A model generated the notes under the pieces. That model was given only the letters and a program-made list of their open reading frames with translations. It was not told the DNA's origin and made no database searches. The translations under genes and the position numbers were made by a program. Shown here piece by piece: positions 1 through 64,000 of a DNA stretch of 64,000 nucleotides (positions are counted from its first letter, which is position 1; every line of letters begins with the position of its first letter). This DNA comes from Ignavibacteriota bacterium (GTDB taxonomy: Bacteria; Bacteroidota; Ignavibacteria; UBA10030), in assembly GCA_963701295.1 (NCBI GenBank), contig OY969585.1, positions 2,304,001-2,368,000 of the forward strand, in the 5' to 3' direction.

Positions 1-122
1 AAGAATTGAGAAATGTATAGATGAAATTGCTGTTCTCGATGTATCGATTGGTATGTTTAAGGATAGATATATATTGCTCGTGTACTCAATGGAGCACATA
101 CAACTTATTCAAGGTGAAAAGC

Positions 123-1511
123 GTGAAACAGTATCGTTCGTATAGCCCTTGCGTTCTCTTATTCTGTCTGCTAAGTCTTCAGATGCTATCGCAGACTATG
201 CCTGCTAGACAGAATCGGTTTGTCCTTAATACCGATTATAGCCGGTTTTGGCAAAACGATTCTACAATGTATGTGGAAATATCAACCGCAATCTATCCGA
301 GTCTTACTATTCTCAAGCAAGACTCCTTGGGATATCATGGGAAAATCGATTTGATTATTTTAATTCAGGATACATCAAAAAAAGTGTTTGTTCACACCGA
401 TCGATTTAACATTCCAATTAATCTTGTCGATTCTACTTCTCTTGCTAGAACAAAATCAATGGTCAATAATACGACATATGCTTTAGGATGTGGCTCATAT
501 AAAGTTTCTGTATATGGTATTGATGTTTCCAATCGATTACGACGAGATAGTTCATTGTTTGTGGTCGATGTCATAAGGAGACATGACACGATTGCTCTTA
601 GTGATATCGAATTATGCTCAAGCATCACCGAATCTTCAGATCAAAAAGATATCTTCTATAAAAATTCATATCGAGTTATCCCTAATCCCAATTGTGTTTA
701 TGGCTCAACGACTTATCCTCTTGTGTTTACGTATATGGAATTTTATAATCTAAAAATGGGAATGACGTATGCAGTCAAAGCGCAAATTGTGGATTCAAAA
801 GGTGTTGTTAAAAAACAACGTACTCATTTGCGTCGATTTTCAATGCCCAACGTGGTGGATGTAACAACGCTGAATGTTACTTCGATTAGTTCCGGAAAAT
901 TCGACTATGAAATTATCCTTTCCGATACACTTGGCAACGAGATTGCCAAATTACAACGGCCGATATTTCTCTACAATCCCAATGTCCAATCGACGCAGGC
1001 AACAGTTCTTTCAGAAGGAAGCGCTGTGTATGCTGGATTTTCTTTTGATGAGCTTGCTGAAGAGTTTCGAGTCGCAAAATATGTAAAACGATCTGAGGAT
1101 GACGATGCATTCGATAAATTAACGACAGTAGAAGCACGTCAGGAGTTTTTACAAATATTTTGGACAAGGGTTGAGAGGGAAGAACTCGGACGTTTAAATC
1201 TTACAAGATCAGTCTATCTCCAAAGAGTGCAGACGGCCAATCAACGCTATAAGACATTCGCTAAGGAAGGGTGGCGCACAGATCAAGGTCGTGTACTTAT
1301 CCTTTATGGCGAACCCGATGATATACAAAGATTTGCGAACTCGTCAGATAACAAACCGTATGAAACCTGGAATTATCATCAAATAGACGGCGGTGTTGAG
1401 TTCGACTTTATTGATCTTACAGGATTTAATGATTATAGCCTTGTTAATTCTACGAAACGTGATGAAATAAAGGATGATTCATGGGAACAATTATTAAAAC
1501 GCAACAACTGA
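123..1511 (+). CDS. GWxTD domain-containing protein (secreted/periplasmic)
   Basis: C-terminal ANQRY..EGWRTDQGRVLILYGEPD..YETWNY motif. The ORF opens at 21, but GTG at 123 follows AAGGTG and gives a signal-peptide-like N-terminus. Confidence 0.85.
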   Translation: MKQYRSYSPCVLLFCLLSLQMLSQTMPARQNRFVLNTDYSRFWQNDSTMYVEISTAIYPSLTILKQDSLGYHGKIDLIILIQDTSKKVFVHTDRFNIPINLVDSTSLARTKSMVNNTTYALGCGSYKVSVYGIDVSNRLRRDSSLFVVDVIRRHDTIALSDIELCSSITESSDQKDIFYKNSYRVIPNPNCVYGSTTYPLVFTYMEFYNLKMGMTYAVKAQIVDSKGVVKKQRTHLRRFSMPNVVDVTTLNVTSISSGKFDYEIILSDTLGNEIAKLQRPIFLYNPNVQSTQATVLSEGSAVYAGFSFDELAEEFRVAKYVKRSEDDDAFDKLTTVEARQEFLQIFWTRVEREELGRLNLTRSVYLQRVQTANQRYKTFAKEGWRTDQGRVLILYGEPDDIQRFANSSDNKPYETWNYHQIDGGVEFDFIDLTGFNDYSLVNSTKRDEIKDDSWEQLLKRNN

Positions 1512-1697
1512 TAAGGTAATTCACGACAGCAAATTATTTTGAAGAAGGAAGATTGGCTATGAATGTCCTGGTTGCTTACCTCTTCGTTTGATTGAATTAC
1601 TTGTTGTTTCACGGATGAACAGAGAAAGAAGTTGAATTATGGTAATCATCGCATTTAACGATTCGATCAGTTTCTTAGGTGCTATAGAGATTTGTAT

Positions 1698-4139
1698 ATG
1701 AAAAAGACTCACTTCACTTTAATAGCGTTCCTGTTTTTCTCTTTTGTTCCATTACTATCAGCTCAACCATTTCCTTATCAAAACTCCGCCTTATCAGTTG
1801 ATCAACGGGTAACCGATTTGTTAGGTCGAATGACGCTCGATGAAAAAATCGAGCAAATGATGCAAGTCGATTTGTCTGTGGTTCATGATCCATCCATTCT
1901 CGTGACGAATAATTTCGGTTCTGTAATCAGTGGAGGAGGTGAAAGTCTAACTACGGATAAGAGTTCACTAGGTTGGGCAAATATGTACGACACGTTGCAA
2001 TCGTATGCATTGAAAACACGGCTAAAAATTCCGATTATCTATGGTATGGATGCTGTTCATGGAAATAACAATGTTTATGGTGCTACGATTTTTCCGCACA
2101 ACATTGGAATGGGGTGCACAAGAGATCCTGAGCTAGCAAGAGAAGCAGCAAGAATAACCGCAAGGGAAGTAGCAGCAACAGGCATAGATTGGACATTCGG
2201 TCCGTGCATAGCTGTTCCACGAGATGAACGTTGGGGAAGGACGTACGAGGGATTTGGAGAAACGCCGGAATTAGCTCAACTTTTTGGCTCATCTGAAATA
2301 CGAGGATTTCAAGGAGATTCATTATCCGACCCGACAAGTATTTTGGCTTGTGCAAAACATTACCTTGGAGATGGGGGGACCACTGGTGGAATAGATCAAG
2401 GAGATACCCAAGGAGATACTGCAACCATAAGAAAACTTTTTTTGCCGGGATATATTTCAGCCGTCGATTCAGGTGTGGGGAGTATCATGGTATCTTTTAG
2501 CAGCATCAACGGACAAAAAATGAGTAGTAGTAAGTATTGGATTACCGATGTTTTAAAAAATGAATTGGGATTCAAAGGATTTGTCGTGTCAGATTGGGGT
2601 GCTATCGATCAGATAACAAACAATTATACTGATTGCGTTGAACAATCGATCAATGCAGGAATCGATATGGTAATGCTGCCTTTTGAATATGTTGATTTTC
2701 ATAATTCCATGGATAGTCTTATCAGCCAAGGCAAAATCGATACCGCCCGTGTTGATGATGCAGTGAGAAGGATTCTGACCATCAAATTTAAGCTCGAATT
2801 ATTTGAAAGGCCATTTACTGACAGAACATTGATTGATTCCGTTGGCAGCGCCGGACATCGTGCAGTTGCCCGGCAATGTGTACGAGAATCGATGGTACTG
2901 CTGAAGAAGAAAGATGGTATTTTACCATTAAGAAAAACAAATGCAAGGATCTTGGTTGCTGGTTCCAATGCGAATGATCTCGGGAATCAGTGTGGCGGTT
3001 GGACAATTACATGGCAGGGATGGAGTGGCACTCACACCATCGGAACGACAATCTTGCAAGGAATGAAAAACACAGCCCCGAGTGATTCGATTGAATATTC
3101 TAAAACTGGGACTTTCACAGATACTTCAGCCGATTATTCTATTGTTGTGATTGGTGAAACACCGTATGCAGAATATTGGGGAGACAGGACAGACCTGAGT
3201 GTCTCCGCAACCGATGTGAATTTAGTGAAAAAGATGAAAGGCTATGGTGCGCCTGTTGTCGTTATCCTTGTTTCAGGCAGACCTCTTATTCTCGAAAAAA
3301 TATTACACTTTTCCGATGTCATCATTGCTGCTTGGCTGCCCGGAACGGAGGGTGATGGTGTAGCCGATGTTTTATTTGGCGATTATCAGCCGAAGGGGCG
3401 ATTGTCACATACGTGGCCTAAGAGTATGTCACAAATCCCGATTAATTTTGGCGATAATAATTATTTTCCATTATATGAATATGGATTTGGAATTGATACT
3501 TTAGCAGACTCTCCGATAGGATCGTCGCCTGTGTGTTTATCGGCTATCATAACCCCGGATGCAAAACATTTCGAGCTGACATTTAATAAGCGGATGAAAA
3601 ATCCGTCTTCAGCACAGGCAATCTTTGTTCTTACACGAGACCACCTTTCTCTTGTAACTGCGACCACTCTATCATTGAAACAAAACGACAGCACAACGAT
3701 TATTGTAGAGTTAGTCGCAGCATATTATACCGGTAGCGACACTGGCACAATATCATATAGCTCTGGAACTATAGGATCTGTCGATGGAGGTTCCCTCCAA
3801 CCGTTCGCTCCGATGGATGCCTATAATTGGAGCGTCTCGTCAACGGCAGTCAAAAAAGATAAAAACTTGATTCCGCTCGTCGATCAACTATATCAGAACT
3901 ATCCTAATCCATTCAATCCGACGACCGTTATTACATATCAACTATTAACTCATGGTTATGCAACACTCAAGGTGTACGATGTGCTTGGAAGAGAGGTAGT
4001 AACATTGGTAGACGGAGAAATTTCTGCTGGCGTCCATGCTGTCACATGGGATGCATCGCGTCTGTCAAGCAGTGTGTTTTTCTATCGACTGAAGGCAGGA
4101 AATTTTGTCGATGTTAAAAAAATGATACTGATGAAATAG
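1698..4139 (+). CDS. GH3 beta-glucosidase with Ig-like domain and T9SS type A C-terminal sorting domain
   Basis: MTLDEKIEQM, DAVHG, RWGRTYEGFGE, CAKHY, FVVSDW (nucleophile), GETPYAE, AWLPGTEG. Has a signal peptide and a C-terminal LYQNYPNPFNPTT..VYDVLGREV..KKMILMK CTD. Confidence 0.93.
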   Translation: MKKTHFTLIAFLFFSFVPLLSAQPFPYQNSALSVDQRVTDLLGRMTLDEKIEQMMQVDLSVVHDPSILVTNNFGSVISGGGESLTTDKSSLGWANMYDTLQSYALKTRLKIPIIYGMDAVHGNNNVYGATIFPHNIGMGCTRDPELAREAARITAREVAATGIDWTFGPCIAVPRDERWGRTYEGFGETPELAQLFGSSEIRGFQGDSLSDPTSILACAKHYLGDGGTTGGIDQGDTQGDTATIRKLFLPGYISAVDSGVGSIMVSFSSINGQKMSSSKYWITDVLKNELGFKGFVVSDWGAIDQITNNYTDCVEQSINAGIDMVMLPFEYVDFHNSMDSLISQGKIDTARVDDAVRRILTIKFKLELFERPFTDRTLIDSVGSAGHRAVARQCVRESMVLLKKKDGILPLRKTNARILVAGSNANDLGNQCGGWTITWQGWSGTHTIGTTILQGMKNTAPSDSIEYSKTGTFTDTSADYSIVVIGETPYAEYWGDRTDLSVSATDVNLVKKMKGYGAPVVVILVSGRPLILEKILHFSDVIIAAWLPGTEGDGVADVLFGDYQPKGRLSHTWPKSMSQIPINFGDNNYFPLYEYGFGIDTLADSPIGSSPVCLSAIITPDAKHFELTFNKRMKNPSSAQAIFVLTRDHLSLVTATTLSLKQNDSTTIIVELVAAYYTGSDTGTISYSSGTIGSVDGGSLQPFAPMDAYNWSVSSTAVKKDKNLIPLVDQLYQNYPNPFNPTTVITYQLLTHGYATLKVYDVLGREVVTLVDGEISAGVHAVTWDASRLSSSVFFYRLKAGNFVDVKKMILMK

Positions 4140-4284
4140 TATCAAATGGACATTGAGTGTATTTAATTTAGGAATTGTCTTAAGATGTCTCTGTATTATA
4201 AGAATTTAGTAAACGCACTATCTATGAACGACAACGGTTTGTTGTATACAAACGTTCTGGAATAGTTAAGAAAATGGAGATGAG

Positions 4285-4527
4285 ATGAAAAGCTTCTTTC
4301 GTGCAATCAAACGAATGTGGTTATTATTTGCACAAATGTTTAGTAAGGTCAATACGATTTTATTACTTTCTCTTGTTTATTTCGTTGTCATTGGGTTTAT
4401 GTCGCTTCTTGTGAAACTTCTCCGAAAAGATCTTTTACGGAAGAAAATGGATTATGATCAAGCATCGTACTGGCAAACCAGAAAAACAAGTGAACAGACT
4501 CTCGACCGCCACAAGTTTCAATTCTAA
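4285..4527 (+). CDS. SxtJ-like small membrane protein
   Basis: VNTILLLSLVYF..LRKDLL..SYW..QF pattern, located directly upstream of a carbamoyltransferase. Confidence 0.75.
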   Translation: MKSFFRAIKRMWLLFAQMFSKVNTILLLSLVYFVVIGFMSLLVKLLRKDLLRKKMDYDQASYWQTRKTSEQTLDRHKFQF

Positions 4528-4538
4528 TCTGGCATACT

Positions 4539-6278
4539 ATGAATATTCTCGGCATATCCTGTTTCTATCATGATTCTGCAGCTGCACTTATTACAAATGG
4601 CCTTCTGGTAGCCGCTGCCCAAGAAGAACGTTTTACAAGAATAAAACACGATCAAGATTTCCCGACAAACGCAATTCACTATTGCATGCAAGAAGGAGGC
4701 ATACAAGCACAGGATCTAGATTATATTGGATTCTATGATAAGCCGCTTTCGAAGTTTGAACGATTACTAACGACGTATGTTGCAACTTTTCCGAAAGGCT
4801 TACCTTCTTTTCTAAAAGCGATGCCGATTTGGTTGAAGGAAAAACTATGGATTCCACAGAAGATTAGAGAGGAACTTGGTGATGCTGCAAAACTTTTGTT
4901 CATAGAACATCATCTCTCTCATGCTGCGAGTGCTTTTTTTGTCTCCCCTTTCACTGAAGCGGCGATTCTCACCGCTGATGGAGTAGGTGAGTGGGAAACG
5001 ACAACCATGGGCATGGGAAATGATAGAACTCTGAACCTAACGAAGAGTATTCATTTTCCTCATTCGCTCGGGCTCTTGTATTCAGCGTTTACATACTATC
5101 TTGGATTTCGAGTCAATAGTGCTGAATACAAAGTCATGGGACTGGCACCGTATGGAAAACCGGTGTTTGCTGACCTTATTTTGCGGGAACTTGTATCCCT
5201 TAAAGATGATGGAAGCTTTCGTTTGAACATGAAATACTTCGCGTATGATTATGGTCTGACCATGACCAACAAATATTTCCATGCCCTTTTCGGTGTTCCG
5301 CCACGAACTCCAGAATCTACATTAACTCAATTCCATAAGGATGTTGCTGCCTCTATTCAGTATGTAACAGATGAAATAATGCTGCGCATAACAACGGATC
5401 TTCACAAAAAAACCGGGAGTGATAATTTATGCCTTGCCGGAGGCGTCGCTCTCAATTGTGTTTCCAACAGTAAAGTACTTGCTTCGTCAGGGTTTAAAAA
5501 AATGTTTATACAGCCTGCAGCAGGAGATGCCGGCGGATCGGTCGGAGCTGCGTTTTATATTTATAATATGTTGTTAAAGAATGAGCGCACATACACGTGG
5601 AGTCATAATTTCCTCGGGCCGGAATATTCTAATAAAACTATTGAGCAAGTATTAAACCAGTTGAACATTGAAGGGGAGCGATTTAGCAACGATACTCTTT
5701 TAAAAAGAACCGCTCAATTGATATCCGATCAACAAGTTGTCGGATGGTTTCAGGGTCGTATGGAATTTGGGCCACGCTCGTTAGGTGCACGCAGTATTTT
5801 AGCTGATCCACGGAATCCGGATAATTATTCACGCGTAAATTTAAAAATAAAGTTTCGAGAGAGTTTCCGTCCGTTTGCGCCGACAGTTGTATTGGAACGA
5901 ATGAAAGACTATTTCGAATTTGATCAACCCAGTCCTTATATGTTGTTTGTTGCACAAGTGAGACTTGATCGGAGAACAATTCCAGCAGTGACGCATGTCG
6001 ATGGTTCTGCACGCCTCCAGACCATTGTTCGTGAAGATCATGCGTTATTCTATGATTTGATCCTCGAATTCGAAAAGCTTACGGGTTGCCCTGTGATCAT
6101 TAATACTTCCTTTAATGTCCGAGGTGAACCTATAGTCTGCGCACCGTTCGATGCAATCAAATGTTTTTTAAGAACGGACATGGATTATCTTATCCTCGGC
6201 AACTTTATATTAGATAAGCGGAAAATCAAAGAATCAGGGTATCAGATGCAAATAAGCGAAAAATTTGCGCTTGATTAA
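4539..6278 (+). CDS. Carbamoyltransferase (NodU/CmcH/SxtI family)
   Basis: ILGISCFYHDSAAAL, EERFTRIKH, EHHLSHAASAF, DGVGE, EYKVMGLAPYG, GGVALNC, EFGPRSLGARS, KFRESFRPFAP, INTSFN. Confidence 0.95.
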   Translation: MNILGISCFYHDSAAALITNGLLVAAAQEERFTRIKHDQDFPTNAIHYCMQEGGIQAQDLDYIGFYDKPLSKFERLLTTYVATFPKGLPSFLKAMPIWLKEKLWIPQKIREELGDAAKLLFIEHHLSHAASAFFVSPFTEAAILTADGVGEWETTTMGMGNDRTLNLTKSIHFPHSLGLLYSAFTYYLGFRVNSAEYKVMGLAPYGKPVFADLILRELVSLKDDGSFRLNMKYFAYDYGLTMTNKYFHALFGVPPRTPESTLTQFHKDVAASIQYVTDEIMLRITTDLHKKTGSDNLCLAGGVALNCVSNSKVLASSGFKKMFIQPAAGDAGGSVGAAFYIYNMLLKNERTYTWSHNFLGPEYSNKTIEQVLNQLNIEGERFSNDTLLKRTAQLISDQQVVGWFQGRMEFGPRSLGARSILADPRNPDNYSRVNLKIKFRESFRPFAPTVVLERMKDYFEFDQPSPYMLFVAQVRLDRRTIPAVTHVDGSARLQTIVREDHALFYDLILEFEKLTGCPVIINTSFNVRGEPIVCAPFDAIKCFLRTDMDYLILGNFILDKRKIKESGYQMQISEKFALD

Positions 6279-6302
6279 TATCTATTCATGAAAGGAACGG
6301 GA

Positions 6303-6485
6303 ATGTCAAAATTTCTGAAACGGTTGAAATCTATTGTCACACTCTTGAGAGAGTTTTGGTCGTTTATGCGTATGCAGAAAAAATGGTGGCTTGCTCCCCT
6401 CGTAGTTATCTTGATTCTCATGGGAATACTAATAATTTTAACAGAAGGTTCTGCACTTGCACCCTTTATTTATGCAATTTTTTAA
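6303..6485 (+). CDS. SxtK-like (DUF5989) small membrane protein
   Basis: EFWSFMRMQKKWWLAP..GSALAPFIYAIF signature; AAAGGA precedes ATG 6303. Confidence 0.85.
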   Translation: MSKFLKRLKSIVTLLREFWSFMRMQKKWWLAPLVVILILMGILIILTEGSALAPFIYAIF

Positions 6486-6994
6486 TCTCTAAAAAGTAGT
6501 CGCTGGTATGATAGTGTCATTTTTTGAAAGAGCACTTCTTTCTTCATAACCGATCTTATGTTTGTATCATAGCGCATCGAATGAAAATTTTTAATGAACC
6601 ATAGAAAGACTTGATAAACAATATCCTAACCAATTGCCGAATATATTCTTGCTTAGTGGTTCTTAAATTGTCTATAGAAAATTAAGTAGATACCCACAGT
6701 GTTTCACCTTCAAGAGCTTAATCTCCAAAAGTAATCTTCTTCATGGTGGATTATCATGCCTGATAATAGGCCATTATTAACATAATAATCGCCTAAGTAT
6801 TGAATAGTATCCTTCATACGTAAAAGTTTATTTCTTTATTTGGTACAGATGTTGTCTTAAGATCATTCAGTGTTTTTTCAAGTATACGAACGTATCACGT
6901 TTTCAATCTATGTTCATACCGAAAAAAGCCATGTATCAGCTGGCGGGAAAACTTATTGATTACATTTTCATAATCAGCTTGGAGGCAATAATAA

Positions 6995-7633
6995 ATGAAG
7001 GTTTTTGTCGCACTTATGGTGTTCTTTATAGTTCATGGTATTTCGATTTCCGATGCTCAACAACTCATACGAGCTTATGGCTTACAGGCAGGATACGTTA
7101 AAGCAGAGCAACGATGGGACTATACCCAACAATCTGGTTTGAATGCCTCTGGTATTGGTCCAATCTGGGGATTTGATGCAGGTGCATTTGCTGAATTCTT
7201 TCATTTTCCAAATTTCAGTTTATTGACTGAGGTAAACTATACCCAAAAGGGACGGACTTTAACCGTCATGGGAACTGAGATCGCTAATAACCCACAGGGT
7301 TACATTGACGTTGGTCCTCAAGAAATAAAACAGAGGTTTGAATATATCAGCATCCCTGTCCTTGCCAAGCTACGAATCGATGTGCCAACACTCGCTCCAT
7401 TTATCGCTGCAGGGCCAAGTTTTGAATACTTGATATCGTCTCCTTATTCAGATGTATTCAATAAAGCAGAATTCGGTTTGATGTTTTCCGCTGGTGTGGA
7501 ATTTTTTCTCGGTGTAACCCCCAAGCTATTGGCAGAATGCCGATACAGTCTAAGTCTTACAAATACATATAAGAATGAATTCGTAACGGTGGATAATCGC
7601 GTATTAGAGTTTCTATTGGGAGTGGCGTTTTGA
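6995..7633 (+). CDS. Outer-membrane beta-barrel (porin family) protein
   Basis: GGAGG RBS, signal peptide, EVNYTQKG / YISIPVLAK / AGPS strands, C-terminal Phe. Confidence 0.8.
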   Translation: MKVFVALMVFFIVHGISISDAQQLIRAYGLQAGYVKAEQRWDYTQQSGLNASGIGPIWGFDAGAFAEFFHFPNFSLLTEVNYTQKGRTLTVMGTEIANNPQGYIDVGPQEIKQRFEYISIPVLAKLRIDVPTLAPFIAAGPSFEYLISSPYSDVFNKAEFGLMFSAGVEFFLGVTPKLLAECRYSLSLTNTYKNEFVTVDNRVLEFLLGVAF

Positions 7634-7902
7634 ACGGCCTCGCTCTCTTTGCAAAGGAATGTCGCCAGCCAATCAGTACGTCAAGTTGACGCAATGAGCG
7701 TGGGTGTATTTTACATAGTGTGCAGAGGTTTGGTGCAGGCCTAAAGAAGAATTCTTGAAGGGGAAGTATTCACAAGATGGAATATCATCCATCATTGCCT
7801 CCCATTCATATAGGGAATGGATCCAGTCAAAACGCAGATTGAAGTATTTCCAATCTGGTAGTGAGTGATAAACGCATGAAGTGTTTTAGAAAAAAAAACA
7901 AT

Positions 7903-8901
7903 ATGGTACGCATCGAGGTAACGCTTGGCGTTGATATTGGTGGTACTAATACGGTTTTTGGCTATGTGGATCGAAAAGGGAGATGCCTTACTAGTGCAAC
8001 CATTCCAACCAATGCACATCAACCAGCTGAATTATTTTTTGAACGACTCCATGAAGGTGCTAAGGCACTTCTTGATAATATACATGAGAAGTGCGAACTG
8101 GTTGGAATTGGCATAGGTGCCCCCAATGCCAATTATTATAAAGGAACAATCGAGTGTCCACCAAATTTAAGTTGGGAGTATGTTGATGTCTTGGCAGAAA
8201 TGGGCAAGTATTATCACTTGCCAGTGGCGACAACAAATGATGCCAATGCAGCAGCACTTGGTGAAATGTTGTTTGGCGCTGCTCAGGGCATGAAGGATTT
8301 TATTGTTATAACGCTCGGAACCGGACTTGGTAGCGGTATTGTGGCAAATGGTGAATTGATCTATGGTGCGGATGGATATGCCGGAGAGATAGGACATACG
8401 ACGGTTGATCTGAAAGGACGGGAATGTGGATGTGGTCGTCGCGGCTGTCTTGAGACATATGTCTCTGCTACGGGTATGTGCCGGACAATACAGGATCTCA
8501 TTTGTAATACGAATGAACCAAGCGATCTTCGCTATGTTAGTTTTGAGAACCTAACATCGAAAATGATCTATGATGCAGCTCAACGCGGTGATCGATTGGC
8601 ACTAGAAGCATTCGATTATACAGGAAAAATTCTCGGTATAAAACTCGCAGACTCTGTGGCTCATTTGAGTCCAGAGGCTGTCATTTTCTTTGGTGGTCTA
8701 GCTTCAGCAGGCGATCTTATCTTCAAACCTACAAAGCAGTCGATGGAGGAACATCTTTTTGGAATTTTCAAGAACAAGGTGAAATTGCTTCCTTCAGGAT
8801 TAGCCGGAGGTAATACAGCAGTCCTCGGGGCGAGTGCGTTGATTTGGAATGACCTAAAAAAACACGAGATAAAGTTCGCTGCCAAAAAAAAATATCGATG
8901 A
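7903..8901 (+). CDS. ROK family sugar kinase (glucokinase)
   Basis: GVDIGGT, NDANAAALGE, TLGTGLGSG, GEIGH, CGCGRRGCLETY zinc motif; no N-terminal HTH. Confidence 0.93.
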   Translation: MVRIEVTLGVDIGGTNTVFGYVDRKGRCLTSATIPTNAHQPAELFFERLHEGAKALLDNIHEKCELVGIGIGAPNANYYKGTIECPPNLSWEYVDVLAEMGKYYHLPVATTNDANAAALGEMLFGAAQGMKDFIVITLGTGLGSGIVANGELIYGADGYAGEIGHTTVDLKGRECGCGRRGCLETYVSATGMCRTIQDLICNTNEPSDLRYVSFENLTSKMIYDAAQRGDRLALEAFDYTGKILGIKLADSVAHLSPEAVIFFGGLASAGDLIFKPTKQSMEEHLFGIFKNKVKLLPSGLAGGNTAVLGASALIWNDLKKHEIKFAAKKKYR

Positions 8902-9466
8902 ATGATTTCTCAGAATCGACTCTTTCCACACTTTGAAATTCAATGAATGTTTTGGATGTGTTGTTGATAAAAGCTTGCGCCTATTTCTGTTACCTTTACG
9001 CATCCTCCGGAATTCGATATTGACTATTACGAGGGAAACCTATTTTATGAATGTGATGCGGTTGAAATATGTCTTTTCTGGTCTTTCTAAGAAGAGTAAC
9101 TTCTTGCCGATGAGATTTAAGAGTCTATGAAGGACTCTTGTTTAAATCTCAAATGCTTTTTTGTGAATATCTTACAGGTGGATAGAAGAGAGAATCAGAG
9201 ACAAAACATTTAAGATCGGTATTTGTCTCATATGCTTCATGAAGTTTGCCAATTGCATCAATTCAATGTGTTGACTTTAGAAGTCTGACCTGTCCTTTTA
9301 CATTTTTGGACACAATTTCACTCAAATTAAATTTAGTCAATGCCATTGGAACGGTTTGAACAGGGAAGGTATAATCCGCCTCTCAATATGAATAATTCGC
9401 TGAAAAATGAAGAGTAGGAGTAAAACAAGAACTAGGAAGCTTGCGAGCAGTTTAGGTTATAAAAAC

Positions 9467-9495
9467 AAAACGAGGGTCACAAAAACCCTCGTTTT
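9467..9495 (-). terminator. Intrinsic terminator of tRNA-Asp
   Basis: AAAACGAGGG-N9-CCCTCGTTTT inverted repeat with a T-rich tail on the minus strand, immediately 3' of the tRNA. Confidence 0.75.
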
Positions 9496-9498
9496 CAG

Positions 9499-9573
9499 CG
9501 GGGCCGACGAGACTCGAACTCGCGACCTCCTGCGTGACAGGCAGGCGCTCTAACCAAGCTGAGCTACGACCCC
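9499..9573 (-). tRNA. tRNA-Asp(GTC)
   Basis: Minus strand GGGGTCGTAGCTCAGCTTGGTTAGAGCG-CCTGC-CT-GTC-AC-GCAGG-AGGTCGCGAGTTCGAGTCTCGTCGGCCCCG folds as a cloverleaf; CCA not encoded. Confidence 0.97.
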
Positions 9574-9839
9574 AGATGATTTCTGCTTATTCTCGCCAAT
9601 TTTTCCTTGATACTGATTACTTCCTTAGAATGTGTAAGGTGAACTGTTAGGTGCTTAATCGACTTTTCAAATATAGCAAAAATCATCTCTAGGTGCAATG
9701 GGTAACAAACCAATAAATGAATTATAAAATTCATGAATTGATGCAATTCAAGATAATAACTTAAACCTGAATATTTAGAAAATTTGTACTCATCGGAAGA
9801 TGAAGTCACTCTCTGGCGAGACCGATTGACATACATTAC

Positions 9840-12050
9840 TCATCGATCGACGATTGACAGACTGTGAATTCCCGATGGTCCCAACACAATAACGTACTTC
9901 TCATTTTGTATGATAGGAAGGTCAACCACAGCACCATCTAGCACCATCACTGCAGGTCGTCTACTCAATGTAAGTGCGCAGCGTGCGGGTGATGTGTACT
10001 TCACTCTCAGGCTATCTCCTTCTTGATGGCACTCCAGAAGTTCATCCGAAATTGAAACTAATTGGATCCTGGTTTCCTGAATGTGAGTTGTGTCATTCAT
10101 TTTTCGGAAACCCAGCGTATGCTTCCCCTGTGGAATCAGAATGCCTTCCCGACCATAACACATCCATGGTTCCCCGTCTAAAAAGAATCGGCCCTTCATT
10201 TGCACAGAGGTGAGTGTCACGGTGTAGGGGGTGTTGATGAGCAATTCCGAACCATCCTTTTGGATGTCAACCTTGGCGGCCATTGCATATGGAAGAATCT
10301 CCCAGTCATGGCTGAACATGGTAGACTCAGAATAGAAGCACACTCGTGAACTCTGATCAGCCGCTGCCTCCCAAAGCTGGAAGATCTCAGAACCGGTTGG
10401 TTGTGAAATCGAGTAGCCTTTCTGTTCAGGTGAATGCACAGGCACAACATTGATGTCAATGATGAACGGATGATCTCCGAGAAACCGATGATAAGTCTTT
10501 CCTAACCTGGAATAACGCTCGGGCGGTTTGGTCCACTCCATGTAAGGGTCTTCAACCTGCAATGACATTGTATACTCTTTTACCAGTTCGAGTATGCTGT
10601 GCAAATCATAACCCAATAGTTGATTGAACTCAGGGTGAAGTGAATTATCTGTGATGGTAAGAATCATTTCCCAGTTGCGTTTTCGTGTCGTATTGAGACT
10701 ATCAAGATCATGCACAATTTGCCTCAATAAACTATTGTTCACCTTAACCCTGTACCGATAAAAAGTATTGAGCGCGGCGGAGTCTTTTTTCCAATAATGA
10801 CAATTGGTTGTATCGAACAATTCAATTTGATCAAAGCCATGAAGTTGCTTAAATTCGGCACGAGCAGTCAGACTGAAGCCTGTAAAGTATTCAGGTCGAG
10901 GAGGTCCTTCAAGAGCCTGCGAACCTACTCCTGTAATTGAAAACTCAGCGATATCAATACCATCCCAGTCGTTCTCAAGCAATAGTCCGAGATCATTCAT
11001 AGCGGCCTGCATGCAAAGCGGGTTCTGAAAGTCCATTAAATAGAGAAAATCCAGATGCGCATCTTGGAGCAGGGCGTTCTTTTGACGCCATTCAGGATGA
11101 ATATCCCAAAACTTCCTTCCGACGTAAGGCCATTCGAGCCAGGCATAGACAAGAATTCCATTCTGATGTGAAACTTTGATCAGACGAGCATAATCGTAAG
11201 GAGTTTTATTATAAAAATACCATACTGCTGCATGGATTGCACGAATGCCCCAATGTCGCCACTGCCGTGCCAGTGTTTCGATCGGAAGATTATATCGATA
11301 ACCTGGGTCAAAATAAGCATCTGCTCCCTGTCGTCGAAAGGCAGGCTTTCGATGCAACACCTTAACAATAAAATAAGGAAAATCTGCAAAGCGCGCATAT
11401 CCTTTCCCTGAAATGGGGTCAAACAGCGGGGCAAAATAAATACAGCGCCCTTTGCCAAAACGTTTGGTAATGACCAACGGATAATCATTGTTGCGATCTG
11501 AAATGAGGATATCCCTCTTCCGCTTAGAAATATTTTCGATCCAGGCAACCCGCGGTGTATCCGCCCAGTGGGGCTTGAGTTCTGGAAGGACATGATCAAC
11601 AAGATCAGCAATAGGCACAGGCTCTCTCAGTTGAAAGCCCATCGCTCGTGAGAGGCCACTCTCTCCATCCGTGATCACGGTGAGGCCGAGTTGCAGGCTC
11701 TTCATAATTGCCTTGACATTATTTGCGGACAACGATCGGGCGGAACTGTGCGGAACAATAAGCAAAGTATTTGGTCCGAGCAGGTGATTCGTTAGATCGC
11801 CAGGATCTCTGCGAATAGTCTTAAAGCCGGAACTCTCCAGGGTGGTAAAGAAACTCTCCTGGTCGATCGCATCTTCATTGAGGGCCTTCGAATTCCACAG
11901 GAGAACATTTTCCGAAACGCCTTCAGGAAATTCTTGTGAATAGGCTGTATGATTGAAATAAATAATCAATAGGTAAAAGAAAACAATCTTCCATATCCAT
12001 ACAGAACAGCGGCGTTGGTATTTTTTCTGAAGAGACTTTTTTTCGGCCAT
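9840..12050 (-). CDS. Secreted hypothetical protein with a GHL10-like glycoside hydrolase TIM-barrel region
   Basis: 736-aa ORF with N-terminal hydrophobic segment. HQNGILVYAWLE..HPEWRQ..DFQNP..DWDGIDIAE resembles GHL10/DUF187 barrels; the upstream region resembles a class I GATase-like trimerisation domain. Confidence 0.55.
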   Translation of the reverse strand: MAEKKSLQKKYQRRCSVWIWKIVFFYLLIIYFNHTAYSQEFPEGVSENVLLWNSKALNEDAIDQESFFTTLESSGFKTIRRDPGDLTNHLLGPNTLLIVPHSSARSLSANNVKAIMKSLQLGLTVITDGESGLSRAMGFQLREPVPIADLVDHVLPELKPHWADTPRVAWIENISKRKRDILISDRNNDYPLVITKRFGKGRCIYFAPLFDPISGKGYARFADFPYFIVKVLHRKPAFRRQGADAYFDPGYRYNLPIETLARQWRHWGIRAIHAAVWYFYNKTPYDYARLIKVSHQNGILVYAWLEWPYVGRKFWDIHPEWRQKNALLQDAHLDFLYLMDFQNPLCMQAAMNDLGLLLENDWDGIDIAEFSITGVGSQALEGPPRPEYFTGFSLTARAEFKQLHGFDQIELFDTTNCHYWKKDSAALNTFYRYRVKVNNSLLRQIVHDLDSLNTTRKRNWEMILTITDNSLHPEFNQLLGYDLHSILELVKEYTMSLQVEDPYMEWTKPPERYSRLGKTYHRFLGDHPFIIDINVVPVHSPEQKGYSISQPTGSEIFQLWEAAADQSSRVCFYSESTMFSHDWEILPYAMAAKVDIQKDGSELLINTPYTVTLTSVQMKGRFFLDGEPWMCYGREGILIPQGKHTLGFRKMNDTTHIQETRIQLVSISDELLECHQEGDSLRVKYTSPARCALTLSRRPAVMVLDGAVVDLPIIQNEKYVIVLGPSGIHSLSIVDR

Positions 12051-12072
12051 CGCAATATTATTTCAAAGTATA

Positions 12073-12336
12073 TTATAACAAAACAGGGTTGAAAATAAGA
12101 GCTAGAACTCGAGATATTCTTTTTGTAGAAAGGAATGAAAATATACGACAAGAATCAATCCATGGCTTCGTGATTCGAAAGTGTATCGTTTCTGAATCTA
12201 GTATACAAAATGAGGGTCGAAAGTAAGTAGGGTTAATAATAGAAAAATCGCAATTGACCTGCCTCCAAGATATGTGCGAATGATAAATTAGTAATTTCCA
12301 GAGAAGTAAGCAGTTTTCGATGGAGCTTTTAACCAT
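12073..12336 (-). CDS. Hypothetical small ORF (possibly decayed)
   Basis: Strong AAAGGAG RBS before ATG 12336, but no recognisable protein features. Confidence 0.25.
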   Translation of the reverse strand: MVKSSIENCLLLWKLLIYHSHISWRQVNCDFSIINPTYFRPSFCILDSETIHFRITKPWIDSCRIFSFLSTKRISRVLALIFNPVLL

Positions 12337-12469
12337 TTGTTTCTCCTTTATACATAATATACTTTTTACTATGTTAAAGATAAATCACTTTTTAGGTGGC
12401 ATGTCAGACGAGAGGGAATTTTCGATTTTGAAGTGTTATCGCTGTCTTTGATGTGCTGGCTGTATCCGT

Positions 12470-12508
12470 TGACAGGCAGGTGCTCTAACCAAGCTGCGCT
12501 ACGACTCC
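12470..12508 (-). pseudogene. Degenerate 5' half of tRNA-Asp(GTC)
   Basis: 36/39 identity to 9535-9573; similarity ends in the anticodon loop (..CCTGCCTGTCA). Confidence 0.85.
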
Positions 12509-12980
12509 ATCAATATAAAACCATACAGATTTAACGCATAATGTTTAGCGAAACAAGAGTATTCTATTAGTCAGAAAAATAATTCTTTGAAAGAATTGCC
12601 ATTTTTAGGTCTTAAGTAATAATTCTTGGATTTTCCCATCCAATAAAGAATTGAAATCGCCATCTATCAATAAAGTCAAAAAGATTTTCATGAATGAAAT
12701 GAGTCCAGAAATTGAAATGTTCATTCAGATTGTTGCAGTAAAAAATGTCAATGTCTGACAAGTTAGTGTTTTACCTCTAAAAGTGCGTCTAATGTCGATT
12801 AAGAAACATATTGAAAACATTGAGGGAAATGAATATTTGTGTTGACATTTGAATGAAAAACCCCAATATTTCGACAACATTTCTATGATATCGGAAAGGG
12901 GCGAGCATACGTTCTCCCTTATCTAATCAGTAGATAAAAAAATAATTCACAAATAATTCACCATTCATAGAGGGACTTTT

Positions 12981-13268
12981 ATGGGAAAAGCAATGACGAA
13001 AAGCCAGATTGCAGCTCATCTTGCAAGCAAGTTTGAGTTGAAGAAAAAAGATGCTGTTGGCATTTTGGAAGAAATTGCGAACCTGGCATACCGAGAAGCA
13101 AAAAATTCTTTTACTCTGCCGGGCATCGGTAAATTAGTTTTAGTTGATCGAAAGGCCCGTATTGGACGAAATCCAGCCACTGGAGAACAAATTAATATTC
13201 CTGCAAAGACAGTTGTTAAGTTCCGTGTTGCGAAGGCTGCAAAAGAAGCAGTTCTGAGCCAGAAGTAA
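12981..13268 (+). CDS. hup: HU family DNA-binding protein
   Basis: MTKSQI..LPGIGK..RKARIGRNPATGEQINIPAKTVVKF. Confidence 0.93.
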   Translation: MGKAMTKSQIAAHLASKFELKKKDAVGILEEIANLAYREAKNSFTLPGIGKLVLVDRKARIGRNPATGEQINIPAKTVVKFRVAKAAKEAVLSQK

Positions 13269-13290
13269 AGTACAGTTCAAATATGCATTG

Positions 13291-13328
13291 AAAGGCGTCG
13301 AGATAAAAACTCTTGACGCCTTTTTTTC
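13291..13328 (+). terminator. Intrinsic terminator after HU
   Basis: AAAGGCGTCGAGA..TCTTGACGCCTTTTTTT stem followed by a U-tract. Confidence 0.85.
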
Positions 13329-13411
13329 TGTTTTATTTTTTGAGATCTCTTGTACATGATCTGCAAAATATATACGCTGGCGAAGTATGTGACAGAAGAA
13401 GGGATCGACAC

Positions 13412-15644
13412 ATGATAGACATATATCCCAAGACTGGGAAGACTCTTTATCTCAATATCATCTGGCATCAGCACCAACCGTTATATCTCGATCCGGAATC
13501 CGATCAATTGCAAGGACCGTGGGTGCGTACGCATGGGACTAAGGATTATTATGATATGACGGCGATACTTGAGAAATACCCCAATATTCATTTCACAGTT
13601 AATTTGACCTCTTCCTTATTGTTACAACTGCAGGTGTATTACGTTGAGCGTTTGGCTCCATTTGTAGATATGAAAAATAATCGTATAGATGCAAAGAAGT
13701 ACTTCATGCAATTTGCTGGCAAAACCGATCCGTGGATTGATCTTGCGCTCAAACCGACAGGGCAGTTCAATGAAAAAGATTTAAAATTTCTTTTCACGAA
13801 TAGTTGGAATGCATTTGGTGTAAATGAAATTGTCATTGCGAGATTTCCTGAATACAAACTGCTGAGAGAAAAATATGTTCAAAGTGGAGTCAAGGGAATG
13901 TCTCAGCAGGATATTCGTGAAGTCAAATATTGGTTTTATCTTGCTTTATTCGATCCTGATTTTCTTGAGCGGCCACAGAAGTTGGCAACCGGTGCAATAA
14001 TGAATCTCACAGACATCATCCAGAAGAATATGGATGGAACATACACGTTGAAGAAAACGGTTACAGAAGAAGAATGTAATCGTATCATTGCTGAAATGTA
14101 CAAGGTTCTCTCAGCGATTGTACCCATTCACAAGAAGCTGATGTATCGTCCAGCCAAGTGCAAAGGTCAGATTGAGATTCTCACAACACCGTATTATCAT
14201 CCCATCCTTCCGTTGATTTATGATTCAGACCTGGCGTTACTTTGTCAACCAAGCCAGACAATGCCGGCGCGTTACCATTTCCCTAAAGATGCCGAAGCGC
14301 AGATAGCGAAAGCTGTACGAGCATATAAAAAAACATTTGGAATGAATCCAACGGGTATGTGGCCAGGCGAAGGTGCAGTAGCACATGATGTAATTCAGGT
14401 TTTTGCACATCAAGGAATCAAATGGATAGCAACAGACCAAAAGATATTAGAACGGTCAAAACCGGGAGATCAGCCTTGCTTCTATCCCTATGCAGTTTTC
14501 CCTGAACATGGCTCGAAAGAAAAAGATGCAGTCGTAGTTGTGTTTCGAGAAACAGAATTATCCGACAAGATTGGATTTGTTTATAAAAACTATCGAGGTG
14601 AGGATGCCGCAGAAGATTTTATCCAAAATGTTTTGAAATATATTCCTCACGAGGACGAACCAGATCGGTTGCTTACAGTCATTCTTGACGGAGAAAATGC
14701 CTGGGAATGGTATGAGTATGACAATGATGGAAAAAACTTCCAAAATGCACTCTACCGGAAACTTACCGCTTTATTTGAAACGCGGCAGGTAATAACAACG
14801 ACCGTTACTGAATACATCAATGGTAATCCCAATCGCATGATACCAGCGCATCCCATTGAGACGCTTCAAAGGATTGAATGGTTGTGGCCCGGTTCTTGGA
14901 TCAACGCAAATTATGATACCTGGATCGGTCAGGATGAAAAGAATAAAGCCTGGGAATACCTTTCTCTTGCACGAAATGATTTGGAAGCTTCAGGACTTCC
15001 TCAACCCGATTCGAAGAAACAGCCCCCAAGGGAAAAGACCAAAGCGTGGTATGCATTCCGCGCATGGGAATCTGATGTACGCAGCTGAAGGATCGGATTG
15101 GTTCTGGTGGTACGGGACTGAACAGAATACTCCTGCGGGCGAAAAACCATTTGATCTTGCCTATATCACACACTTGAAAAATATTTACAAATTTGCAGAA
15201 CTTGCCGGCGGCAAAATGCCAAAGCGTGAATTCAAACCCCTTATTTCCATCAGTGCTCAGAAGGTTGTACGCCACTCTCAGGATACAATGGCACAAAGTC
15301 AGCGTGATTTTGTTACAGTAGTATTTCAGTGTGATGCACGTGGAATGTATATCCGAACGTCTCTTTATCTTGTTGGAAATCATGAAGAATTGGGAAACTG
15401 GATTCCGAACAAAGTGCGATTATACGATGATGGTACTCATGGCGATAAAGTTGCAGGTGACAACATCTGGACAATTGAGCTTGCCCTACCGATGGGTGCC
15501 GAGATAGAATATAAATTCACAAATAGCGGGGCCGAAGGAAACTGGAATCCCGGTGAAGAATTTCCAGGAATTAATCGGAAGATACAAGTCGAAAGAACAG
15601 AAGCAGGAAAGATGCTCTTGCTCGATGTTTTTGGAAAGAAGTGA
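13412..15644 (+). pseudogene. GH57 amylopullulanase-like protein with C-terminal CBM20-like domain, split by a 1-nt frameshift near 15074
   Basis: WHQHQP, YYHPILPL, MWPGEG (nucleophile) and ILDGENAWE (acid/base) lie in ORF 13412-15088. MYAAEGSDWFWW and LYLVGN..LGNW..EYKF lie in the next frame, 15075-15644. Confidence 0.8.
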
Positions 15645-17059
15645 TCGACGCACAGAAAGCAAAAATGGTGTCAATGAACACTAAAATTCTAATAGGTACT
15701 GTTGTCTTTGGCTTAATGTGTTGTCCCTTTTTATATCTTGGATGTGTGAAAAAGAATTACTCTGAGTTGGATGCACGCGTGAGTGCAGATTGGGTTAAGG
15801 ACGCAGTTATTTACGAAGTCTATCTTCGTTCCTTCTCAAAAGAGGGAACATTTAAAGCTTTCGAAGCGCGGATTCCTGAATTGCAAAAATTGGGTGTGAC
15901 CATTGTATCGCTCATGCCGATTCATCCTATCGGTGAATTAAACAGAAAGGGAAGCCTAGGAAGTCCATATGCGGTGAAGGACTTTTATGCAGTCAATCCG
16001 GAATATGGTACAGTAAATGATTTTCAATCGCTGGTGAATGCGCTTCACCGGCAAGGCTTAAGGATCGTTATTGACCTTGTCGCATACTACGCCGCTTGGG
16101 ATAGCCAGCTTCTCATGGAACATCCTAGTTGGTTTCAGCATGACGAAGAAAGAGCTATCGTCTCACCCCAGATAGATTTGTTCGATGTCGCACAACTTGA
16201 TTATCATCAGCACGAACCCCGAAAGTATATGATTGCTGTGATGAAATATTGGGTGAAGGAATTCAATGTCGATGGTTTTCAGTGTACCATGGCAGAATCG
16301 ATCCCCATAGACTTTTGGAATGCTGCCCGAAAAGAGGTGGAGAAGATTAAACCGGTGATTATGATCTCGGAAAATTCACGACCGGAATATCATATCAAGG
16401 CTTTTGACCTGACTTTTTCATGGAATATATCTCATATTCTCTCGTCCATAGTAAATAATACGTCATCTGTTTCAGCGCTGGACGATTCGCTGAAATTTGA
16501 ATCTTTTCAATTCCCCAAAGGATCGCTGCGTGTGCGTTTTGATGAACAAAAAGAAAAAATTGAAAGTGCTCAAACATTTGAAAATTTTAGTCCACAAGAG
16601 GCAAAGGCAAGAGCCGTTCTCAAATTCATGATTCCTGGGGTACCATTCATTTGCAATGGTGAAGAAGTGGACGATAATAAACGCTTAAATCTTTTCGACA
16701 AATTCGAAATTGATTGGTCGAAAGGAAAAGATTTTAGGGAGTTATATGAACGATTGGGCACACTTCACCGAGATCATCCGGCGCTAAGGCATGGTTCTTA
16801 TTCCTCCATTCCCAATTCGGAAAGCAAAACGGTATACTCGTTTCTTCGTTCATTCGGGAGAGATTCTCTTATCATGATCATGAACTTTGGGAAGGAGAAG
16901 AAAGTGATCAATCTAAAGTTGCCGATAGGATCGTCCATGATGTGGAAAGATCAATTTTCCAGTATACACTTTCAAGCGAAGGATTTATCATTGAACTTCG
17001 CACTCCTGCCATTGGGCTATGTTGTGCTAGCTCCGGAAACTGAAAGGAACATTCAATGA
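15641..17059 (+). CDS. GH13 alpha-amylase-fold lipoprotein with degenerate catalytic residues
   Basis: [42 protein letters not shown], lipobox-like YLGC. Motifs read DGFQCT, VAYY and RFDEQK instead of DGFRxD, VANH and NHD. Confidence 0.85.
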
Positions 17060-17469
17060 AGTTTTATACAGAACATCTCTGGTTTAATACAAAAAAGCAT
17101 CGAGAATATATCAACATAACATCGGAAGTGGAACATATTCTGGCTAAGAGTGGTATCAAAGATGGGATGGTTCTTGTTTCTGCAATGCACATCACGGCTG
17201 GAGTATATGTGAACGATGCAGAAACAGGATTGATACAGGATATTGATGATTGGCTGGAAAAGCTTGCACCATTTAACTCGAATTACAGACACCATCGCAC
17301 GGGTGAGACAAACGGCGATTCGCATCTGAAGAGCCTCCTCATTCATCATGAAGTAATCGTTCCGGTAACAGATAGTAAGCTCGACTTTGGTCCATGGCAG
17401 CAAATTTATTACGCTGAATTCGATGGCCAACGAAAGAAAAGCGTCCTCGTAAAAGTTATGGGCGAGTGA
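17056..17469 (+). CDS. yjbQ: YjbQ/UPF0047 family protein
   Basis: [33 protein letters not shown]. Confidence 0.92.
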
Positions 17470-17486
17470 GCGAAAAGTAAAAAATC

Positions 17487-18392
17487 ATGTCTTACAGGAT
17501 TAAACATATTGTAGAATATATCATCTTTCTGATGACCGCTTTTATCATTCAGCTTTTCCCGTTGTACGTTGTTCATAAAACCGGATTTGCACTTGCCCGA
17601 TTGGTCTATCCTCTTTTAAAGTCACGGAGGAGCGTAGCACTCCAAAATCTTCAGCATGCATTTCCAGAGATGGAGGAAACAAAGCGGCTGCAAATTGCTT
17701 TTCGATCGTTCCAAAGCATCAGTGTGACATTTCTTGAACTGCTCTGGTACCCAAATTTTACGAAGACCAGGATCAAACAGAGAGTCCACATTGAGAACAT
17801 CGAATTGTTAAAACAACTACAAGAAAAGAAGAAAGGGATTATTTTTCTCACAGCTCATTACGGCAGCTGGGAGCTTGCAACTCAGGCGATCGCAGTTTAT
17901 TCCGATGCCCCAGTGTGTACTATCGCAAAACCACAATCGAACTTATTGGTCGATCGTATAATTACTCGCTGGCGTGAATTGTTTGGACTTAAAATTGTGG
18001 CGATGGGTATTAGTGTTCGGGAAATTCTTAGAACGCTTCAGGAGGGTGGAATTGTTGCACTTGCTGCCGACCAATCAGCTCCGAAGGAAGGCGTATCTGT
18101 AAATTTTTTTGGGCGCAATGTGCCGACTTTTCAAGGTCCTGCAATATTCTCATTAAAGACGAAAGCGCCGATCATATTAGGTTGCACCGTAAGACAAGAG
18201 AATGGGAATTATACAATGTGCCTTGTACACGTACCAAGCGATGATTTAGACGGTGTTTCTGATGAAAACATTCTTGAACTAACATGTCGCCAGGTACAAA
18301 TGACGGAAGCAATAATACGCCAATGCCCCGAGCAATGGATGTGGATGCATAAACGATGGAAGCATGTTCAAGATCAAGCTGAAACAGAGTAA
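17487..18392 (+). CDS. Lipid A late acyltransferase (LpxL/HtrB family)
   Basis: TAHYGSWE, ADQ, FFG, PEQWMWMHKRWK. Confidence 0.9.
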   Translation: MSYRIKHIVEYIIFLMTAFIIQLFPLYVVHKTGFALARLVYPLLKSRRSVALQNLQHAFPEMEETKRLQIAFRSFQSISVTFLELLWYPNFTKTRIKQRVHIENIELLKQLQEKKKGIIFLTAHYGSWELATQAIAVYSDAPVCTIAKPQSNLLVDRIITRWRELFGLKIVAMGISVREILRTLQEGGIVALAADQSAPKEGVSVNFFGRNVPTFQGPAIFSLKTKAPIILGCTVRQENGNYTMCLVHVPSDDLDGVSDENILELTCRQVQMTEAIIRQCPEQWMWMHKRWKHVQDQAETE

Positions 18393-19438
18393 TGGGCACA
18401 ATGTTCAACAATATCCTTGTACTACAGACGGCATTCATTGGCGACGCAATTCTTACGCTACCGCTTATTCAAGTTCTCAAAAAAAGCTATCCAAATTCAT
18501 CCATCGATGTTGTTGTTGTTCCAGGAACTGTAAAGATATTTTCTCATCACCCTGCAATATCTAGTATCATTCCATACGATAAAAGAGGCAAGGAGAGCGG
18601 ACTCATTGGCTTTTGGCGCCTTCGGAATCAACTTCGCGCAAAGAACTATGATTTGATTGTTATTCCGCATCGTTCAGTACGAAGCGCGCTTCTTGCATGG
18701 ATGCTGAAACCGAATGTTCGCATAGGATTCGATCGAAGTGCAGGTCGATTTTTATTTACAAGAATTGTGCATTACGACCCAACTGAACATGAAATTGACC
18801 GAAATCTATCATTATTAAGTCCGTTATCACTTCGGATAAATAAAAATGAACTGCCGCAGCTTTATCCTTCTGCTGAAGATGTGCAAGTTGTTGATTCAGT
18901 GCTGGATGGTTTTGGTTTGAAAGAAAATCATATCATCACTGCAGCTCCCGGGACGATTTGGAATACAAAACGCTGGCCCGCGGATAGATTTGCTACGATG
19001 TGCAAACAACTTTCCTCCAAATGCTCTGCCGTATTGCTCATTGGAGGAAAAGAGGACAGCGCCTTGTGTGAAGATATTGCAGGAATGTCAAATGCAAAGA
19101 ATGTCTTCACTGTCGCGGGAAAGCTTTCCTTGCTTCAATCAGCGGAACTTATTAAGCGAAGTCGCGTATTAATTTCAAATGACAGCGCACCGATGCACAT
19201 TGCTGTCGCAGTGGCGACCCCGGTTATTGCAATATTCGGTGCGACTGTTCCGGAATACGGATTCGCGCCGCGTGGAGCACATAATATTGTCATTGAAACA
19301 AAAGGACTCAAATGCCGCCCGTGTTCGATTCATGGCGGAAAGACTTGTCCCATAGGAACATTTGAATGTATGAGAGCGATAACATCGGAACTTGTTGTGA
19401 ACAAAGTGATGCCGTTTTTACAGAAGAAAGTGGTGTGA
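18392..19438 (+). CDS. waaF: LPS heptosyltransferase II-like GT9
   Basis: TAFIGDAIL, TKRWP, NDSAPMHIAVA, IFGAT, CRPC. Confidence 0.8.
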   Translation: MGTMFNNILVLQTAFIGDAILTLPLIQVLKKSYPNSSIDVVVVPGTVKIFSHHPAISSIIPYDKRGKESGLIGFWRLRNQLRAKNYDLIVIPHRSVRSALLAWMLKPNVRIGFDRSAGRFLFTRIVHYDPTEHEIDRNLSLLSPLSLRINKNELPQLYPSAEDVQVVDSVLDGFGLKENHIITAAPGTIWNTKRWPADRFATMCKQLSSKCSAVLLIGGKEDSALCEDIAGMSNAKNVFTVAGKLSLLQSAELIKRSRVLISNDSAPMHIAVAVATPVIAIFGATVPEYGFAPRGAHNIVIETKGLKCRPCSIHGGKTCPIGTFECMRAITSELVVNKVMPFLQKKVV

Positions 19439-19461
19439 AAGTTTTGTTTTTAGTGTATCAT

Positions 19462-19490
19462 TTGAATCTCTTCAAAAACTTCTCTACATT
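19462..19490 (+). promoter_or_regulatory. sigma70-type promoter for tRNA-Arg
   Basis: TTGAAT-N17-TACATT, 21 nt upstream of the tRNA. Confidence 0.6.
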
Positions 19491-19511
19491 GATACGTAAA
19501 ATAATATTCTT

Positions 19512-19585
19512 GCGCCCGTAGCTCAGCTGGATAGAGCGACAGCCTCCGGAGCTGTAGGTCAGGCGTTCGAATCGCCTCGGGCGTA
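19512..19585 (+). tRNA. tRNA-Arg(CCG)
   Basis: GCGCCCGTAGCTCAGCTGGATAGAGCG-ACAGC-CT-CCG-GA-GCTGT-AGGTCAGGCGTTCGAATCGCCTCGGGCGTA cloverleaf. Confidence 0.97.
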
Positions 19586-19621
19586 CAAACAAATTACTTA
19601 TTCATTGAATCAGGAACTCTT

Positions 19622-20311
19622 ATGCTAAAACCGCAGAAGAAGGTCTCTCGGCGAGAAATCAAAGAAGACAAACTTGTCACCGCTTATTTTGAAACGCGCG
19701 GCTGGATAGAACAAAACACGAAAATTCTTTCTTACATTGCAATCGGGGTAGTAGGTGTTGTGGTTATTGGTTTTCTCTGGAGTAAAAACAGGGCTGACTC
19801 TAATGATAAAGCAACTACGATGCTGGCAAAGGTTACACCATACTGCGATGAAGGCAAATATGATCTGGCAATCAATGGTGTTCCTCAAGAAGGCACACAG
19901 GGTTTACAGGCTATTGTAGACGAGCATGGGAGTACCAAAGCAGGCCAACTTGCGAAGCTGTTTTTGGCAAATTCCTATTATGCCTTAAAAAATTACGACA
20001 AAGCTCTTGAATGCTACGATGATATCAGCGTGAGCGATAAGATGATTTCGGCTTCAGCTCTCGCAGGTGCAGCGGCTTGTTATGAAGCGAAAGGCGATTT
20101 GAACAAAGCGGCTTCCTATTTTGAGAAAGCCGCATCGAAGAATATGACACTTATGCAAGCGCCGGATAACTTGCAGAGATCCGCTCTCAACTATGCCGCA
20201 GTAGGGAAGAAGGAAAAAGCTGTCGAACTTCTTCAAACACTGAAGAAGGAGTTTCCTACATCTACAAATGCCCGGGAAGTGGACCGTTTCATAGTAGAGT
20301 ATAGTTCATAA
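19622..20311 (+). CDS. Membrane-anchored tetratricopeptide repeat protein (YfgM-like)
   Basis: Single N-terminal TM helix followed by TPR-like helices (LANSYYALKNYDKA, AACYEAKGDLNKAASYFEKA). Confidence 0.8.
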   Translation: MLKPQKKVSRREIKEDKLVTAYFETRGWIEQNTKILSYIAIGVVGVVVIGFLWSKNRADSNDKATTMLAKVTPYCDEGKYDLAINGVPQEGTQGLQAIVDEHGSTKAGQLAKLFLANSYYALKNYDKALECYDDISVSDKMISASALAGAAACYEAKGDLNKAASYFEKAASKNMTLMQAPDNLQRSALNYAAVGKKEKAVELLQTLKKEFPTSTNAREVDRFIVEYSS

Positions 20312-20676
20312 TTGAATTGTTAAACCCAACGAAGATTGCCAATGCCTATCGTTGATGTCAAGAAGGAGTCATTGGCATCATTCCTTCATTTTTTATTTGG
20401 ATTCCTATCGGCGAGTGACAGAATGTCGTTCCTCCAAGGGAAAAATGCGTTCAAATTGTATTCTTTAGATTTGTCTTCCTCTCATCGTTTAATAATTCTT
20501 CACTCTTGTTCTTTCTTTTTGTAACTTTTTGACGGATATATCGAAATAGATAGAGATAGTCCAATCATCTTCTGTCGGATAAGATAAAGAATGAACCAAT
20601 ATCATTGCTTGTATCATAAAGAAAAATGCTGGTCGTATCTTTACAATTCGTTTCTGGAAAATAAAACAGGTAAATC

Positions 20677-22770
20677 GTGTCGAGATTGAAGCGAATAGTA
20701 TTCTTGATAATTCCTGCGGTCTTTTTGCCAGTTGTGTACACGTATGATGTAGTGCGTGCTGCAGTAAGATTTGAAATTCCTAGTCTCGCTCTGTTCCGCG
20801 AACTCTTTGTGATTGTCTCGTTCACTCTTATTGGTTTGTTTATAGAGAATCGTCGCAAAGCTTTATCACGTAATACACCAAAAGAGATTGGGCGTGTTTT
20901 CTTTGCAGTTGTACTTTCATTGCTTGTTGTGGGGATAGCCATAGTTTTCCGACCGTCCGAATTCTCTGGACGAGAAGCGATGAATATGTATCGTTCAGCG
21001 ATTTTCATGTTTTTTTCGACATTGATTGCTCTCATACTTGGAGTTGTTACTTTATATATTTTATTTACTCTCCACGATATGATTCTTTTCAAACGTCGAA
21101 AATCAACATGGCGCTATTATTTTGCATACCTTGTTTTTCTTTTTGCTGCATGCGCCGCTGAGCTTCCATTCTTCCATCTGGAAGATACATTCTTGCCTCC
21201 GATAGTATTCACACTCGCGATAGTGTTCATTGTTGTGAATTCATTCAAGCAGAATTGGATTGTCTATCTTTCTAAGCGTGAAAAGGTATATTCCATCGTG
21301 TATTCAATTTTGATGTTTATCGCTCTCACAATGCTGGATGTTTATCTTGCTACTGGTTCTGGGAGCAACAATGCAATCATGTCTTATAGCCGCCCATTAC
21401 ATACTTTCATGAAGTTGAATGCTATCTTCGGAACGATCTATTTCGGAGTTACATTTATTAGTACGCTCTTTCACTTGCCAACAGCGGAAGTGTTTGAGAG
21501 GAAACAATCGGAACTCAACTCGCTGCACAATCTGAGTCGCTTGGTGACGCAGGTGTTTGATTTTAACGATCTTGTCAATACAGTGACACAGATGACTTCG
21601 GAAGTTTGCGATGCACGCAGCGTTTGGATGGAATTGTTCTCCGTGAATGAGGAAACTGGTGAGATGTCTGTCGATGTGGTATCGAAGAAAAACATCACGC
21701 AGAAGGAAATTGACCTTATCGGCGCCGATGATGGAACCCAACTGAGGCGTTATCTTTTGGACACACAAAAAGTATTGCTCATTGAAGATATTTGGTCTGA
21801 TCGGCGAACAACTTATCTCAAGGAGAAAGGTTTCGCGCGCGGATCGCTTCTCACCATTCCGCTCCTTTCACATGGAAAGGTCATCGGCGTTCTTCATGCA
21901 ACGAAAGAATATCAAAATGCTTTTGATCAAGACGATATTGATGTGATGACAACGTTTGCTGATCATGTCAGTATTGCTATTGAGAATTCACGGCTTATTG
22001 CTAAATCGATTGAGCGTGAACGTCTCCATCAAGAAATAATGGTGGCTCAACGGATGCAGAAACGTCTCCTTCCTCAGCGGTTACCGGACATACCCTCGGT
22101 GGAATTTGCCGCTGTATCCGAATCCTCATTCGAAGTCGGCGGTGATTATTATGATGTAATCAATCTTCCGAATGAACGCATAGGAATTATTGTCGGGGAC
22201 GTATCCGGGAAAGGTGTCTCTGCTGCGTTTTATATGGCGGAGGTGAAAGGAATTGTTTTATCTTTGAGTAAAATATGTTCGACACCGCGGGAATTATTGT
22301 TGCGTGCTAATGATACACTCATGGAAAGTCTGGAAAAGAATGCGTTTATTAGTGCTGTCTATGCTGTACTGGATGTTTCTCATGCATCGCTTACCATGGC
22401 GCGTGCTGGACACTGTCCGGTGATTCTTCTCTCCGGTGACTCGTCGGAATTAGTGAGGTCATCGGGAATTGGGTTGGGGTTAACGAATGGTTCTCAATTT
22501 GCGCAAGCGACAGAAGAGCGCGAAATCAAGCTGAAACGGGGTGACATTTGTATCTTCTATACCGATGGTATCACCGAAGCACGAAATGCGGAAATGGAAG
22601 AATATGGCTATGAACGTTTAGTCCAAGTTGCTGGTGGATCCAGGGACTGTTCAGCGGAAGTGATGAAAAACAAGATTTTACAGAGCGTTCGAACTTTTAT
22701 AGGACAAGGAGCGTATACAGATGATGTAACGCTCGTTGTGGTGAAATGGCTTGGAAATTCTAAAGAATAA
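20677..22770 (+). CDS. Membrane-bound GAF + SpoIIE/PP2C phosphatase (RsbU-like)
   Basis: About 8 TM helices, a GAF domain, EVGGDYYD, GDVSGKG, RAGH, YTDGITEA, DDVT. Confidence 0.9.
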   Translation: MSRLKRIVFLIIPAVFLPVVYTYDVVRAAVRFEIPSLALFRELFVIVSFTLIGLFIENRRKALSRNTPKEIGRVFFAVVLSLLVVGIAIVFRPSEFSGREAMNMYRSAIFMFFSTLIALILGVVTLYILFTLHDMILFKRRKSTWRYYFAYLVFLFAACAAELPFFHLEDTFLPPIVFTLAIVFIVVNSFKQNWIVYLSKREKVYSIVYSILMFIALTMLDVYLATGSGSNNAIMSYSRPLHTFMKLNAIFGTIYFGVTFISTLFHLPTAEVFERKQSELNSLHNLSRLVTQVFDFNDLVNTVTQMTSEVCDARSVWMELFSVNEETGEMSVDVVSKKNITQKEIDLIGADDGTQLRRYLLDTQKVLLIEDIWSDRRTTYLKEKGFARGSLLTIPLLSHGKVIGVLHATKEYQNAFDQDDIDVMTTFADHVSIAIENSRLIAKSIERERLHQEIMVAQRMQKRLLPQRLPDIPSVEFAAVSESSFEVGGDYYDVINLPNERIGIIVGDVSGKGVSAAFYMAEVKGIVLSLSKICSTPRELLLRANDTLMESLEKNAFISAVYAVLDVSHASLTMARAGHCPVILLSGDSSELVRSSGIGLGLTNGSQFAQATEEREIKLKRGDICIFYTDGITEARNAEMEEYGYERLVQVAGGSRDCSAEVMKNKILQSVRTFIGQGAYTDDVTLVVVKWLGNSKE

Positions 22771-22824
22771 CGAGGATGGAAATGCAAGAAATTGTAAAGA
22801 GAGTGTTACAAGAAGGAGACCACC

Positions 22825-23181
22825 ATGACTGATTTTAAAATTCACCATCGGGATGGAGAAGGTGTCAGTGTGATTGAACTCAAGGGATACCTTGATGCCC
22901 ATACTGCGCCCGATCTCGAGAGCGCTTTTCAGAAGTTATTGACTGAGAAGAAGTATAATGTTGTTGTCAATTGTCGAGATCTTTCTTATATCAGCAGCGC
23001 CGGGCTGGGTGTTTTTATGGCGTATGTGGAAGATATTCGCAAGAATATGGGGGATATTAAACTGACCAACATGTCGCCGAAAGTCTACAACGTTTTCGAT
23101 CTTTTAGGCTTTCCCATTCTGTATGAAATTTATAAAGATGAACAAGAAGCGGTATCACGGTTTAAAGAAATCAAGAAATAA
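22825..23181 (+). CDS. STAS anti-sigma factor antagonist (RsbV/SpoIIAA-like)
   Basis: LKGYLDAHTAP, YISSAGLG phospho-Ser motif; AAGGAG RBS. Confidence 0.92.
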   Translation: MTDFKIHHRDGEGVSVIELKGYLDAHTAPDLESAFQKLLTEKKYNVVVNCRDLSYISSAGLGVFMAYVEDIRKNMGDIKLTNMSPKVYNVFDLLGFPILYEIYKDEQEAVSRFKEIKK

Positions 23182-23220
23182 TTGAGTCTTGATTCGATAG
23201 AAACGAAGATTCATGAATCA

Positions 23221-23673
23221 ATGGAAACGCAAGCAAAGCACATATCGAAAAGAATAGTAAGCCGGACAGAGAGTCTCGTGGAAGTTCGGGAATTTGTCGA
23301 TGCCGCAGCTCGCGCGTTCGGTTTCTCTGAGGAAGATGTTGCGAATATTATTCTCGCTGTCGATGAAGCTTGCACGAACATTATTAAACATGCATATCAA
23401 TATGCTGTAGATCAAGAGATCGAGATCTCTATTTTTCCCAGCACACGTTCTTTCGAAATACGAATCTATGATAACGGAAAATCCTTCGATCCTTCACTCA
23501 TCCGAACGCCGGATTTAAAAGATCATATAGGCCACAAGCGGCGCGGAGGCCTTGGTGTCTATTTGATGAAGCGATTAATGGATAAAGTTGAATATAATTT
23601 TGTTCCGGGGAAAAGAAACGAAGTCCGCCTTATCAAGTATCGTTCGAATGCTTCCGCCATTACAGGGAGGTAG
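23221..23673 (+). CDS. Anti-sigma factor Ser/Thr kinase (RsbW/SpoIIAB-like)
   Basis: LAVDEACTNIIKHAY, DNGKSFD, GGLGVYLMKRLMD; start could instead be TTG 23182. Confidence 0.9.
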   Translation: METQAKHISKRIVSRTESLVEVREFVDAAARAFGFSEEDVANIILAVDEACTNIIKHAYQYAVDQEIEISIFPSTRSFEIRIYDNGKSFDPSLIRTPDLKDHIGHKRRGGLGVYLMKRLMDKVEYNFVPGKRNEVRLIKYRSNASAITGR

Positions 23674-23675
23674 CG

Positions 23676-25421
23676 ATGAGGGGTCTTTACACACAACCAG
23701 AAACAGCGGATAGAAAAGAAACGTCTGACTTTCTTTCACTGTTCGAATTTAGCAACGTCGTTAATTCCTCGCTTGACCTCGATTTTATCTTAAGCACTGT
23801 CTTACGGACATTAATGGGCAAGATGCTGGTCACACGGGGTATGGTTTTTCTTAAACGAAGCGGAAAATTATTTCAGATTATCACTGCGAAAGGGGTCGAC
23901 CATTCCGTCATAGGACAAACCTTAGAAGTCGGCCGGCCGCTGCGTTCTTTACAAGTTGTGGCGAAACTTCTTAAGAATAATACAGTATGGTGTGAATTTC
24001 TGAAACATCATCAGCAGTCATTGATTATCCCGATTCTCTCACAGCGCCGCATTGTAGGATATATTACACTCGGTGAGCGGCTATCGAAGCCGTCATATTC
24101 CGCAACGGATAAGCGGCTTATTCAATCGCTTGTAAGTCTCTCCGGTGCGGCAATCGAGAAGGCTCTTATCATCGATCAGGTGAAAGAAGCCAACCGCAAT
24201 CTCGATAGAAAAATTCAGGAACTTAATACGCTTTTTGATTTGAGCAAAGAGTTTAATATTGGGTTGGATGAAAAGAAAGTTGTACGGTTGGTAACATTTG
24301 CACTGCTGGGACAAATTGGAGTGAAAAAATACGCCTTGTGCCTACGGGATAATGATGGATTAAATATCGTCGAATCGCGCATTGAAGGAAGCGCAAACTT
24401 AAAAAACATTCTTCCCCAATTGTGCAATCTCGAACACTCTGCAACAACACAAGACTTGCTGAAGCAGAAGGCATATCGGATTGCAGCGGCGCAACTAATT
24501 CAGATGGGCATTACGGCTGTTGTGCCTATGCATATCCAGCATAAAACGAAAGGAATGATTCTCCTTGGCGAGCGATTACGCGGCGGTATATATACACGCG
24601 CCGACCTAGAATTTCTGTACTCGCTTGGTAATCTTGCAATAATATCAATTGAAAATGCACATCTCTTTAAAGATGCTTTAGAAAAACAACGGATGGAAGA
24701 TGAGCTGATTATCGCACGCGAGATTCAGCAGGGACTTTTACCGGAGAAGCTTCCATCCATTCCTGGTTTCGATATCGCGGCACTGACCATTCCATCAAAG
24801 GAAGTCGGTGGCGACTACTATGATATTATAACGCGTCAAAACGGAGAATACATCCTTGCAATTGGCGATGTTTCAGGTAAAGGGACACCGGCGGCCCTGT
24901 TGATGGCAAATGTGCAGGCGGCATTGCGGGCGCTTGCACCACATTGCACATCTGTTTCTGAAACCACCGGGCAGATCAACGATCTCACATATGCGAATAC
25001 TCGTAGCGGCAGTAAATTTATCACATTCTTTTGGGGAATTCTTGATCCACAAACACATCAGTTTCGTTTTTCCAATGCTGGACATAACCCGCCGTACCTC
25101 TTGCGAAAAGATGGGACAATAGAAGGATTGGAGGAAGGCGGACTTATTCTTGGTGTCTTTAAAACAATGACTCCCTATGGTGAAGCTACGGTCACACTCT
25201 CACCAGGAGATGTTTTGGTGATGTATACCGACGGAGTAAGCGAGGCGATGAATCAAAGTAACGACCAATTCACGGAAGAGCAGCTTGAGGTTGTTCTTAA
25301 AGAATCGACGCACTTCTCTGCAAAGGAAATCATACAGAAGGTCCAGCAAGCGCTCGAATCTCACACCCAGGGCACACCGCAGTCGGATGATATTACAATG
25401 CTGGTACTGAAGGCAATATAG
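23676..25421 (+). CDS. GAF-GAF-PP2C phosphatase (RsbU-like)
   Basis: Two GAF domains, EVGGDYYD, GDVSGKG, NAGHNPP, YTDGVSEA, SDDIT. Confidence 0.9.
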   Translation: MRGLYTQPETADRKETSDFLSLFEFSNVVNSSLDLDFILSTVLRTLMGKMLVTRGMVFLKRSGKLFQIITAKGVDHSVIGQTLEVGRPLRSLQVVAKLLKNNTVWCEFLKHHQQSLIIPILSQRRIVGYITLGERLSKPSYSATDKRLIQSLVSLSGAAIEKALIIDQVKEANRNLDRKIQELNTLFDLSKEFNIGLDEKKVVRLVTFALLGQIGVKKYALCLRDNDGLNIVESRIEGSANLKNILPQLCNLEHSATTQDLLKQKAYRIAAAQLIQMGITAVVPMHIQHKTKGMILLGERLRGGIYTRADLEFLYSLGNLAIISIENAHLFKDALEKQRMEDELIIAREIQQGLLPEKLPSIPGFDIAALTIPSKEVGGDYYDIITRQNGEYILAIGDVSGKGTPAALLMANVQAALRALAPHCTSVSETTGQINDLTYANTRSGSKFITFFWGILDPQTHQFRFSNAGHNPPYLLRKDGTIEGLEEGGLILGVFKTMTPYGEATVTLSPGDVLVMYTDGVSEAMNQSNDQFTEEQLEVVLKESTHFSAKEIIQKVQQALESHTQGTPQSDDITMLVLKAI

Positions 25422-25504
25422 TTTTCGAGTTCTTTTCTTCCACCCACCTTGCCTTTCAAGTGAGTGTTTGTTAATTTTAATTATATAATCATTTACTGCA
25501 CCTG

Positions 25505-26044
25505 ATGCCTCGATTTACGCTTGATGAAATACGAAATAAATTTTCTAGCGGCAAAGATTTTAACGAAATCTTTGATGTCTTTGAAGATGCGCTGAAGCAG
25601 GGAATTCAGGATGTCGAATTGTATCGGCTGCTTTTTTGGAACTCTGCCCTCCGTCCCGATGAGTTATGTCTCTTTGGTGAAAAGCTGGCTCAGGAATTTC
25701 CAGACCTCGCATATGATACGTTTATGTGGCTGGCGAATGTGTTCGAGGCAACATATTCATCCTACGATAACTTTGAGCTGGCGATGCGGTACTATCGGAA
25801 AGCAGCAAAGACAAAGCCCGGTGAAGTGCAGCCATATCTCAATGCCGCTGATTGCCACGAACCCGACTTGAATATTCCGCCGCTCTATTGGCTGGTAGAA
25901 TTTTTAAAATTAGGAATTAACCAAGTCACAGATAAGAAGACGCTTCTGCACCGATTATCATATCTCTACCAAATGCATGGAGATCAGAAGCAGGCAGATT
26001 TTTACAGAAACCTTGCTGATGATATTGGACGAAACCAAAACTAG
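25505..26044 (+). CDS. Hypothetical alpha-helical (TPR-like) protein
   Basis: 179-aa ORF with TPR-like helices (AMRYYRKAAKTKP). Confidence 0.65.
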   Translation: MPRFTLDEIRNKFSSGKDFNEIFDVFEDALKQGIQDVELYRLLFWNSALRPDELCLFGEKLAQEFPDLAYDTFMWLANVFEATYSSYDNFELAMRYYRKAAKTKPGEVQPYLNAADCHEPDLNIPPLYWLVEFLKLGINQVTDKKTLLHRLSYLYQMHGDQKQADFYRNLADDIGRNQN

Positions 26045-26966
26045 TACACTTCAATATAGCGCTCATGCGCTCCGCGGATTTCTTTTTTTATTGCTTGCCG
26101 TACTTTTCTGGGGAGGATCGGCTCCGTTGGGGAAGTTTCTTATTGTTACACGCTTCGATACACTCATCATTGTGCAGACCCGGACTTCGCTTGCGTTTGT
26201 CCTGTTGCTTATCTTTTTTCTGTTGAAAGACAGAATTGTCTTTCGAATTGAGCTTCGTGATATCTGGAAGTTTGCTATGCTGGGCGTTGTAGGAATCGCC
26301 ATCACGAATTATACCTACTACTACACAGTGAAAGAAGCATCAGTAGCAACAGCGATACTGGTGCAATATACGGCACCTGTGTGGATCGTGCTGTATGCAG
26401 TACTCATTACAAAGGACGACAAGCTCGACCGTGTTACCATCCTCTCGCTTGTTATTGCACTGGTTGGATGTTACTTTGCTGTTACTTCAGGTTCGATGCA
26501 AAGTATTAATTTGAGAGGATGGGCGATCATTACCGGGCCTCTATCCGCGTTTACATTTGCATACCAGGTCATTGGGACGAAGCAACTGATCAAACGCTAT
26601 TCTATTTGGACATTGTTATTGTATATGTTTGGCTTTTCGGCAATATTTTGGCTTTGCATCAATCCTCCATGGAATGTTATTGCGAAGCACTACACTTACA
26701 GTGATTGGGGAATTCTTTGGATGTTTGCCATCGTCTCAATCCTGATTCCGCAGATGGCATTCGCATCCGGATTGAAACATCTGGATGCTTCAACAGCCGG
26801 TATTATTAGCGTGATGGAGCCGGTGATTGCGATTGTGGCAGCATTTCTCATATTGGGTGAATCACTGAGTGTTATTCAGATGATTGGAGGATTGACGGTT
26901 CTGTTGGCAGTTGGATTGCTTCAGGCACATCCGATGATTACAAGAAAAATGATGAAGATAGAATGA
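26019..26966 (+). CDS. EamA/DMT family transporter
   Basis: About 10 TM helices in two EamA repeats (QYTAP..; EPVIA..LGE). Confidence 0.9.
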   Translation: MILDETKTSTLQYSAHALRGFLFLLLAVLFWGGSAPLGKFLIVTRFDTLIIVQTRTSLAFVLLLIFFLLKDRIVFRIELRDIWKFAMLGVVGIAITNYTYYYTVKEASVATAILVQYTAPVWIVLYAVLITKDDKLDRVTILSLVIALVGCYFAVTSGSMQSINLRGWAIITGPLSAFTFAYQVIGTKQLIKRYSIWTLLLYMFGFSAIFWLCINPPWNVIAKHYTYSDWGILWMFAIVSILIPQMAFASGLKHLDASTAGIISVMEPVIAIVAAFLILGESLSVIQMIGGLTVLLAVGLLQAHPMITRKMMKIE

Positions 26967-27547
26967 GAATGGAACGGCGGTTGAATCGATTGGAAACAGT
27001 GTTGCGGCAGCGTCAACCAGATTTGACGGTAGTTATGGAGAATATTCACGATCCGCACAATGTTAGTGCAATACTGCGATCATGCGATGCAGCAGGAGTC
27101 ATGGAAGTGCAGCTCATCTATACGAGTATGGAATTTCCTGATCTTGGGGAAAAGAGTTCAGCGAGTGCAAAAAAATGGGTGGCGCAACGATGTTTTGCAA
27201 GTGTTAAGGAATGCTACGATAAGCTGCGCGAAGAAGAGTATGCAATATATGCAACACATCTTGAAGTAGCGGCGAAAGTGCCGTATGAAATTGATATGAC
27301 GAGGAAAACTGCCTTTGTTGTCGGTAATGAACATGAAGGTGTATCTTTGGAAGCAGCGCAGCTTGCAGATGGAATAGTGCAAATTCCGATGTTTGGAATG
27401 ATTCAAAGCTTAAATGTCTCTGTTGCGACAGCAGTGATTCTCTTTGAAGCGGTTCGCCAGCGAATTGGAGCAGGATATTACGCGAAGGCAAGACTATCCG
27501 ATGTGGATTTGGCTAAGCTTCTCAAAGAATGGGCAATGAAAGAATAA
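26963..27547 (+). CDS. trmH: tRNA (guanosine-18-2'-O)-methyltransferase, SpoU family
   Basis: RQPDLTVVMENIHDPHNVSAILRSCDA, GNEHEG, IPMFGMIQSLNVSVA. Confidence 0.88.
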   Translation: MRMERRLNRLETVLRQRQPDLTVVMENIHDPHNVSAILRSCDAAGVMEVQLIYTSMEFPDLGEKSSASAKKWVAQRCFASVKECYDKLREEEYAIYATHLEVAAKVPYEIDMTRKTAFVVGNEHEGVSLEAAQLADGIVQIPMFGMIQSLNVSVATAVILFEAVRQRIGAGYYAKARLSDVDLAKLLKEWAMKE

Positions 27548-27563
27548 AAAGAAATAGACGTTG

Positions 27564-28235
27564 ATGAATGTTCACCTAGAGATGAAGGATTTTATTGACG
27601 AATTGGAAGCATACGCCAAACGGAAACTGAACTATCCTGTGGAAGTCGGAGAACTTTTGCAGATAGTTATGCAGACTGGATTGGTAGGTGAGTTCGCAGA
27701 TCTGATCTTTCAGGCGAAGTTTCTCGTGAGGACTCAGGAAATAATGAAGCGGATCGGTCCGGGTATGGATGGGTTTGAGAAACTATCGATAGAATTTCAA
27801 TCGAGCATGAAGAAGTCGATCGATTTCCTGAATTTGCTTATCGAAAGAGCATCCTCAGATGTCGCTCGGAAATTGGCAGACATGTTTATAGTCATGGAAA
27901 CCGACAGTTTTAGCCGATTAATGAAATTGTTCTCCGACTTGAGTTGTATAAAAAATTGGCAAGTTGACGGGAAGCCGCTTCCATATGAAACAGATTCAGT
28001 TGTAAAGTCAAGCTTGCAAAACATTGCAAAATGGAATGTCTATGGAAAGAAAATTAACTTGATCCTCGGTCAAATTCAAAAAAGTGCCTTATTATGTGCA
28101 ATCCTCTTTCTCCTTTTACTTCTTATCGATTCGCCAGTAACAATTTTCGGCTGGATCCTTTCATTGGGGATTGCGGTATTCCTTGTGTATATTATCATTC
28201 AGATTTATTCAATAAATAGAACCCCGAAGTCATAA
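27564..28235 (+). CDS. Hypothetical protein with two C-terminal TM helices
   Basis: Long ORF in operon context; no family recognised. Confidence 0.65.
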   Translation: MNVHLEMKDFIDELEAYAKRKLNYPVEVGELLQIVMQTGLVGEFADLIFQAKFLVRTQEIMKRIGPGMDGFEKLSIEFQSSMKKSIDFLNLLIERASSDVARKLADMFIVMETDSFSRLMKLFSDLSCIKNWQVDGKPLPYETDSVVKSSLQNIAKWNVYGKKINLILGQIQKSALLCAILFLLLLLIDSPVTIFGWILSLGIAVFLVYIIIQIYSINRTPKS

Positions 28236-28250
28236 TTGAGCATATAACAA

Positions 28251-29495
28251 ATGAAGTATACCCTCCTGAAGTCATTTCTGTTCATTTCTTTTTTCTCTTT
28301 GAGCTTATTTTCCGCTGAACCGATAGTAAAACCAGGCATTGATGTATTGCGCGAACGTGGCTTTGATATTCTTAAAGGTAAACGCGTCGGTCTTATCACA
28401 AATCCTACAGGCGTTACTTCCGATTTACAAAGCTCGATTGATATTTTGTTCAATGCTCCCGATGTGAAATTAGTAGCGTTGTATAGTCCGGAGCATGGAA
28501 TTCGAGGTGATCTCGATGCTGGAAAAGAAATTAACGGCTATAATGATCCGAGAACAGGGTTGCCCGTGTACTCACTTTATGGAAAAACGCGAAGACCGAC
28601 AAAAGAGATGTTGCAGAATATCGATGTGCTGGTATATGACATTCAAGATATCGGCGTACGGTCCTATACATTTATTTCGACAATGGGTTTGGCAATGGAA
28701 GCCGCGGCAGAGAATAAAATTAAATTTATTGTGCTCGATCGGCCCAATCCCCTCACAGGTGATCGTGTAGAAGGCTCCATGGTGGATTTAAAACTTAAGT
28801 CGTTCATAAGTGCATATCAAATTCCATATGTCTATGGAATGACTGTGGGTGAGTTAGCACAGATGATCAATGGAGAAGATTGGTTGAACGGTAGTGGTAC
28901 GTGTGATCTGACCGTGATTCCGATGAAAGGATGGAAGAGGGCGATGTGGTGGGATGAAACTGGATTAACATGGGTGCCGACATCGCCGCATATTCCGCAT
29001 TCTTTCACGACACTCTTTTGCGTGCTCACGGGGCTTTTGGGTGAGCTTGGCACGGCAAATCAAGGTGTCGGTTATACACTTCCTTTTGAATTGGTCGGCG
29101 CCCCATGGGTAGATGGATTCGCGCTTGCTCGTTATTTGAATAATCTCAATATGCCGGGTATCCGGTTTCGTCAGATTTCTTATATACCTTTCTATAAAGA
29201 CACTACAGGTATTCGTTATAAAGGTGTGCAGATTCATATTATTGACAGAAATAAACTCAATATTGAACAAGTGCAAATAGCAATTCTTGAGGCATTAGTA
29301 CGCCTTTTCCCTGAAAATAATATCTTCGATCGGGCGAAAGCGGATAGAGTCAATTCGTTTGACAAAGCGGTTGGGACGGATGATATACGACGAGCATTAC
29401 AAAACGGAACACCCGTCGAAGAAATTCTACGTAGGATGGATCAACAACGTGCGCTGTTTATGATCAAACGGGAAAAGTATCTTTTATACGAATAG
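28251..29495 (+). CDS. Exo-beta-N-acetylmuramidase NamZ (DUF1343) family
   Basis: Signal peptide, GLITNPTG, PEHGIRG, YDIQDIGVRSYTF, DRPNP, WVPTSPHIP. Confidence 0.9.
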   Translation: MKYTLLKSFLFISFFSLSLFSAEPIVKPGIDVLRERGFDILKGKRVGLITNPTGVTSDLQSSIDILFNAPDVKLVALYSPEHGIRGDLDAGKEINGYNDPRTGLPVYSLYGKTRRPTKEMLQNIDVLVYDIQDIGVRSYTFISTMGLAMEAAAENKIKFIVLDRPNPLTGDRVEGSMVDLKLKSFISAYQIPYVYGMTVGELAQMINGEDWLNGSGTCDLTVIPMKGWKRAMWWDETGLTWVPTSPHIPHSFTTLFCVLTGLLGELGTANQGVGYTLPFELVGAPWVDGFALARYLNNLNMPGIRFRQISYIPFYKDTTGIRYKGVQIHIIDRNKLNIEQVQIAILEALVRLFPENNIFDRAKADRVNSFDKAVGTDDIRRALQNGTPVEEILRRMDQQRALFMIKREKYLLYE

Positions 29496-29811
29496 CAGAT
29501 TCTCTATCGGTATAGCGTACTGAGAGGTCATCATGATTTATTATACAATGCTGCTCGAAGAATTCTCATCTCTATCGTTGCATTTCACTCAAGGCTTCGT
29601 TATTTTTAGAGGGAAGTAAAAAATGGTCCTTCAATCAAACATGAGTCCATGGAGCAAATCGAATCAGGTCATCTGGAACTGAAAGAACACATCTGTTTAT
29701 TCTTGCCTCGCTCTGCGGAATACGAGTCCCTTGAATCATCTTTAAAACTCAATTATCCTCAATTCTCTAAAGCTAGTGGTTGTTTGGTATTTGCTATGAG
29801 GAGAATTTGAA

Positions 29812-30522
29812 GTGCTGGTATCTCTTACAAAACTAATTCTTCTCATTCCTGTCACGTTGGTGTTTTCTGTCTGGGCATTAATGACTATCCCATTTGATCG
29901 GAGCGGCAGATATTTCCGTATGTCTCCATGGTGGTGGTCAAGATTTATTTTTTGGACATTTGGAATGAAGGTCTCGGTGATAGGATATGAAAACCTTGAT
30001 CCCAAGAAGCCATATATTTTTGTGTCGAATCATGCAAGTATGTTTGATATCCCGACGGTTTTTGTTGCTCTCAAAGGTAATGTGAATATTGTATTCAAAA
30101 AGGAACTGACATATGTGCCAATCTGGGGATGGGCATTACGCTATGGACATTTCATCATGATCGACCGCTCGAATCCACGAAAAGCGATGGCGAGTATCGA
30201 GCGGGCAACGCGATCGATTCGCAAGGGTAGTTCAGTGATACTCTTTCCGGAAGGAACAAGGACGCTGGATGGGAAACTGCAGCTATTCAAGCGTGGTGCA
30301 TTTTCATTGGCTGCGAAAGCAGGAGTTCCTGTTGTGCCGCTTACAATTAACGGTACATATTCAATAATGCCCAAGGGATCTCTCAATATTAAACCGGCGA
30401 ATATTTCTGTCGTTCTGGGAAAACCCATTTTTACATCAGATCTTAAGGGAAAAGATGGTGAATTGAAGCTGATGAAACAAGTGCATCATGTAATCGAAAA
30501 GAATTATATTAACCAATCGTGA
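29812..30522 (+). CDS. plsC: 1-acyl-sn-glycerol-3-phosphate acyltransferase
   Basis: NHASMFD (HX4D), IDR, FPEGTR, FKRGAF. Confidence 0.9.
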   Translation: MLVSLTKLILLIPVTLVFSVWALMTIPFDRSGRYFRMSPWWWSRFIFWTFGMKVSVIGYENLDPKKPYIFVSNHASMFDIPTVFVALKGNVNIVFKKELTYVPIWGWALRYGHFIMIDRSNPRKAMASIERATRSIRKGSSVILFPEGTRTLDGKLQLFKRGAFSLAAKAGVPVVPLTINGTYSIMPKGSLNIKPANISVVLGKPIFTSDLKGKDGELKLMKQVHHVIEKNYINQS

Positions 30523-30530
30523 GATATTTT

Positions 30531-30826
30531 ATGGCTGTTACCATTAAAGATGTTGAACACATTGCCAAATTGGCGAAATTGGAATTTACGGACGCTGAGA
30601 AAGAAAAATTCACGCACCAGCTAAATCAAATTCTTGAGTATGTGGAACAGATGAACAAGCTTGATACAAGCCACGTTGAACCACTTTCACATGTTATAGA
30701 ACTGAGCAATGTGTTTCGTGCTGATGAAGTGAAACAAGGTGTCTCAACTGAAGAAGCATTGAAAAATGCTCCGTCAAAAACAGAAGAGTTCTTTAAAGTA
30801 CCGAAAGTAATTAACGAAAAATCGTA

Positions 30827-30827
<1 letters not shown>
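30531..30827 (+). CDS. gatC: Asp/Glu-tRNA amidotransferase subunit C
   Basis: VEHIAKLAKLE..DTSHVEP..NVFRADE..NAP..FFKVPKVI. Confidence 0.95.
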
Positions 30828-33249
<2,422 letters not shown>

Positions 33250-33285
33250 GGGGGGAAACCTCAGGAGCGCTTACACCCTCTCTAA

Positions 33286-33310
33286 AGTCACATATCCACC
33301 AGATGTGACT
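33286..33310. terminator. Hairpin between convergent pyrG and the pseudogene
   Basis: AGTCACAT-N9-ATGTGACT, extendable by CTCTC/GAGAG; no clear U-tract. Confidence 0.4.
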
Positions 33311-33332
33311 CAAATGAGAGAAGGCGCAGAGT

Positions 33333-33569
33333 TTATTTTGTCATCACCAATTTTGCGTGATACACTTTCATCGTTGGCATTCAAACGGACGCAATATATT
33401 TCTGATGCCATCTTTTGACTCTTATCTTCGTTGCTATTCCAGTTAATATTATAGTCACCAACACTTTGATATCGATCAATGAATCGATTCACTTCGCACC
33501 CCGTGATATCAGAGTTGATGCGAGAAGGAGGATGAGAATTCCTGAGAAACTTATTAACATCTTCTTCAT
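33333..33569 (-). pseudogene. Collapsed remnant of a T9SS-secreted protein (signal peptide plus end of CTD)
   Basis: GAAAGGTG RBS, then MKKMLISFSGILILLLASTL, abutting an out-of-frame YQSVGDYNINWN..KMASEIYCVRL..RK/LVMTK* CTD-like tail. Confidence 0.6.
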
Positions 33570-34071
33570 TGGAGTCACCTTTCTTTCAATTGCTGTATTA
33601 AGAAGTTCACTCAACGTGCCACCGGAATGACGATTACCCTTTCTGAGCAAAAACTTAAGAAATGCCCGATAAATAAGGCGAAAATGTGACAGGAAAAAAT
33701 AATGAATTGACGGCTCGGTCAAAAAATTGTGTAAGTTCTACAAAGGATTGGTACTCCCGATATTCATGGAATGAGAAGTATTGATAAACTAACTATTTTC
33801 TGCGTACGCAAGCGCCATTCCATTTCCGAAAGTGGCAAACACACACCTTGCTATTCATTAAGAGGTTTGTTACTTTTCCCCCTATAGTGTTGTGACTCTG
33901 AATGCCAAGAAAGGGGATGGAAATAGGAGCATGGACACAAAAGTAAGTTTCATCGGACAGATGTCCGATTACAATTCGTGCCAATTTGATCAAAAGAATT
34001 TTCATGAACTTCGACTTGCGGTCTTGCAAACGGCTGTTGGCATAGAACCTCAGGAATTCTTCAAGATCAAT

Positions 34072-34094
34072 CCCCCCCCCCCCCCAAAAAAAAA
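34072..34094 (+). repeat. C14 followed by A9 homopolymer tract
   Basis: Counted directly from the sequence. Confidence 0.95.
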
Positions 34095-34244
34095 CATCCT
34101 CAAAAATATTTTCTGATCATAATTTACAATTATTTAAGAAATATCTTGTCCAGTTTCGCTCATCATTTTCAATCGCAGGAGAGTGTTCGGTTTTCTCAAG
34201 CGTGTTTTTTTATTACATAAGCACACGTTGTTCATAAAGAGGGA

Positions 34245-34268
34245 GTGTCAGGAGAAAACTCCTGACAC
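34245..34268 (+). repeat. Palindromic repeat copy 1 (GTGTCAGGAG-AAAA-CTCCTGACAC)
   Basis: Perfect 10-bp stem; related copies at 38843 and 46825. Confidence 0.85.
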
Positions 34269-34292
34269 CACAAATTAATTAGGACAACACCT

Positions 34293-37200
34293 ATGGATGT
34301 CAAAGACAAGACTATGAATAAACGGCAGTTTCTTCTACTCGCCGGCATATTAGCCGTTCTGATAGCTGCGGGCGGTTATCTCTACTATCGCCACCAAACA
34401 AATACCATCCGCGAGCAAAAACACGCCGAGCTTACGGCAATTGCCAAGCTGAAAATAAATCAACTTGTGCAATGGCGAAAAGAACGAATGGCAGATGCAC
34501 GAACCATTTCCTCCGAGACGTTTTTTATCCGTGAAGTAGACCAATGGCTCCACAATAAAATCAATCGCACACTGAAGGAAGATATAAAAAAGTTTCTCGT
34601 TGTTTTGCATAAAGAGTCCGATTATGAAAGTATATTTTTGGTATCCATAGGAAGCGAAATTCTTCTCTCTGAAGGGAGCACACTACACCGTTTTGATCTT
34701 GTGGCATCTGAAAAGGTCGTGAAGGCAGCGAAATTTGACAGTGTCACATTTTCGGATTTTTATTATTGCAAATTAGAAAATACTATTCACTTTGATATTA
34801 GTGTGCCGCTAAAAAATGAAAAGAATATCACGATTGCGGTACTGGTTCTTCGGATCAATCCGTATGACTACATCTATCCGTTCATTCAATCCTGGCCTAC
34901 ACCAAGTAAAACGTCGGAGACTGTAATTTTCCGCAAGGAAGGTGATAGTGTCTTGTTTCTGAGTGAATTGCGGTTTCGTGCCGGTGCTTCATTGTCTTAT
35001 CGGATTCCACTCACTCAAAAAGAAATACCTGCCGTCCAATCTGTGTTAGGTATAGAGGGCTTATATGAAGGAAAAGATTATCGCGGTGTGGAAGTGCTTG
35101 CCGATATTCACCCTGTGCCGGGCACTGCATGGTTTATGGAAGCTAAGGTTGACCGAGATGAGATGTATTCTGTCCTCTATGATCATGCCATAGTCGTTTT
35201 TGCGTTCACAGGTATCTTGATGCTGGTGTGCGGTATTGGCGTAATGTGGATCTATCATTACCGTCAACGAAATATCTATAGAACATTATGGCAGACTCAA
35301 GAAGAATATCGCACGACGCTCTACAGCATTGGTGATGCAGTTATCACAGCAGATAAACGAGGCAGGGTGCAGTATTTAAATGTTGTTGCTGAGCAATTAA
35401 CCGGTTGGAAAGAACGTGATGCAAAAAACAAACCGAATGAAGAAGTTTTCCATATTATCAATGAAAACACACGGGCTAGAATAGAAAACCCTGTTCAATT
35501 GGTTATAAAGGAAGGACATATTGTAGGGCTTGCTAACCACACATTGCTTATCTCAAAAGACGGAAGAGAAATTCCAATAGCCGACAGCGGTTCGTCGATA
35601 CGAGATGATAAGAATGAAATAATCGGTGTTGTGCTCGTGTTTAGGGATCAAACGGAAGAACGAGCAAGCCAGAAGTTGCTGCGGGATTCAGAGAATCGTT
35701 ATCGCCGGCTCTTTGAAGCGGCGAGAGACGGCATTCTCATCCTTGATGCTGACACAGGAGTGATTGTTGACGTGAATCTATTCTTGATCGAGATGTTGGG
35801 TTTCTCACATGAAGAGTTCTGTGGAAAGACGCTTTGGGAACTGGGATTTTTCAAGGATATCGTTTCGAACAAAGAGAATTTCTTGGAATTGCAGGAGAAA
35901 GGATACATTCGTTATGAAGACCTCCCGCTGGAAACTACCGATGGGCGAAAAATCGAAGTTGAGTTCGTCAGTCACGTTTATCTCGTAGACCATCACAAAG
36001 TCATCCAGTGCAATATTCGTGATATCACCGAGCGCAAACGGGCGGAGGCTGCGTTGGCAACGGTGCAGCGGCGTTACCGGGAGCTGTTCGACAATGTCGC
36101 CATTGGTCTTCTTCGCTCCACGCCAGGGCCGGAAGGGGCTTTCATCGATGTGAATCCGGCGATGGTAAAGATATTCGAAGCGGACAACCGCGAGCAATTA
36201 ATGACTCTTCAGCTGAGCGAGATTTACTGGGATTCGAGCCAGCGTCGCATCGTCAGCGATGTCCTGATGTCCAAAGGCTTCATCGAAGACGAGGAAATCA
36301 AGTTCAAGACCCTCAAGGGGAGGCCGATCTGGTGTTGCATAACAGGGATTAAGAAAACCGACACGAACGGCCAGGTCTATTTCGACAACACTATTGAGGA
36401 TATTACCAAGCGCAAACAGGCAGAGGAGGAACTGAAAAAGAGTGAAGAAAAGTATCGTTCTATTTTTGAAAATGTGCAGGATGTGTATTATGAAACTTTG
36501 TTTGACGGCACAGTACTCGAAGTCAGTCCTTCCATTAAGTTCATTTCAAAAGGACAATACAAACGAGCGGATTTGATAGGGAGATCGATGTACGAGTTCT
36601 ATGCTGATACCAAAAACCGCGATGCTATTATATCAGCGATACAGAAGACAAGTAGTGTGAGTGATTTCGAAGTCCAACTAAAGAACCGAGATGGTTCAAT
36701 TATTGTTTGTTCCATTTCTGCAAAGATTAATTTAGATGCTCAAGGGCGGCCTGAAAAAATCATAGGCAGCATGCATGACATCACCGAGCGCAAGAAGGCA
36801 GAGGAAGCATTACGGGAAACCACTGACTATCTTGAAAACCTGCTCAGTTTTGCGAATGCACCCATATTGGTTTGGGACAATAAATTAAGGATCACGAAGT
36901 TCAATCTGACATTCGAGCGAATGACGGGCTATACAATGCACGATGTCATGAGTAAGCATCCGGAAGTGTTGTTCCCTGCTGAATTGCGGTCAGATTTATC
37001 AACATATATTTCTCGCACATCAGAAGGAGAAAATCTGCTCTCTATCGAAATGCCAATTCTCTGTAAGGACGGGAGTATTCACTTTGTCATATGGAATACG
37101 GCAAATATTTATACTACAGATTCAAAATCAATAACTGCTACCATTGCTATAGGCCAGGATATCACCGAGCGCAGGTGGGCAGAGGAGGAGCTGAAAAAGT

Positions 37201-38705
37201 CAGAAGGTAAGTTCCGGGCTATTTTCGATAACGCTAGCGACGGGATGTTTCTTGTTGACCTGGAAGCTCGAAAGTTCTTCATGTGTAATGCTATGAGTGT
37301 GAATATGTTGGGCTATACTCAAGAAGAATTTTTGACTCTGGATATCGACGGTATACATCCCAGTGAGGATTTGCCTTTTATAAACGACCAGATTAGGAAG
37401 TTTAGCAAAGGAGAAGTGGGCATTCGTAGTGACATTAGATTCAAGCGAAAAGACGGAAGTATTTTTGTATCGGATCTTAGTCCTGCCCTTCTAACAATTG
37501 CTGAGAAGAAATATTTACTTATTATCTTTAAAGATATCACCAAACGCATGCAAATGGAAGAAGGACTGCGCCAAATGCAGAAGTTGGAAGGATTAGGAAC
37601 ACTTGCCGGAGGGATTGCTCATGATTTCAACAATATTCTAGGAATTATATTGGCATACATCACAAGCGCAACGCGGCTCAGAGATAATGCTAAGAAGTTA
37701 GATCTTGCTGTTAATACTATTGTGAAGGCTGTGGAACGCGGCAAAACACTTGTTCAGCAAATATTAACGTTTGCGAGAAAAACGGAAACTGCATTTGGAG
37801 TGGTGAACGTGAATGATGTTGTCATGGAAATTGTGAACATGATCTATGAAATGTTTCCTAAGACTGTGACCTGTTCGCAGAATTTCGATAAATCGATCCC
37901 TTACATCAGTGCCGATCGTTCACAGCTGCATCAAGTATTGATGAACCTTTGTGTCAATGCACGAGATGCAATGCCGAAGGGCGGTGTTCTTTCCATCAAC
38001 ACGCTCATGGTATCTGTTGCAAGTTTGCGTCATCAGCATCCAGATGCTGTCGGGAGCAGTTATATCTGTATCGAAGTGAGTGATACCGGTGAAGGGATGA
38101 CCGAAGAGATTCGAAAACATATCTTTGAGCCGTTTTTCACAACAAAGAAAATAGGAAAAGGAACCGGATTGGGATTAGCTGTGGTGTTTGGAGTTGTTCA
38201 GTCCCATAAAGGATTTATTGATGTGGAAAGTGAAATTGGCAATGGAACAACCTTCCGAATATACTTACCCATGTCAGAAGTAGCAAAGCCGATCATTGAA
38301 AAAGAAGAAAAAACGTTGGAAGAAATACAGGGTGGAACAGAGACGATATTGGTTGTAGAGGATGAAGAGATGCTTCTGATGTCTCTTCAGATGGTGCTTG
38401 TTGATAAGGGATACAAAGTCCTTTCTGCTCAAGATGGATTTAAGGCGCTGGTAATCTATCAAGAGAGAAAAAAGGATATCGCTCTTGTGCTGACCGATCT
38501 CGGATTGCCTAATATATCCGGATTGGAAGTGTGTCAACATATCAAAGCAATCAATCCGAATGAACGCATTATCTTAGCGACAGGGTTTCTAGATCCGGAT
38601 ATGAAATCAGAATTTTTGAAAGCAGGCATACAACATTTTCTGTATAAACCGTATGATCTCAAGGAAGTGTTGAAAGTGGTACGGGAAGTGTTGGATGAGA
38701 AGTGA
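34293..38705 (+). CDS. Hybrid sensor histidine kinase: Cache-like periplasmic domain, 6 PAS, HisKA, HATPase, receiver
   Basis: 2 TM helices, six PAS/PAC units ending D(I/Q)[33 protein letters not shown]-terminal REC (VVEDE..TDLGLP..KP). Confidence 0.95.
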
Positions 38706-38710
38706 ATCGT

Positions 38711-38805
38711 GTAACCTTCGGAAGATTACAGAGTATGAGCCGAGAAACCTTCCGAAGGTAGCGGCGAGAAGGTCTCTGTGAAAAAATGATACTAACGTCG
38801 GCTAC
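38711..38805. repeat. Cluster of REP-like inverted repeats
   Basis: ACCTTCGGAAGATT (38714-38727) vs AACCTTCCGAAGGT (38746-38759) are 13/14 inverted; GTAGCGGCG (38758) pairs imperfectly with CGTCGGCTAC (38796-38805). Confidence 0.6.
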
Positions 38806-38842
38806 AAAAATTAAGGCAGATGAAGCGAACTTGCGAAAAGAA

Positions 38843-38866
38843 GTGTCAGGAAGGAATTCCTGACAC
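38843..38866 (+). repeat. Palindromic repeat copy 2 (GTGTCAGGAA-GGAA-TTCCTGACAC)
   Basis: Perfect 10-bp stem with a compensatory change relative to copy 1. Confidence 0.85.
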
Positions 38867-38908
38867 CATAGAATATATGTACAATATGCAATCCACCCTG
38901 CAATATGT

Positions 38909-38937
38909 TTGAATTTCAACAGCTCTTTGGCTATCTT
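38909..38937 (+). promoter_or_regulatory. sigma70-type promoter for recG
   Basis: TTGAAT-N17-TATCTT. Confidence 0.5.
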
Positions 38938-38991
38938 CCTTCAGCATTTTTATTAACGCGATCTATACTACTTACAAAACGATAAAATATT

Positions 38992-41172
38992 GTGAATTCA
39001 AGTTCTCAACCACCTCTCCAATATATTAAAGGTGTAGGACCGAAGCGGGCTGAGGCATTGGCAAACCTCGGTATACAAAGCATAAGAGATCTTTTTTATT
39101 ATTTTCCGCACGGGTATCTCGACCGCAGCCAAATTGTTCATATTGCCGACCTTCGTATGCATGTAGAACAAGGCAAACCCGTCACCATCTTCGCCGAAGT
39201 ATTTCGTCAGGAAGCACGGCGTACACGGCGCGGCAACAAACTTATTTTTCTTCTTACTGTTAAAGATGAGAGCAGCTTCTTAACTTGTATTTGGTTTGAG
39301 GGATTTCAGTGGCTGAAGAATGCATTTGAAATTGGAGAGTTCCTTGCGATGTCAGCCATCCCTACGCTGGATAAACTGAACCGTCCGCAATTTGTCCATC
39401 CACAGTATGATCGATTAAAAAGCGCTGAGGAGGATGAACCGGATTGGGGAAAACTTTTCAATACCGGCAGTATTATCCCTAAGTATCGTTCCAGTACCGA
39501 GCTTGAAAAAGTCGGACTTGACAGCCGCGGATTTCGGCGCATTATCCGTAACTCAGTCGATCATTATCTTTCTGTTGTTGATGAAACGCTCTCCGTAGAA
39601 ATAATGCAGCGGCACGATCTCTGCGATGAAAAATCAGCAATACGATCCATCCATTTCCCTGGAAAATTTCAGGAATTAGAAGCAGCGCGCCGACGGCTCA
39701 AGTTCGAAGAGTTGTTTTTCCTCCAATTAATGCTGGCATTGCGAAAACGAAACGCACAGCAGCAGCTGCGCGGATTGACCTATAATGTGGAAAGCAAACT
39801 CACTCGCCAACTCATTGATTCTCTTCATTTTGAATTGACCAAAGCACAAAAGAAAGTATTGCGGGAAATTGTCGATGACTTAAAATCACCGTATCCGATG
39901 AACCGGCTTCTTCAAGGCGATGTCGGAAGCGGAAAGACGATTGTAGCATTATGTGCTGCTCTTCTTGCAGTCGATAACGGCCTGCAGGTGGCATTTATGG
40001 CACCAACGGAAATTCTTGCCGAGCAGCACTACCAGACACTTAGAGAGTTCCTCAGAGGGCTTCCTGTGAATGTGAGATTGCTCGTCGGAGGCCAACGGAA
40101 GAAATTGCGTGAGGATGTTTTAGAAGACATCCGGCAGGGGAGTGCACAAATCGTAGTGGGCACGCATGCGTTGGTAGAAGAGAAAGTCGAATTTATGAAC
40201 TTGGGTCTTATTATCGTCGATGAACAACACCGGTTTGGCGTTATGCAGCGTGCTACATTGCGTTTAAAAGGGATAAATCCCGATGTGCTTATTATGACAG
40301 CGACACCTATTCCACGCACATTAGCTATGACATTGTACGGGGACCTTGAGGTGTCTATGATCGATGAGATGCCTGCAAATCGCAAGCCCATACGCACGGC
40401 TCTTCGGACAGAAAAGCAAAAAGTGCGCATCTATCAATTTGTGAAAGAAGAAATTCAACGCGGTCGACAGGCATATATTGTCTTTCCGCTTATCGAAGAA
40501 TCTGAAAAAGTCGATCTCAAAGCTGCTACCAAAGAATTCAAATATCTTCAACAGAACATTTTCCCGGAATATCAGCTCGGTCTTTTGCATGGCAGAATGA
40601 AATCAGATGCGAAGGAAGAAGTGATGCAGAAATTCAAGAAGGGAGAAATTCACATTCTTGTTTCGACAACGGTAATCGAGGTCGGTATCGACATTCCCAA
40701 TGCAAGCGTCATGCTTATTGAAAATGCAGAACGTTTCGGGCTTGCGCAGCTGCATCAACTGCGCGGTCGTGTTGGCAGGAGCGCAGATCAATCTTATTGC
40801 GTCCTCATCGCGGATTATAGCTGGTTCGATGCGCATGCAAAGAGAACAGACATGTCGGAAATTTGTGACGAAAAGGAATCTGCGCGTACACGCTTGGAAA
40901 CAATGGTGCAGACTGCTGATGGATTTAAAATTGCGGAGGTAGATTTGAAACTGCGAGGTCCGGGAGAATTCTTCGGAACTCAACAGAGCGGAATGCCTGG
41001 ATTGCAAATCGCCAGTCTTATCGATGATTCAGAACTTGTCACACAGGCACACAAAGAAGCATTCGATCTCATCAAGAATGATCCACATCTCCGTCAGGAG
41101 GAGAACGCGTGTATCAGAAAACATTTTGAAAAAAAATTCAAAGATATTCTTGAATTGGGAAAGATTGGTTGA
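38992..41172 (+). CDS. recG: ATP-dependent DNA helicase RecG
   Basis: QGDVGSGKT, APTEILAEQH, DEQHRFG, TATPIPRT, QLRGRVGR, DLKLRGPGE. Confidence 0.98.
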   Translation: MNSSSQPPLQYIKGVGPKRAEALANLGIQSIRDLFYYFPHGYLDRSQIVHIADLRMHVEQGKPVTIFAEVFRQEARRTRRGNKLIFLLTVKDESSFLTCIWFEGFQWLKNAFEIGEFLAMSAIPTLDKLNRPQFVHPQYDRLKSAEEDEPDWGKLFNTGSIIPKYRSSTELEKVGLDSRGFRRIIRNSVDHYLSVVDETLSVEIMQRHDLCDEKSAIRSIHFPGKFQELEAARRRLKFEELFFLQLMLALRKRNAQQQLRGLTYNVESKLTRQLIDSLHFELTKAQKKVLREIVDDLKSPYPMNRLLQGDVGSGKTIVALCAALLAVDNGLQVAFMAPTEILAEQHYQTLREFLRGLPVNVRLLVGGQRKKLREDVLEDIRQGSAQIVVGTHALVEEKVEFMNLGLIIVDEQHRFGVMQRATLRLKGINPDVLIMTATPIPRTLAMTLYGDLEVSMIDEMPANRKPIRTALRTEKQKVRIYQFVKEEIQRGRQAYIVFPLIEESEKVDLKAATKEFKYLQQNIFPEYQLGLLHGRMKSDAKEEVMQKFKKGEIHILVSTTVIEVGIDIPNASVMLIENAERFGLAQLHQLRGRVGRSADQSYCVLIADYSWFDAHAKRTDMSEICDEKESARTRLETMVQTADGFKIAEVDLKLRGPGEFFGTQQSGMPGLQIASLIDDSELVTQAHKEAFDLIKNDPHLRQEENACIRKHFEKKFKDILELGKIG

Positions 41173-41386
41173 GATGAAAATAGAAAACGAAAACGGAAAG
41201 TACAATATGAAAATATGGAATCGGAATATTGTGTTCATGCAATCTGTACTCTGCAATTATCATTCTGTAAACTACACCCTTCAATCACAAATCATCTCTC
41301 GCATTTTTATCGTCTCATCTCTCATCGTTGCTTGCTGTTGACGATCACCCCTCTCGAAAAAAAATTCGTTTAACAAGTGAAAAAAC

Positions 41387-41414
41387 TTGACAACAAGTTA
41401 TAAAGGATTATATT
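41387..41414 (+). promoter_or_regulatory. sigma70-type promoter of the ATP-grasp/GNAT/KamA operon
   Basis: TTGACA-N16-TATATT, overlapped by AACAAGT repeats. Confidence 0.6.
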
Positions 41415-41486
41415 AGTATCAACATTTGTTGTTCATTGAAACAGCAAAGTAGATCAGTCCCACATTTGAAAGGTTGATCGTACCGT

Positions 41487-42602
41487 TTGCTAAAGCGACT
41501 GAACGTAGCTCTCGTCTACAATATCAAGAAGGAAAGTAGAGAAGAAGCTTCGAGTAGTGAAAGAGATCCGGATCAGTTTCAAAGAAAAAATAAATCCGGC
41601 GAAAAAGAATCGAACCTTCAACAGACGAAAGCTGACACATATGCAGAATGGGACACAGAAGAAACCATTCTCGCCGTGAAGACGGCGCTTGAATTGAATC
41701 ACGAAGTTACTCTCATTGAAGCCAACGAGGAAGCCTATCTCAAACTCCTCAGTGCACGTCCAGATATTGTCTTCAACATCGCTGAAGGATTTCGAGGACC
41801 ATCGCGTGAAGCGCAAATTCCAGCGATACTTGAGATGCTGGGAATTCCATACACCGGTTCAGATCCAATTACACTCGGAATTTGTCTTGATAAATCTCGT
41901 ACAAAGGAAATTCTCGCACACTATAGAATTCCGACCCCGACGTTTGCTGTTATCGATTCTGTCGATCAATTATCCAACTTCGATGATTTCCTTCCTTGTA
42001 TTGTCAAACCATTACATGAAGGGTCAAGCAAAGGAATTTTCAACTCATCCGTAGTACATACCAATGAGCAGCTTCGCAGACAAGCGGGAAGAGTGTTCTT
42101 CGAGTATGAAGAACCTGCAATCATCGAAAAATTCTTGAATGGAAGAGAGTTTACTATCGGTATTCTCGGAAATGGTCTGGATATTCAAGTATTGCCAATT
42201 GTAGAAATTCGATTTGATTCACTTCCGGATGGCGTCAATCCTATCTATTCGTATGAAGCAAAGTGGATTTGGGATTCATTAGATAATCCTCTCGATGTTC
42301 ACGAATGTCCAGCAAAGATACCGGCGAAATTACAAAGAGAAATTGAAACGATTTGCCGCGATACATACCGGGTTTTGCGTTGTCGGGACTGGTGCCGAAT
42401 TGACATACGATTAGATGAAGATGGTCGGCCCTATGTGTTAGAAGTGAACCCTTTACCTGGAATTCTCCCCAATCCTAATGAACATTCCTGCTTTCCTCAG
42501 GCCGCCAGAGCGGCAGGATTGGATTATAGTGCAATGGTAAATACCGTTTTAGAGGCTGGAATTAAACGATACGGCTTACAAACAAACGATTTAAAAAATT
42601 GA
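41487..42602 (+). CDS. Ddl-like ATP-grasp amide ligase 1
   Basis: IPYTGS..LDK, IVKPLHEGSSKGI, EKFLNGREF, RIDIR, LEVNPLPG; lacks the GGxSxE N-terminal motif of true Ddl. Confidence 0.9.
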   Translation: MLKRLNVALVYNIKKESREEASSSERDPDQFQRKNKSGEKESNLQQTKADTYAEWDTEETILAVKTALELNHEVTLIEANEEAYLKLLSARPDIVFNIAEGFRGPSREAQIPAILEMLGIPYTGSDPITLGICLDKSRTKEILAHYRIPTPTFAVIDSVDQLSNFDDFLPCIVKPLHEGSSKGIFNSSVVHTNEQLRRQAGRVFFEYEEPAIIEKFLNGREFTIGILGNGLDIQVLPIVEIRFDSLPDGVNPIYSYEAKWIWDSLDNPLDVHECPAKIPAKLQREIETICRDTYRVLRCRDWCRIDIRLDEDGRPYVLEVNPLPGILPNPNEHSCFPQAARAAGLDYSAMVNTVLEAGIKRYGLQTNDLKN

Positions 42603-43699
42603 TGCCAGAAATGGCACATATTGCAATAGTTTTCAACGAATTGACCGTCGAGCCCGATGTTGCGAGAAAGTTCGCTATTGAGGCTGGACAAGTAATGGCC
42701 TTAGCCTCTTCCTCAGCGAGTATCACCAGCGTTGTTGGCAACCTGATAGACCTATCGGAAATAGGTGTTATTGAAGAACGTGAAAGGATGCAAGAAGCCC
42801 TGCAACAAAAAGGATATCGCACATCGCTCTTTAATATCAATGGCGACATCAAGCGGCTTATCAAATTTCTTGAGGAAACGAAGATCGATCTTGTATTCAA
42901 CCTTTGTGAATCGCTTAGGGGGCAGGCGATAAACGAGATGCATGTTGCAGGCATTTATGAGCTGATGAATGTTCCCTATACCGGTGCCGCAACACTTGCG
43001 CTTGGCACGTGTTTGAATAAAGTCAGAACAAAAGTGATCTTGGATGCCCATGGCATATCGACTGCACGTCATGCTCTCTATAAAAGACCCGAAGAAATTA
43101 ATCTCGATGATCTGCGTTTGAATTTTCCTATGATTGTGAAGCCATCGCGGGAGGATGCAAGTATAGGAATTGAAAATTCATCTGTTGTGCGTGACATCGA
43201 ATCACTTCGTCAACGAGTTGTATTTGTTGTGAAGACCTATAATCAACCTGCTTTGGTGGAAGAATATATTGAAGGAAGAGAATTAAATGTCTCGATCATC
43301 GGGAATGAACGGCCGACAATTCTTCCGATTTCCGAAATTGATTTTTCAAAATTACCGCCGAACTATCCAAAAATTGTAACATATAACGCAAAATGGGTAG
43401 AAGGAACACCAGAATATATTGGCACGGTGGGGACCTGTCCCGCAAAGCTTACCACTGAAGTGGAGCAACGGATTCGTGATATCGCACGGCAAGCGTATAA
43501 ATTGATGGAGATCCGCGATTATGCGCGTGTGGACATCCGGCTTGATGCATCGAACATTCCTTACGTACTGGAAGTGAATCCGAATCCCGATATTTCGCGG
43601 GATACAGGATTTGCACGTTCTGCTCGCGCGGCTGGCATGACCTTTGAAGATATGCTCGCAAAAATTATTGAGACTGCACTTGAACGAATACGTCAGTGA
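42602..43699 (+). CDS. Ddl-like ATP-grasp amide ligase 2
   Basis: FNLCE, VPYTG, IVKPSREDASIGI, EEYIEGRE, RDYARVDIR, LEVNPNPD; TGATG overlap with ligase 1. Confidence 0.9.
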   Translation: MPEMAHIAIVFNELTVEPDVARKFAIEAGQVMALASSSASITSVVGNLIDLSEIGVIEERERMQEALQQKGYRTSLFNINGDIKRLIKFLEETKIDLVFNLCESLRGQAINEMHVAGIYELMNVPYTGAATLALGTCLNKVRTKVILDAHGISTARHALYKRPEEINLDDLRLNFPMIVKPSREDASIGIENSSVVRDIESLRQRVVFVVKTYNQPALVEEYIEGRELNVSIIGNERPTILPISEIDFSKLPPNYPKIVTYNAKWVEGTPEYIGTVGTCPAKLTTEVEQRIRDIARQAYKLMEIRDYARVDIRLDASNIPYVLEVNPNPDISRDTGFARSARAAGMTFEDMLAKIIETALERIRQ

Positions 43700-43703
43700 G
43701 AAT

Positions 43704-44177
43704 ATGCTGATTCGGAAATTTGAAAAGGCTGATATTGCACAATTATCAGAAATCGTCCGTGCGACGAAAGTATTTCATGAAGAAGAAGTTGATGTTGCCA
43801 TAGAGTTGATGGAAATTGCAGCGAATGAGAAAGATCAGAAAGATTATTTCCTGTATACATATGTGGATGAGTCCGGAGTTCTACAAGGATATTATTGTGT
43901 TGGACCAACACCGATGACAAAATCGACGTATGATCTGTATTGGATTGCAGTGCATCCACGCATGCACAGAAAAAAAATTGGCCGCGACTTGCTTGAGCAT
44001 TGTGAACAGCAAGTGCAAGGAATGGGTGGAACACTGCTTGTTGTTGAAACATCGTCACAGCCGAAGTACGAACCGACACGAAAGTTCTATCTTCGGCATC
44101 AGTACATAGAGACAGCACAGATCAAGGATTACTATGCACCGGGTGATGACCTGGTCATCTATACTAAACACTTCTAA
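43704..44177 (+). CDS. GNAT family N-acetyltransferase
   Basis: DLYWIAVHP..KKIG acetyl-CoA motif A; VETSS..TRKFY..DYY..GDD. Confidence 0.9.
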   Translation: MLIRKFEKADIAQLSEIVRATKVFHEEEVDVAIELMEIAANEKDQKDYFLYTYVDESGVLQGYYCVGPTPMTKSTYDLYWIAVHPRMHRKKIGRDLLEHCEQQVQGMGGTLLVVETSSQPKYEPTRKFYLRHQYIETAQIKDYYAPGDDLVIYTKHF

Positions 44178-44195
44178 GGAGCAAACGCATACGTT

Positions 44196-45386
44196 ATGGA
44201 ACTATGGCAAGAAATGCTTAGACAGAGCGTGGACAGTGCAAAAGATTTAGTTGAACGATTTGGATTTGATACAGAAACCGCCGAGAAGCTCAACAAGCTT
44301 TTCCATATCAGAATCAATCCATACTATCTTAGTTTAATTCGGTACCCAAACGATCCTATTTGGCGGCAATGTATTCCGGATGCAATAGAACTTCAGGACG
44401 AAAAAGCACCTGAGGATCCATTAAATGAAGAGGCCGATAGTCCTGTTCCGAGTATTACGCATCGATATCCAGACAGAGTACTCTTTCTCATTACCAGTCA
44501 ATGTTCGATGTACTGTCGCTTCTGTACGCGTAAACGAAAAGTGAGTGATTCGACAAAAATCAATGCAAAATATATCCAACGGGGATTAGAATATATCGGC
44601 GCTCATCCTGAGATACGGGATGTGATTATCTCAGGCGGTGATCCGTTAATGGTGACCGATTATGCCTTAGAAAAAGTGCTTGCAGGGCTTCGAGAGATTC
44701 CTCACGTCGAGATTATCCGCCTTGGCACAAAAATACCATGCGTTCTGCCACAGCGAGTAACGACAAAACTCTGCAAGATGTTGAAGAAGTATCATCCATT
44801 ATACGTGAACACGCATTTTAACCATCCGTGGGAATGTACACCGGAAGCTGAGCGCGCGTGCAATATGTTGGCGGATGTCGGAATCCCTGTGGGTAATCAA
44901 GCCGTGCTGATGAAGGGTGTGAACGATAACGCCGAAGTCATGCTGGAATTGCATCGGAAGCTGCTCAAGATGCGCGTACGTCCGTACTACATCTATCAAG
45001 CCGATCTCACCAAAGGCACCAACCATTTCAGAACACCTGTACGTGTTGGTTTAGAGATTATGGATAAACTACGCGGACATACTTCTGGACTTGCCATTCC
45101 CTATTATGTTATCGATGCGCCGGGCGGAGGTGGAAAGATTCCATTGTTACCGCAATATGTGCTCGGACGGAACGGAAAAGATATTATGCTCCGTAACTAT
45201 AAATATGAGATTTATACTTATCCGGATGTAGAAGATGCAACGGTAGAACAATATCCGGTAGAACGCAAGTATATGCGGAAACATCAGAACAGCAGACGCA
45301 AATCCGTGAGCGTTCCAAATTCTGCGGAAGGGACAGAAGAGAAAGTCCTTGTGGAACAAGCTCCAGTGGGACAAGTTGTAAAGTAA
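44196..45386 (+). CDS. kamA: KamA family radical SAM enzyme (lysine 2,3-aminomutase type)
   Basis: HRYPDRVL, CSMYCRFC, SGGDP, HFNHP, NQAVL, PYYIYQAD, HTSGLA, DAPGGGGK (PLP lysine). Confidence 0.88.
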   Translation: MELWQEMLRQSVDSAKDLVERFGFDTETAEKLNKLFHIRINPYYLSLIRYPNDPIWRQCIPDAIELQDEKAPEDPLNEEADSPVPSITHRYPDRVLFLITSQCSMYCRFCTRKRKVSDSTKINAKYIQRGLEYIGAHPEIRDVIISGGDPLMVTDYALEKVLAGLREIPHVEIIRLGTKIPCVLPQRVTTKLCKMLKKYHPLYVNTHFNHPWECTPEAERACNMLADVGIPVGNQAVLMKGVNDNAEVMLELHRKLLKMRVRPYYIYQADLTKGTNHFRTPVRVGLEIMDKLRGHTSGLAIPYYVIDAPGGGGKIPLLPQYVLGRNGKDIMLRNYKYEIYTYPDVEDATVEQYPVERKYMRKHQNSRRKSVSVPNSAEGTEEKVLVEQAPVGQVVK

Positions 45387-45405
45387 CTGACTGTAACAGT
45401 ACATT

Positions 45406-45460
45406 AAGCCCGTCTCGATACTTGTTCGCCATTCTGTGGCGGAAGTCGGGACGGGTTTTT
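45406..45460 (+). terminator. Intrinsic terminator after kamA with a nested inner hairpin
   Basis: AAGCCCGTCTCGAT..GTCGGGACGGGTTTTT outer stem; inner TTCGCCA-TTCTG-TGGCGGA. Confidence 0.8.
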
Positions 45461-45497
45461 GTTTGTACAAATTATATTTGCTGAAAGGGCGAACCCT

Positions 45498-46703
45498 ATG
45501 GCAGCAGTAAGAGATTACACAAAACTGATTCGCGAGATCCAAAAGATATTGCAGGCTGAAAAGATCGATGGTTGGCTGCTTTATAACTTTCGTGATTCGA
45601 ATATCTTTGCGACCCGGCTTCTTGCATTGCCGGACCATATTATGTTCACACGACGGTTCTTTTATTACATTCCGGCATCCGGTGAACCAAGAAAATTGGT
45701 GCATAGAATTGAAGAGTGGAATTTGGATGCGCTACCGGGCGGAAAAAACATCTATCTGAGTTGGCGGTCATTGGAAGAGGGCTTGAAGAAACTTCTTTCC
45801 GGTTCAAAACGAGTGGCGATGGAATATTCGCCGAAGTGTGCGATTCCATATATCTCAACCGTCGATGCAGGGGCGATAGAACTTGTACGTGAAAGTGGAG
45901 TAGAAGTTGTTTCCTCAGCAAACCTCATTCAGCATTTTGAAGCACGCTGGAATGAAAAGCAATTGAATGATAACATCAAAAGTGCGACACATCTTCGGCA
46001 AATTGCGGATAGAGCATTTGGATTTATTCGAGATAGTATCCTGTCGAACAGTGCAATTACAGAATATGATGTTCAGCAGTTTATGATGTCGGAATTTAAG
46101 AATCGTGGATTAATCACATCGAGCGACCCTAATTGTTCGGTCAATGCAAACAGCGCTAATCCGCATTACGAACCGACAAAAGAGATTCATTCCCCGTTGC
46201 AAAAAGGTGATTTTGTACTCTTAGATTTATGGGCGAAGAAAGATAAGCCGCGCTCGGTGTATGCCGATATTACATGGACTGGCTTTATCGGTGAAAAGGT
46301 ACCAGAAGAGTATGAAAAGATATTCCAAATCGTTAAAGGCGGACGCGATGCAGCACTAAATTTTGTACGCACTTCCATGGAGAAGGGGAAAGTTGTCCAT
46401 GGATATGAAGTAGATGACGCAGCACGGAATTATATTACCCAGCATGGATACGGCGAATATTTTGTTCACCGCACGGGGCATTCCATCGGTGAGGAAGTGC
46501 ACGGCAATGGTGCCAATATGGACAATCTGGAAACTCGTGATGAACGAACTATCATACCTCAAACTTCATTTTCTATTGAACCTGGAATTTATCTCCGTGA
46601 TGAATTCGGTATCCGTAGTGAGATAGATGTTTATATCACAAAAGATAATGAAGTTCTCGTTACCGGATTACCGATGCAGGAAAATGTAGTGGCGATATTA
46701 TAA
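45498..46703 (+). CDS. M24 family Xaa-Pro aminopeptidase
   Basis: NSANPHY, LLDLW, YADITW, HRTGHSIG..VH, FSIEPGIY, GIRSE. Confidence 0.9.
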   Translation: MAAVRDYTKLIREIQKILQAEKIDGWLLYNFRDSNIFATRLLALPDHIMFTRRFFYYIPASGEPRKLVHRIEEWNLDALPGGKNIYLSWRSLEEGLKKLLSGSKRVAMEYSPKCAIPYISTVDAGAIELVRESGVEVVSSANLIQHFEARWNEKQLNDNIKSATHLRQIADRAFGFIRDSILSNSAITEYDVQQFMMSEFKNRGLITSSDPNCSVNANSANPHYEPTKEIHSPLQKGDFVLLDLWAKKDKPRSVYADITWTGFIGEKVPEEYEKIFQIVKGGRDAALNFVRTSMEKGKVVHGYEVDDAARNYITQHGYGEYFVHRTGHSIGEEVHGNGANMDNLETRDERTIIPQTSFSIEPGIYLRDEFGIRSEIDVYITKDNEVLVTGLPMQENVVAIL

Positions 46704-46824
46704 TCATAAGTCTATTTCAATAAACATTTCGCTGAAGAAGGCTGTTGCGTTCTTAGGGCGACATCGAGACCATCTGAGAATATGTTTTTTGGGTAGTGCA
46801 TCAATTTAATAAAGCTGGCTATTG

Positions 46825-46848
46825 ATGTCAGGAATTTCTCCCTGACAC
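46825..46848 (-). repeat. Palindromic repeat copy 3 (minus strand GTGTCAGGGA-GAAA-TTCCTGACAT)
   Basis: Same stem as copies 1 and 2, with two G-T wobble pairs on the minus strand. Confidence 0.8.
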
Positions 46849-47009
46849 TCAGCAGTATCGGTCAGAATGCAAGTCTTGATGAGACTAAACTGAGAAACCG
46901 CTTTCTTTCTTCATCCGTTGATAATAGACCACACTTTATGTAAATTCTATACGACTGCATCAATGGGGTATAAATTGTTTCCAAATTGGAGTAAAGGATT
47001 GTTTCCGAC

Positions 47010-49592
47010 ATGAAATATGATTTTTTAACCATCGAACGAAAATGGCAGGAATACTGGGACAGCAAAAAAACATTCCGTGTTCCTGACGATGAAACGAAAC
47101 AAAAGCTCTATGTACTGGATATGTTTCCGTATCCATCTGGAGCCGGCCTACATGTCGGTCATCCGGAAGGGTACACTGCCACAGATATTCTTTGTCGTTA
47201 TCGGCGAATGAAAGGTTTTGCTGTCCTCCATCCAATGGGATGGGATGCGTTTGGATTGCCGGCAGAACGCTATGCGATGCAGACGAACATTCATCCCAGC
47301 GTAACGACCGGGAGAAACATTGATACATTCCGACGCCAGATTAAAATGCTGGGCTTGAGCTATGACTGGGAACGGGAGGTCAATACTACCGATCCAAAAT
47401 ACTACAAATGGACGCAGTGGATATTTCTGAAAATCTATAATTCATGGTTCGATCCGAAAGAACGTAAAGCCAAACCCATTGAAACATTGGAACAAGAGCT
47501 TGCTGTGCACGGAACGAAAAATCTGAATATTGAAAAACATTTCACTGCGGATGACTGGAAGAACAAATCGAAAAAAGAAAAGCACGATTTCATTGCGCAA
47601 TTTCGTTTGGCGTTTATTGCGGAAATTCCTGTCAACTGGTGCGAGGCACTCGGCACTGTTTTGGCAAACGAGGAAGTTGCCGAATGGACCGAAAAGGGTT
47701 ACACGGTTGAACGTCGTCCGATGCGGCAATGGATGATGCGTATTACTGCATACTCCGACCGACTCTTAGAAGGTGCAAAGGAACTTGATTGGCCTGTATC
47801 GACACTTGAGCAGCAGCGCAATTGGATCGGCCGCTCGGAAGGAGCCGATGTTGAATTTCTAGTGAAAGGTAAATCAGAAAAAATACGTGTCTTCACCACA
47901 CGCCCTGATACGTTGTTCGGTGCAACATATATGGTGCTTGCGCCGGAACATTCTCTTGTGGATACCATAGCGACACCGGAGCGGGTTCAGGAAATTCAAA
48001 AGTACCGGAAAGAAACAGCAATCAAAAGTGAGCTTGAGCGTGGAACAGAAAAAGAAAAGACCGGCGTTTTCACAGGTGGCTATGCAATGAATCCGACAAC
48101 CGGAAAAGAAATACCAATCTGGATCGCTGATTACGTGATGATGGGATATGGCACCGGAGCAATTATGGCTGTGCCGGGTCACGACGACCGTGATATGGAA
48201 TTTGCAAAAAAATATAATTTACCTATTATCAAAGTGGTCGATGGTGGTCCGAATGCACTGGAGTGTTTTGTGGGAGATGGGATCGGAATTAATTCTTCGA
48301 ATGCTGAAGTATCACTCAATGGACTTTCAACTCCGGAAGCCAAGAAAGCAATTGCGGCATGGCTGGCAAAGAACGGAATTGGCAAAGCAACTGTTCAGTA
48401 CAAGCTTCGAGACTGGCTTTTTTCACGTCAACGGTATTGGGGCGAACCGATTCCCATAGTCTATCTTGAAGATGGAACAATGAAGGCAATAGATGAAAAG
48501 GAATTGCCTCTGGAATTGCCGAGCTTGGAGAAATTTCAACCAAGCGGAACAACAGAATCGCCTTTAGCTCTTGCAACGAATTGGATCAATGTTGTTGACA
48601 AAGAAACAGGTTTGAAGGGGCGACGCGAGACAAACACGATGCCGCAATGGGCTGGCTCGTGCTGGTACTATCTCCGCTTCATTGACCCTAAAAACGACAG
48701 TACATTCTGCGATACCACGAAGGAAAAGCATTGGATGCCTATTGATCTCTATGTTGGTGGATCAGAACATGCTGTGCTGCATCTGATGTATTCGCGATTC
48801 TGGCATAAAGTACTCTTTGATCTTGGCTTTGTCAGCACGAAGGAGCCATTCATGAAGTTAAGGCATCAGGGAATTATTCTTGGTGAAGATTCCCGCAAAA
48901 TGTCGAAGTCGCGTGGAAATGTCGTTAATCCAGATGATGTCGTAAAAGAATATGGTGCCGACTCGATGCGATTGTTTGAGATGTTTATGGGGCCGTTGGA
49001 AGAAATGAAACCATGGAATACACGTGGTGTGGAAGGGGTTTTCCGTTTTCTCAATCGTGTTTGGCGATTGTTTGTAAATGATGAAGGTACGTTAGATGCA
49101 TTCATCCAGGATGTTGTGCCGACCATAGATTATGAACGACTCTATCATCAAACTGTGAAGAAAGTCGGAGATGATATCGATGGACTTCGTTTCAATACTG
49201 CCATTTCACAAATGATGATATTTTTAAATGAAACGATGAAGTTGGAAGTCCGACCGCGCAAGTTACTGGAAAACTTTGTCTTGCTTCTTTCACCGTTTGC
49301 TCCTCATCTTGCGGAAGAACTTTGGGAAAAGCTTGGCCATGCAAAGTCGACGGCATATGAACCGTGGCCAGTGTATGATGAAGCAAAATGTGCAGAAACG
49401 ACGGTAGAGGTGGTGTTACAAATCAATGGAAAGATTCGATCGAAAGTTACTGTTGCGAAGGATACTTCCAATGCAGAACTGGAACGGCTGGCATTGGATG
49501 ATGCCAACATGAAACGCTACATGGACGGCAAGCATATCGTCAAGAGAATTATTGTATCGAACAAGTTAGTGAATATTGTTATTGGCAGTTGA
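47010..49592 (+). CDS. leuS: Leucyl-tRNA synthetase
   Basis: [21 protein letters not shown] editing domain, [16 protein letters not shown]. Confidence 0.98.
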
Positions 49593-49606
49593 TGGAGTCA
49601 TGAGTG

Positions 49607-50365
49607 GTGATCCGCGTATCAGTTGTTATTATTACATATAACGAAGAACGAAATATCGCGCGATGTTTCGATTCCGTCAAAGGAATCGCTGATGAGATTG
49701 TTGTTGTCGATTCGTATTCGGCTGACAGAACTGTTGAGATTTGTCGTTCGTATGATGTAAAAGTTATTCAGCATGCATTTGATGGTCACATTCAACAAAA
49801 GAATTTTGCGGTGGAGCAAGCTTCATCAGATCGTGTGCTTTCCTTGGATGCCGATGAAGCGCTTTCAAGTGAATTGCAAAAATCCATTATCGATATTAAA
49901 TCAAACTGGCAGTATGATGCATACAAAATGAACCGACTCACGAATTACTGCGGTGCATGGATACGGCATGGCGGTTGGTATCCAGATTGCAAAGTTCGAT
50001 TGTTTGACAGACGAAAAGGAAAATGGACTGGGATCAATCCGCATGATCAATATGAAGTTAAGAATCCTAAAGCTCATATCGGATATTTGAAAGGAGATAT
50101 TCTTCATTTCAGCTACTATTCAATATCTGGACATATCAAACAAGTTGATTACTTTACAGAAATATCAGCACGAGTTCTTTTTGAAAAAGGGAAGAAGGCA
50201 TCATTCATTCGGCATTGTATCTCTCCAGCATTTCGTTTCTTTCGGGATTATATTCTCAAATTTGGTTTTCTGGATGGCTATTATGGCTTTGTCATTTGTT
50301 TAATTTCATCGTTTGCAAATTTTCTTAAATATGTAAAACTGCGTGAGCTATGGAAAATACGATAA
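49607..50365 (+). CDS. GT2 glycosyltransferase (LgtF/KdtX-like LPS glucosyltransferase)
   Basis: IITYNEE, VVDSYSADRT, QKNFA, LDADE, WYPD, FLDG. Confidence 0.88.
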   Translation: MIRVSVVIITYNEERNIARCFDSVKGIADEIVVVDSYSADRTVEICRSYDVKVIQHAFDGHIQQKNFAVEQASSDRVLSLDADEALSSELQKSIIDIKSNWQYDAYKMNRLTNYCGAWIRHGGWYPDCKVRLFDRRKGKWTGINPHDQYEVKNPKAHIGYLKGDILHFSYYSISGHIKQVDYFTEISARVLFEKGKKASFIRHCISPAFRFFRDYILKFGFLDGYYGFVICLISSFANFLKYVKLRELWKIR

Positions 50366-50378
50366 AGGAGAGAACATT

Positions 50379-50675
50379 ATGGAGGAAAATAAATCGATGT
50401 CCCTTTTTTTTAGTTTGATCATGACATTTCAAGCGGCTGCGATGCAGCAAATGGGAAAACTAAAAAATCCAATTTCCGATAAAATTGAACGAGATCTTCA
50501 GCAGGCTCAATTATCTATCGATATTCTCGATATGCTGGAAGAAAAAACGAGGGGAAATTTATCAGATGATGAATCTCGTTTTCTCAAAGGAGTTTTGCAG
50601 GAGCTTAAGTTGAACTACGTCGATGAGTCGACAAAACAACAGCAATCTACAGATAAGGAAAAGACGTCATTATGA
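50379..50675 (+). CDS. DUF1844 family protein
   Basis: MGKLKNP..DLQQAQLSIDILDMLEEKTRGNLS..L..LKLNYV; AAGGAG RBS. Confidence 0.85.
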   Translation: MEENKSMSLFFSLIMTFQAAAMQQMGKLKNPISDKIERDLQQAQLSIDILDMLEEKTRGNLSDDESRFLKGVLQELKLNYVDESTKQQQSTDKEKTSL

Positions 50676-51562
50676 AATTTGGAATTTGCGGAAATCTGGA
50701 AAAAACAGAATTACCAAGGGTTATCGAAAGGCTTATGACTCGATGTCAAAAGGAGAAGGTGCAGTATATTCTTCCGGAAACACTAGCAAAAGGATTACGT
50801 GGAAAGATTGATAAGCAGTTCCTTCTTCGGTCGAATATTGTATCTGAAAGGAAGTTGCCGACGGCATGCGACATTGTAATATCGATTGGTGGTGATGGAA
50901 CGATTCTCAGGATTGCACGGCTCGTAAGCGGTCACGCAACGCCCATACTTGGAATTAATTTAGGGAAATTAGGATTTCTTGCAGAAGTATCTCTTGAAGA
51001 GCTTGATGATTGTATCACCGAGATATTACGAGGTGATTATGGTATTGAGGACCGAATGATGCTGCAAACACGCATCAATAAATCAAAACAATGCATGTTT
51101 GCACTGAACGACATTGTGCTCAGCCAAACGGATTCTTCGCGTATGTTCACTGTGCAAACATTTGTGAATGGTGAGTTTCTGTCAAAGTTTACCTGTGATG
51201 GCACCATTGTTGCTACGCCAACTGGTTCCACAGCGTATATGCTTTCAAATGGCGGACCCATTGTTACACCGACAAACCATTCTTTGCTCATTAATCCGAT
51301 TTGCCCGCATTCGCTAACCGCAAGAACGGTCGTTGTGCCGGAAGAGTCAATTATCACACTAAAGGTTCAAACAGCACACGGCAAAATGCGAATTACTGCA
51401 GATGGCCAATCTCAGATATTCGTACGACTTCCATTGGAAGTAGTGATAGAGCGCTCGCTGCTTGTTACAAAACTTGTAAAGAGAATGAACACCAGTTACT
51501 ACGATGTCCTGCGAAGAAAACTGCATTGGGGAAGGGATGCGCGGAATTTATCGGAACATTAA
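50672..51562 (+). CDS. nadK: NAD(+) kinase
   Basis: GGDGT, GINLGKLGFL, ALND, DG..ATPTGSTAY, PICPH. Confidence 0.95.
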   Translation: MKFGICGNLEKTELPRVIERLMTRCQKEKVQYILPETLAKGLRGKIDKQFLLRSNIVSERKLPTACDIVISIGGDGTILRIARLVSGHATPILGINLGKLGFLAEVSLEELDDCITEILRGDYGIEDRMMLQTRINKSKQCMFALNDIVLSQTDSSRMFTVQTFVNGEFLSKFTCDGTIVATPTGSTAYMLSNGGPIVTPTNHSLLINPICPHSLTARTVVVPEESIITLKVQTAHGKMRITADGQSQIFVRLPLEVVIERSLLVTKLVKRMNTSYYDVLRRKLHWGRDARNLSEH

Positions 51563-51565
51563 ATT

Positions 51566-51976
51566 TTAATTATATATTGCCCCTTCTTCAATCCATTTTT
51601 TTACACCATTGATTTGATTTTGGTTCAATTGAGGAGATTTAGGGGGCGGCATTTGAGGCAGATGTCCATCGAGTCGTTCCATCAAAAGACAATTTGTATC
51701 AAGCCGGACGACAAGAGTAGGAATGTGGTTCATGAGAGCCGTAAATGAAGGATACTCAAGATTTAATCCAGCTGCTGGTGTATCGCCCCCATGGCATGGC
51801 GAAGCAGTACATTTTTGTTGAAATAATGGTCCAACCTGCTTGGAAAAACTTATGTTGCTATTTGGGAATACTATCTCCAATGATGGATTCGTTTGTGTAT
51901 CTTTGCAGGAGATAAGTCCGCTTGATACAAGAAGAATAAAATCAAAAAAAAGAAAATATAGAAGAAGACGCATCAT
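51566..51976 (-). CDS. Lipoprotein with putative c-type heme motif (CxxxxCH)
   Basis: Lipobox LISC; CTASPCH; QMPP..L..NQI..KKWIEEGA resembles planctomycete-type cytochrome c domains. Confidence 0.7.
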   Translation of the reverse strand: MMRLLLYFLFFDFILLVSSGLISCKDTQTNPSLEIVFPNSNISFSKQVGPLFQQKCTASPCHGGDTPAAGLNLEYPSFTALMNHIPTLVVRLDTNCLLMERLDGHLPQMPPPKSPQLNQNQINGVKKWIEEGAIYN

Positions 51977-52052
51977 CGAGATTCTTAGACTCTTTCGTTA
52001 ATACTGAGTGATAAGTTACTGAAAACTTATTCCTCCTGCAATGAATTTCTAA

Positions 52053-52081
52053 TTGACTTTACTCCGATCCTTGGGTATATT
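52053..52081 (+). promoter_or_regulatory. sigma70-type promoter for tRNA-Ala
   Basis: TTGACT-N17-TATATT, 13 nt upstream of the tRNA. Confidence 0.7.
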
Positions 52082-52094
52082 TTATTCGAATGAT

Positions 52095-52168
52095 GGGCCG
52101 TTAGCTCAGCATGGGAGAGCGCCACAATGGCATTGTGGAGGTCACCGGTTCGAGCCCGGTACGGTCCA
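52095..52168 (+). tRNA. tRNA-Ala(GGC)
   Basis: Cloverleaf with CCACA-AT-GGC-AT-TGTGG anticodon arm, G3-U70 identity pair, and A32/U38. Confidence 0.97.
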
Positions 52169-52170
52169 CG

Positions 52171-52200
52171 AAAAGGACAATCCAATCGATTGTCCTTTTT
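52171..52200 (+). terminator. Terminator after tRNA-Ala (duplicated at 52514-52543)
   Basis: AAAAGGACAATC-CAATC-GATTGTCCTTTTT. Confidence 0.85.
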
Positions 52201-52206
52201 CTTATT

Positions 52207-52476
52207 ATGTTTTCAATGTACATACTTCAAAGTAGTACTTCCGGTCGGTATTATGTAGGTCATACAGATAAAATATCTCGTCGACTAACTGAGCATAATT
52301 CAGGAATGGCGAAATATACTCGACAGGAAAAGCCATGGAAAGTGGTGTATGTAGAAAATTATGCCACACGTTCAGCGGCGATGAAACGAGAGTCAGAAAT
52401 TAAAAGAAAGAAGAGCAAAAAGTATATCGAAAGACTGATTGAATCGGGAGAGCGTCCCGACACGACGGAGTCGTGA
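52207..52476 (+). CDS. Small stand-alone GIY-YIG nuclease
   Basis: MYILQS..RYYVGHT..RRLTEHN..KYT..PWKVVYVE..AMKRESEIK; the Tyr, Tyr-x-Gly, Arg, His and Glu residues of the family are present. Confidence 0.93.
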   Translation: MFSMYILQSSTSGRYYVGHTDKISRRLTEHNSGMAKYTRQEKPWKVVYVENYATRSAAMKRESEIKRKKSKKYIERLIESGERPDTTES

Positions 52477-52544
52477 CGGGAAGGTCACCGGTTCGAGCCC
52501 GGTACGGTCCACGAAAAGGACAATCCAATCGGTTGTCCTTTTTC
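52446..52544 (+). repeat. Partial tRNA-Ala duplicate (D-arm 3' strand to terminator) with anticodon arm replaced by a 27-nt palindrome
   Basis: GGGAGAGCG (52446-52454) matches 52113-52121; 52482-52544 matches 52139-52201 at 62/63; the intervening sequence is TCCCGACACGACGGAGTCGTGACGGGA. Confidence 0.93.
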
Positions 52545-52576
52545 ATTATAGGTTCAGCAAGAAAATTGAGGTTTTG

Positions 52577-52900
52577 TTGATTGCATCGAAAATAAAACTA
52601 TCGTCGTCGCAGGAACTTTCTATCCTATGGGATGATGAGCATGCAAGCATCATTTCTCTCCACACACTGCGTGATCGTTGCCCCTGTGCAGGCTGTCAAG
52701 GTGAAACGGTACTCCTCAAGATGTACATACCAGAACCACAGCCTCAACTTCCCGGTAGGTACAATATCATTGGAATTCAGCAAGTGGGTCACTATGCAAT
52801 TCAGATATCTTGGGGAGATCGCCATTCGACCGGTATCTATACATGGGAATATTTGCGCAATCTTTGTGAATGTCCAGGATGCCTATTAAAGAAAGAATAA
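52577..52900 (+). CDS. DUF971 / GBBH-like N-terminal domain protein
   Basis: WDDEH..LRDRCPCAGC..VGHYAIQISWGDRHSTGIYTWEYL; TTG start after GAGG. Confidence 0.88.
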   Translation: MIASKIKLSSSQELSILWDDEHASIISLHTLRDRCPCAGCQGETVLLKMYIPEPQPQLPGRYNIIGIQQVGHYAIQISWGDRHSTGIYTWEYLRNLCECPGCLLKKE

Positions 52901-52913
52901 AATAGAAAATTTC

Positions 52914-52942
52914 TTGCACACTGAATGAAGTATTTGTATATT
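52914..52942 (+). promoter_or_regulatory. sigma70-type promoter for tRNA-Val (and probably the pyr operon)
   Basis: TTGCAC-N17-TATATT. Confidence 0.6.
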
Positions 52943-52965
52943 ATTATAATACTTGAGGCAGCTAC

Positions 52966-53040
52966 GGGCGCTTAGCTCAGCTGGTTTAGAGCGTACGCCT
53001 CACACGCGTAAGGTCGCAGGTTCGATCCCCGCAGCGCCCA
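52966..53040 (+). tRNA. tRNA-Val(CAC)
   Basis: GGGCGCT/AGCGCCC acceptor stem, TACGC-CT-CAC-AC-GCGTA anticodon arm, GGTTCGATCC T-arm. Confidence 0.97.
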
Positions 53041-53065
53041 CAAAAATAAATGTTCTTTGAGAAGT

Positions 53066-53158
53066 TCCTTTAATTCCTATCCAGCGAGGTAGGAAAGGGA
53101 TATGATGATAGTATTGGACTGCCCCCTTTTCCTAATTCAATGGAACTGGGGGTTTTTT
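53066..53158 (+). promoter_or_regulatory. PyrR-binding RNA element / transcription attenuator
   Basis: CCTTTAA and ATCCAGCGAGGT match the PyrR binding-loop motifs. Terminator CCCCC..GGGGGTTTTTT at 53122-53158; antiterminator TAGGAAAGGG pairs with CCCTTTTCCTA. Confidence 0.88.
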
Positions 53159-53178
53159 CATTTTAAGAAAGGTGGATC

Positions 53179-53727
53179 ATGATGAAAACAAAAGTACTCG
53201 ACGCCGACGGTCTTCGGCGAACTGTGAACCGTCTCTCTCATGAATTAGTGGAGAGGAATAAAGGTGTTCAAGACGTCGTTCTTGTGGGCATCAGGACACG
53301 CGGCGAATATCTCGCGCATCGTGTCGCAAAAAAATTAGAAGAAATCGAAAATATAAAAGTACAAGTCGGAGTGCTGGATATTACATTGTACCGTGACGAT
53401 CTTCACGGACGTTTGGATCAACCTGAATTGAAAAGTTCTGAGATTCTCTTCGACATTCGAGGGAAAGTTGTCGTTCTTATAGATGATGTGTTCTTTACAG
53501 GGCGAACGATCCGATCCGCACTCAACGCCTTGATGGATCTGGGTCGGCCTGCAATGATTCAGCTGTTGGTGCTTGTTGATCGAGGGCATCGCGAGCTGCC
53601 TATCAAAGCGGATTTCGTCGGAAAGAATGTCCCAACATCACGCGGCCAGGAAGTGAAAGTTGAAATGACAGAAGCGGATGAGGAAGATGCAGTCTACCTT
53701 ATTAAGAATGACGAGAAGGAGAACTGA
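53179..53727 (+). CDS. pyrR: Pyrimidine operon attenuation protein / uracil phosphoribosyltransferase
   Basis: GIRTRG, LDITLYRDD, IDDVFFTGRT, DRGHRELPI. Confidence 0.96.
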   Translation: MMKTKVLDADGLRRTVNRLSHELVERNKGVQDVVLVGIRTRGEYLAHRVAKKLEEIENIKVQVGVLDITLYRDDLHGRLDQPELKSSEILFDIRGKVVVLIDDVFFTGRTIRSALNALMDLGRPAMIQLLVLVDRGHRELPIKADFVGKNVPTSRGQEVKVEMTEADEEDAVYLIKNDEKEN

Positions 53728-53729
53728 TT

Positions 53730-54650
53730 ATGAAATTACAAAGTCGTCACTTACTAGGATTGGAAGGGGTGGGAAAGGAAGATATTACACTCATTCTCGA
53801 CACTGCAATATCATTTAAGGAAGTTTTGGAGCGGCCAATTAAAAAGGTTCCGCCATTGCAAGGAAAAACGATTGTGAATCTGTTCTTTGAGAGCTCCACT
53901 CGAACGCGGATTTCGTTCGAGCTTGCAGAGCGGCGGCTCTCGGCAGATGTAGTGAATTTTTCTTCTGTAGGCAGCAGTGTCAGTAAGGGAGAAACGCTCA
54001 AGGATACAGCACGCAATATCGAAGCAATGAAGATCGATATGGTTGTCATCCGCCATGCATCTTCAGGAGCGCCGCACTTTCTTACTCGTGTGGTGAAAGC
54101 AAATGTGATTAATGCGGGCGATGGTGCGCACGAACATCCTACTCAGGCATTACTCGATATGATGACATTGAAGGAGAAATACGGAAAGCTCGAAGGACTT
54201 CGCGTCTGCATAGTCGGTGATATCTTGCATAGTCGCGTTGCACGCTCTAATATCTACGGATTAAAAACGATGGGAGTAGAAGTCTCCGTGTGTGGTCCCG
54301 CAACAATGATTCCACGGAATATCGAAGCCCTTGGTGTTCGTGTGTATCACCGATTGGAAGATGTTATTCCACACGTTGATGCTTTAAATGTTCTTCGCAT
54401 CCAATTGGAGCGGCAGAAGAGCGGGCTTTTCCCATCGCTTCGTGAATACCACCGCTTTTTTGGAGTAACAAAAGAAAAAGTTGACCGAGCACCGAAACCG
54501 ATCACCATTATGCATCCAGGTCCCATCAACCGCGACGTCGAGCTCTCAGCTGATCTTGCCGATGGACCGCACTCTGTTATTCTAGAACAAGTAACAAACG
54601 GAGAAGCAGTTCGGATGGCAGTACTCTACTTACTTGGAACCTCGAATTAA
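53730..54650 (+). CDS. pyrB: Aspartate carbamoyltransferase catalytic subunit
   Basis: FFESSTRT, NAGDG..HPTQALLD, HSRVARS, RIQLER, HPGP. Confidence 0.97.
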   Translation: MKLQSRHLLGLEGVGKEDITLILDTAISFKEVLERPIKKVPPLQGKTIVNLFFESSTRTRISFELAERRLSADVVNFSSVGSSVSKGETLKDTARNIEAMKIDMVVIRHASSGAPHFLTRVVKANVINAGDGAHEHPTQALLDMMTLKEKYGKLEGLRVCIVGDILHSRVARSNIYGLKTMGVEVSVCGPATMIPRNIEALGVRVYHRLEDVIPHVDALNVLRIQLERQKSGLFPSLREYHRFFGVTKEKVDRAPKPITIMHPGPINRDVELSADLADGPHSVILEQVTNGEAVRMAVLYLLGTSN

Positions 54651-54661
54651 AGGAATAGCAC

Positions 54662-55945
54662 ATGAAACTACATTTGAAATCAGGTCGTCTTATTGATCCC
54701 GCAAAAGGGAAAGATGTTGTTACTGATATGTTGATCGTCGATGGAAGAATAGAACGCATTGGGCAATCGCTCTCCACAGATCGTTCCTTCGAAACTGTCG
54801 ATCTAAAGAACAAGGTTATTGCGCCGGGATTTATCGATATGCACGTTCACTTGCGCGAACCGGGGTACGAACATAAGGAAACGATTGAAACAGGGTGCGC
54901 CTCTGCAGCAGCGGGAGGATTTACCGCTGTCTGTTGTATGCCCAACACAAATCCTACGATTGATGAAGAGTCGGTTGCACGATATGTACAGGAGGAAGGC
55001 AGGCGTGTGACAGGAGGTCTTGTGGATGTATATCCGATTGCGGCTGCGACAAAAGGGCGCAAAGGCGAAGAATTGGCGCCGATGGCTGAGTTATCCAAAG
55101 CAGGCGCTGTTGGATTCTCGGATGACGGATCACCGATAGCAAGCGCGGAATTGATGCGCCGAGTTCTTGAATACTCATCAATGTATGGTTTACCTGTCAT
55201 CCAGCATGCGGAGGAACAAACGCTGACAAGGAATGGGCTCATGAATGAAGGGCTTGTTGCAACTCGCCTTGGAATGCCTGGAATTCCTCCAATTGCTGAA
55301 GAGCTCATGATCGAACGCGACATCATTCTCTTGCGCTATGTTCCGCATTCGAAGTATCACGTTGCACATATCAGTACCGCAGGTTCAATTGAATGTGTAC
55401 AACGAGCGAAAGCAGAAAAGCTCAATATTACTTGCGAAGTCACACCGCATCACTTCACTCTTACAGATGAAGCAGTTGAGAGTTTTGATACGAACTTAAA
55501 GATGAGTCCGCCATTGCGCACAAAAGATGATGTACAGGCTCTCAAAGAAGCACTACGTGATGGTACGATCGATGTGATTGCAACGGACCATGCACCACAT
55601 ACCATTGATGAAAAAGAAGTGGAATATGCACAAGCCCCATTTGGAATTGTTGGATTAGAGACTGCTATCGGATTGTCTGTGACAGAATTGGTAAACAAAA
55701 AATATCTCACTCTAAATCAATTGATTGAAAAACTCTCAATCAACCCTCGTAGAATTCTTTCTTTACCTATGATAAATATCCAGGAAGGGGAAACCGCCAA
55801 CCTTACATTGTTCGATCCGGAAAAAGAATGGGTGGTAGATATTCAAGCATTTAAATCGAAGTCTAAGAACTCACCGTTCCATGGACGGCGACTCAAAGGG
55901 AAAACAATCGGAGTCATTAACAACGGAAAGTCGTGGTTTGTATAA
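54662..55945 (+). CDS. pyrC: Dihydroorotase
   Basis: DMHVHLREPG, MPNT, CEVTPHH, ATDHAPH, GIVGLET. Confidence 0.96.
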   Translation: MKLHLKSGRLIDPAKGKDVVTDMLIVDGRIERIGQSLSTDRSFETVDLKNKVIAPGFIDMHVHLREPGYEHKETIETGCASAAAGGFTAVCCMPNTNPTIDEESVARYVQEEGRRVTGGLVDVYPIAAATKGRKGEELAPMAELSKAGAVGFSDDGSPIASAELMRRVLEYSSMYGLPVIQHAEEQTLTRNGLMNEGLVATRLGMPGIPPIAEELMIERDIILLRYVPHSKYHVAHISTAGSIECVQRAKAEKLNITCEVTPHHFTLTDEAVESFDTNLKMSPPLRTKDDVQALKEALRDGTIDVIATDHAPHTIDEKEVEYAQAPFGIVGLETAIGLSVTELVNKKYLTLNQLIEKLSINPRRILSLPMINIQEGETANLTLFDPEKEWVVDIQAFKSKSKNSPFHGRRLKGKTIGVINNGKSWFV

Positions 55946-56079
55946 TAAATCCTGACTGTTCAGAATAACAGACAGCTGAAAAGAAACCAGATCTCAGAAT
56001 TATCCGACCGTCTCCAACGGGAAGAAAATCACTGGAGCGAATGCTCAGCAAGAATTGAAGTGAGTGGATAGGTAGCACT

Positions 56080-56126
56080 TGATGGGAAGCAACCCATTCC
56101 TTACGATAGGGTTGCTCTTCCATTCA
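56080..56126. terminator. Intergenic hairpin, possible pyr operon terminator
   Basis: GGGAAGCAACCC..GGGTTGCTCTTCC imperfect inverted repeat; weak U-tract. Confidence 0.4.
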
Positions 56127-56166
56127 TTGACTTTCTCCACGTTTTCTGATAATTTGATCTTAAATA

Positions 56167-56634
56167 ATGAATTGGTTCCTCGTCATATTGGTTATGTCAT
56201 TTTTTCCCGAAGCACAAGTAAAGACTCAACCTGTGACTAGTCAGACAGATGATACGCTCGTTATACATTCTGTCCATTCAGCCGTCCAGCGCTCTTCACT
56301 AGTAGAGATTTTTCAGAACGTGGAAAATGGGCTACAAAATAACGCAGTAGACAAATTTAAAAAAGAACTTGGTGAAATAGTCTCCATGACAATTAGTTCC
56401 GGTGAACATGGATACTATTCGGCCAACCAAGCGGTATTAGTACTTATTGGATATTTTTCAGAGCGCCGCCTCGTTTCATTTAAATTCTCTCGAATTCACG
56501 AGAAAGGCTCTGCACCTTATGCAACGGGCCGTTTTATCTATGTCCAAAAGGGAATTCAAAAATCAGTACAGGTGTATGTATCTTTGACTGAGCAAGGCTC
56601 GCGATGGGTTATCAATCAATTCAACATTTATTGA
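56167..56634 (+). CDS. DUF4783-like secreted protein
   Basis: Signal peptide and GYYSANQA..L..YF pattern; NTF2-like size. Confidence 0.65.
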   Translation: MNWFLVILVMSFFPEAQVKTQPVTSQTDDTLVIHSVHSAVQRSSLVEIFQNVENGLQNNAVDKFKKELGEIVSMTISSGEHGYYSANQAVLVLIGYFSERRLVSFKFSRIHEKGSAPYATGRFIYVQKGIQKSVQVYVSLTEQGSRWVINQFNIY

Positions 56635-56647
56635 TAATGATGACGAT

Positions 56648-59600
56648 ATGAGGGATCGAATCGTACGAAATGTTCGCCCCGCGTTATGGGGCTTTTTTAT
56701 TTGTGTTGCATTGGCTGGAGCGTTGTATACAATAAGGATTTTCATTCCGTCGTATATCGCTCATCGGTGGGATGCAGAGCGCAGCATTCGGCGATCACAG
56801 AACGAAAAAATTATTCGCAATGCTTTTCAAAGCCGTGTCGAACAACTGACCGAAATCCTCGAGCGTGTTTCTGGAGATACCTCTCTTGCTACAAGTATAA
56901 ACTTAAACGGTGTGCCTGCTGCCCTCAAAGCGTTTCAGACGTTGAATTCCTATCGATTGCATGATGATCAAACACTTGATCTTGTAGATCCGCAAGGAAA
57001 TCTTTTTGCTTGGAATGGACCGAGCATAACGCACCGGTATGCAGAGGTTCCCGGTCAGAATCCTCCTAAGCAATTTGTCCGTGTCACACAAAATGGACTG
57101 CGTGCATATCTAACGGTCGGCAGATGTCTTACTTCCGATAAATATTATTTGATGGCGAGTGAGCCGCTCGAATTAAATTCTCCAATCTCAAATCGATTCG
57201 TTCAAAAAGTAAGTTTGAGCGATGATCTTTCACAGAAATTAAAAGCAAAAGTCACGCTTTGGATTTCGCATACCACCCAGTCAAATCAGGTAGAGCTCAT
57301 TGTTCCTATTATTGATAGGGAAGGGAATACGGTCGTTGAATTCTCTGTAGAAGAAAAAACCATCGAAAATGAAATTGCCTCTATTATCGAAGTATATTCG
57401 ATGTTGATTGGTTTTTGTTTCGCTTTCGGGAGTGTCTTCCTTGCATACGCAGAAACACTATGGATAGCCCGTATTCGGAAGGGTTGGATTCCAATGGCTA
57501 TAAGCATTCTTTCTCTGTGGTTTGTGAGATTGGTATGGCACGAGATGGAATTCCCGGCTAATATTATAGGCGGTTGGTTTTCCAATCTGAATTTATACGC
57601 ATCTCCCTTTTTCTTTGGATTAAGTTCTTCGTTGGGGGAACTGGTCATTAGCATGGGAATACTTACAATTTCGACTTGGCTCTTCTTCACGTACATGATT
57701 TTTAACAAACGGGTGGAAGAAGTCATTTCAGGATTAGGATTGCGCGTTAAACGAATTGGTGCATTCATTATTTTATGTGTGGTTGCTCTTTTAATACTTT
57801 GGATATTTCGAGGTTTTAGCGAAGCATTAAGGAGTTTTGTGTTTGATTCAACGATACGATTTAACAATCCGTCGGAGATATTATTAGATGGAACATCAGC
57901 GATCATGCTTCTCAATGTTATATTGCTAGGAGTTTCATTACTATGCGTTTCGACGGTGTTACTTTGGATAGGGAAGAAAATTCTTTCTATTCAATTCCCT
58001 TCATCAGAATTAAAGATCCAAATCCTTTACATCGTCCTTTTACTTTTATGTATCATGCTCTTTATATGGATAGATGGAACTCCACAATCGCAATTCTTCA
58101 GTACTTTCTTGTTCATAACGCTCAGTGTTGTCTTGGTGGAATTGTTGTCTCGTTGGGACAATTCTGAGATAGGCGTACCATCAGCAAAATGGCGAACAGT
58201 AGTGTCAATAGTGTTAGGTTCGTTTTTGCTGGGAGTGCCAATGATACATCAAAAACTCCAACAGAGAGAATGCAAGGAAGTGGAAGTTGTAGCAAAAGAA
58301 TTATTGCGACCTTCAGACAATTGGTTAACCTATGTAGTACTTGATGGAATTCGCTCGTCTGTCGAAGGTTTGAAAGACGAATTGATCATGAATGATATTG
58401 CAGAAGCAAAAAAAACGAATCTTGCATTTGTCTTGTGGACGAAGACCCTGCTTGGCAAGGAAGGATATAACTCTGCCCTTGTTCTTTACGACCAAAAAGG
58501 AAATGAAGTGGATCGATTCGTCGTTGGAATGAGCAAGCCGGAACAACAAGAAATTCTTACTCGAGTGTTTGAGGGGGAAGAAAATGCTGTCCATATGATA
58601 GGAAGAACGGGGCAGAAAACACTGGGCAAGCTTTATGGTGCTTGGATAACAGTTCGTGATTCAAACGAGAAATTCGTTGGCAGCCTTGCACTCATTCTTT
58701 CTGAACATCAGAAAACATTTTTTCATAACCAGGAAACCGAGCCGCTTCGACAATTTGGAGATCGATTTGAAAATGATATATTTCGCGAAATTGCCATTCA
58801 TGAGTTTCAAATGGACACTCTAATATTTTCAACGGGAAGCAAATTAACCCCGGATCGGTTTTTGTCTTCGACAATTGAGGCTGAACTCCAGGAAGCTCCA
58901 AACGCCATACTATGGAAGGACATGAGAATCAATGGATATGAAACGCAAACCGTATTTTTAAGAGATATGGATTCACCGGAGAAAATTGTGTCGATCAGTC
59001 TCGAGAGATTGGATGTCCGATGGGAATTATTCAGCTATCTAAAGGAATTTTTTATCTGCCTTGGTGTCTTGGCTGCAGTTGGAATGTATGTGTTCATTCG
59101 TAGACATGATCGTAGTGTCCTACCAATGATGGGATTCAAAGGCAAGCTTTTTCTCGGATTTGCATGCATTACGCTTTTACCTCTTGCAGTCTTGAGCTAT
59201 TACAACAAACAACTTGTTGCAGAACGGGTGCAGGAACAAATTGAAACAACATTGTATCGCGAATTATCTCAATTACAGGATCGCATTAGTACATCTGTTA
59301 CAGATGAAGAAGATTATGTGCTTGGGGTTAGCGATGATTTCTGTGAAGCGCTTGCTAGTGAATATGGCATTGACTTCTCAGTTTATCGTAATGCGTCGAT
59401 TCAGGCAAGCAGTCGGTCTGAACTCTATCGCGCTGGACTTTTAGATAGAAGACTTAATGGAGAAGCCTTTGCCTCGTCGGTTCTCGAAAGAAAAAGTTAT
59501 TTTTTAACGAAAGAAAAGATTGGTTCTGTTGAATATGTAGTAGGCTACGCTCCAATTTCAATTGCCGGTTCTGTTGTTGGAGTACTCGCTATCCCGACAT

Positions 59601-60544
59601 TGAATCGAGAAAAAGAAATAGAATCTGAATTAGCACAACGAAATGCTTATGTTTTTGGTGCATATGCCATCGTTTTTGGGATTGCCTTGGTTGGCGGTGG
59701 ATTGCTTGCCTTACGTTTTACCCAACCATTGAGTCTTTTGACCCTTGCAGCAAAAGATGTTTCAGAGGGAAATCTTGCAGTACGAGTCGAAACGCACTCT
59801 CGAGATGAAATTGGTATACTTGCCCGCTCATTTAACGAAATGGTTTTCAAATTACAAAAGAGCAGAGAAGAACTTTCTAAACATGAACGTGAAAGTGCAT
59901 GGAAGGAAATGGCAAAACAGGTTGCCCACGAAATCCGGAATCCTCTTACCCCCATTAAACTTTCAATCCAGCATGTTCGTCAGGCGTTTAAAGATAAGGC
60001 GCCTGACAGGGAAGAGATACTCCAGCGCGTAACACAGACGGTGAACGATCAGATTGAGGTGCTTTCTCGAATTGCTTCTGAATTCTCGAGCTTGGCAAAA
60101 ATGCCGGAGAGCAAGTTTGAACGGCTTAATATTGACGATCTTCTCAAAGAGACAATAAATCTGTTCCGGGAAGTTCAAGGAGTGAGCTTTATCCATACGT
60201 TTGTATCTCCAACGGTGATGATTGTTGCTGATCGCGACCAGCTTCGTAGAGTATTTATCAATATTATCAGGAACGCCATCCAAGCGATACAGAAAGCTGG
60301 AACAATAACCGCTGAGACTTCTTTAGAAAAACATATATGTATTATCAAAATCTCCGATACAGGGTCAGGAATTCCTGAAGAAATACTATCGAGGATATTT
60401 GAACCGAATTTCTCAACGAAGACTGAAGGTATGGGGCTCGGGTTGGCAATTGCACGAAGAATCATTGAAGACCATGGAGGGACAGTATCTTGCTCAAGTG
60501 AGCGTGGGAAAGGAACGACGTTTGAAATCCGGCTTCCAGCCTGA
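56648..60544 (+). CDS. Large multi-TM HAMP sensor histidine kinase (NtrY-like)
   Basis: Many TM helices, HAMP (DEIGILARSFNEM), AWKEMAKQVAHEIRNPLTP, NIIRNA, DTGSG, GMGLGL. Confidence 0.92.
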   Translation: MRDRIVRNVRPALWGFFICVALAGALYTIRIFIPSYIAHRWDAERSIRRSQNEKIIRNAFQSRVEQLTEILERVSGDTSLATSINLNGVPAALKAFQTLNSYRLHDDQTLDLVDPQGNLFAWNGPSITHRYAEVPGQNPPKQFVRVTQNGLRAYLTVGRCLTSDKYYLMASEPLELNSPISNRFVQKVSLSDDLSQKLKAKVTLWISHTTQSNQVELIVPIIDREGNTVVEFSVEEKTIENEIASIIEVYSMLIGFCFAFGSVFLAYAETLWIARIRKGWIPMAISILSLWFVRLVWHEMEFPANIIGGWFSNLNLYASPFFFGLSSSLGELVISMGILTISTWLFFTYMIFNKRVEEVISGLGLRVKRIGAFIILCVVALLILWIFRGFSEALRSFVFDSTIRFNNPSEILLDGTSAIMLLNVILLGVSLLCVSTVLLWIGKKILSIQFPSSELKIQILYIVLLLLCIMLFIWIDGTPQSQFFSTFLFITLSVVLVELLSRWDNSEIGVPSAKWRTVVSIVLGSFLLGVPMIHQKLQQRECKEVEVVAKELLRPSDNWLTYVVLDGIRSSVEGLKDELIMNDIAEAKKTNLAFVLWTKTLLGKEGYNSALVLYDQKGNEVDRFVVGMSKPEQQEILTRVFEGEENAVHMIGRTGQKTLGKLYGAWITVRDSNEKFVGSLALILSEHQKTFFHNQETEPLRQFGDRFENDIFREIAIHEFQMDTLIFSTGSKLTPDRFLSSTIEAELQEAPNAILWKDMRINGYETQTVFLRDMDSPEKIVSISLERLDVRWELFSYLKEFFICLGVLAAVGMYVFIRRHDRSVLPMMGFKGKLFLGFACITLLPLAVLSYYNKQLVAERVQEQIETTLYRELSQLQDRISTSVTDEEDYVLGVSDDFCEALASEYGIDFSVYRNASIQASSRSELYRAGLLDRRLNGEAFASSVLERKSYFLTKEKIGSVEYVVGYAPISIAGSVVGVLAIPTLNREKEIESELAQRNAYVFGAYAIVFGIALVGGGLLALRFTQPLSLLTLAAKDVSEGNLAVRVETHSRDEIGILARSFNEMVFKLQKSREELSKHERESAWKEMAKQVAHEIRNPLTPIKLSIQHVRQAFKDKAPDREEILQRVTQTVNDQIEVLSRIASEFSSLAKMPESKFERLNIDDLLKETINLFREVQGVSFIHTFVSPTVMIVADRDQLRRVFINIIRNAIQAIQKAGTITAETSLEKHICIIKISDTGSGIPEEILSRIFEPNFSTKTEGMGLGLAIARRIIEDHGGTVSCSSERGKGTTFEIRLPA

Positions 60545-60554
60545 CAGGGAAGAA

Positions 60555-61289
60555 ATGACCGTTATTCTGCCAAAGATTTATTCTGGAATTTCGAAGGTGC
60601 GTGCCGGAATGAGTACAAGAATCGGGAATGAGAGCGATACTGCGTTTGGAGTAAATTTGAGTTTTAACGTCGGAGATGATCCCACGCGTGTGAGAAGGAA
60701 TCGTAAAAAATTCTTTGCTCAAATAGGGATTTCAGAGCACGATCTTGCAATTCCACTCCAATGTCATTCGAACAATATTCTCAAGGTTGATACTCGAGGA
60801 GAATATGAAAAATGTGATGCTCTGATCACAAATACAGCCCAAGTGGCATTGGCTGTTACCATAGCGGATTGTGTTCCCATTTTGCTCTTTGATCCAATCA
60901 ATAAAGCAGTTGGAGCAGTACATGCGGGGTGGAGAGGGACAATTGGTTCCATTGCTAAACGAGCTGTAGAAAAAATGAAGGCAGAATACAGGACGGACCC
61001 TGCTCAAATGCTTGCTTATATTGGCCCATCCGCCGGAGCGTGTTGTTATGAAGTAGATGAGGAAGTTGCTGTTATATTCGGGAATAAAGTCGTACCTTAT
61101 CCCAAGAAGAAGATATTCCTCGATTTAAAAAAAGAGAATATGCTCCAGCTTATGCAACTTGGAGTTTTAACGAACAATATTGAGGTTAGCTCATCCTGTA
61201 CGATTTGCGAGAGGAAACTGTTTCATTCCTTTAGAAGGGATGGTCGGAAGGCAGGCAGGATGATGGCGGTTATTTGCATGATGCAATAA
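60555..61289 (+). CDS. pgeF: Peptidoglycan editing factor PgeF / YfiH family
   Basis: NLSFNVGD, QCHS, DALIT, ADCVP, HAGWRG, GPS, CT, SFRR. Confidence 0.9.
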   Translation: MTVILPKIYSGISKVRAGMSTRIGNESDTAFGVNLSFNVGDDPTRVRRNRKKFFAQIGISEHDLAIPLQCHSNNILKVDTRGEYEKCDALITNTAQVALAVTIADCVPILLFDPINKAVGAVHAGWRGTIGSIAKRAVEKMKAEYRTDPAQMLAYIGPSAGACCYEVDEEVAVIFGNKVVPYPKKKIFLDLKKENMLQLMQLGVLTNNIEVSSSCTICERKLFHSFRRDGRKAGRMMAVICMMQ

Positions 61290-61302
61290 TTGGAGATAGA
61301 GT

Positions 61303-63135
61303 ATGTGTGGCATTGTTGGATATGTCGGAAAACGGAATGCGTTGCCGATCCTTTTAGAAGGATTAAAGAGACTTGAATATCGGGGTTATGACTCTGCGGG
61401 AGTTGCGTTACTTCAAGACGGAAAACTCCAAATCAAAAAATGTGTTGGGAAGGTGTCTCAATTAGAAGAGGCAACCAAGGAAATCAAGTCAACAGCTACC
61501 ATCGGTATTGGACATACTCGCTGGGCCACTCACGGCGTGCCCAATGATATAAACGCGCATCCTCATACGGACTGCCATAACCATATAGCACTGATCCATA
61601 ATGGGGTGATTGAGAATTATGCAACGCTCAAAAAGAAATTAGAGACACTTGGACACATTTTTAAATCAGCGACAGATACCGAGGTTTTAGTGCACCTTAT
61701 CGAGGAGTTCTCTCGGTGGAATAAGGATTTGGATTATGCTGTTCGTGGTGCACTGAAAGAAGTAACAGGTACCTATGGAATTATTGTCGCGGACATTTTT
61801 AAACCGGATACTCTTATTGTTGCCCGCAAGGGAAGCCCGATAGTGATCGGTTATGGTGATGAAGAGATCGTTATTGCTTCTGATGCTTCGGCTTTAGTGC
61901 AGCATACCCGGAAAGTGACATATTTAGAGGATGGTGAGGTTGCTGTTGTCACCGCACAAGATGTTACAATAAAAACCTTAAGCGATGTTGAGATAACAAA
62001 GGTAGTAGAAGAACTCACATTTGATCTCGATCAGATTGAAAAAGGGGGATTTCTTCATTTTATGTTGAAAGAAATTCATGAACAGCCTGAGACAATCCAA
62101 AATTCTATGCGAGGTCGTTTACTGGAAGAAGAGGGAACAGTGAAGCTTGGTGGTCTCAGTGAAGTGGCTGACACGGTAATACGCGCACCTCGTCTAATCT
62201 TTGCAGCGTGTGGCACTTCTTGGCATGCTGCACTCATAGGCAAATATATGCTTGAGCAATATGCTCGTATTCCCGTGGAAGTCGAGTACGCTTCGGAATT
62301 CCGGTACCGTAATCCTATTCTCAAGAAAGATGATGTTGTTCTATTGATCAGCCAAAGTGGTGAGACAGCGGATACACTTGCGGCCTTACGAGAAGCAAAA
62401 GCACAAGGAGCGACTGTTATTGGAATATGTAATGTGGTGGGGAGTTCTATTGCGCGCGAAAGTGACGGTGGTGTGTATATTCATGCCGGACCCGAAATCG
62501 GCGTCGCATCCACAAAGGCATTCACGTCACAATTGACCGTGCTGGCGTTGCTTACAATTCTCATTGCACGGAGCAAAGGAATGCCGCGGGAGAAAGGTAT
62601 CGAACTTGTTCGAGAACTGAAACTGTTGCCAGAGAAGGTGCAAAAAATTCTTTCGGACGTATCACAGATCGAGTATATAGCAAGTGAATTTAAAAATACG
62701 AAAAACTTTCTTTATCTTGGGCGAGGATATAATTTCCCTTCTGCGCTTGAAGGTGCACTGAAGATGAAGGAGATATCATACATTCATGCCGAAGGATACC
62801 CCGCGGCAGAAATGAAGCATGGTCCTATAGCACTCATTGATGAAAATATGCCGGTTGTGTTTATTGCACCTCATGATAGAACATATGAGAAAATTATGAG
62901 CAATATTCAAGAAGTGAAAGCACGGAGTGGGAAAGTGATTGCGATTGTAAACGATGAGGAAGACAGCATCTGCCAATTGGCAGATTATAGGATTTGTGTA
63001 CCTTCAACCATTGATTTATTCACACCGATTCTTGCAGTCATCCCGCTGCAATTGCTGGCATATTACATTGCAGTTTCCCGAGGATGCAACATTGATCAAC
63101 CACGAAACTTAGCAAAAAGCGTTACTGTTGAATAA
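61303..63135 (+). CDS. glmS: Glutamine--fructose-6-phosphate transaminase
   Basis: MCGIVG, LEYRGYDSAG, HTRWATHG, SQSGETADT, PRNLAKSVTVE. Confidence 0.98.
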   Translation: MCGIVGYVGKRNALPILLEGLKRLEYRGYDSAGVALLQDGKLQIKKCVGKVSQLEEATKEIKSTATIGIGHTRWATHGVPNDINAHPHTDCHNHIALIHNGVIENYATLKKKLETLGHIFKSATDTEVLVHLIEEFSRWNKDLDYAVRGALKEVTGTYGIIVADIFKPDTLIVARKGSPIVIGYGDEEIVIASDASALVQHTRKVTYLEDGEVAVVTAQDVTIKTLSDVEITKVVEELTFDLDQIEKGGFLHFMLKEIHEQPETIQNSMRGRLLEEEGTVKLGGLSEVADTVIRAPRLIFAACGTSWHAALIGKYMLEQYARIPVEVEYASEFRYRNPILKKDDVVLLISQSGETADTLAALREAKAQGATVIGICNVVGSSIARESDGGVYIHAGPEIGVASTKAFTSQLTVLALLTILIARSKGMPREKGIELVRELKLLPEKVQKILSDVSQIEYIASEFKNTKNFLYLGRGYNFPSALEGALKMKEISYIHAEGYPAAEMKHGPIALIDENMPVVFIAPHDRTYEKIMSNIQEVKARSGKVIAIVNDEEDSICQLADYRICVPSTIDLFTPILAVIPLQLLAYYIAVSRGCNIDQPRNLAKSVTVE

Positions 63136-63200
63136 GAGATGGATGTTGACACAATGCTTTGTGTGTTGACAGTGCTTTACGAAAGGAAAGTAAGACCACA

Positions 63201-64000
63201 ATGAAGCAAGATGTAAAATTTAAGTCGAATGAATGGGCGCTTATCCTTGGGGCATCAAGCGGATTTGGAGCTGCCACAGCTATTGAATTAGCAAAACATG
63301 GAATGAATATTTTTGGTGTGCATCTTGATCGTCAAGCAACCATGACTAATGTGCAAAACCTTATCAAAGAAATTAAACATACAGGTGCGAAAACAGTATT
63401 TTACAATATCAATGCGGCTGATAATATTAAACGGAACGAGACGCTCGACGATATTCAGGAACAATTTGGAAATGATTCATTGTCAACTGTTAAAGTATTC
63501 ATTCATTCTCTTGCATTTGGAACCTTGAAATCATTTTTCGCTAAAAAACAGGAAGACGCAATAACACAGGCTCAAATGGAAATGACCGTTGACGTGATGG
63601 CACATAGTCTTGTATATTGGGTACAAGGGCTTCTCACTCGCAATCTTATCAAACGTGGTGGACGGATTTTTGGCATGACAAGTTCCGGTGGTCATACAGC
63701 AATGCCCTTTTACGGTGCGGTGTCAGCTGCAAAAGCAAGCCTCGAATCGCATATTAGACAATTGACCATGGAACTTGGGCCTCGGGGCATTACATCAAAC
63801 GCAATTATGGCGGGAGTAACGGACACTCCGGCGTTGCGCAAGATACCTGGAAATGTAAAGATGGTTGAAGCTGCGTGTCTGAAGAACCCTACCGGACGGC
63901 TTACGACACCGGAAGATGTTGCGAGGGCAATTGTTCTTCTTTCTTCAGAGGAAGCTAACTGGATATCTGGCAATGTCCTTGGAGTTGACGGAGGCGAAGA
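63201..64000 (+). CDS. Enoyl-ACP reductase-like SDR (FabL/FabI type), truncated at window end
   Basis: Hand translation: ALILGASSGFG, HSLAFG, YGAVSAAK (Yx6K), AGVTDTPAL, NPTGRLTTPEDVA, WISG..VDGG. Not in the ORF track because there is no stop within the window. Confidence 0.85.
   Translation, partial: MKQDVKFKSNEWALILGASSGFGAATAIELAKHGMNIFGVHLDRQATMTNVQNLIKEIKHTGAKTVFYNINAADNIKRNETLDDIQEQFGNDSLSTVKVFIHSLAFGTLKSFFAKKQEDAITQAQMEMTVDVMAHSLVYWVQGLLTRNLIKRGGRIFGMTSSGGHTAMPFYGAVSAAKASLESHIRQLTMELGPRGITSNAIMAGVTDTPALRKIPGNVKMVEAACLKNPTGRLTTPEDVARAIVLLSSEEANWISGNVLGVDGGE

What the first reader, a model, noticed from the sequence alone, without database searches (positions are those of the whole stretch)
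41487..45386. Operon of two Ddl-like ATP-grasp ligases, a GNAT and lysine 2,3-aminomutase: candidate pathway to a beta-lysine-containing peptide
Seen: four co-oriented genes with 1-nt overlap, 4-nt and 18-nt gaps, a promoter upstream and a terminator downstream. The KamA keeps CxxxCxxC, the PLP lysine, and Asp in both YQAD and IDAPGGGGK, positions that bind the substrate side-chain amine in lysine aminomutase and differ in glutamate aminomutase. The ligases lack the Ddl GGxSxE motif and differ from each other (EGSSKG/NPLPG versus EDASIG/NPNPD). Known: AblA plus AblB make the osmolyte N-epsilon-acetyl-beta-lysine, but without ligases and with a larger acetyltransferase. No lysine-fermentation genes or efp/epmA are nearby. 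Inference: beta-lysine is made, ligated in two ATP-dependent steps or by a heterodimer, and N-acetylated to give a small peptide, storage/osmolyte compound or cell-wall modification. Similar neighbourhoods likely exist in other anaerobes, but I know of no established product. The M24 peptidase just downstream could turn it over, although a terminator separates it.
Basis: partly seen in the sequence, partly recalled or inferred. Interest (0 to 1): 0.7.

Follow-up and report, generated by a model that had tools for sequence, protein, structure and literature searches.

The report
Orphan beta-lysine twin-ligase acetylation pathway
Four genes that stay together in many anaerobic bacteria likely turn lysine into beta-lysine, join it into a small unidentified amide compound and cap it with an acetyl group, and published mutants of a distant copy in a laboratory sulfate-reducer grow worse in salt or acid only when the capping gene is lost, which gives a ready test system.

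Summary
The operon is real: ligase A, ligase B, GNAT and KamA, with the stated junctions. The promoter recurs in 69 of 73 related loci, and a canonical ddl lies elsewhere. All four genes keep this order in 38 of 40 relatives and recur, often fused, in Desulfobacterota; where scattered, the missing genes were usually found elsewhere. Both ligases keep the catalytic residues but have rebuilt, acidic substrate pockets. This scan noted the cassette before in other genomes (at least 15 notes). Added here: the GNAT matches PDB 2R7H, and the operon corresponds to Dde_3041-3044 of Desulfovibrio alaskensis G20. In published transposon data all four genes are dispensable. Only GNAT mutants lose fitness, in 800 mM NaCl (means -0.77, -1.31) and at pH 6 (-0.84). 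Best reading (0.5): the ligases build a cationic beta-lysine amide whose unacetylated form is harmful; the GNAT caps it, and an acetylpolyamine-amidohydrolase-like neighbour reverses this in some genomes. Rivals: cell-wall amidation, an acetyl-beta-lysine osmolyte, protein modification. EF-P modification, a graspetide and D-Ala-D-Ala synthesis are rejected. No description found in ten literature searches. No product is shown.

The parts
41387..41414 (+). sigma-70-type promoter, TTGACA-16 nt-TATATT
   Evidence: 11 of 12 matches; same element upstream of ligase A in 69 of 73 loci; the 4 misses are loci where the ligases follow arginine decarboxylase in a longer operon
41487..42602 (+). Ddl-fold ATP-grasp ligase, clade A; catalytic set kept (K136, K174, R304, D306, E319, N321, G325); acidic donor pocket E54, D56, E100, E108; S334 kept
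   Evidence: (model pLDDT 90.1); below every Ddl cut-off shown
42602..43699 (+). Ddl-fold ATP-grasp ligase, clade B; catalytic set kept (K140, K180, R309, D311, E324, N326); NxNP[DC] in place of NxxPG; Ala/Gly at the Ser281/Leu282 positions
   Evidence: pLDDT 90.6; top folds are Ddl-family ligases
43704..44177 (+). small GNAT N-acetyltransferase, orthologue of PDB 2R7H; next best solved relatives are RimI/NAT-type; not AblB
   Evidence: E 8.6e-28; profile E 1.9e-55
44196..45386 (+). KamA-family radical SAM/PLP enzyme, predicted lysine 2,3-aminomutase
   Evidence: TIGR00238 passed; AblA model best at 465 bits but under its 525 cut-off; 2A5H, E 2e-121; both Asp kept
45406..45460 (+). intrinsic terminator-like hairpin followed by a U-run
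   Evidence: z -6.17
45498..46703 (+). M24 peptidase; neighbour only, probably not part of the module
   Evidence: follows kamA in 16 of 80 loci

Best explanation
The four genes travel as one pathway that likely makes beta-lysine, joins it through two ATP-driven amide bonds into a small cationic, polyamine-like molecule, and then acetylates a free amine to neutralise it. Shown: the operon, its conservation, the fusions, the retained catalytic residues, and the GNAT-only fitness defect of the distant G20 copy. Inferred steps: (1) KamA converts L-lysine to beta-lysine. (2) Ligase A, most tightly tied to KamA, activates the beta-lysine carboxyl as an acyl phosphate; its four acidic pocket residues would hold the two amines. 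It joins this to an amino acid, most simply a second beta-lysine, since the carboxylate-binding Ser and Arg are kept. (3) Ligase B, probably paired with A as Ddl subunits are, makes a second bond to an amine that lacks an alpha-carboxylate (a side-chain amine or a diamine such as putrescine). (4) The GNAT caps the product; uncapped material would be harmful when it builds up under salt or acid stress. (5) In some genomes an acetylpolyamine-amidohydrolase-like enzyme would remove the acetyl group, so acetylation works as a storage or detoxifying switch.
For: All four genes in order in 38 of 40 relatives, 68 of 75 Ignavibacteria-like loci, 35 of 60 hand-picked Desulfobacterota loci and 39 of 40 loci from the order of G086. 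Co-retention when scattered: KamA of the operon-linked clade in 12 of 12 genomes tested; GNAT in 14 of 20. B ligases form one clade across phyla (66 rows, SH-aLRT 95). Among the top 150 representatives: 17 A~B fusions, 8 B~GNAT, and 6 B fused to a different GNAT. Catalytic residues at or near 100% in both ligases. Deacetylase beside or fused in 5 of 60 and 9 of 40 loci; best PDB match is acetylpolyamine amidohydrolase (E 1.5e-72). Arginine decarboxylase/agmatinase directly upstream in 17 loci. PMC4215793 DataSheet2: two Dde_3044 strains (three rows) give -0.58 to -0.97 and -1.00 to -1.63 in two 800 mM NaCl chips, and -0.73 to -1.01 at pH 6.0. In those three chips kamA, ligase and downstream Dde_3045 strains stay between -0.50 and +0.12.
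Against: No product, substrate or activity is shown. Pocket assignments rest on sequence alignment to Ddl with recalled residue roles. The G20-type copy is distant (A 35%, B 25%, GNAT 41%, KamA 48% identity). Only one chip (mean -1.31) passes the paper's |1| reproducibility mark. Two strains only; polarity is unknown (the word does not occur in either main text); pooled growth can hide a shared product. The GNAT defect could come from a second role of the GNAT. The arginine-decarboxylase link may be one ancestral event (their KamAs share one clade), and in this genome those genes lie far from the operon. Six of 20 draft genomes lacked the GNAT. In 6 genomes the GNAT sits behind mreB-mreC, which points to the cell wall.
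Confidence: 0.5

Rival explanations
1. Cell-envelope decoration: the ligases attach beta-lysine or acetyl-beta-lysine to peptidoglycan (for example the D-Glu carboxyl) or to another envelope polymer, as diamines are attached in Selenomonas and Veillonella.
For: The GNAT sits directly behind mreB-mreC in 6 of 10 loci viewed (gene names read by me from the sequences, not scanned). Order-wide retention with a near-consensus promoter looks like housekeeping. Diamines on D-Glu of peptidoglycan are described in passages of PMC12826042. Salt and acid sensitivity could be an envelope defect.
Against: The mreC link is one lineage. None of the recurring neighbour clusters scanned was a Mur ligase. GNAT mutants are normal in three SDS chips (within 0.11 of zero). 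The recurring deacetylase is of the small-polyamine type. Earlier notes report copies in archaea and a fungus (not checked here).
Confidence: 0.2
2. Osmolyte route: KamA plus the GNAT make N-epsilon-acetyl-beta-lysine (the GNAT replacing AblB), and the ligases only convert it to a peptide store or an NAGGN-like neutral solute.
For: The GNAT mutant's largest defect is in 800 mM NaCl. AblA/AblB and the acetylated dipeptide NAGGN are known osmolytes (passages of PMC1224877).
Against: kamA mutants are not salt-sensitive (-0.35 to +0.09; 2 of 3 rows seen), whereas abl deletion blocks high-salt growth in M. maripaludis. G20 has a second KamA-family gene, Dde_2747, but a bulk osmolyte supply from it is doubtful (inference). 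The GNAT does not match AblB and fuses to ligase B.
Confidence: 0.15
3. Protein modification: the ligases add beta-lysine to a protein (RimK-like), and the RimI-like GNAT acetylates the new amino end.
For: After 2R7H, the GNAT's best solved relatives are RimI and an ARD1-type N-terminal acetyltransferase. ATP-grasp enzymes can modify proteins (recalled).
Against: The ligases are Ddl-like with an intact small-substrate fold. No conserved target or precursor gene is adjacent. EF-P here lacks the modified Lys.
Confidence: 0.1
4. The ligases are spare D-Ala-D-Ala or Van-type D-Ala-D-X ligases.
For: Ddl is the nearest family by sequence and fold.
Against: Both score below every Ddl/Van cut-off shown. 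His63, Gly276 (B), Ser150 (B), Tyr216 and the GGxSxE motif are replaced. A canonical ddl passes TIGR01205 elsewhere (352 vs 245.65 bits). In G20 these genes are dispensable and Dde_0366 is the annotated ddl.
Confidence: 0.03

Closest known systems
AblA/AblB (KamA/YodP) pathway to N-epsilon-acetyl-beta-lysine
   Same: Lysine 2,3-aminomutase plus an acetyltransferase in one operon; a link to salt stress.
   Different: Two ligases are added. The GNAT is 157 aa and not AblB. KamA is under the AblA cut-off. Loss of kamA gives no salt defect in G20.
NAGGN synthesis (GNAT plus ATP-grasp ligase, amidotransferase, M42 peptidase; gene set recalled, compound in PMC1224877)
   Same: An acetylated small peptide made by a GNAT and an ATP-grasp ligase, with turnover enzymes nearby.
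   Different: Uses glutamine, one ligase of another subfamily and an amidotransferase. Here: two Ddl-like ligases, a beta-amino acid source and a deacetylase.
D-Ala-D-Ala ligase (E. coli DdlB) and Van ligases
   Same: Fold, ATP and metal residues, Arg255/Asp257/Glu270/Asn272 equivalents.
   Different: Donor and acceptor pockets are rebuilt; two diverged paralogues; dispensable; a true ddl exists apart.
Polyamine acetylation/deacetylation (SpeG/PaiA with acetylpolyamine amidohydrolase) and glutathionylspermidine/trypanothione synthetases (recalled)
   Same: An acetyl switch on a polycation, harm when acetylation fails, and two ATP-grasp steps on one amine scaffold.
   Different: The GNAT and ligases belong to other families; use of a polyamine substrate is not shown.
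PDB 2R7H, 'putative D-alanine N-acetyltransferase of GNAT family'
   Same: Orthologue of the window GNAT; the same protein is encoded in a KamA-A-B-GNAT operon in locus L284.
   Different: The name is a depositor's guess; one search for '2R7H' found a single mention, in a toxin-structure paper seen only as a listing.
Microviridin/graspetide clusters (MdnB, MdnC, MdnD; recalled)
   Same: Two ATP-grasp ligases and a GNAT side by side.
   Different: No conserved precursor ORF; the ligases are Ddl-like, not RimK-like; KamA is present.

Membership tests
Lysine 2,3-aminomutase (KamA/AblA) | Passes the KamA-family model TIGR00238 | tested here: met
   310.8 bits vs cut-off 199.2
Lysine 2,3-aminomutase (KamA/AblA) | Passes the AblA equivalog TIGR03820 | tested here: not met
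   465.4 vs 525.4; still the best model, above glutamate (431.6/650), arginine (345.4/600) and EpmB (239.2/369.3)
Lysine 2,3-aminomutase (KamA/AblA) | CxxxCxxC, PLP lysine and the two Asp that bind the substrate side-chain amine (roles recalled) | tested here: met
   Aligned to 2A5H; both Asp kept in 128 of 132 KamA-family rows, the 4 others being outlier paralogues not adjacent to the ligases
Lysine 2,3-aminomutase (KamA/AblA) | Converts L-lysine to beta-lysine; stereochemistry | not testable with these tools
   needs an anaerobic assay
AblA/AblB osmolyte pathway | AblB-family acetyltransferase (TIGR03827) beside ablA | tested here: not met
   No match in the genome; control rang over cut-off in 2 of 14; the GNAT hits only rimI, weakly
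AblA/AblB osmolyte pathway | Aminomutase needed for growth in high salt | tested here: inconclusive
   Not seen for Dde_3041 in pooled 800 mM NaCl data; distant copy, medium not read
D-Ala-D-Ala / Van ligases | Passes a Ddl or Van model cut-off | tested here: not met
   Best 193.9/243 and 173.6/243 among the 25 shown per protein
D-Ala-D-Ala / Van ligases | ATP-grasp Ddl fold and catalytic residues | tested here: met
D-Ala-D-Ala / Van ligases | D-Ala pocket: GGxSxE, His63, Ser150, Tyr216, Gly276, Ser281 | tested here: not met
   His63 to Glu in 99 of 99 A and 92 of 92 B; Tyr216 to Trp in 92 of 92 B; Gly276 to Asp/Cys in 92 of 92 B
EF-P beta-lysylation (EpmA/EpmB) | EpmA present and EF-P with Lys in PGKG | tested here: not met
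   No EpmA over cut-off; the EF-P loop reads PGNL (motif from PMC2821294 passages)
Graspetide (microviridin-type) cluster | Conserved precursor peptide gene | tested here: not met
   No shared small ORF in 73 upstream regions; downstream small ORFs under 100 aa were not surveyed
NAGGN pathway | GNAT/ATP-grasp plus asparagine-synthase-like amidotransferase and M42 peptidase | tested here: not met
   No TIGR03103-type match; no amidotransferase among recurring neighbours
Diamine-modified peptidoglycan | Amine covalently on the stem peptide | not testable with these tools
   needs muropeptide analysis

The most novel reading that the evidence does not exclude
A widespread anaerobe pathway builds a new class of polyamine surrogate: beta-lysine units amide-linked to each other or to putrescine/homospermidine by a Ddl-derived heterodimer. 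Its level is toggled by a dedicated acetyltransferase/deacetylase pair, and it serves as a core cation buffer in whole orders of bacteria.
Probability: 0.2. Interest if true: 0.85.

Novelty: new variant of a known kind. Interest (0 to 1): 0.65.

Why it matters
The cassette is core to a whole order of Ignavibacteria-like bacteria and common in sulfate reducers (5445 proteins at E<=1e-30 to the clade-B profile; this count may include clade A and canonical Ddl). Databases label its ligases D-Ala-D-Ala ligase, so an abundant anaerobe metabolite or envelope modification is probably hidden under a wrong name. It would show a new use of beta-lysine beyond fermentation, EF-P and the AblB osmolyte, and new ligases for beta-amino acids or diamines. 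Archived mutants of all four genes, a solved GNAT structure and a stress phenotype already exist in D. alaskensis G20, so one metabolomics experiment could name the product.

Tried and rejected
Putrescine replaces beta-lysine. Beta-lysine is a 1,4-diamine, and 15 loci have arginine decarboxylase but no adjacent kamA. Rejected in its simple form: 12 of 12 such genomes tested keep an operon-clade KamA elsewhere; 3 were not tested.

EF-P modification: rejected. Graspetide: rejected. Riboswitch or known RNA: nothing near a gathering score. M24 peptidase as a fifth member: not conserved.

Apparent 700-1460 aa fusions (L154, L168, L171, L172) were wrong starts in GC-rich DNA and were redone with profiles. 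L186, L190, L195, L196 and the rhizobial plasmid ligases scored ambiguously between A and B and were left out of the alignments. Plasmid GNAT hits stand alone in the two regions viewed. The second GNAT type fused to B was not shown to be SpeG.

Expression: the one RNA run held 5% of the words and only contigs of relatives, so it gives no evidence for this genome. The complex prediction of A with B was not available, so the heterodimer is untested. Pairwise identity correlations of 0.81-0.93 over 136 loci reflect kinship and are not counted as evidence. Phosphate-limitation fitness data showed no clear effect. The D. vulgaris Hildenborough table listed no lysine aminomutase by name (name search only). 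Copper lowers Dde_3041-3044 together, but also Dde_3045 and Dde_3046, so it shows co-expression only.
Full report
OBSERVATION. The closest related records are titled Ignavibacteria or Bacteroidota. The genome is one contig, 99% complete. It holds one KamA, one such GNAT, the two ligases and a third Ddl-family gene. That third gene has the GGxSxE and HGxxGEDG motifs and passes TIGR01205; the two operon ligases pass none of the Ddl or Van cut-offs shown.

CONSERVATION. Among 40 relatives the four genes lie in this order on one contig in 38. In G014 the contig ends inside ligase B; in G023 the GNAT was not detected in a gap of the right size. Of 80 loci from the species collection, 75 are Ignavibacteria-like and 68 of these show all four genes; most others end at a contig edge. 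The GNAT family was found in 64 of 301 genomes of the phylum, including all 32 of the order. In the phylum of G041 (Desulfobacterota by the titles of its loci), 92 of 251 genomes had a ligase hit. I fetched 60 of them, chosen by hand for contig length and spread of score. Of these, 35 carry all four genes, usually as KamA-A-B-GNAT; 13 have arginine decarboxylase upstream; 12 are partial or outliers. In the order of G086, 70 of 301 genomes had the GNAT, and 39 of the 40 fetched loci were KamA-A-B-GNAT. Kin are not independent, so these counts describe range only. Better evidence for one pathway is retention after scattering. Twelve of 12 tested genomes without an adjacent kamA keep one from a clade shared with operon copies. 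Fourteen of 20 without an adjacent GNAT keep it elsewhere; three of the six misses also lack a clade-B ligase at the locus.

THE ENZYMES. KamA scores best with the lysine enzyme model but under its cut-off, and it keeps both Asp residues of 2A5H (their role is recalled). A tree of 152 ligase rows (Ignavibacteria thinned, short pieces dropped) puts the downstream ligases in one clade across phyla (66 rows, support 95). The upstream ligases fall in two supported groups whose union is weakly supported. Both models are confident Ddl-type folds (fold search on B only). Using recalled E. coli DdlB numbering on the alignments, both ligases keep Lys97, Lys144, Glu180, Arg255, Asp257, Glu270 and Asn272 equivalents in 90-100% of rows, so both are probably active. 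Both replace His63 by Glu. A adds invariant E54, D56, R107 and E108 and keeps Ser281 (91 of 99) and Gly276. B replaces Gly276 by Asp or Cys, Ser281 mostly by Ala, and Leu282 by Gly. I infer that A takes a donor with two amines and an acceptor with a carboxylate, and that B takes a bulkier or carboxylate-free amine. Fusions among the best 150 representatives were 17 A~B, 7 A~A, 4 B~B, 8 B~GNAT and 6 B with an unrelated GNAT, which ties acetylation to the B step. The heterodimer could not be modelled.

NEIGHBOURS. A deacetylase whose best solved match is acetylpolyamine amidohydrolase (E 1.5e-72) is adjacent or fused in 5 of 60 and 9 of 40 loci. Other recurring neighbours are C26 and M20 peptidases, an amidohydrolase and an HTH-cupin regulator. 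Seventeen loci have pyruvoyl arginine decarboxylase, mostly with agmatinase and often a deoxyhypusine-synthase-like gene, directly upstream; this may be one ancestral event. This genome has those three genes far away. In 6 genomes of one lineage the displaced GNAT follows mreB-mreC, the main hint for a cell-wall role.

A MODEL ORGANISM. The window GNAT matches PDB 2R7H (E 8.6e-28). Locus L284 encodes that same stretch in a KamA-A-B-GNAT operon. That 2R7H is Dde_3044 of D. alaskensis G20 is recalled; I did not see the Dde protein sequences. The supplements of PMC8836040 and PMC4045070 list Dde_3041 as lysine 2,3-aminomutase, Dde_3042 and 3043 as Ddl-like, and Dde_3044 as GNAT, consecutive on one strand. 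All four are classed dispensable, with archived insertion strains. In DataSheet2 of PMC4215793 (head row and 15 strain rows of part 356, plus 2 of 3 Dde_3041 rows), means for Dde_3044 were -0.77 and -1.31 in two 800 mM NaCl chips, -0.84 at pH 6.0, -0.90 in a chip labelled only 'pH', -0.45 and -0.62 in selenate, and -0.64 in one peroxide chip. They were near zero at pH 8.5-9.5 and in SDS. KamA and ligase means in the salt chips were -0.05 to -0.20, and Dde_3045 was near zero, so the defect is not a downstream polar effect. A defect confined to the last enzyme fits a harmful uncapped intermediate better than a missing end product. Limits: two strains, one chip beyond the paper's |1| mark, unknown media and polarity, pooled growth, and 25-48% identity to the window's proteins.

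VERDICT. Most likely (0.5) a small-molecule route: beta-lysine, two amide bonds, an acetyl cap, and reversible deacetylation in some genomes. Rivals: envelope amidation (0.2), an acetyl-beta-lysine or NAGGN-like osmolyte (0.15), protein modification (0.1), spare Ddl (0.03). It works like AblA/AblB extended by NAGGN-type ligation and a polyamine-type acetyl switch, but it is a member of none of these.

LITERATURE. Ten searches gave no paper describing the cassette; most hits I saw only as listings and abstract starts. Passages were read from PMC3543383, PMC2821294, PMC11337218, PMC8836040, PMC4045070, PMC4215793, PMC12826042 and PMC1224877. Supplement rows were read from PMC8836040, PMC4045070, PMC5193443, PMC4215793 and PMC10102598. 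Subscription journals and bioRxiv supplements were not searchable, so a description could have been missed. This scan has noted the cassette in other genomes at least 15 times. Those notes agree but are not independent evidence, and none of the lines shown mentions the G20 mutant data.

Noticed in passing
L329-L334 (for example L332:1-1992): The operon-type GNAT sits directly behind mreB-mreC, abutting or overlapping the mreC stop, where mreD usually lies (gene names read from the sequence).
   Followed up: partly
L092:2837-7449; L152-L158: Deoxyhypusine-synthase-like, agmatinase and pyruvoyl arginine decarboxylase genes run straight into the ligase pair.
   Followed up: yes
L110:3533-9014 (plasmid pTHIMO01): A single related ATP-grasp ligase follows diaminobutyrate transaminase and SbnA/ornithine-cyclodeaminase-like genes and faces a KamA: several diamino-acid sources around one ligase.
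   Followed up: no
L186:5471-7585, L190:5470-7386, L196:6887-8827: Methyltransferase-like domain fused to a Ddl-like ligase of a third subfamily (NPNPGW motif), with no kamA nearby.
   Followed up: no
L195:6225-8510: Ddl-like ligase fused to a peptidase-like domain, next to a gamma-glutamyltransferase-like gene (names read from the sequence).
   Followed up: no
L109:6872-9954 (pNGR234a) and other rhizobial plasmids: Lone related ATP-grasp ligases on rhizobial plasmids, one beside a CapA-family gene.
   Followed up: no
L150:8638-10899: 753-aa fusion: an N-terminal domain that looks like a second GNAT, an acetylpolyamine-amidohydrolase-like deacetylase, and the operon GNAT.
   Followed up: partly
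G000:C1:2142333-2142896 (L101): EF-P has PGNL instead of PGKG, so it lacks the usual modified lysine.
   Followed up: yes
L008-type relative G008:C10:108908-109379: The GNAT is found in two pieces (frameshift or assembly error).
   Followed up: no
window 52120-52160 and 52460-52500: Two near-identical short stretches around a GIY-YIG-like ORF (52111-52476) that read like tRNA gene copies or remnants; seen only in translations.
   Followed up: no
L203:159-2547 (G000:C1:3239482-3243423): The genome's deoxyhypusine-synthase-like gene is followed by a PLP-dependent decarboxylase-like gene, a likely homospermidine module.
   Followed up: no

Follow-up and report, generated by a model that had tools for sequence, protein, structure and literature searches.

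A unit of 343 bp beside a tRNA-Ala(GGC) gene, consisting of one small GIY-YIG nuclease gene and one hairpin that takes the place of an anticodon arm, is probably a selfish mini-element: judged from sequence comparison, its nuclease would nick DNA at the bases of stem-loops, and the host's own recombination, acting on tRNA homology, would insert a copy of the unit and multiply it. Packages of this kind, which are found beside numerous tRNA types and in numerous bacteria, are likely a form of integrase-free selfish DNA. The underlying system is real, widespread and tightly patterned. At genome level, swapped arms demonstrably depend on the nuclease family, and the replacement of one stem by another is exact to the base.

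The locus lies in the window, by which is meant the whole stretch of 64,000 nucleotides that was analysed, and belongs to the source genome G000 (one contig, 3.64 Mb, 99% complete). The nuclease encoded there, 89 amino acids long, is denoted P0001. The features of the locus, in window coordinates, are the following.

52053 to 52081, + strand: sigma-70-like promoter of the tRNA in the host part, TTGACT-17-TATATT, predicted from consensus match alone (10 of 12 matches)
52095 to 52169, + strand: intact tRNA-Ala(GGC), called by ARAGORN and Rfam
52122 to 52138, + strand: native anticodon arm (positions 27-43), 17 nt, itself an inverted repeat; the segment replaced in the copy
52139 to 52201, + strand: direct repeat 1, with variable loop, T arm, 3' acceptor strand and terminator hairpin (52170-52200)
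52207 to 52476, + strand: gene for the single-domain GIY-YIG nuclease P0001, 89 aa (Pfam match)
52446 to 52454, + strand: remnant of D-loop and D-stem, 9 nt, a copy of 52113-52121
52455 to 52481, + strand: 27-nt hairpin with TCCCG/CGGGA basal stem, which replaces the anticodon arm and contains the stop codon of the reading frame
52482 to 52544, + strand: direct repeat 2, with the tRNA 3' half and a second terminator hairpin; abuts the host flank
52568 to 52900, + strand: host flank gene with a GBBH-like_N (DUF971-type) domain

The intact tRNA is the sole gene with a GGC anticodon among the 47 ARAGORN calls in the genome. To see how its copy is built, consider the homology on the two sides of the replaced arm. 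On the right, the repeats 52139-52201 and 52482-52544 recur with a period of 343 bp and are identical in 62 of 63 positions; by the sole difference (A52189 to G52532), a T-A pair in the stem of the terminator becomes a T-G wobble. On the left, GGGAGAGCG (52113-52121) is duplicated at 52446-52454, and between the two homologies the 27-nt hairpin stands exactly where the copy would have had the 17-nt anticodon arm. The folding energy of this hairpin is -11.2 kcal/mol (z -4.2), which none of 200 shuffled sequences equals. The nuclease reading frame starts 5 nt (TTATT) past the first repeat and ends at the TGA at 52474-52476, within the hairpin, so that its last codons consist of tRNA-derived and hairpin bases. 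No promoter match of its own was found upstream of the nuclease gene, which sits behind a terminator. The copy lacks tRNA positions 1-17 and with them the 5' acceptor strand; a cloverleaf fold is therefore impossible, and Rfam makes no call on it. The 343-bp unit holds one reading frame and, in a search for tyrosine integrases, no integrase: none of the 14 matches to the tyrosine integrase family (PF00589) in the genome falls in the window, and reverse transcriptase (RVT_1, PF00078) has no match in the 99% complete genome. The initial annotation, made from the letters of the window, had described the tRNA and its terminator, the GIY-YIG gene, the 343-bp period, the 62/63 repeat with its one stem-preserving wobble, the exact arm swap, the stop codon inside the hairpin and the lack of integrase and reverse transcriptase, and all of this was re-derived. 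Further downstream, ahead of a gene of the phosphoribosyltransferase family, positions 53063-53160 of the window match a PyrR binding site at 47.6 bits, which falls short of the gathering score (54).

P0001 matches the Pfam GIY-YIG domain (PF01541) with an E value of 1.7e-17 and 63.9 bits (cut-off 22.6) over residues 2-73 of its 89, and its residues Y5, Y16, G18, R26, H30 and E62 are intact, as they are in all 29 aligned proteins. Structure prediction gives, with confidence (pLDDT 88), one domain composed of three strands and three helices. The nearest solved structures by sequence are the UPF0213 proteins 1ywl and 1zg2 (E 1.9e-10 and 1.9e-8) and Slx1. In nine of ten intact pairs dN/dS ranges from 0.14 to 0.24, while the remaining pair is saturated; by these sequence measures, the nuclease gene is intact and under purifying selection. 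The family tree was built over 88 columns from 118 proteins, namely 107 family rows, ten UPF0213-like proteins and a GIY-YIG paralogue from G000 that is flanked by hairpins; two broken reading frames (L005, L082), ten near-duplicates and five repeats of same-site loci were left out. The branch that divides the family from the UPF0213-like proteins and the paralogue has an SH-aLRT value of 100, and many forks elsewhere in the tree are open. The paralogue, which we take to be Ssn-type, is 32% identical to P0001 and scores 49.7 bits, compared with a family minimum of 78.3. It lies at about 2938900-2939600 of G000:C1 within nested hairpin repeats, some of whose loops hold a TCCCG..CGGGA hairpin. 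Among the UPF0213-like genes, L018 and L022 are flanked by a different hairpin repeat family, and in L019, L020 and L022 the gene is fused in frame with a downstream protein.

Members of the family are found next to tRNA genes. A tRNA gene on the same strand lies within 400 nt at 26 of the 29 family loci in relatives (the loci other than the window's own that are listed from 220 matches) and at 56 of the 70 unique family loci obtained from the best 80 of 523 metagenome hits; among those best 80, when both flanks extend over at least 200 nt, the count is 43 of 47 unique loci. The UPF0213-like control loci have a same-strand tRNA beside them in none of ten cases. The family occupies 22 tRNA isotypes, and mapping isotypes on the protein tree requires 35 changes, compared with 59 after shuffling and a minimum of 21, from which it follows that lineages retain their isotype and have yet switched often. 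At 90 of 105 family loci a hairpin is found no farther than 150 nt from the gene, versus one of ten controls and three of 110 background segments. Checks proposed with the initial annotation, namely whether homologues are associated with tRNA duplicates and hairpins, occur beside different isotypes and form tandem arrays, are all borne out by these counts and by the arrays described next.

Two geometries occur. Among 105 family loci the intact tRNA is upstream of the gene in 75 and downstream in 13, and no tRNA was called in 17, often at contig edges. In the form with upstream tRNA, the unit holds a full 3' arm and a short piece of the D arm; in the mirror form, the 5' arm is the complete one, the 3' side is represented by a short piece, and the intact tRNA stands at the end. 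Read from their sequences, both are permutations of gene-arm-hairpin-arm. The gene often runs at its end into tRNA-identical sequence (47 of 75). Arrays reach at least 14 units in G002, where the contig ends, seven upstream units in G019 and five in G078, and the single-contig genome G271 has eight non-identical units of 343 bp, neighbours differing at 0-18 nt across a 185-nt core. Broken and decayed copies are common across loci.

Several individual loci deserve mention. G000 itself has two more family genes in mirror geometry (G000:C1 3297422-3297900 and 3414881-3415260), where a hairpin-laden 5' tRNA fragment is followed by the gene and then by an intact tRNA-Leu(CAA) or tRNA-Cys(GCA), and a broken third additional one behind tRNA-Ser(CGA), near 2067416. 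In 11 of the 75 cassettes with upstream tRNA (among them loci L003, L109, L135, L138, L141, L144 and L206), the gene starts at most 5 nt from the tRNA end, and tRNA 3' processing might there release a leaderless message. At L030, L118, L243 and L244, units or arrays finish with a 5' gene fragment past the last pseudo-tRNA, as from an aborted extra copy. Between tRNA-Ile(GAT) and tRNA-Ala(TGC), L210 has at least six gene-less hairpin units of about 85 bp, and at L006 another tRNA-Pro copy has a split hairpin whose loop encloses the gene and an intact tRNA-Pro(TGG).

What is replaced was mapped by a script over 85 tRNA-bearing loci, which returned 74 events; five self-copies were dropped, leaving 69 swaps in 53 loci. 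The map required inserts that start with T and end with A, so this feature is not independent, and a search without the requirement mostly agreed. Of the 69 swaps, 47 replace exactly tRNA positions 27-43 (26|44), over ten isotypes. In the other 22 the replaced segment belongs to the T arm (49|58 in eight cases), the D arm, the inner anticodon stem or a terminator loop; each of these 22 segments has at least two terminal base pairs, and 19 of them run C...G. The exchange of one stem for another thus looks directed by structure. What stays constant among the inserts is the basal stem, mostly TCCCG/CGGGA, with TGGCG/CGCCA at tRNA-Pro CGG. The loops vary from 3 to 8 nt and occur in both orientations. 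The cGNAg apex, earlier matched to an extra-stable DNA triloop, does not survive as a recognition element, since it is not conserved among the 67 distinct hairpins: 28 have a triloop, and 14 of these 28 are GNA, read on either strand. Nor can the swapped arm protect the locus, as the reading of it as an immunity site would have it, because the unswapped arm remains 333 bp away on the same chromosome; that reading is ruled out. Annotation is misled here, since swapped copies of full length pass for tRNAs whose anticodons are false: ARAGORN calls the copies at L216, L229 and L231 tRNA-Arg(GCG), Cys(GCA) and Pro(AGG).

The dependence on the nuclease is seen when whole genomes are compared. The family is encoded by 130 of 301 genomes of the phylum, where the threshold of the genome-level family call is approximate (one of 11 control proteins lies above it). 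An exact DNA pattern for the swapped arm is present in 31 of the 301 genomes, and its reversed control in none. All 31 motif-bearing genomes encode the family (E 1e-20 or better), and the motif is carried by none of the 171 family-negative genomes. The corresponding Fisher p of 5e-13 is overstated, because kin genomes are not independent. With the locus type of the window itself set aside, there are 33 swapped sites, of which 19 have a family gene no more than 450 nt away and 14 lack one in that range; since motif-bearing genomes always encode the nuclease and family-negative genomes never carry the motif, the gene-less copies are confined to nuclease-encoding genomes, as expected for non-autonomous derivatives. 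A search for a vehicle gave no plasmid record, five weak phage matches and nothing in IMG/VR.

A DNA search over 40 relatives recovered the tRNA-Ala site in all 15 same-genus genomes: eight are empty, five have a single unit, one has a double unit and one is gene-less.

Empty tRNA-Ala site: G001, G005, G006, G007, G010, G011, G012, G015
Single unit: G009, G014, G004 (gene broken), and G003 and G013 (split across contig edges)
Two tandem units: G002
Two gene-less pseudo copies: G008

In empty-site relatives, for example G005, G007, G010, G011 and G012, the GBBH-like_N flank gene follows directly 3' of a single terminator. A comparison of relatives for empty sites had been called for, and eight of 15 is its outcome. 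These sites may be pre-insertion or post-excision, and some perhaps short-read collapses of the 63-bp repeat. On the leuS tree, filled and empty sites are intermixed in both main clades, with at least four changes of state.

The 27-nt hairpin is identical in G000, G002, G003, G008, G009 and G013, differs by a single change in the loop in G014 and is decayed in G004, while the hosts that share it are just 77-92% identical to G000 in leuS. The flanking repeats, on the other hand, track the host: G003 has a variant in the T loop, G008 and G013 have one in the T stem and G009 has one in the terminator loop, and such lineage-specific tRNA variants are present in both the real and the pseudo copy of one genome. 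The near-identity of the repeats had been attributed to a recent event or to ongoing gene conversion. Of these, homogenisation of the copies is supported, because real and pseudo copy share the variants of their genome, and a recent event is doubtful, because the same 27-mer stands at the site in hosts so far apart in leuS.

To exemplify how units and hosts may come apart, consider G014. Its last terminator is that of the empty site in G012, and its first resembles that of the distant carrier G004. This fits a crossover in the T arm, and it does so equally well for an insertion as for an excision. G014 and G002 are 85% identical in leuS and 61% in their nuclease genes, while G014 and G009 agree in 62 of the final 69 nt of the aligned gene at a leuS identity of 78.5%; the G009 and G014 genes look mosaic (max-chi p about 0.002, uncorrected over the 15 pairs tested). 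From the distances between genes as compared with those between hosts, horizontal transfer at the tRNA-Ala site is suggested, with the qualification that an AU test did not reject the clade of G014 with G002, i.e. vertical descent (p 0.169).

Misassembly, raised at the outset as a condition under which two such copies could be spurious, is ruled out: the same junctions are intact in separately assembled genomes, and contigs from public runs of related organisms bridge gene, hairpin and T arm. Among the public sequencing runs none of the same strain was found, the best share of words being 0.14. Two joints listed in public-run contigs differ from the 343-bp unit, and one contig of 373 nt, which corresponds to one unit with a T-loop insert, cannot demonstrate a circle. 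RNA-library contigs that span the nuclease gene also contain promoter DNA and are for this reason uninformative on expression.

Taken together, the range of isotypes, the arrays and the empty sites support the proposal of the initial annotation that nuclease and hairpin form a minimal selfish unit which leaves an intact tRNA behind. In the mechanism that we propose, the protein would bind the TCCCG/CGGGA stem and cut single-stranded or cruciform DNA beside the base of the stem. Binding and nicking at stem bases are suggested because, in passages of the respective papers, SsnA cuts single-stranded DNA a few bases 5' of its hairpin (PMC11893778) and Slx1 is described as a structure-specific nuclease (PMC8287910). 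Repair by host template switching would then swap one stem-loop for another. The unit would be a gene-arm-hairpin-arm module in circular permutation, entering by a single crossover in the tRNA arm it carries complete, and both geometries as well as the restored working tRNA would be explained, because a single crossover could pass through whichever arm is complete. Gene-less hairpin copies would be non-autonomous derivatives served in trans, and the hairpin would be the handle of the element rather than an immunity site.

The proposed mechanism must be weighed against three others. In one, mobility belongs in the first place to the hairpin, a REP-like palindrome that this nuclease family or another enzyme would have spread over the genome; tRNA arms are then merely common targets, a hit in an essential tRNA survives only beside a duplicate, and the nuclease gene is a passenger in duplications. 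In its favour, G000 has 109 TCCCG..CGGGA hairpins where 34 are expected, a 3.2-fold enrichment that extends away from tRNAs and places the stem at rank 8 among 1024 pentamers; 7 of 66 long-stem hairpins nest within an outer stem, compared with 1.8% at random; and the swaps in T arm, D loop and terminator loop, the 14 of 33 swapped sites without an adjacent gene and the two orientations of the loop all agree with it. It is nevertheless rather unlikely, for tRNAs accompany the gene itself (43 of 47), which ends tRNA-identical in 47 of 75 cases, gene-bearing units form exact arrays, and the palindrome that flanks the sole Y1 (RAYT-like) gene in G000 is a different one, of GTAG type.

Improbable, too, is a homing endonuclease of SegB type, which would cut double-stranded DNA in the tRNA genes of empty alleles and be copied by break repair, with the swapped arm as a scar or immune copy. 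The target is not destroyed, for carriers retain an intact arm; P0001 has one domain in its 89 aa and is nearest to UPF0213 and Slx1, with no I-TevI-type chain among the seven structures matched to it by sequence search and a score of 15.5 against a cut-off of 56 for TIGR01453; and base-exact hairpin swaps at several arms would be left unexplained. What such an enzyme would account for is the coexistence of filled and empty alleles among same-genus genomes, and there is a parallel in SegB, a GIY-YIG enzyme that, in passages of PMC13096335, cuts within tRNA genes and forms tandem tRNA-segB repeats via 3'-end microhomology. A module that benefits its host, either because the pseudo-tRNA RNA serves as decoy, antitoxin or processing signal or because a nuclease for repair or defence is kept near tRNAs for co-expression, is likewise improbable. 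Purifying selection on the gene, a hairpin that stays identical between distant hosts and also in G008, which has lost the gene, and the presence of the family in 130 of 301 genomes are in line with a benefit, but the copy is without a 5' acceptor strand, there is free variation in position, isotype, geometry and copy number, the unit is missing here in eight of 15 close relatives, broken and decayed copies are common, and the promoter DNA in the RNA-library contigs means that they are no proof of transcription.

The mini-element reading, then, leads to a broader claim, to which we give a little under an even chance: that such units are a new class of autonomous mobile DNA of about 300-350 bp, made of one GIY-YIG nickase of 80-90 aa and one hairpin, with the hairpin swapped base for base with host stem-loops, tRNA genes of more than 20 isotypes used as integrase-free landing pads, arrays, gene-less derivatives mobilised in trans, and the nuclease present in more than 40% of the sampled phylum genomes. 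Full-text literature searches, with most subscription journals outside their reach, returned no published description of the arrangement. The architecture of the element appears new, and its mechanism is offered as a proposal. If the mechanism is true, these units would be among the smallest self-mobile elements and would enter tRNA genes with neither integrase, transposase nor reverse transcriptase; many unexplained single-domain GIY-YIG proteins, such as those in the 130 of 301 genomes, would acquire a role; and the base-exact exchange of hairpin for hairpin would be a new DNA transaction and a possible tool.

Compare the unit with known systems. Islands and prophages that integrate at tRNA genes (attL/attR) restore an intact tRNA and leave a partial 3' or 5' copy at the other end. 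The present locus likewise has an intact tRNA and a partial duplicate, but its unit is 343 bp long, has no integrase match, retains homology on both sides of the replaced arm and forms head-to-tail arrays. It differs from retroelements (Penelope-like, group II intron) in that G000 has no reverse transcriptase match (PF00078). In REP/RAYT systems the partner enzyme is a Y1 transposase. A RAYT as mobiliser of the present unit was considered and rejected, the single PF01797 match in G000 lying 1.87 Mb away with a different palindrome; this RAYT-like gene (L129, G000:C1 near 488500) has its own GTAG palindrome inside and after the gene. What the unit has in common with REP and the CGTC-tagged palindromes, which passages of Di Nocera et al. 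2013 (PMC3733652) describe as short, GC-rich, dispersed and clustered, is the tie between short GC-rich palindromes and a small enzyme gene; in that paper the word 'GIY' does not occur, and its passages with 'tRNA' concern protein genes.

Among GIY-YIG proteins, the UPF0213 and Slx1-like ones are the closest relatives with solved structures and have a minimal domain like that of P0001, but they lie on a separate branch and have no same-strand tRNA at any of the ten loci. Dunin-Horkawicz et al. 2006 (PMC1564403), in the passages at hand, merely ask if stand-alone Slx1-like and UPF0213 proteins might be parasites. Homing endonucleases share with the unit the occurrence of filled and empty cognate alleles (eight of 15 empty) and differ in that P0001 has one domain (2-73 of 89) and no separate DNA-binding modules. 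In SegB there is an earlier case of a GIY-YIG enzyme that drives tandem amplification at tRNA genes by way of recombination: in passages of Chihara et al. 2026 (PMC13096335), its gene stands beside many tRNA isotypes, it cuts in tRNA genes, and it amplifies by homology of the tRNA and the 3' end of the gene. The same passages describe it as phage-borne, cutting double-stranded DNA and carrying a full-length tRNA in a 718-bp unit, and contain no hairpin-swapped pseudo-tRNA; the present family, in contrast, was not found in IMG/VR.

The Ssn nucleases (cd10448), for which passages of Chenal et al. 2025 (PMC11893778) propose an origin in mobile elements, are likewise single-domain GIY-YIG proteins of about 90 aa with a GC-rich hairpin as partner, P0001 having 89, and the NTS core described there, ATTCCCG..CGGGAAT, shares TCCCG..CGGGA with the present hairpin. 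The word 'tRNA' does not occur in the main text of that paper, whose supplements may list tRNA neighbours. What sets the present unit apart is that its hairpin replaces tRNA arms and that tRNA-derived direct repeats form its boundaries. The published SRM pattern was found within 500 bp at none of 105 family loci, and also not at the hairpin-flanked paralogue of G000. From this paralogue, which stands in for SsnA and is presumed to be of Ssn type, the family is separated at 32% identity and an SH-aLRT value of 100. On the features testable here, the unit appears to belong to neither of its nearest known counterparts, the Ssn nucleases and phage SegB. If its mechanism is true, it bears on the open proposal that Ssn-like pairs of nuclease and hairpin are mobile elements, for by analogy the unit would act like such an Ssn-type pair, with tRNA genes as its landing pads.
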